From Eledone cirrhosa (Eukaryota): a stretch of 64,000 nt of DNA. Both the position numbers and the translations under genes were made by a program. The notes beneath the pieces were generated by a model. It saw nothing but the letters and a program-made list of their open reading frames with translations, was not told where the DNA came from and searched no databases. Below are positions 1 through 64,000 of this stretch, piece after piece; positions within the stretch are counted from its first letter, which is position 1, and each line of letters starts with the position of its first letter. The stretch spans positions 1,612,001 through 1,676,000 of the forward strand of contig OZ024753.1 of assembly GCA_964016885.1 (NCBI GenBank). Direction: 5' to 3'.

Positions 1-521
1 GCAACACTTCAGCCAGCCAGTCCGCTTCCAGAAACCAGTCAACAAACATTACATAACCCTCCATCAAAAATCAGTCCACAGTCATCTAAATAACCGTCCA
101 TCAACATCAATAAAATCCAACTACTTCATTTGTCTAGTTAACCAACTACAAACCAAACAAGGAGTCACTTAATCAAACAACCACTTTCACCCCTTACACT
201 CGCTCCACAAAACCATTTAAACGCCCACATCTGACATCCTCTTACCCAGAATTTTCATGACAAAGCTAATGCATAACAGACAATCTTATTCATTTTCATT
301 AGTACAATTTATTTTATGTATATCAATCACATTACTCAAACATAAATAGCTTAAATGTATGTATTGTCTGTGAATGTGATATGAGGCATGACGTTCTGTG
401 TTTCTGTGTCTCAATGCAGTTGCAATAGCTTCTATGCATACACACACATCACGGAATCATATATTATTTATATATTTCAATATGATTATACATATATAAA
501 TGTATGCATATAATTACATGA

Positions 522-556
<35 letters not shown>

Positions 557-654
557 TATACATTTATATTTATATTGTGCGTATGCATGCTCATACATAA
601 ACAGCCCGTATAAACATATATTTCTTCATATATAAGAACCGTAGAGCAAATATT

Positions 655-786
655 TATTAAAATAACAGATTAAAGTTTAAGCAAAGAATCGCTGCTTTCA
701 CCCTGAACGGGATCTTCTGAAACTAGTTTCAGAAGATCCCGTTAAGGGTGAAAGCAGCGATTCTTTGTTTAAACTTTAATCTGTTA

Positions 787-794
<8 letters not shown>
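655..794. repeat. Near-perfect palindrome with 70-bp arms (family A element)
   Basis: Symmetry centre AACT|AGTT at 724/725, two mismatches, (TA)n on the right flank. Confidence 0.95.
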
Positions 795-840
<46 letters not shown>

Positions 841-1010
841 GTGGTAACTGTAGCACTCATTCAATATGATGAGTTCGGTATAAAGTTAGTTTCACATCAA
901 ATTACAAAACCATACTCGAGGACGTGCATTTGAACCAATGCAGTTGAGAATACTTTGGGCGAAACGCGCGTCCTTCAGTAAGGTTTGCTAATTTGCTGTG
1001 GAACTAACTT

Positions 1011-1048
<38 letters not shown>

Positions 1049-2265
1049 TTTTCTTTTACGAATGCCACAAACGTATATTGATATATGCTTTTAAGAGCTG
1101 CATCTTAAAATTCATTTATCCAATATGTAAAACATATAGCCTGTACAGAAAGGATAACTCGGGTCTAAACACAATGGATAATGTAATGCAATATAGATTA
1201 TCTGCATCCCTAGCTTGCTCTTCAGTATAGGTTTGTTTGTTCGTGGTGACCTGGGCTAAACAACAGCAATAAATACATTAAAAAATTATGCACAATGAAT
1301 CATTTTAACAATAACACCGTTGACTAAACACGCATAACTACGTATACAGCAACACACATAAATATATATATAGATACACATAAACCCGGATACACTTACA
1401 CCCACGTAGAACATCATAAAATAACATACGTACAAACACAAACACACAATCCTACATACATACTCACACACGAGCACTTCATATATAGATATGTGTATGT
1501 ATATATATACATTTATTTATATATGTATGCATATATTTATACGTACAAATTTATATCTATCTACACACAGACATATATATACATACACACACAAATATAT
1601 CTGCACACACACACACATATATATATATACATACACACACACATATATATATATATATATCCATACTTATACATGTAATATTTCTATGCATGTTTGAATG
1701 TTACATAGATAAAAGCACAAATCGAGCCGGAAATAAATGGCGACCCAATGGAATTAATGATTACTGAGCATATTTGTGTTGATCTGTAACAGAAAACAAA
1801 CAGACATGCCATTGACAACATTGATGACGTCAGCAGTCTAACAACTTTTTCTACCTTCAATGTATTTTAAGCTGGGAAGTGTCACCTCATACGAAAGCAA
1901 ATAGTAAATCAGTCGATATAACATCGTGGTAGAGATATTGATGTGATAAACTAATTACTAATTTTGTTGGCAAGGTAAATGAAATTGTATCGAGCTAATT
2001 CCTCGCTACTGGAATTATTATTGTAAATGAAACTTGGGAATTGAAAGATATTTAGGGGCTTTAAACATCAAAAGGGTTATGGTGCCCCCATATTTTGTAG
2101 ATGAAAAACAAAAATCTCTATGAATATTCAAACTTTATTTTGGTATTGAGTACCTTTTTCTCGCGTCAGTCAATAATACGCTGGTATATATATATATATA
2201 TAAATAATAATAAATCTGAAGACTAAAATCCTAAGAGGGCTCGATAAGGATAAATATATATCAAC

Positions 2266-2318
2266 AAGTTTCAGAAGATCCCGTTAAGGGTGAAAGCAGC
2301 GATTCTTTGCTTAAACTT
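2266..2318 (+). ncRNA. Hammerhead-like fold with CAGAAGA (U4A) core, family A
   Basis: AAGUUU CAGAAGA UCCC-guuaa-GGGU GAAA GCAG-cgauucu-UUGC UU AAACUU, with all three stems present. Recurs at 672-724 (-), 725-777 (+) and 61186-61238 (+), and partially at about 51515-51560 and 57170-57280. Confidence 0.6.
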
Positions 2319-2506
2319 TAATCTGTTATTTTAATAAATAAATAAATTATATATATATATATATTATATATAATAAATATACTATTTATAGTTATGTATA
2401 CACTATATACAACTATAAACAGGAAAGGTCAGTAATTTATTACTACCTTATTACCAGTAAGAAAAATAACTCAATGTAAAGATATAAGATGTTTTACAGA
2501 GCAGGA

Positions 2507-4080
2507 ATATAAATTACACAATAATCAAAATTATGTTCAAATCATTTTATTGCTGACAATCGTTTGGGATCATCGGAGTATTAGCAATGTTTGTACATAT
2601 AGTTAACCTCTTATTCAACTGAACAATCATATAGATACATGGATATTAATGCTGTCAACAACAGTTTCGTATTTACAGAGGGGAATGGATGCGACATATA
2701 TTATAAGAGAATTGTACAATAATTAAAATTAAAAAATTAAAAAGCACAGTGGAATGCATGCGACAGATATCACAAGTAGTATAATAATTAAAGAGGCATT
2801 AAGGAGAAAAGTTACTCGTAAAACGAGGACCAGCAGTACATATGCAAGCGTGTAGAAAGTACAAATGCGTTAGGCATATATAGGAAGGAGACAAACAATG
2901 GTAGTAGGCATATATAATTACTGTATGGCAAAGGTATCACATAAAATAACATTTACAAGCATATCAAGCAGACAAAGGTGTTTGTGTATTAAAATTACGA
3001 GTTTATGGCGGATGTAGTGTGATGATTGTTCCTGTAATGTTCAAATGTGTATGTGTTGAGAGTATCAATGTTATTGCTATCTTTTCCATTACATTGGTTA
3101 AATTTTATTTGAGTGAATGTTTTTACTTAGTTACAGCTATGGATTGTATATTGGTCCTATTATATTGTTATCCTTGGTTCGAGTTGTTCTATAACGATTC
3201 TTCTAACGGTTTAATTTCCGGAAGTGAGTTTGAGATCTATATTAAGGGGAGCTAATGCGAAAGGGGAGGTAACTAGCGATTAAATTGTATATGAAAGTAA
3301 AAAGAAGAAAAAAATGGAAAAAAATGTACAGTTGTTTACAGTTTCAATTAGTTAAATTCTTTGTGCTAACATACATTATATTGTGTTACGAGTGAATCCC
3401 TTTTATATAATGTTATTTATATTTAATTTTAAATACAGTCTATTTTCCTATAATACATTAAAGGTCTCATTATATTGTTAGAAACAATTATATTGTTATC
3501 TAGCCATTGCTGAATAAAGTATAAGTAAGCTATAGAAAAAATGTATAGTTGTTTACAGGTCCAATTAGTTAAATCTCTTGTCTTATTAATATACATTACA
3601 TTATGTTATAAGTGAATCCCTTATATATATAATGTTATTAATTTATATATTTAATTATAAATATAATTTATTTTCCTATAATACATTAAATGTCTCATCA
3701 TATTATTATCTATCCATTACCGAATATAATATAAGTAAGTTATAGTAGTTATATTACGAGTAACTTTTCTCCTTAATGCCTCTTTAATTATTATACTACT
3801 CCCTTGTGATATCTGTTGCATGGATACCACTCGGTGCTTTTTAATTTTAATTATTGTACAATTCTCTTATAATATATGTTGCATCCATTCTACTCTTTAA
3901 ATACGAAACTGTTGTTGACAGCATTAATATCCATGTATCTACATGATTGTTCAGTTGAATAGGAGGTTAACTATATGTACAAACATTGCTAGTGCTCCGA
4001 TGATCCCAAACGAAGGTTTGGAAGAAACGATTGTCAGCAATAAAATGATTTGAACATAACTTTGATTGTGTAATTTATAT
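2507..4080. repeat. Long inverted repeat (about 2507-2821 vs 3754-4080) with an internal tandem duplication of about 220 bp (3318-3745)
   Basis: The arms are reverse complements with small indels. The right arm carries an HHR, and the left arm has that HHR's stem II/GAAA deleted. Confidence 0.9.
3993..4039 (+). ncRNA. Minimal type I hammerhead ribozyme with CCGAUGA (U4C) core
   Basis: UGCU CCGAUGA UCCCAAAC-gaag-GUUUGGAA GAAA C-GAUU-G UC AGCA, followed immediately by AATAAA. Confidence 0.7.
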
Positions 4081-4171
4081 AAATATATATATATTTGCGA
4101 TAGTATTAACAATTGAAAAGGCCTATGGAAACATTTGTACTCGGTCCGATTTGATGAGGTCTGGGATCTTG

Positions 4172-4212
<41 letters not shown>

Positions 4213-4280
4213 CAAGGAAACAACAGAGGTACAAAGAGTCTTATTAGTTTCACGCTTTATATAGAAAAGTGGAAAGTAAG

Positions 4281-4324
<44 letters not shown>

Positions 4325-4964
4325 CCGGTTTTAAGCACATGCTTATTTTAATGATTAATCCAAGGGTGGGATAATTCGGCGGTGCAAGGGAGTCTTGTTG
4401 AGAGTTTACTGTTTTATATTTCATATGATATCTTGGAGAGGGATAGGCTCCGCCTGGTATCAAATACGCAAGGTACGCCGTGTCTCAGGGTGACTCCACC
4501 AGGAGTTAAGGGTCCTTTACCTTTACATTTACTGTGTTTGTAGAAATGAGACTAAAAGCTAACATTTTGAAGAGTAGAACATTGAGATTGACTGAATTTC
4601 AGAATATTTCCGCAGTGACAATAGTTAGGGAGAGGAGAGTTTCAGCAATGTTTCGTTGGATTCTCCTTGATTAAACTACAAGGAACTACATATATATATT
4701 AATATAAAACAACAATGAAGCGTATGATAGCTTTACCAAAAGCGCACATACACATACGTCTCCGAATGTAGTATTCCAACTCAAGGAAAAACGGGGAAAC
4801 ACTAAAACAACCAAAATACTTGTGGAACACCAAAATGTGGTAAGCCTTTGAATTGTGGAGGCGCATAGGCGCATTTCATGGGAAGCAGAGTTATTTGAAC
4901 TCATGAAAACACGTTTACACATACCTCAGCAGGTAACGGATTTACCAAGTTAAGAATAATTAAC

Positions 4965-5001
4965 AGTCTGAAGAAGGATTATAGATCCGAAAGCGCTCAC
5001 T
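4965..5001 (+). ncRNA. Minimal type I hammerhead ribozyme
   Basis: AGU CUGAAGA A GGAU-uauag-AUCC GAAA GCGC UC ACU. The palindromic AGCGCU stem III region is typical of dimer-requiring minimal HHRs. Confidence 0.7.
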
Positions 5002-6166
5002 TATAACAAGCCCAGCAACACGGCTCGGAGCCTGCAGTCACGTGTGCTTTCACAGTAATTCAACTTATTCTGAGTTTTAGTAATATTACCGGATTTTATT
5101 CATCCACCATCACATCCTATCTTATCCTAATTTTCAATTTCCACTTCCATTCCACCTACACAAATATATATCTTTACTTAAACGAACAATAAAACTTAAA
5201 ACGTGAACCATTTTAAAATAATTCTTGTAGTTTATTTTGCTTTGTTTCCTTTCAGCTCATTTCAGTCCACCATGCCTACCTCTCACCTATGTTCCTCTTA
5301 CTTCAATCCTACACCATCTCATCTCATTCTCCTTTTTTGCTTACATAACGTTGCCTTGAAGCGTAAGCAACTATAATCCCTAAAAAACCCACTGTGTGTG
5401 TGCTTGTGTGTGTGTGTGCGTGTGTCTCTCTCTCTGTGCCTGTGAGTAGCTGTGTCTCTCAACAATATTTATCTCTACTCGAAAATTCTACCGAAAAACT
5501 ATAGAAAAAACACATGAAAACAAAAACTAATAATACATTAGAATTATACGGCAGCTGTTATTTTGGTGAAATGATCTTGATTAGCATATATTGCATTTTC
5601 TGTTAAAAGACAATAAGAGGAAAAGAAATTCTTAGCAAAAAAGCAATACCGCCGAAATAAGGTGTGATTAAATAGTTAAAGATACATTATTGTTCCATAT
5701 TAGATGTTTTCATGTCTCTCTGCTAATATTCATGGATTCAAAACTACAGTGGTGAGCGGGTTGAAACAAGAAAAATGATGAAACGTCGGACAGAATAGTT
5801 TCCAATAACAGTGGAACGAGAAAACACCAAAGCCTTGTTTTCTCTCTTTACATTATGAGTTCTAATCACCCGGCCATATATATTGCTTTCTAATGGTTTC
5901 TATTATATCGATCCTGGTATTTAGATCACACTTTAATTTATCGACTCTGGAAATCTTGAAAAGCAAAGTTGAGATTTGATAATAATGATTTCTACTTAAG
6001 GCAGAAAGTCAGCTGAAAGAAGGGGGTGTTTAAGCTCTGCCAATATCTACCCCTGTATTTTCTCCCTTCCATATTCCTTGGCATGGCAATTTAAAGGATA
6101 AAGGATTTTGATAACTGGGCAAATACATGGTAATTCTATGAAAGCTATCTATCTATATATATATAA

Positions 6167-6208
<42 letters not shown>

Positions 6209-6210
6209 GC

Positions 6211-6244
<34 letters not shown>

Positions 6245-6360
6245 ACATCTCTACATATATAAGTGTGTATCAGGCAAAATACAAACCTAAAAAAAGATGT
6301 TAATGTTATTAATGATGAGATGATGACAATGATCATAAAAATGATGAGAAATCTGATGAA

Positions 6361-6397
<37 letters not shown>

Positions 6398-6758
6398 ATT
6401 CTATCTCATAATACAAATCAATGTTGCAGCTATTCGGTGCATAAACAAAGCGTACGACATCGTAAACAAGTTTAAAGAAATCATTTTAATACTGATATAT
6501 ATATATATGTATATATGTATATATATATGTATCTATGTATATATATGTGTGTGTGTGTAATGATTTATACTATAAGCACAAGGCCAGTAATTTGTGGGGA
6601 GGGGACTGGTACTTTATTTTATCGACCCCGTAAGGATGAAAAGCAAAGCTAACCTGGGAGGGTTTTGAACTCAAAACGTAAACTGACATAACTCTATGCT
6701 ACGAAGCATGGTGTTTGATGCTTTACCGATATCGCCAACCAGCCGCCCTTTATTTATT

Positions 6759-6834
<76 letters not shown>

Positions 6835-7072
6835 GAGAATAATTAATCTTTCCAGCTCTGCGTTTCCAGAGTTCAAATCCCGCCGTGGCCAATCTTACCG
6901 TTTATTATTTTGGGATCTTTAAAAAAAGATACACGTCCAGTATTGGTATCGATTCTTCTATATAACATTTCCACTTACTCTTTTGGAAAGGGATCAACAG
7001 GATTACAGCCCCGAAGACACTTTCCGAATGAAACGACGGCGTCCAAACGATTCCATCTGGAGTTGCGAGTCC

Positions 7073-7128
<56 letters not shown>

Positions 7129-7648
7129 TATGGAATGTATACATATGTGCGTGATTATATCTATATGTATGTGTGAATGTTTGTATGTAGGGAGGTATGT
7201 ATGTGAGTAAGTATGAGGGTATTTTCACCACCCTTCCAAACCAACAACAACATATCTCTCTCTCAACAAAAATGTAAACACTCATTAACTTTATTCTTAT
7301 TTCTTCAGTCGTAAAATAAAAGGCGATCAATAGATAGCGAAATCAGGGTTCAATTAAAGACAGTTAGTTTACTACATTGAAGGAAATTCAGATAAATACT
7401 CACTGTCTGAAAAACGAATGGAAGGAATCTTGTTTACAAAACACGTGTTTACTATACTATCAGGAAGAAAAAGAAAAACCTCATCAATTGGCTTTCAGTA
7501 AAGGACTGTTTAACATCTACAACAACTTTATTCTAAATATACTCCGTCATTCATATTTGGAAGAGGCAACCTGACGTTGAGTGCTCGATTTGAATTGCAT
7601 CAATATTTACCCTAAGTAATATTTATTCTAAGCAATATTTACCCGAAG

Positions 7649-7680
<32 letters not shown>

Positions 7681-7859
7681 GCTCAATGCCATGATAATTG
7701 AATCAAGCATAGCCAATATATAAATGCTAACAGCAGATTGTTGAATAAAATAATTTACACTTAAATGTACATTCTCATTAGAAGAAACAATTGTCAGTAA
7801 TTAAATATCTTAACCTTTTAAAATTGGTTAGTAACCACATTACAATTATATACATATAT

Positions 7860-9110
7860 TATATACATTATGTGTATTATATATATATATATATATATAC
7901 ATACATATATATATATACACATACATATATATATATATATACACACATACATATATATATATACACACATACATATATATATATATACACACATATATAT
8001 ACACACACATATATATACACACATACATATATATATATATACACACACATATATATATATACACATACATATATGCACACATACATATATATATACACAC
8101 ATATATATACACACATATATATATACACATATATATATACACATATTTATATATATACACATACATATTTATATATATATACATACATATTTATATATAT
8201 ATATACATATTTATATATATATACATACATATTTATATATATATACATACATATTTATATATATATACACATATATACATATTTATATATATATACACAT
8301 ACATACATATTTATATATATATACACATACATATTTATATATATATACACATATATACATATATATATATACACATATATACATATTTATATATATATAC
8401 ACATATATACATATTTATATATATATACACATATATACATATTTATATATATATACACATATATACATATTTATATATATATACACATATATACATATTT
8501 ATATATATATACACATATTTATATATATATACACATACATATTTATATATATATACACATACATATTTATATATATATACACATACATATTTATATATAT
8601 ATACACATACATATTTATATATATATACACATACATACATATTTATATATATATACACATATATACATATTTATATATATATACACATACATATTTATAT
8701 ATATATACACATACATACATATATATATATACACATACATATTTATATATATATACACATACATATTTATATATATATACACATACATATTTATATATAT
8801 ATACACATACATATTTATATATATATACACATACATATTTATATATATATACACATACATATTTATATATATATACACATACATATTTATATATATATAC
8901 ACATACATACATATATATATACACACATACATATTTATATATATATACACACATACATATTTATATATATATACACACATACATACATATATATACACAC
9001 ATACATATATATATATATATACACACATATATGTACGTATGTGTATATATATATATATGTGCATATATTATGTATATTATATACGTATATATATATGTTA
9101 TTTATATATA
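7860..9110. repeat. TA/CA-derived minisatellite
   Basis: Units such as ACACATACATATTTATATATATAT. Confidence 0.95.
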
Positions 9111-9447
9111 TAAGGGGAGACAGAACGATGGAGAGTTAGAGAGGAAGTCAATAAATTACCAAATAATCATATTTTCCATATTTTTCTATTTTAAGAAGTA
9201 ACTAACATTCTCCCTTCTATAATCTCAAACAGCAACATAATTAGAAGAAAGAGAAATACGACACACACATATGCGCACACACATATATACACACACACAT
9301 TAACACACGCACACACATATATATATATACACACACACACATGAACACAGAGTCATGTTTCTGCATTAGAAACCGACTCTTCTTTCTCTCTCTATTAATG
9401 AGAATTTAGAAAAATATAAAATCAGAACATACAAACATATATATACA

Positions 9448-9481
<34 letters not shown>

Positions 9482-9711
9482 CATACATACGTACATACAC
9501 ACAGGCATACATATACACATACGTGTATATATACATATATACATACAGACAGACAGACATAAATGCAGGTATACAAGCACATATTTACATACATGCAAAT
9601 ACACATAGGCATACATATATATATATACATACATATATACATACGTGCATACAGACAGGCATACATATATATATATATATACATACATACATACGTGCAT
9701 ACAGACATAGG

Positions 9712-9759
<48 letters not shown>

Positions 9760-9789
9760 TACATATATACATACGTGCATACAGACAGG

Positions 9790-9833
<44 letters not shown>

Positions 9834-11194
9834 CGTACATACAGATATAGGCATACATATATATATATATACATATATACATACGTACATACAGACATAG
9901 GCATACATATATATATATATACACATACATATATACATACGTGCACTCGGATATGTTTGTTTTAATATCAAGGTTTTTGAAGATATCAAGATATCCCTTA
10001 TCGTTCCATCCTATAATGAAGTCAGTTTGGAAGGAAAATCTGTGTTTATATGTTAAATCTGCTCCCCTGACATCACTTAATAGCGATGTATAGCGTACGA
10101 TAAGTTGTCATATAAACTAGAAAAATCCAATCAGAATTTTCAGGATAACCATCAAATTTCTTATAGCCTGAAGAAGGACGATGGAATGGGAAAGTCATTA
10201 GAGCATCCGGACAAATACTTAATTCTATTTGTTCCTGCTATTTACTTTCTGAGTTCAGGTTTAGCTTGGCGGGTTTTGAACTCAGAACTCAGGGAACCGA
10301 AACGAAGAATACCACAAAACATTTTATCCAACTATCTAACGCCCTATAATATGTCGATACCCGAATAAAAACAATAACAATAAAATAATAAAAACAAATA
10401 AAAATAAAAGCAATTCGAGACATACATGTATCAAAATATCTCAAAACAAAATATAAACAGAGAAATTATAAAGATAATATTTATTTTATCAAACATTATT
10501 AGGCATCCTTTATTCCAGTGAGTATTCGCAATATAATTTTTCTGTTTCTATGTGTGTAGAAAAGTTTAACTGGCAAATACCGACATTCCTAAACTGATTT
10601 TTTTTCTTACATCTAAAATATAGCAAATATTGTCAACTAGCAAATATTTGTCTAAAATATTTCTGTTACGTTTTGAAGACGATCTGAACACAAACATAGA
10701 GACAGGTACACAAACACACACATGTACACACAGATACACACACCTCGTCAAACATTTATTAGTTGTTTCTCAATGCCTGTAGAAGTTGCAAAGCACAGTC
10801 CATAACTGCAATGTACATGATAATTTATCCTCACACTATCTATCTATCTATCTATCTTTCTATCTGAACCACACCCTTTACTAATTTTTCTATTTCTAAG
10901 ATGAATTCCATTGAATTCCTGACCTGTTGAACCCCACCTACACCTTCATATCTACCCCTTCATAAAGAACATATATATAAGAAGCAATTTTGATAGAAAA
11001 CTTACATATTCGAACTGCTCACAGAATACATGAAAAAACATTTTTTTAACGATTTAGTATTTGATAAGATTGCTATACCAATCAAAACCGGTTATATTTA
11101 ATACAACAATTATAAAATTATTCATTCTGATGGTTTAAAGAAAAAATAATCTGTAAATATACTTCTGTGAATTTTCACCTTCACTATATATATA

Positions 11195-11335
11195 TAAAAT
11201 ATAATATAATGTGGAAAGTGATATAAGCCTAAACATTGCAAAATGGACGATAAGATGAGGGTAAGGAAAAATGTGGTTACATTTTACATTGTTTAAACTT
11301 ATATCACTTTCCAAATTATATAATATATTATATAC
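11195..11335. repeat. Short MITE-like inverted repeat
   Basis: GGAAAGTGATATAAG..AAACA vs TGTTT..CTTATATCACTTTCC. Confidence 0.7.
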
Positions 11336-12029
11336 AATGTTTCAAGCAAACTACATTTTATTATAGAGAAAAAGTTATATATATATATCATATATATATT
11401 ATAGAGAAAAAGTTATATATATATATCATATATATATTAGAGAGAGAAAGTTATAGATATATATCATATATATATTATAGAGAGAAAGTTATAGATATAT
11501 ATAACTTTCTCTCAATCTCACCATATGAATGTACATCGCATCTTACACAACTCTTTATTTCGCCGTACATGACAAACCTACACTAAATACTTCAATACTT
11601 CTTACCTTCACTCAGATTATATTCCACCGGTACTCAATGTCTGCCGTAGTTTGCAGATATTCAAGATGTTTATTGACCGCTACATCTTCCACGACTAAAT
11701 GGTAAAGAGCAATTTTATTGTTTTTTGATAAGCATATAGTGATACAAGTTGTATTCACGTAAATTACCCTGCACTTACACGATATTACATGGCTGGCATC
11801 GTGTTTTGAAGAAAGTTTCATTGAATTAACTCTTTGCAGTACATGGAAATGTTACTGTAAAGTCATAATGTATTTCTAATGGAAGATATAAAAGACATTT
11901 ATGAAATGTCACAGTGCATTCAACATATCAAACAGAAACAATTGTTCAGAATATAACAGAACAAATGTTGAAATATAATAGAGTAACTAGAATGATTCAG
12001 AGAGAAGCAAGCTTCAGATGTGTAGCAAT

Positions 12030-12480
12030 AATGGTTTCTGAATTAGGAACATGACAAACAATTTTGGCGGAGGGGAAAGTCGATCAAATCGACCCCAGTG
12101 CGTTAATGGTACTTTATTTTATCGACCTCATAAGGATAAAAGGCGAGGCTAACCACGGCGGGATTTGAACTCAGAAAGTAAAGGGCCAGAACTAATGCTG
12201 CAATAACATTTTATCCGACGCTCTACCAATTCTTCCATACATTACCCAAATTTAGATGTATAAATAATAATGGTTTCTTATCATGGCACAAGGCCAGTAA
12301 TTTGAGGGGAGGGGAAAGTCGATTAAATCGACCCCAGTGCGTGACTGGTACTTTATTTTATCGTCCACGTGAGGATGAAAGGCAAAGTTAACCTCGGCTG
12401 GATTTGAACTCAGATCATAAAGGGCCGTAACTCTATGCGGAAAAGCATGGTGTCCGACCCTCTACCGATTCTGCCAATAA
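12030..12480 (-). mobile_element. Two tandem SINE family 1 copies
   Basis: Both carry the reverse-complement core and GGATTTGAACTC. Further minus-strand copies at 6570-6750, 16697-16882, 42270-42395, 50100-50470, 52335-52538, 52660-52740 and 56312-56496. Confidence 0.85.
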
Positions 12481-12584
12481 TAATGATGATTTCTAGTATA
12501 AGCACAAGACCAGAGATGTTACCGAAATGTCTGCCCCTTGCTATATACTAAATATCTTCTCTGATGCATTTCAGTGCAGCCTCC

Positions 12585-13010
12585 ACTTCTTCATCTTATT
12601 ATTATTATTTCTGAGAGGGGGGAAGTCCTGAAACACTCCTAGCAGGTCCTGTCAGAAGCAACCGTCTCCAACCGATTGGGTTGGATCCCCAAGCGAAGCC
12701 TGCCAAGTTCATGGATGTTATCCAACCATCTTGCTAAGGGTCTACTCCTGGGTTTGCTACCTGTTGGTTTTTGCCAGTAAAATTTGTCCTGAGACATTCT
12801 AACTACATGCCGCCAATAGTATCGGAGCTGTGATCTTTCAATTCAGAGAAGTAGCGGCTATACCTGCAGTGACTCTCTGATCTCCAAGCTACGCACTCTA
12901 TCAGGTAACGGTTACTCCAAAGATACTTCGGAGGAACCCTATTTCGGCCGCTTGTAATTGTGATCGTATTCTGTTGGTCCATGAATAGCGAATTGAAGAT
13001 AGCGAGTTTG
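12585..13010 (-). mobile_element. RTE-clade LINE 3' fragment (same family as 14142)
   Basis: The reverse complement matches the GRP..RWLDNIH..ASDRTC region, with upstream QLQAAEIGFLR-like sequence. Confidence 0.8.
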
Positions 13011-13669
13011 GATTTTTACACCTGCCTCATTTCTTCTGATTACAACCCCCACCACAAACTAGAATGTCAACAGCTTGAGCAACTCTGAACTTTCTTCCAA
13101 GCTCATATGTTTTCTGTCAATGTTGATTGCTCTGTAATTATGGAATATTAGATATCTACTTCCATTTTTTACTTCTTTGCTGTATCTCTGATATCTTTAT
13201 ATTTACACACTCTCACACACACATATATATATATACACACACACACAGAATGAGCGAGTGTGAGAGAGAGAGAAAGAAATACATAGATCTAGAGAAAGTT
13301 ATTTACTACATCGTACTGGATTGCTTTTCATTATAAAGTTCTAAGTCTTCCTGTTCAATGTAGTTTCATTCGAATTCCAAATAATAGCAGGCGTCTGAAT
13401 AATCTTCTGCTAAATTACAGTCTTAGAAACTTGCATAAATTTAGCATATAAAAGCTTGCCTCTAAGAAATTTTATAGTTATAGTCAACAGTATAGCGTTC
13501 AATCACTTAAAATAATTGCTGATCGTACAGAGATTTGACACTGGACCTAGCAAAATTACAGGCCTACTGTATAACTAGATCTTACATAATTTTAGTATGT
13601 CATATAAAGAAAATAACAGGAATTTCATGATGGAGGTAGTGATTATGGCGATGGTGATAATCCTAAAAC

Positions 13670-13744
<75 letters not shown>

Positions 13745-14141
13745 TATAATATAAATAATATATATATATATATATATATATAAATAATAAATTATATATA
13801 TATATTATTTATATATAAGGAAGCAAGAAAGTGGAGCGTGATTATTAGGGAAAGCTGGGTTTCTCTATATAGATAAATGAATCTGACTGGTATAGCTACA
13901 ATAGTCAATCAGTTTCCTGTAATTCAAATTCCCGTCTGCTATGAATAGAAGGCTTTGAATGCATATGTATGATGTATGCATAAGGAGTCAGAGAGACAGT
14001 TCACACACGCACACATATATAAAGATATAAAGGCACATGGCTTAGTGGTTGGATCGTTGTGCTTGCAATCGTGAGATTGTGGGTCCGATTTCCGGAAAAT
14101 CTCTCAACATCTCTTTGCCGGACACTTAGCATATGGTTTGA

Positions 14142-14397
14142 ATGTTAAGATATTCTAACCACATGCCCATGGACAGAATTGCTGGGCAGAGTTTACAAGC
14201 AAAACCAATCGGCAGGAGACCCAAAGGTAGACCCCGAGTAAGATGGTTGGATAACATCCATAAGCTCGGCTGGTCTCTTTTGGGGACTCAGCCGGATCAG
14301 TTGGAAACGTTTGCTTCTGACAGGACCTGCTGGAAGGAGTGTTTGAGGACTCTGCCTCCACGACCCTCTCAGGAATAAATGAGCGAAGAAGAAGAAT
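14142..14397 (+). mobile_element. RTE-clade LINE 3' end
   Basis: GRRPKGRPRVRWLDNI...ASDRTCWKECL motif and (GAA)n tail. Confidence 0.85.
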
Positions 14398-29489: not shown

Positions 29490-29649
29490 CAGTGGTTCTC
29501 AACCGGGTTCCACATGGACCCTGGGGGGGGGGGGTTCATGTAATATTCCTGGGGCCCACAGGCAAAAAATATTCTTTTGTCAAACAGCTATGAGGGTGTC
29601 CACCCCCACAAAAAATAAGGGAAAAGGGGTCTAAGGTTGAGAACCACTG
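29490..29649. mobile_element. hAT (Charlie-like) MITE
   Basis: TIRs CAGTGGTTCTCAACC/GGTTGAGAACCACTG; 8-bp TSD ATTTAGAT/GTTTAGAT. Confidence 0.9.
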
Positions 29650-29802
29650 GTTTAGATGGACAGTCCAATTCCAAATGTAGATCAACATTGATTAATATAC
29701 TCTTGACTTGTAACATATTTAGACATTTGTATCAGCCATACAAATTCGAATACGTATAGCTAGAAGTGACACAAATACACCTTCATACACGCACACACGC
29801 AT

Positions 29803-29841
<39 letters not shown>

Positions 29842-29918
29842 ACGAAGGAAATGTGGTAAGGAACCAGGTGGACCATAACGCACCAAAGTACTCAATACTT
29901 GAGGTAGTAGAGTGGGTA

Positions 29919-30026
29919 ATAGGAACCAGTAAGACCCCGACAGCTGAGCTCAAGCCGTTTCGACGGCTAAATCCCAGAATTAGCCGTCGAAACGGCTTGA
30001 GCTCAGCTGTCGGGGTCTTACTGGTT

Positions 30027-30031
<5 letters not shown>
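29919..30031. repeat. Perfect palindrome with 52-bp arms (fold-back of the 15.6-kb family)
   Basis: 9-nt loop ATCCCAGAA at 29971-29979. Confidence 0.95.
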
Positions 30032-30070
<39 letters not shown>

Positions 30071-30165
30071 CTCTCTGTGCCAGTGGTTTGTACCTCGGAT
30101 CAGTTAGCAGTAAATAATTATTGCAAAAATATGGCAACTCGGCCTTTAACAACTTTTCTCTTTCT

Positions 30166-30216
<51 letters not shown>

Positions 30217-30349
30217 TTGTGGAACCAACCAAGCAACCAACCGGAAATTTATAAATTCCTAAATTTATAAATTTATTATAATAAATTGAAGTGAAAGCAA
30301 CTGGTGCGTGTGTTTCTTATTGGCAACATGACCCTCCCAAAGTATAACA

Positions 30350-32127
<1,778 letters not shown>

Positions 32128-32381
32128 TTTGATGGTCTTTATTCTCTCTCGTTCACGATTTCACCGAACTTATATTCATAGAAATCTGGGACTTGACTCT
32201 TTCTTCCTCACTTTTCGTTGCATTACCATCTTTGATTGTTTACAGTCTCGCTCGTTCCCCTTATTTACGTGTCCCAACGACTTTCTTTAGCCGTTGCTCG
32301 CACCAACCGGAGGTATATGGTCTTTAAAGCGATGAAATACCAATGAAGGTTGGAAGATCACCGATGAAGGACTAACTTTAT

Positions 32382-32426
<45 letters not shown>

Positions 32427-32644
32427 TACATATATATACACACACACACATACATACACAAACACCACCTTCAGCCCTCCCCGCTCACCACGCTTCCCTC
32501 TCCCTACTCCACCACCCCTACACGCCCCACCACTTGTTTATCTTTATGTTTATCCCTTCCACCGTTTTCTCCCCCCCCCCTTTTTCCTAAATGTTTCTCC
32601 ACCACTTCCCCACACACCCTCGGAACAGTCTTCTCTACCAATTT

Positions 32645-32710
32645 TCTCCTGAGGAAGGCCTTATCCCCGAAACGCCCCCCCCCCCCACTCAAGAGCGTGA
32701 AACTAATAAA
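32645..32710 (+). ncRNA. Decayed hammerhead-like motif plus AATAAA
   Basis: CUGAGGA A ggccuuaucccc GAAA CGC, interrupted by a poly-C run, then UC AAGAG. The downstream GCGTGAAACTAATAA is shared (reverse complement) with 4240-4257 and about 39845-39860. Confidence 0.4.
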
Positions 32711-33085
32711 CCTTTGTTTGTACTGCCTCTCTGTTTTCGTTCCCGTTCCAATTTTCACTATATATATATATATATATATATGCACTGACAGTAAAATTCC
32801 GTGCTCAATCGTATACATTACATAATAAATTACTGCAATTCATCAAAGAGAAAAATTGTTTTAGTTCAAGGCGAGGTTGTCACATTTTTGCAATAAGTAT
32901 TACTTACTGGTAACTGATACGAGGTACAAACCACTGGCAAATAGAGAAAATATATATATATATATGTGTAGAAGTTATATTTAAATTGTTGGGATACAAC
33001 AAGCATATATTTTTATAACTGATATAAAGCACTCAACAAATTATTGGAGTAAAAATACGATATATTAACAAATGGAAACTATATT

Positions 33086-33150
33086 TATTTCATTATACAT
33101 ATTTCAAGGACACCAAGTCAAATTATGGTGCGCTTTCATCAGATAAAATA
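33086..33150 (-). ncRNA. Minimal type I hammerhead ribozyme (family B paralog with a different stem II)
   Basis: Minus strand reads UAUUUUAU CUGAUGA AAGCGCACCA-uaauuugacu-UGGUGUCCUU GAAA U-AUGU-A UA AUGAAAUA. Flanks are homologous to 50540-50990. Confidence 0.85.
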
Positions 33151-35597
33151 TAATATAGATCAATTTTATAAATAAATATTGACATACCCTTAAAGAATGC
33201 GTCCATTTCTGTTGGAAGCTCCCGGATAGTGGGGTTATTAAATTTATTTAGTCTATTATGCAAATTAGTGTCGGATATGTTTAGATCACAGTAGATTTAA
33301 AATAAGCCGTTGGAGTATGGAAAAAGGAAAGAAAAAAAGAGAAAAAAGAAAAAAAGAGAAAAAAAGAAAAAAAAAGAAAAAAAGAGAAAAAAAGAGAAAA
33401 AAAGAGAAAAAAAGAGAAAAAAAAGAGAAAAAAAGAGAAAAAAAAGAAAAAAGAGAAAAAAAAGAAAAAAAGAGAAAAAAGAGAAAAAAAGAGAAAACAC
33501 GAAAAAAAAAGAAAAAAAAGAAAAAAGAGAAAAAAGAGAAAAAAGAAAAAAAAGAGCAAACTCTAAGAGGAAAATAAGAAAACAAGAGATATATATATAT
33601 AAAAGCTGCGGTGCTGGGGCTAGGGATATCACAATTCAGTGTAGTACTCTAGAAATGGGAAGATGCAAAGTGAATGGAAAGGAAGCTAAAAACCCGACTG
33701 CGACGTCTCTTCTATCACCTTGTCTCCTCCCGAGAAATACGTAACTACAGGTTCGGTTAAAATCTCTACTGTTTGTGTACAGCTAAGAATATATAGTATA
33801 CTTCTGTTATTTAATGCACAATTTAATGGATTTCTATAAAACACACTCACACAAACACTCTCCCTTTTTCTCTCTTCTTCGCACACACATATAGAACGTA
33901 TATAAATGTATATAAAACTATGTATATTTAAATATTTAATACTTGACTATACAATCAAATAAACATTTCCATTCAAATGCGATATAAACTTCTGAATAAT
34001 AAATATCCTTCTATTATATAACAATAAACTTATATATTGTCCATAGAATCTGTTTATACAACCTTGTCTTTTAAGAAAGATGCGCTCCGTTTTCAAGAAA
34101 GTCTTTATTTATTATCCACAGAAAGGCCATGTGATGTAAGTTTAGAAAGGTCAGCTGACATAAAACTTCTACTTTTCACTTAAGCTGGGTTAAAATGTTT
34201 CATATAATGAATATAGCTGGCAGCAATATCAGCAAAATTTCCCTTCAAGATTTCCGGAGGCAGAAAACCTATTGTAGATCATATAAATTGAAAGCTAAAT
34301 GAATCATATCCCTACCATATAGGTGGTAGACTGACAGAGTTAATACCTTCAGGCAATGACGGTAGCAAATGAGGTGTGTAACATGTGCTTTTCAATCAGA
34401 ATCTATAAAGTATATTTCAAGCTAGATGCCAACTCTTACGAACATTCATAATGAAAGCTAATAGTTACAGTATATAAACATAAATTAAATGTCATATACA
34501 AGAATTTGTTTGTATGAAATAATTTTATAAAATCATTGGAGCTCCATTTTACTCTTCGACGAAAAACAGTTTAAGAATTGAACGACTAAGCATGTTTGTT
34601 TTATATTACAAGAAAAATGTATCCAAAATGAACAGTTTGAAGGTGAAGTAAACACGAAGTCGAATGGATGCTCTCGTGTCATAAAACAGCTATATTTTGA
34701 TCAGGGCGCTGTTTTATCTTTGGACTGTATTTGAAGAATGCAAAGAAAGCCATAACAAACACTGCAAAGCATTCTATTAGATGTTCTAATGATTCTGCGA
34801 ATACACCGCTTGGATATTCTTTATGCATATAGAAATCATCTCAAAATCTTAAATCGAAGCGCTTGAATAAGTATTTGATACTTTTCCACAAGATTTTTGA
34901 AAATGTTTTTCTTTCGAAAGGTCTTCGAGCAAATGGAATAAAATACAATGTTAGTAATGTCACTCTACTCTAAAGCTATCCAGATAGATATATAGCCTTT
35001 GTGTGAGTTTGTATACAAATTGTAAATGAATACAAGTGTAGATCGATCCCAATGGCGTTAAAGCAAAGATTTTATGTCTACTTCAATAGTTATAACACAA
35101 AGTTTGGCATCTATTTTACAAAATAACACTCAATCATTATTATGCAAAAGTCGGTGGATTAGCAGTATCGGTAGAGGGTCGGACGCCATGCTTTCCAGCA
35201 TAGTTATGTCCCCTTACGATCTGAGTTCAAATCTCGCCGAGGTTGACTTGGCCTTTCATCCTTACGGGGTCGATAAAATAAAGTACCAGTAATGCACTGG
35301 GTAATTGCTGGCCTTGTGCCTAAAGTAGAAACAATTATTATGCTAAAGTCTCCTATTAGATATAATATATTAATTTGTTGGGTTATACTTTTTGTCACAA
35401 TATATGGCATATAAATCTTAAATTAATTCACTTATTTTGAGGATGGTTTTAATAATCAAAACTTCCAGAACATAATTAAATTTTATCTTATAAATGAAAT
35501 AATTAAAACATTAACAATTATTTTGATGGAAAATACGCTATATCACGCAGTTTATAGAGAGAGAGAGAGAGAGAGAGAACAACAGAAAATATAACTA

Positions 35598-35663
35598 CTC
35601 CATTACCAAAGGTTTCTGGATCCCAGGCAATATTAATATGTCTGGATCGGTCGTCAGACAGAG
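35598..35663 (-). ncRNA. Type I hammerhead ribozyme (CUGACGA core), left arm of palindrome
   Basis: Mirror copy with a better stem I (CUCUGU/AUGGAG). Confidence 0.65.
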
Positions 35664-35673
35664 ATGTTAACCT

Positions 35674-35739
35674 CTTTGTCTGACGACCGATCCAGACATA
35701 TTATTATTGCCTGGGATCCAGAAACCTTTGGTAATGGAG
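35674..35739 (+). ncRNA. Type I hammerhead ribozyme (CUGACGA core), right arm of palindrome
   Basis: CUUUGU CUGACGA [stem II, GAUCC..GGAUC] GAAA CC-UUU-GG UA AUGGAG. Confidence 0.6.
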
Positions 35740-35832
35740 TAGTTATATTTTGTGTTGTTCACTTTCTAATTAAATAGCTCTGTTTTATACATAGAGCACT
35801 CTTTTTTCCTTTGCTTTTTCTTCGGAATTACC

Positions 35833-35875
<43 letters not shown>

Positions 35876-37254
35876 CACTAATATGTATATATATATATAT
35901 GAATACGCATTTCTCACTTCCCACAGATACGACAAAACTCCAAAGCAAAATGTTCAAGGCCAGCTGAAGCTGTGTAGGTAGCATAGCAACACATTTCTCT
36001 AACCAGAAAACAATATAAAACGAATGCAGTTGCTGAGAGGTACATCGAGTTCACCGAGAATACATTTTAAACTAGATACACAAAGCACACCTATACATTG
36101 AGATCTTAAAGTAAGTGTATTGTCAGGACTCTTTCGAAATACATTTGGCTTCTAAACGACAAAAGACAGAAGAGAAAGTCTCACCACGATAAATGAAATG
36201 TTGTTGCGAATTTTAAAAAATACAACAGTCACGGTAGCCCTTGTCCACTATGTGTATCAGAAAATCTCAAGATTCTAACTATTCAGCAGCATGATAAACA
36301 AGAGTAAAAAAATATTTTCTTGTAGACGGAAACTTTATAGATGCCCATCGGAAGAAAAGTACATGCAATTGAAAGTGCCAGCCTTATCCCAGTGTCACGT
36401 TGAATCTTCCCGCGGATTACGTTAAGGGTACACATCTCTGTGGAATGCTCAGCCACTTAGACGTTAATTTCAAGTGTTGGTTGATCCATTGTTCGAACAA
36501 CTGGAACACTCATCGTCTAAATCGACGAAGGTTCATTTCAGTTTTAAGAGAGGAAAAATAACGGTGCTGGTGAGTTACCATGTAATGTTTAAGAGATGTA
36601 CTTGTCTAGATCTTTGGAAGACTCCCGGATGGTCTGTGCCTATAATTCAAAGGGTCAGATTTCTCACACTGAATGTCTTTGAAAATAAAGTTATGGTTAT
36701 ATGAGTCTATGGAATTCTCAGAAACTTATATCTTAATTCCACAAGCAAGCTGTACCATTGATTGAACAACCGCATCACACATCGTTGAAACTCCCGGAGG
36801 TCTATTTCATGAAAGATACTGAGTCAGAAATTCTACAACTTTCTATTTCTTCAATATTTCTAACATGAATTTATCACCTGAAATTAATGGCTTGGTTTGT
36901 GAAGTTGTTGATTGTTGTTAGAGATACGTTTTTATATTATCTGTTTTTATTAGACTATGATTCACTGTAATAAAATTTTCTTGCAGTTTTCTTTTCAGTC
37001 AATTAAGTCTCTGTTATTATAATAGATGTGTATTCTAACATACACATCTATTATTTAGCGGCATTTGTTTATCTTGGAAATTATTTTTTTTGTAATGTGT
37101 CTTTTGTGGAAAACACTCAAAATAGTTTCTTGGATTTAAAATGTTTTCTGTCTAAGTATACAATTAGTGATTGTATGAATTTATAGTCAGGGAATCAGCT
37201 GCTTCTTTTGTAGGATATGTATATATGTACGTATCTAAGTCTAAAGTATGTTTC

Positions 37255-37506
37255 AAGCCCGGTGCTTATCCCGGTTTCCATGGCGTCAAGCGACTGAAAG
37301 TACAATACTCACCCTGGACAGGACGCCAGACTATCGCAGGGTTAAAAAACTCCCAGCTATTGCTGTTACTCATTTTCAGTTGCGTATACTGGAGCAACAT
37401 GAAATGAAGTGTTTTGCTCAAGAACACAACACCCAGCCCAGTCCAGGAATTGAACCCACAACGTTATGGTCCTAAGTGCAACACTCTTACCACTAAGCCA
37501 TGTGCT
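37255..37506 (-). mobile_element. tRNA-derived SINE family 2 (V-domain-like)
   Basis: Head GCACATGGCTTAGTGGT..GGTTCAATTCC; body CCTGCGAT..CTGGCGTCCTGTCCAGGG. Copy at 44985-45230 (-) and head fragment at 14030-14095 (+). Confidence 0.75.
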
Positions 37507-37552
37507 TTATATATATAAATTTTTAATACTATTTATATATATATATGTAATA

Positions 37553-38125
37553 CTATTTAACTATTAACTAGTCAAATAATTGGGCTTATAAACCACAGGT
37601 AATGGAAACAGGTGGACAGAAACTTTCGCTTTCTCTTTCACTTGTGGCCCGAAGAAATAAGGGCAGACAACTGTTTCTTGAAATGTCTGGAACCAAATGC
37701 CATATTTTATATGCTGTAATAAACGTGAATAGTATGAATTTAAATATTATTCGTATGAATTGAAACTTGGCTGTATTAATTTATCCTACAGTCATACATC
37801 AATGATTTTTCAGAAAATATACTGATATGTTGAAGTTCTTGTACGCGCTTGGTCGCCATACCTTACTAAATAATTATGCATATAAAATACTTATGCATTG
37901 AACATCTTGTACAAAAAGTCTTCATTCATAAATTTATATATAAATAATATTTGAATTCATACTATTCACGTTTATTACAGCATATAAAATATGGCATTTG
38001 GTTCCAGACATTTCAAGAAAAAGTTGTCTGCCCTTATAATTTCTTCGGGCCACAAGTGAAAGCGAAAGTGTTTCCATTACCCGTGGTTTATAAGCCCAAA
38101 TTATTTGACTAGTTTATAGTTAAAT
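37553..38125. repeat. Inverted repeat, ~190-bp arms and ~190-bp spacer
   Basis: About 37553-37752 vs 37943-38125, reverse complementary with small indels. Confidence 0.9.
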
Positions 38126-38774
38126 CTGCGTAGCAGCAGCTTGCAATAAGCTAACATACTTTAACAAAATTTAAATTACGTTTTCATAAAAACATTAAAT
38201 CAATACAGAACAGGAGTGACGGGTAGACACTATAAAGCATACAGTATATCGTTGGTTTCACCAAAATTTCATTAATGATTAATATGAGCGAAGAATAGAT
38301 ATCAGTTATCCGAATTTAAGGAATGTTAGTAGAAAGCAGAGCGATCAGCTGCAAATAAAACAGAAATAATGTTTCTGTGAAATAAGATGCATTCTAATCG
38401 TATTTGAATATATCGTAATTGTGGAGAGTATATAAATTCAGGCAACACTTACACATGGATGTATACGAAAAAAAATTATCAAATGAAAATTTCATTGTAA
38501 GTCAAGTGTTTCTAAAGCAAATTACCTCTTATCCAGACCTGTCAGCTCTCCCACCCACTTTGGGGTGGGTGAGAGATGTCTTCTCTTGTGTAAATGGCTA
38601 GACCTTTCATTATGTAAAATCTTCCCATTTTGCCTAATTTCTCCTCGTTGTCGAGCACTTTTTTTTCACTGTACTCTCTGTTTGGGCTTTTAGAGGTTGG
38701 CAGGTCTGTCTTAACCCCTCCCTCCATTGTATAAGATGCCAAGTATAAAAGTAAAACTATTTTAATGTAAACTG

Positions 38775-38918
38775 ACATGGCCAGTCATCTCCAAAGATTC
38801 TGGTATTGAAATCCAGGACTTGGCAACGGCAATGAACGACAGACCCACGTAGAGATCATTTGTTGAGTCCATTTCGGCTGAGGCCGCTGGATGATCGTGA
38901 TGATGATGATGATGATGA
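38775..38918 (+). mobile_element. LINE 3' end (RTE-like) with (TGA)n tail
   Basis: ISKDSGIEIQDLATAMNDR..RSFVESI then a TGA repeat. Confidence 0.55.
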
Positions 38919-39510
38919 CTATGCAGATCGCAGACGCAAACCAGAGCGCAACAGGAAATAATTGGTAACCACATTGTGACACATCAAACCGTCTGTTACT
39001 ATGGTTGAAATTTGCAAATAGGTTTACACCTACTTTAGTAGCATATGGTATAAGACGAGAATTCCTATGAGAAGCTGCTCAGGAAATGCTCCAACGAAAT
39101 AACCACCCACTCTAATATATCTACGGATGTATCTCTCTCTCTCTCTACACACACACATATATATATATTTAGGAGTATATAGATTAATATATGCACACAA
39201 ATGAAAAGAATACTAAATACACGTAGAACATTATATGCATTTATTAGGAGACACTCCGACAAGCAATATAGTAACTCATTAGCTGTACAATTACACACTT
39301 GTGTGCGTGTGTATATATATATGTGCGTACTGAATCATATATACACATAATACAATTAAGATCATAAAGAAAGGTGATGTACAAGATAAGTTTATGCCCA
39401 CACATCTTCAGCCTCATCAGCTCTCAAACCAGAAAAATGGTTTCGCACGATTTATATATACATAAACATATATTTAGAAATGTATTAAAATACATTTTTT
39501 GAAAATGCGT

Positions 39511-39706
39511 TTAACGTAAGGTTAATAACTTCAAATATCTAACGTTCGTATATCAAAAATATGCATACATACGTACATACATAAATATATATATATATGT
39601 GTGTGTGTGTATTTATGTTTTTATGGATGTATTTATGTATGTACGTATGTATGCATATTTTTGATAATCGAACGTTCGATATTTTAAGTTATTAACCTTA
39701 AGTTAA
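39511..39706. repeat. Imperfect inverted repeat around a TA/GT tract
   Basis: TAAGGTTAATAACTT...CATACGTACATACATAAATA vs TATTTATGTATGTACGTATG...AAGTTATTAACCTTA. Confidence 0.85.
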
Positions 39707-39919
39707 TATATGTGACTATATAATATAAATATATATATATGTGTATATATATAATATAAATATGTATGTATGTGTATAGTTCAAGGTCAACAACATTTAG
39801 AAAATAGTAAAAACAAACGCGGAGATTACAGAATGATTAATTACATTAGTTTAACGCTTAAATGGAAACAGGAAAATATATGACTGCCTTAATGGTTTCA
39901 ACCATTATTTCTTCGCCAG

Positions 39920-39921
39920 AA

Positions 39922-39952
<31 letters not shown>

Positions 39953-39977
39953 AGAGGAGAGAGGAGAGAGGAGAGAG

Positions 39978-40008
<31 letters not shown>

Positions 40009-40943
40009 CAGAGAGAGAGACAGAGAGAGAGACAGAGAGAGAGACAGAGAGAGACAGAGAGAGAGACAGAGAGAGGGACAGAGAGAGGGACAGAGAGAGA
40101 GAGAGAGAGAGGGACAGAGAGAGAGAGAGAGGGGGGACAGAGAGAGAGAGGGGGGACAGAGAGAGAGGGGGGACAGAGAGAGAAAGTGGGACAGAGAGAG
40201 AGAGTGGGACAGAGAGAGAGAGTGGGACAGAGAGAGAGAGGGGGGGACAGAGAGAGAGAGGGGGGGACAGAGAGAGAGAGGGGGGGGGCAGAGAGAGAGG
40301 GGGGACAGAGAGAGAGAGAGGGGGACAGAGAGAGAGAGAGAGGGGGACAGAGAGAGAGAGAGGGGGACAGAGAGAGAGAGAGGGGGACAGAGAGAGAGAG
40401 AGAGGGGGACAGAGAGAGAGAGAGAGGGACAGAGAGAGGGGGACAGAGAGAGGGACAGAGAGAGAGAGAGAGAGAGAGGGTGATAGAGAGAGAGAGAGGG
40501 AGGGAGAGAGGGAGAGAGAGGGAGAGGGGGAGAAAGAGAGGGGGAAAGAGAGAGTGTGGGGGACAGAGAGAGAGGGGGACAGAGAGTGTGGGGGACAGAG
40601 AGAGAGGGGGACAGAGAGGGGGACAGAGAGTGTGGGGGACAGAGAGAGAGTGGGAGAGAGAGACAGAGAGAGAGAGAGACAGAGAGATAGAGAGAGAGAG
40701 AGAGGGGGACAGAGAGTGTGGGGGACAGAGAGTGTGGGGAACAGAGAGAGAGGGGGACAGAGAGAGAGGGGGACAGAGAGAGAGGGGGACAGAGAGAGAG
40801 AGGGGGACAGAGAGAGAGGGGGACAGAGAGAGAGAGGGGGACAGAGAGAGATAGAATGGGGGACAGGGAGAGAGAGAGTGGGGGACAGGGAGAGTGGGGG
40901 ACAGAGAGAGAGAGTGGGAGAGAGAGTGGGAGAGAGAGAGAGT

Positions 40944-40979
<36 letters not shown>

Positions 40980-40980
40980 C

Positions 40981-41036
<56 letters not shown>

Positions 41037-41125
41037 GGAGAGAGAGAGAGTGAGAGAGAGAGAGAGAGGGAGAGAGAGAGGGGGGAGAGAGAGAGGGGAG
41101 ACAGAGAGATAGAGAGGAGAGAGAA
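39920..41125. repeat. (GA)n/GGGACA purine satellite
   Basis: Homopurine-rich array. A similar array lies at 55440-56275 and an (A)nG array at 33320-33555. Confidence 0.97.
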
Positions 41126-41639
41126 GAAAATAATGAGAACCAAGTGAAAACAGAAAGAGGAAGAATGGTGAGTATTAAATATAAAGAAGGAAAGAGAATG
41201 TGAAGTAGCATAGAATGAAATCAAGACATTGGGGACATCACAGACGTTGACTTTATACATTATCGACATTTATAGAATTTCAGACACTTCTAGATGAAAT
41301 TATCGCATTGTTGCTTTATAACAGAAAGGAACCCTCATGCTGAAGTTTATTGCGATCAGTGGGGCGCATGTGGCCGCCAACTACTTTTGTATAGCTTGCC
41401 ACAGAACAATTTTCATGATTAATATTTTCCTACAATTTGGTAATTTGTTTTGATAATATTTATAGAACAATTTGTTACAATTTCATTATGAAATAAAATA
41501 AAGTGGAATGGGAAAAAAGAATTTATCAAATGAAAAACGGAATTAAGGAAGATTTGACAGAGAAAATTTGTCCCCTAAAGTTTCTACTAATTTACATTAC
41601 CCACTTACTATTATATGTGTATTTATTTTGAAGAAATAA

Positions 41640-41985
41640 CTAAATAAATAACTAAGTTCTTCTTATCGTGTCCAGAAGAGTGTCAGTTACAAAGCTTGGC
41701 TAGATGAGGTTCTGTCACAGCCGAACACATTGCTGTCCTTTCTCATTAAACTCTGCCAAGTCCAATGCTGTGCAGGGGTGTTCCAGCAGGGGGCATATCA
41801 GGAGTTACTGCGTTGTCTGTGGTTCGATGTCGCTGTCACACACAATGTCCCCATCCTTTAAATATCCCCATTTTGCAAGAGTCACTTTTGCACGTCCAAC
41901 ACCAGATCTTAATCTGTTTAGGCATTTCCACACTGCATAGTTTGTATCTGCTCCAGGGGGCAGTGCCTCGCTCCCCTTTAGCTCA
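41640..41985 (-). mobile_element. Non-LTR retrotransposon C-terminal Cys-motif fragment
   Basis: Minus strand reads WKCLNRLRSGVGRAKVTLAKWG..VCD..QT..LLICP, then a short UTR and a (TTA)-like tail. Confidence 0.7.
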
Positions 41986-42942
41986 ATAAATAAATAACAA
42001 CCTATGAGCTGTATTGCAGATTAACATAACTGATGGAAATCATGTTTCCTCCTCATCAAAAGTGATACCTTGCATAATATTATTTTATCGTTTAGTTGCA
42101 ATACAAAGGGTAATGCCCATAAGCCCTTTGTATGGGCTCATTATAGTTTAGTACGAAGAAGTTATCTTTATACCGAAGATATGGCTCGAATGCTTGCAGT
42201 CGTGCAGATTCGACTGAAAGCGTCCAATGACCAGTTTGTGATTACAAGCGATTACAAAAGCGATTTCTAATTCGGGCACAAGACCGGAAATTTGTGAGAG
42301 TCGATTGTATCGATCCCGGTACAAGACTGGTAATTCATTTTATCGACCCAATAAAGATGAAAAACAAAGTTGACCACAGTGCGGTTTGAACTCATTAAAC
42401 TAAGAACCGGTAAAATGAACTCCTTAGGGATCATGGCTCCGTGTTGTACAGGGACTCAAGAAACGACCTTCTTTTAAAATAAGGAACTATGAAGGTCTAA
42501 TAAAGTCGACGAAGCGAAGGGCGTTCCTCTGTTTGACACTTTAAAAGTAGACTGTTACATTGTCACCCAGTATTTCCGACATTGTTCGATTTAGAAAGAG
42601 TGTTGGCAGGTTATCATAGCTTAAATTGTGATTAGCTTTCCGCTTTATCTTAAATTCATATGTACATGTATAAACACACACACACACACACACACGTTTG
42701 AGAAAAGTAAACGGAAAAATACAACAAACGATGAAGTAGAATGAAGATACATATGAGTTTGATGCTTAATATAGTAGGAAAAGTCTTAACGTTTTGGACG
42801 CTAGTTCTTCACCAGAAAATAGAACGGAAAATTAAAGAAGAAACAAACAGAGGAGGGTGAACAGGGGAAGAAACGAAACAACTTTATTCGAGAAAAAGCA
42901 CGTCCGTTATTTTCGACACCAATTGGAAAACTGAAATGTATA

Positions 42943-42980
<38 letters not shown>

Positions 42981-43004
42981 AGATTAAGGTGAGAAGGGAG
43001 CTCA

Positions 43005-43045
<41 letters not shown>

Positions 43046-43526
43046 GTTAGGCTGTTTACGAATGTGTAGAACCGGTGGCTCAGGTTGGTAAACGATGATG
43101 CAACAAATTAATCAAAGCACTCAACATTATGCAAACCATCCATCGTAGATGGGTATCCAGTGGTTGGTGCAGGAACGAAGTAAAGTATTCATTAAAACAG
43201 AAGGCCGGACTAGAAAATTTACTTTAGAATTTTAATTCTGCGAAAGCACTATAAATATTTCTATGGCCCAGCTCTATCATCAGATTATGATACAAGACCA
43301 GGCGATCTCATTAGGTGTTATTTGTAGAATTATGTAACAGGATTACATTGAATTCAAACATAGAATGGAAGATAGAAGATAGAACAAAAATAGAAGATAA
43401 TAAATAGAAAATAGTGGACCGATTCGATTCGGGGACATTTGGTGTTATATCGATAGCAGGCGGTTCAACTGTATTGGGAGTAGCCGTTTCAAAACTGCCC
43501 TTTTGATCGGGCACCAGAACAAAATT

Positions 43527-43562
<36 letters not shown>

Positions 43563-43569
<7 letters not shown>

Positions 43570-43808
43570 AAAAAAAGATGAAATCGAAAATGCAACTGGA
43601 GTCTTATTTTTAAAAAAAATTTATTTATTTGGTTCCTTTACCGGTTTCGCAGTTCTTCTGCTTTTCAAAAGTAGAGTTGAGATGGAGGGTCTGTGGTTTT
43701 TCTCATATCTGTGAGAAAAACCACACACCCTCCATCTAAATAAATATATATATTTAAAAAAAAATAAGACTCCAGTTGCATTTTCGATTTCATCTTTTTT
43801 TCTTTATA
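43563..43808. repeat. Element with terminal inverted repeats and an internal hairpin; second copy at 51198-51412
   Basis: AAATCGAAAATGCAACTGGAGTCTT...AAGACTCCAGTTGCATTTTCGATTT; internal GATGGAGGGT..GGTTTTTCTCA/TGAGAAAAACC..ACCCTCCATC. Confidence 0.9.
43635..43673 (-). ncRNA. Hammerhead-like fold with U3-A8 core (UUGAAAA)
   Basis: CUU UUGAAAA GCAG-aagaa-CUGC GAAA CCGG UA AAG. A second, decayed copy lies at about 51249-51288. Confidence 0.55.
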
Positions 43809-44099
43809 CTTCTACTCGTGTAGGACACCTCGGTTATTTTTCATTTCGTGAAAAAAACCTCACTTTCTAATACATATATATATATATATACATATATATA
43901 CATATATGTAAGTCCCGGGTTCAATTGTGGGTAACCACAGTAAGTAAGATACTCAATACATTAGTAGAGTGTATACAACAAATGTAATATAGAAATGGCT
44001 TCTACAAGACTACAATGGTTTCTAGTCTTGGGCTTTCCTGGTGATTTCTTTCGAATTAAACAGTTCTAGTCATATAGAAGACATTTCTATATTGAATTT

Positions 44100-44130
<31 letters not shown>

Positions 44131-44225
44131 GCTTTCTCCGTTTATGTATTTATATATATATATATATATATATAGCGAGAGGGCCAAGAAAAAAATCGCA
44201 ATCACTTTTGTGTATATGAATCATG

Positions 44226-44289
<64 letters not shown>

Positions 44290-56998: not shown

Positions 56999-57785
56999 CA
57001 TACACACACACACACATATACACACATATATACACACACATATATACACACACATATATATATACACACACACACACACATATATATATATATTTATACA
57101 AACGTATATACACACACATTTATATATATACATATGTATATATATAATCATTAATTATAAGAACAGATTAAAGTTGAAGAAAAGAATCGTTGCTTAACGG
57201 AATCTTCTGAAACTCAGAAGATCCTGTTAAGGGTGAAAGCAGCGATTCTTTAATTAAAATAACAGATTAAAGTTTAAGCAATGTTTGCTCTATATATTTG
57301 ATATATATTTATCCTTATCGAGCCCTATTTGGAATTTAGTCTTCACACTTATTATTATTATTATTACTATATAGACATTAAACACGATCATCATACATAT
57401 TAAATGTGTATTGATACCGTAACATAGTATATAAATATATATTATATTTTTCCTTGTTTTGTTTCCAATTATTGATGTGTAATTGGACCTTCTCTTTCTG
57501 CTTTTAACCCTGACCTTTTAAGCCATTGTTGACTTTTACGCTAGCTTATTTCTTCTCAGTCGAAATTTGCGGGATACTGGACGTGAAGAGCTTTTCTCTC
57601 CATTTCTCCATTACTATATTTTGTAATTCCATCTGTTTTTTTTTTAGTTATTTAGTCTTTTATGTTCGTTTTTACTTATATAATTCTATTGTTTCAGTGT
57701 AGATAGCTTCTCGTTTGTACTGCATTGGCGGTATCAGTAGAGCGTCGGACAAAATATTTTTCGGCATTTAGATACAACTTTCTAC

Positions 57786-58183
57786 TCTCTACCATAGGCG
57801 CTGAGCTGACTCGCCGCAGGGGTGTGCCTCGCGAGATGGAATGGCTCTTCCAGTGCATCTCCCTCCGGGGAAACGCCTTCTCCATTGTCGGCCGAGGCTG
57901 TGGGGTGACCAGCACATGGGACCCCATTTGCTCATAATACAGAGAGATGGGGAGGGCAAGAGAGATGGAGGTGATGTCAGCGGGAGCTCGGACACATCAA
58001 TTCTATGTTGCTGTTGTCCATTCAGCTATCTTTCTGTCTGAACTGACGTTTAAGTTTGACACTGCCACACGCTCTCGTATCTAAAAATCATAGCTTGGGT
58101 CAAATTGAAGTCAAAGTAAGTTACGACTTAGAAAATAGTTGAGTTGTTTGTGTATAACAGATTTTTTCCAAATTTGATTTTAT
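57786..58183 (+). mobile_element. 5'-truncated CRE-clade element inserted in a SINE, with 11-bp TSD
   Basis: IGAELTRRRGVPREMEWLFQCISLRGNAFSI; TSD CAACTTTCTAC at 57775-57785 and 58184-58194. Confidence 0.75.
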
Positions 58184-58544
58184 CAACTTTCTACGTATTG
58201 AGTTCATATTCCGCCGATCTCAAGTTTGCTATTCATCTCTCGGTGATCGATAAAAGGAACTACCTGTTAAGTACTGGGTCCATATTATCGGCCCTGAACT
58301 TTTCCCAAATTGCTGGACTTGTACCAATTCTAGAAAGAATTATTTCTTTATATATATAGAAACGTTTCTGTTTTATTTCGTGTTTCCTTATTTCACTTCT
58401 CGTCTTTACTGTTTGTTCCTAAATGTTTTCTAGTCTGACCATTATCATTTTATTGCAAATTTATATTTGTATCAGATCCCATTCTACTTGTGTACATAGA
58501 ATCAATTAATCTGTCAAACAATTAATAATAAATTGTTTAAATAA

Positions 58545-59040
58545 AGTGTTGGAGCTTCTGTTGGATTGCTGTGTTAATTTGTTCAGTTGGTCACAGTACA
58601 CATCCGAATTAATGGTCTTGTCCATGGGAAGAGCTCGTGAAAGACAACACCCATTTAATACCACCAAATTGAAAGCATAACCTACGGGTGAAGTCCTACT
58701 TTAGAGGTTGTTTGTAGTGGTTCAATCCGCTTCCTCCATAATCATTTGCGCTTATTCATTGTTACAGATGATCCTGTCACCATCCTCTTCAAAAAAGGAA
58801 CGTTTTCGTCACGTTTCTGCAACGAATTGCAGATGGAAATCCATTGAACGACGTTAACCTCATTCAATTGATTGATGTGTGATACAAACATCGAGCTTGC
58901 TGATGGTTTTCAGCACTCAATGTGGATATTTGGAGAATATCCTAGTCGTATAACGGGGGTTTGTGTCGACTAACTCGTTCATTTTGTTGCAGTTGGCTGG
59001 TCACAATGAGGTGCAACTCGAACCGAAAGATTTCACGATG
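58545..59040 (-). mobile_element. Mariner transposase remnant
   Basis: ISICNSLQKRDENVPFLKRMVTG..GLHP..MLSIWW..TINSDVYCDQL. Confidence 0.85.
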
Positions 59041-60059
59041 GTAGCAGAACCTTCAAAATAAAAAAATTTAAGAAAGCCAAACAGGAAATTATTATTTATT
59101 CATACAACTCTACGAACGTGGCTAGAATATCGCATACATTTGCGGAGAAACTGGAGTATACCAGTTAACAATTATCTCCAATATGGGAGCTTTATCCTAA
59201 CCGTATCGCTTCAGGAAATATATAGAACAAAATAACAATAAATTAATACCATAAGACAAATATCAAGAAATGTACAAGTTGTTTTTCAAACATTCAAGTT
59301 TATAAATCTATCTGTGCTTTTTCCCGGAAACAAATATGTTATAACTAGGAACTGGTTACAACAGTGGCTGTTAAAGATTTTCTTTATAAAGTTAGGATAA
59401 TTTGCTCAATTATTCATAAGAGAATGATTTGAAAATATTTAGATTTTTTTCGTTAGTTAATATCTTATTCAAGTATAGAAGAAAATTATAGATACGGAGC
59501 TAAGAATATTTTCATATATATATAACTATTATTTTTCTAATGAGGTTCTAAAATTAAAGTAATGAAAACATTCTATTTGAAATGTCACAACATTATAGAA
59601 TTGGTAACAATACTAATTTAACATTATATATATATATATATATATATTTGTTTTAGTAATATAAATATGCTCCTAAATTTTTATTTGGCTTTGGTTGAAT
59701 GGCTTTTGGTTGATATTTCTAGCTATACACATACCTATTTACGTCACGTAGTCAAAACTGAAGCACCCTCTTATTTCGTAGCTCGATGTGTGATTTGCTT
59801 AGGGGTGTGAATTCATATGGATTTAGCTCTCTTTCGCTGATGATCCTAGTTAAACATTTGAACCTCACCATTCCAAAGGTGAAACATGGTTCTGTGTACT
59901 GCCCTTGCCGTTCGGAGCAGGCGGTAAACAATATGCGAAAACATTGCACATAAAACAAAAAAACTGAAATGAAGGGACAGCATTCAAATGAAGGGACAAA
60001 CAGATAATAGGAAATCATATAAGGAACAGAATCTTCATAAAAATTTCGAAATATGATTC

Positions 60060-60396
60060 TAGAGTCTAAGGACATGTGGTTAGAACGTCTCAGGAAAGAA
60101 TCGCTGGACAGAGTTTACGGACAAAACCAACAGGTAGGAGACCCAGGGGCAGACGCCGAGCAAGATGGCTGGATAACACCCATGAGATTGACTGGTCTGC
60201 TTGGGATCCAGACGGATCGGTTGGAGACGTTTGCTTCTGACAGGATCCACTTGAGGGAGTGTTTGAAGACTTTGCCCCCATCACCCTCTCAAGTATAAGT
60301 GGGAGGAGGAGAAGGAGAAGAAGAAGGAGAAGGAGAAGGAGGAGAAGAAGAAGAAGGAGAAGAAGAAGGAGAAGGAGAAGAAGAAGAAGAAGAAGA
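60060..60396 (+). mobile_element. RTE-clade LINE 3' end with expanded (GAA/GGA)n tail
   Basis: LGIQTDRLETFASDR..ECLKTLPP, homologous to 14142-14378. Confidence 0.85.
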
Positions 60397-60800
60397 GTTA
60401 TATTTCTTTTTGATTAAAAGACATCGAACATGTTGAAGTGTATTTTGTATAAGTTGTGTATTTTGAAACAGAATAATTACAGATTGATATCAATATACAG
60501 ATGTTTAATACAATTATTTTTACAAAAAATATCACTGTTATAATTATTAACACTAATTGCATATAACCATTGCCTGAAGCAAAGATTGTTGATGATAATT
60601 CATATATTAAATTTATGTAAAAAATTTTAGTGGCCATTAAGATAATATTTCCCAATGGAATCTAAGTAATTCCCCGAAGGAAAATGTTTCCCGATTGTTT
60701 ATATCTCATAAAATGCCTAAACAAAAATATTGACACTGCACAATTTGATTGCTACTCCAACAAAATAAAAAGAAAATTATTTTCATACTTATGATAACAA

Positions 60801-60840
<40 letters not shown>

Positions 60841-61254
60841 GGAGGTGAGTTTTATTGTAGTACAATAAGGCAATGCAGATATCGGATAAGAAGCACTCTA
60901 CAGTTTGTAGGACTGGAGTATACATAATATATAAGATCAAAAGATGGTTAAATGAGTTCCATGTATTTTATTATGCGCATTTCAAAAACAAATATCATCA
61001 TGCAATAACATTTGTGTTCTCATCAGACAAAATAGGAGGACATAATATGAAGGTTAAAAACACTTGTGGATAGTGCAGTTTTAAAACAACATATATATAT
61101 ATATATACATACATATATATATATAGTAATAATAATAAATTTGAAGACTAAAATCCAAAGAGGGCTCGATAAGGATTTTATCGATAAGTTTCAGAAGATC
61201 TCGTTAAGGGTGAAAGCAGCGATTCTTTGCTTAAACTTTAATCTGTTATTTTAA

Positions 61255-61306
<52 letters not shown>

Positions 61307-61847
61307 TGAGCGAATGACATATATAGATTTATATCAAACATAAAAACAGGAGATAATTTGTAAAGAATGTAAGAACATATAATTACAAATAATCAGTAGA
61401 GTGAGTTGAATAAAGATACCGATATCAAAGAGAACATACTAAACATTAAATAACTATTTTACTCTCGTACACTATTGCTTTATAGCTTCAGGACCATGTT
61501 TCACCTTTGAAATGGTTAAGTTCTATGGTTAAATAGTATCATCGGTGACAGAGAATTAACCATGTGAACTTACACCACTAAAACAAATCTAAGGATTGGC
61601 CGAAACGTACATGGAGTTTCGAAAGCAACCACTGCGTCTCAGTTATGTCCATGTGACCTGTATAAGTATGTGTATAACTAGAAATAGAAGCCAACACAAC
61701 CATGGAACAATAAAAAGTTCGACTAAAATATAATTCAGGAGCATATTTATATTTCTAAAATGAATAAAGAAGTCGTGTGTGAGAAAATTAGACACATGCC
61801 ACATCGCCCGCAAAGGAACCGATCTCTCTCTCTCTCTCTCTGTGCGC

Positions 61848-61914
<67 letters not shown>

Positions 61915-62131
61915 TTTATAGAAATCTAAAATGTTGAACAATTTAACAAAGAAAATGTTAAAAAATTTACATTTTAAAACGCCTGAAACGTTTTCAGTCC
62001 CTTCAAAGCATTGCTGGTTACAAGCATTATAAATTGTTGATTAGCAATTAGGTCTTACAAAATCTCAGCTGGCTATCCTAAGAACAAACAACTGATGCTT
62101 TTATATTCTTTAAGAATAGCTACTATATATA

Positions 62132-62192
<61 letters not shown>

Positions 62193-62714
62193 CACACACA
62201 CACATATATATATTTACACATATACTATCTACTGTTTGTAACTCTTAGAAGAAGGAGGCGAGATCTGAACTTAGAGCTTTGTGAAGCAAAACAAATACTA
62301 CCAATTCTCCCCCCTTTTGCGCACACAAACATGCATATATGTACTTTTATTCATATAAATATATACGCATAATATAAATGTATATACATACATTTAAACA
62401 TGTTTATGTATGTAAGTATGTGTTTATATGTTTATGGGGGTATATTGTATACTTCAACTAATTATTTTCATAAACTAACAATAAATAGCTTCTAGCTACG
62501 TTGTTACCTAAATTTTAGAATGTAATTTACAACACCTAAATTTAGTTGTCGCTAAATATATTTCACTCAGTCAGAGCTATTTTAGTTTGCTATAACTATT
62601 TTCTTTGTTTGCTTGTGTATTTGTTTTGCTGTCTTTCTTTATTTCATTCCCCTTTCTTCTCTTTCTGTATATATTTTCTGTTCATAAGTGTTACATTTTC
62701 ATAATAAGCATTCA

Positions 62715-62951
62715 CTATGTTTTCGAAATTGCCTCTTGAACTATATTCATAACGTTAGTAGATTTAACACAATAACCACTCGAAGGTTCGAAGGTATTGA
62801 TGGGGATGATTGTTGTAGATCTTTTTGCTGATATGAAATCAGTACAATGAAACGTGATTACGTCATTTCCAGTTGCCATGTTCTCATAAATCCATCCATG
62901 TATATCCACACACACTATCGAGTTGACAGTAATGTCTGCTTGAACATGGAA
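62715..62951 (-). CDS. Probable terminal coding exon of an unidentified gene (FHVQADITVNSIVCVDIHGWIYENMATG...EAISKT*)
   Basis: A pyrimidine-rich acceptor (ttcacttttcacctag) is followed by 78 open, high-complexity codons in phase 0 and then TAG. AATAAA lies about 370 nt downstream on the minus strand. No homology recognised. Confidence 0.5.
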   Translation of the reverse strand, partial: FHVQADITVNSIVCVDIHGWIYENMATGNDVITFHCTDFISAKRSTTIIPINTFEPSSGYCVKSTNVMNIVQEAISKT

Positions 62952-63108
62952 CTAGGTGAAAAGTGAATAAAGATTTATTAAATACGGCACATGACAGCAA
63001 CGTAGCCTCTCTCATCGCACTACTGTCCAGTGATGTAGGTGATCACGTCAAGCCGACCACATTTAATTATCAAAGTGTAGTAAATATCATTACTCTGATA
63101 CACACACA

Positions 63109-63142
<34 letters not shown>

Positions 63143-63202
63143 TATATATATAATGTCAATGATGAAGAACAACACAGGAGAATAATACAGTAAGTACAAT
63201 AA

Positions 63203-63738
63203 TCTATATACTACTAAAACTCTGATTGCTTGCTTGCTTGTCTGTAATGTAATACAGCCAAAACGGCGCCTAATGGGAAGATACTTTGCCAGGAAGTTGC
63301 CCCTGAAATGGTAATACAAATGGAATAAAACAAGTTTCGCGTAACTCGAAGCACGGGTTCCCGAGATGAGGGGTTTTCTGGGCACCTTCATAAACAGAGA
63401 GAGAGAAGGATAAAGAGAAAGAGATAGTGATTCTGAGAGAGTAGAGAGAGAGGAAGGAGACAGAAGGAAAATGGAAGATAGAGCTAGTGTTGTGTGTATA
63501 TATATGTGTATCTATGACCACTGTATATGGATCACAGACACCCATATATATATACACACATGTATACACACACACACATACGTACAGACACACATATATA
63601 TATAGGCCTTCCAGTTTCATTTCACATTATATACATGTCTGTGTATATTTTAATTATTTAAAAATTATTTTTAAGAGACCATGATTTAAAAAAAATATTT
63701 TGAAGTGAACGCGACCCAACGGATCACGGGTGGTCTAG
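63203..63738 (+). mobile_element. Non-autonomous Helitron
   Basis: 5' A|TCTATATACTACTAAAAC start, internal microsatellites, subterminal ACCC..GGGT hairpin and CTAG|T end. Confidence 0.6.
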
Positions 63739-63779
63739 TGATATATATTAATTTAACGCGTAATATAGTAGAAAAAGCG

Positions 63780-63815
63780 TCTTAACGTTTAGGACGTTTG
63801 TCCTTCATCGGAAGA
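63780..63815 (-). ncRNA. Decayed minimal hammerhead (G12U)
   Basis: UCUU CCGAUGA A GGAC-aaac-GUCC UAAA CG UU AAGA. A paralog at 42784-42819 (-) has different core lesions. Confidence 0.5.
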
Positions 63816-64000
63816 TAGAACAAGACATGGAAGAAGAAATAGAAGGGTAGACAAGAGTAAGAAAAAGAAGAAACAGAAATAAACATTTTTGTATTTGTTT
63901 TGCAAAATTCTTGGTGGGAAACCGTATGCTGACATATAGTTTCAATATAAATATTTATATATACTATAATATTTATATATACTGTTTATATATTTTTGAC

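Follow-up and report, generated by a model that had tools for sequence, protein, structure and literature searches.

Two hammerhead motifs in the 64-kb window, by which we mean the whole stretch of DNA analysed here, raise the question of whether a pair of related predicted ribozymes that differ most in stem II records selection on the ribozyme fold. The initial annotation held that it does: stem II was described as completely replaced, with pairing retained and no sequence similarity, and this was offered as the strongest internal evidence for such selection. We consider it likely (probability of about 0.85) that the two motifs, termed hammerheads A and B, are the pseudo-LTR (pLTR) hammerhead folds of sister subfamilies belonging to a Penelope-like retroelement (PLE), and that stem II diverged by single-base steps through extant intermediates, likely under selection for pairing in the source elements. 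What was observed is the location in pLTRs, the link to the ORF, the copy numbers, the stepwise series and the covariation across the family.

Hammerhead motifs and insertions in the window

Based on a pattern scan, the window contains six type I hammerheads, namely, A, B, an inverted twin of B, C and a pair with cores at 35657 and 35680. Hammerhead A (33086..33150, minus strand) consists of stem I (33150-33143 with 33093-33086), the core CUGAUGA (33142-33136), stem II (33135-33106) and GAAA (33105-33102), with the predicted cut after 33094. Hammerhead B (50792..50857, plus strand) has its core at 50800-50806, stem II at 50807-50837 and its predicted cut after 50849, and the twin, identical to it, lies at 50584..50649 on the minus strand (core from 50641, predicted cut after 50592). 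The type I assignment and the predicted cut sites of A and B given by the initial annotation were thus recovered. Hammerhead C (60964..61034, minus strand, core at 61026) is a more distant relative in the A/B family, with a 36-nt stem II region, C.U at pair 4 and flanks that are 58-64% identical. The CUGANGA core, GAAA and UH cleavage triplet are all present in type I order and occupy invariant columns of the alignment. Against the Rfam models, the locus 32900-33350 gave no hammerhead family at E<=10, and microsatellite-driven miRNA matches were among the best 150 of 334 for the whole window.

A and B each have an 8-bp stem I, a 2-bp stem III and a 4-nt loop. Helix II spans 10-14 pair positions, and helix III is small and palindromic; the self-pairing of AUAUAUAU extends over 8 bp in B and 6 bp in A. 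The core and GAAA of the two hammerheads are identical, as had been claimed, but the flanks, said to be identical as well, are only 86% identical, and stems I and III, which are present in both, differ by one base in stem I and one in the stem III loop. The stem II hairpin of A forms 9 of 10 pairs, the exception being C.C at pair 4. B has the same C.C and, in addition, A.C at pair 1 (10.1-11.1) and G.A at pair 8, so that the retention of pairing described for both hammerheads holds for A and falls short in B by these two pairs. The 10.1-11.1 position is paired in A and unpaired in B in register, where a shift to a G-C register would cost 2.6 kcal/mol; an extra base after A9, before G10.1-C11.1, is absent from A and appears in B only as a less stable alternative register.

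The supposed lack of sequence similarity between the two stem II hairpins proved wrong, since, when anchored on the core, they match at 18 of 31 positions, a level reached by 19 of 20,000 shuffles, and have the C.C at pair 4 in common; within the paired strands, 12 of 20 positions match. The B stem had initially been drawn without its first A and last C, which places it one base out of register with A. With this in-register identity and with single-base intermediates extant in the genome, stem II cannot be called completely replaced.

Element A (32966..33589, minus strand) is a 5'-truncated 3' end of PLE subfamily A, made up of 3'UTR and pLTR, and matches the pLTRs of the ORF-bearing locus L062 at 90-92% identity. 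Its pyrimidine microsatellite is expanded, 14 nt are deleted from the extension of stem I, and (TA)n lies on either side of the element. Element B (50540..50987) is one back-to-back insertion of subfamily B, with 99% identity to the pLTRs of locus L063, and is bounded by (TA)n tracts at 50519-50540 and 50989-51014. Its long arm lies at about 50729-50987 (plus strand) and its short arm at about 50730-50540 (minus strand); over 179 nt the arms are 99% complementary, with two hammerheads, and the fold-back has a predicted energy of -284 kcal/mol, in which a whole hammerhead would pair with its antisense copy. The extents initially annotated as homologous, 32965-33190 and 50540-50990, are indeed homologous, but element A reaches about 33589, and the second interval is one two-armed insertion. 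No ORF of the A/B PLE family was found within the 64-kb window. The window copies are truncated insertions, and any selection would have acted on the source elements.

The Penelope-like host element

A and B are 3' pLTR fragments of two sister subfamilies of one abundant PLE. In the 3.0 Gb genome searched, the motif of the 3' side of stem III/stem I gave 53,164 matches, compared with 4 for the reversed control, and exact copies from core to GAAA numbered 2,937 for B and 234 for window A. The full-length copies L063 and L064 consist of a hammerhead, an ORF of 737-738 aa, a 3'UTR and a second hammerhead, while L062 and L065 are broken A-type copies. Hammerheads in both pLTRs around the RT/GIY-YIG ORF were found in L063 (at 2526 and 6495, a distance of 3,969), L064 and L062; in some copies, the first hammerhead lies ~190 nt upstream of the 737-738 aa ORF and the second ~4 kb downstream. 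The protein identity between A-type and B-type ORFs is about 76%.

The ORF contains the motifs RWR (36), DKT (116), YRDD (350), CNCRDRSKC (594), CDLC (692) and CKH (719), and its C-terminal segment is GIY-YIG-like. Hydra-clade endonucleases are characterised by the lack of a CCHH motif; here, by eye, only one Cys was seen between the GIY and YIG halves. A Pfam search with three pieces of the ORF found no family. The sequence motifs of the element match the published description of PLEs of the Hydra clade (PMC8557442). As in Hydra-clade PLEs described by Craig et al. 2021 (PMC8557442), it has a C-terminal GIY-YIG, an RWK-like motif (here RWR), DKT, CxCx5C, CxxC and CxH, a terminal repeat that carries a hammerhead, (TA)n targets and inverted 5'-truncated copies; its unit of about 4.0 kb differs from those of that clade, which are described there as generally under about 3 kb. 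Among the Hydra hammerheads given in File S2 of PMC8557442, none had the stem I/core sequence of the A/B family, and the published Hydra hammerhead elements there include one from Octopus bimaculoides, the motif of which differs from that of the A/B family.

A sample anchored only on the 3' motif consisted of the first 100 matches on C1, of which 96 had a 5' core. (TA)5 was found within 260 nt downstream in 91 of these 96. In 76 of 96 copies, the core is preceded at a distance of ~45 nt by a splice-donor-like GGTA(T/C)GT, which in the window lies at ~33190-33182 (minus strand) and 50752-50760 (plus strand). The A/B homology begins at this motif, and the hammerhead may lie in a pLTR intron.

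Subfamily B is the youngest, as judged from its near-zero end branches and intact ORFs. At L178-L180 (G000:C7:78454457-78463081), three B-type ORFs lie head to tail at a spacing of 4,011 bp, each with an open frame of 738 aa, and this array is a candidate active tandem source. At L176, a B-type ORF starts directly after the (TA)n that closes the pLTR of another subfamily, which places a foreign pLTR and hammerhead upstream of the ORF.

The 3' ends of copies fell at two sites past the cut, S (+45-59) and L (+135-146), among 137 copies in L001-L156. A motif present twice, CTCC-N8-13-GAGYGCTTT, has one of its copies immediately downstream of each site (50540-50987; L063:2580-2770). In back-to-back inverted pairs, one S arm was joined to one L arm in 24 of 25 cases, and the 25th joined S to a full-length copy, with no LL or SS; the loci were mostly found with queries containing the L end, and the four pairs from the unbiased sample agree. 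This pattern is compatible with a repeated RNA motif marking two start sites for RT, one for each target strand. Tails at one end have already been published, and the CTCC...GAGYGCTTT motif was not found in the literature searched. The Poseidon PLE of Anolis (Frangieh et al. 2024, PMC11167929) likewise carries a hammerhead in its pLTR, has a 'tail' defined by two RT start sites, and uses AT-rich targets. It belongs to a different clade, and its hammerhead overlaps the start codon, whereas the hammerhead here lies about 190 nt upstream, with a tail of about 90 nt.

Stepwise change of stem II and probable selection on the fold

To order the subfamilies, we used 800 nt of the ORF from 57 distinct ORF-linked rows (from 74), read as an unrooted tree, in place of a short-flank tree that was too noisy for this purpose. 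The ORF tree is ladder-like, and stem II shifts along it in small steps, with single-base intermediates between A and B. After one neighbouring insertion, one divergent family and one row with an insertion had been dropped, 54 of the 57 rows were scored for stem II. Pair 2 was A-U in 11, G.U in 6 and G-C in 37, and pair 6 was C-G in 9 and U-A in 45, while pairs 3, 5 and 10 were invariant; the path of the helix would run through A-U, G.U and G-C at pair 2, and C-G and U-A at pair 6. Pair 1 was A.C in 19 of 54 rows, accounted for by two changes on the tree, and pair 8 took five states. Towards B, additional pairs first form within the loop (-12.2 kcal/mol), and pairs 8 and 1 are then unpaired (-4.9 kcal/mol). 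When contigs of two runs were compared with the B pLTR, 1-3 contigs of run X5 (organism B) had the letters of the intermediates at N7 and at pairs 1, 7 and 8, a weak hint that the B mismatches are derived.

Among the sampled copies, the 10.1-11.1 pair was A-U in 64 of 93, A.C in 14, G.U in 14 and G-C in 1. The C.C mismatch at pair 4 was found in 88 of 93, with C.U in family C and covariation in the neighbouring pairs, and it is possible that this position makes a tertiary or protein contact. Between A-type and B copies, differences amounted to 12 of 30 positions in stem II, 24 of 178 in the downstream pLTR and 43 of 78 at four-fold ORF sites. These rates make stem II a fast-evolving island in a conserved pLTR, and this is the contrast that the initial annotation had seen.

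We then assessed whether the retained pairs exceed chance. Between A and B, 8 differences (7 of them transitions) left 7 of 9 pairs, compared with 6.0 by random placement (p=0.37), a result that does not exceed chance; most of the changes are transitions, tolerated by G.U wobble. A and B are also separated by only one independent contrast per compensatory change on their tree, which leaves no power. Between A and C, all nine pairs were kept, compared with 3.7 expected (p=0.0004). In nine pairwise tests, only the two with C were significant (9/9 vs 3.7 and 3.5, p about 0.0004), and the rest gave p 0.06-0.38. Hammerhead C (60964-61034), and not the A/B pair as first proposed, is the best evidence within the window for kept pairing. 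More generally, two-copy comparisons of AU/GU-rich helices will retain most pairs by chance.

For the family-level comparison, 32 rows were aligned, in which 95.9% of cells were paired (stem I 99.6%, stem II 91.7% and stem III 100%), with two-sided changes in 8 of the 9 stem II pairs. The covariation score was 0.35, compared with 0.22 after shuffling (reached by 0 of 500) and 0.05-0.16 for slid controls; this support is inflated, because the rows were hand-picked from 76 distinct variants for recurrent types, a choice that favours pairing, and because the shuffle control ignores relatedness and thus shared ancestry. RNAalifold found stem II independently. In the sample anchored on the 3' motif, a comparison of shared with private variants found alternative pair types paired in 8 of 13 cases when present in at least 3 copies and in 4 of 18 when rarer (p=0.06). 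The core was intact in 92 of the 96 sampled copies, with N7 taking all four bases, and the 13 core bases were unchanged between subfamilies with flanks of 55-64% identity (P 0.0004-0.003; for A vs B, P=0.14). These observations indicate that the PLE family supports selection on the hammerhead fold, and that the A/B pair does not; the claim of selection on the fold thus holds at the level at which eight of nine pairs show compensatory change and in the comparison with C.

Function of the hammerhead and alternative readings

The fold predictions differ between the subfamilies. With 60-nt flanks, A-type stem II has pair probabilities of 0.93-1.0, whereas in B those of stem II are 0.25 or less and those of stem I about 0, and the hammerhead is not the predicted minimum, suggesting that B may be attenuated. 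In addition, the 2-bp stem III with its palindromic loop suggests that cleavage could be assisted by dimer formation. By extension from the PLE literature, active elements would be transcribed as tandem RNAs, and the ribozyme would cleave after AUA, probably weakly, helped by a second copy through the palindromic stem III or by the protein of the element; the RT/GIY-YIG protein would then insert 3' fragments into (TA)n by target priming. The window copies are likely inert by-products, and in B the 179-bp fold-back would bury both hammerheads if transcribed through.

Published accounts of PLE pLTR hammerheads that vary and covary date back to 2014. Cervera and de la Pena (PMC4209133) described type I hammerheads in the pLTRs of metazoan PLEs, in which helix II is long and helix III palindromic, and which occur as pairs on opposite strands, show compensatory changes and vary extremely within a genome; the minimal hammerheads cleaved weakly, and only as dimers, and variants without all of these features are listed. 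Compared with that description, the family here has an 8-bp extendable stem I, no extra base after A9 in A, and A-U, G.U or A.C at 10.1-11.1 in place of the conserved G-C, and its C.C at pair 4 is nearly fixed, with intermediates ordered on the ORF tree. In literature outside subscription journals, we found neither the A/B family nor a fixed C.C in a PLE helix II, although the supplementary alignments of PMC4209133 may hold similar motifs, and no measured effect of A.C at 10.1-11.1 was found there. The hammerheads of the pDo500 satellite of Dolichopoda (PMC2837043) similarly differ from copy to copy by compensatory changes in stems I and II, which were taken as evidence for selection, but they belong to a tandem satellite compared across cricket species, whereas the copies here are dispersed PLE subfamilies in one genome. 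Type I hammerheads with a weak helix III and kinship to PLE pLTRs are also known from metazoan non-LTR retrozymes (PMC7229834; bioRxiv 10.64898/2026.07.22.740005), which are short non-coding tandems, in contrast to the dispersed fragments of ORF-bearing elements described here. An identity as a non-LTR retrozyme was rejected, as the copies are dispersed or inverted pLTR fragments of a 4-kb ORF-bearing unit, with no short non-coding head-to-tail tandems.

A swap of stem II as a module, by recombination or template switching with an unrelated hairpin, would account for stem II varying more than any other part of the pLTR, which is otherwise conserved, and the hammerhead of another subfamily in the ORF-linked row L176 could be taken as an example. 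We regard such a swap as highly improbable and rejected it on the extant intermediates: A and B match at 18 of 31 positions, the C.C at pair 4 is common to both, the single-base intermediates are ordered on the ORF tree, and L176 is a B insertion adjoining the pLTR of another subfamily with (TA)n between them. Stepwise divergence under pairing selection is also to be weighed against loss of function, in which the hammerhead would be dispensable in the B lineage, stem II would be drifting into decay and B would spread without cleavage. The missing pairs 1 and 8, the fall in hairpin energy from -12.2 kcal/mol in the intermediate to -4.9 kcal/mol in B, and a B stem II that folds no better than shuffles (36/200) are all compatible with decay, as are the youth of B, its 2,937 exact copies and its many intact ORFs, together with the finding that cleavage was not needed for insertion in vitro (PMC11167929). 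However, the core, stem I and stem III are intact in B while N7 varies, U.U is frequent at the stem II base of published Hydra-clade hammerheads (PMC8557442 File S2), and an axolotl hammerhead with U.U still cleaves (PMC7229834). It is not unusual for stem II to start with a non-canonical pair, and decay in B seems rather unlikely to us.

The stems could instead be conserved for protein binding. In its broader form, this reading takes the structure as kept mainly as a platform for binding or folding that serves the PLE protein or the processing of RNA, and cleavage as secondary. It is consistent with the remainder of the pLTR being conserved between A and B to the same degree as the hammerhead (P=0.14 for the unchanged core) and with the C.C mismatch kept in 88 of 93 copies. 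In the anole PLE, the hammerhead cleaved only with protein, and mutating it left insertion in vitro unaffected (PMC11167929). Across distant subfamilies, however, the invariant positions are those of the catalytic core and the free one is N7, as catalysis predicts, and we judge a platform role unlikely. A more speculative extension of the preferred reading, stepwise divergence of the pLTR hammerheads, would treat the variants as a natural allelic series, in which stem II evolves near the synonymous rate, the fixed C.C is the sign of a tertiary or protein contact not yet described, the loss of pairs 1 and 8 has turned down the ribozyme of B, and the protein of the element, or dimer formation, gates cleavage. 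We hold this extension only tentatively, with the odds against it; if true, the allelic series and the duplicated motif downstream of the two 3' ends would make the role of PLE hammerheads directly testable. Published work calls the function of PLE hammerheads unclear, and what remains useful from the present comparison is that natural variants form a well-ordered series, which includes G.U intermediates and takes its order from the ORF, for tests of PLE hammerhead cleavage.

Other hammerheads and fold-backs were observed beside the A/B family. The region 35585-35830 contains a different inverted pair, with cores at 35657 (minus strand) and 35680 (plus strand) and a stem III loop CCUUUGG; relatives of it occur in L116, L118 and L027, and it is likely another PLE family. 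At 15689-15963, a long inverted repeat flanks a TA/CA microsatellite with sub-threshold miRNA matches, and is probably another fold-back insertion. Other hammerhead families were detected in the flanking DNA of L007, L013, L025, L033, L035, L038 and L054, and among these, tandem hammerhead units of 310 bp were found in L054 and of about 466 bp in L033 and L038.
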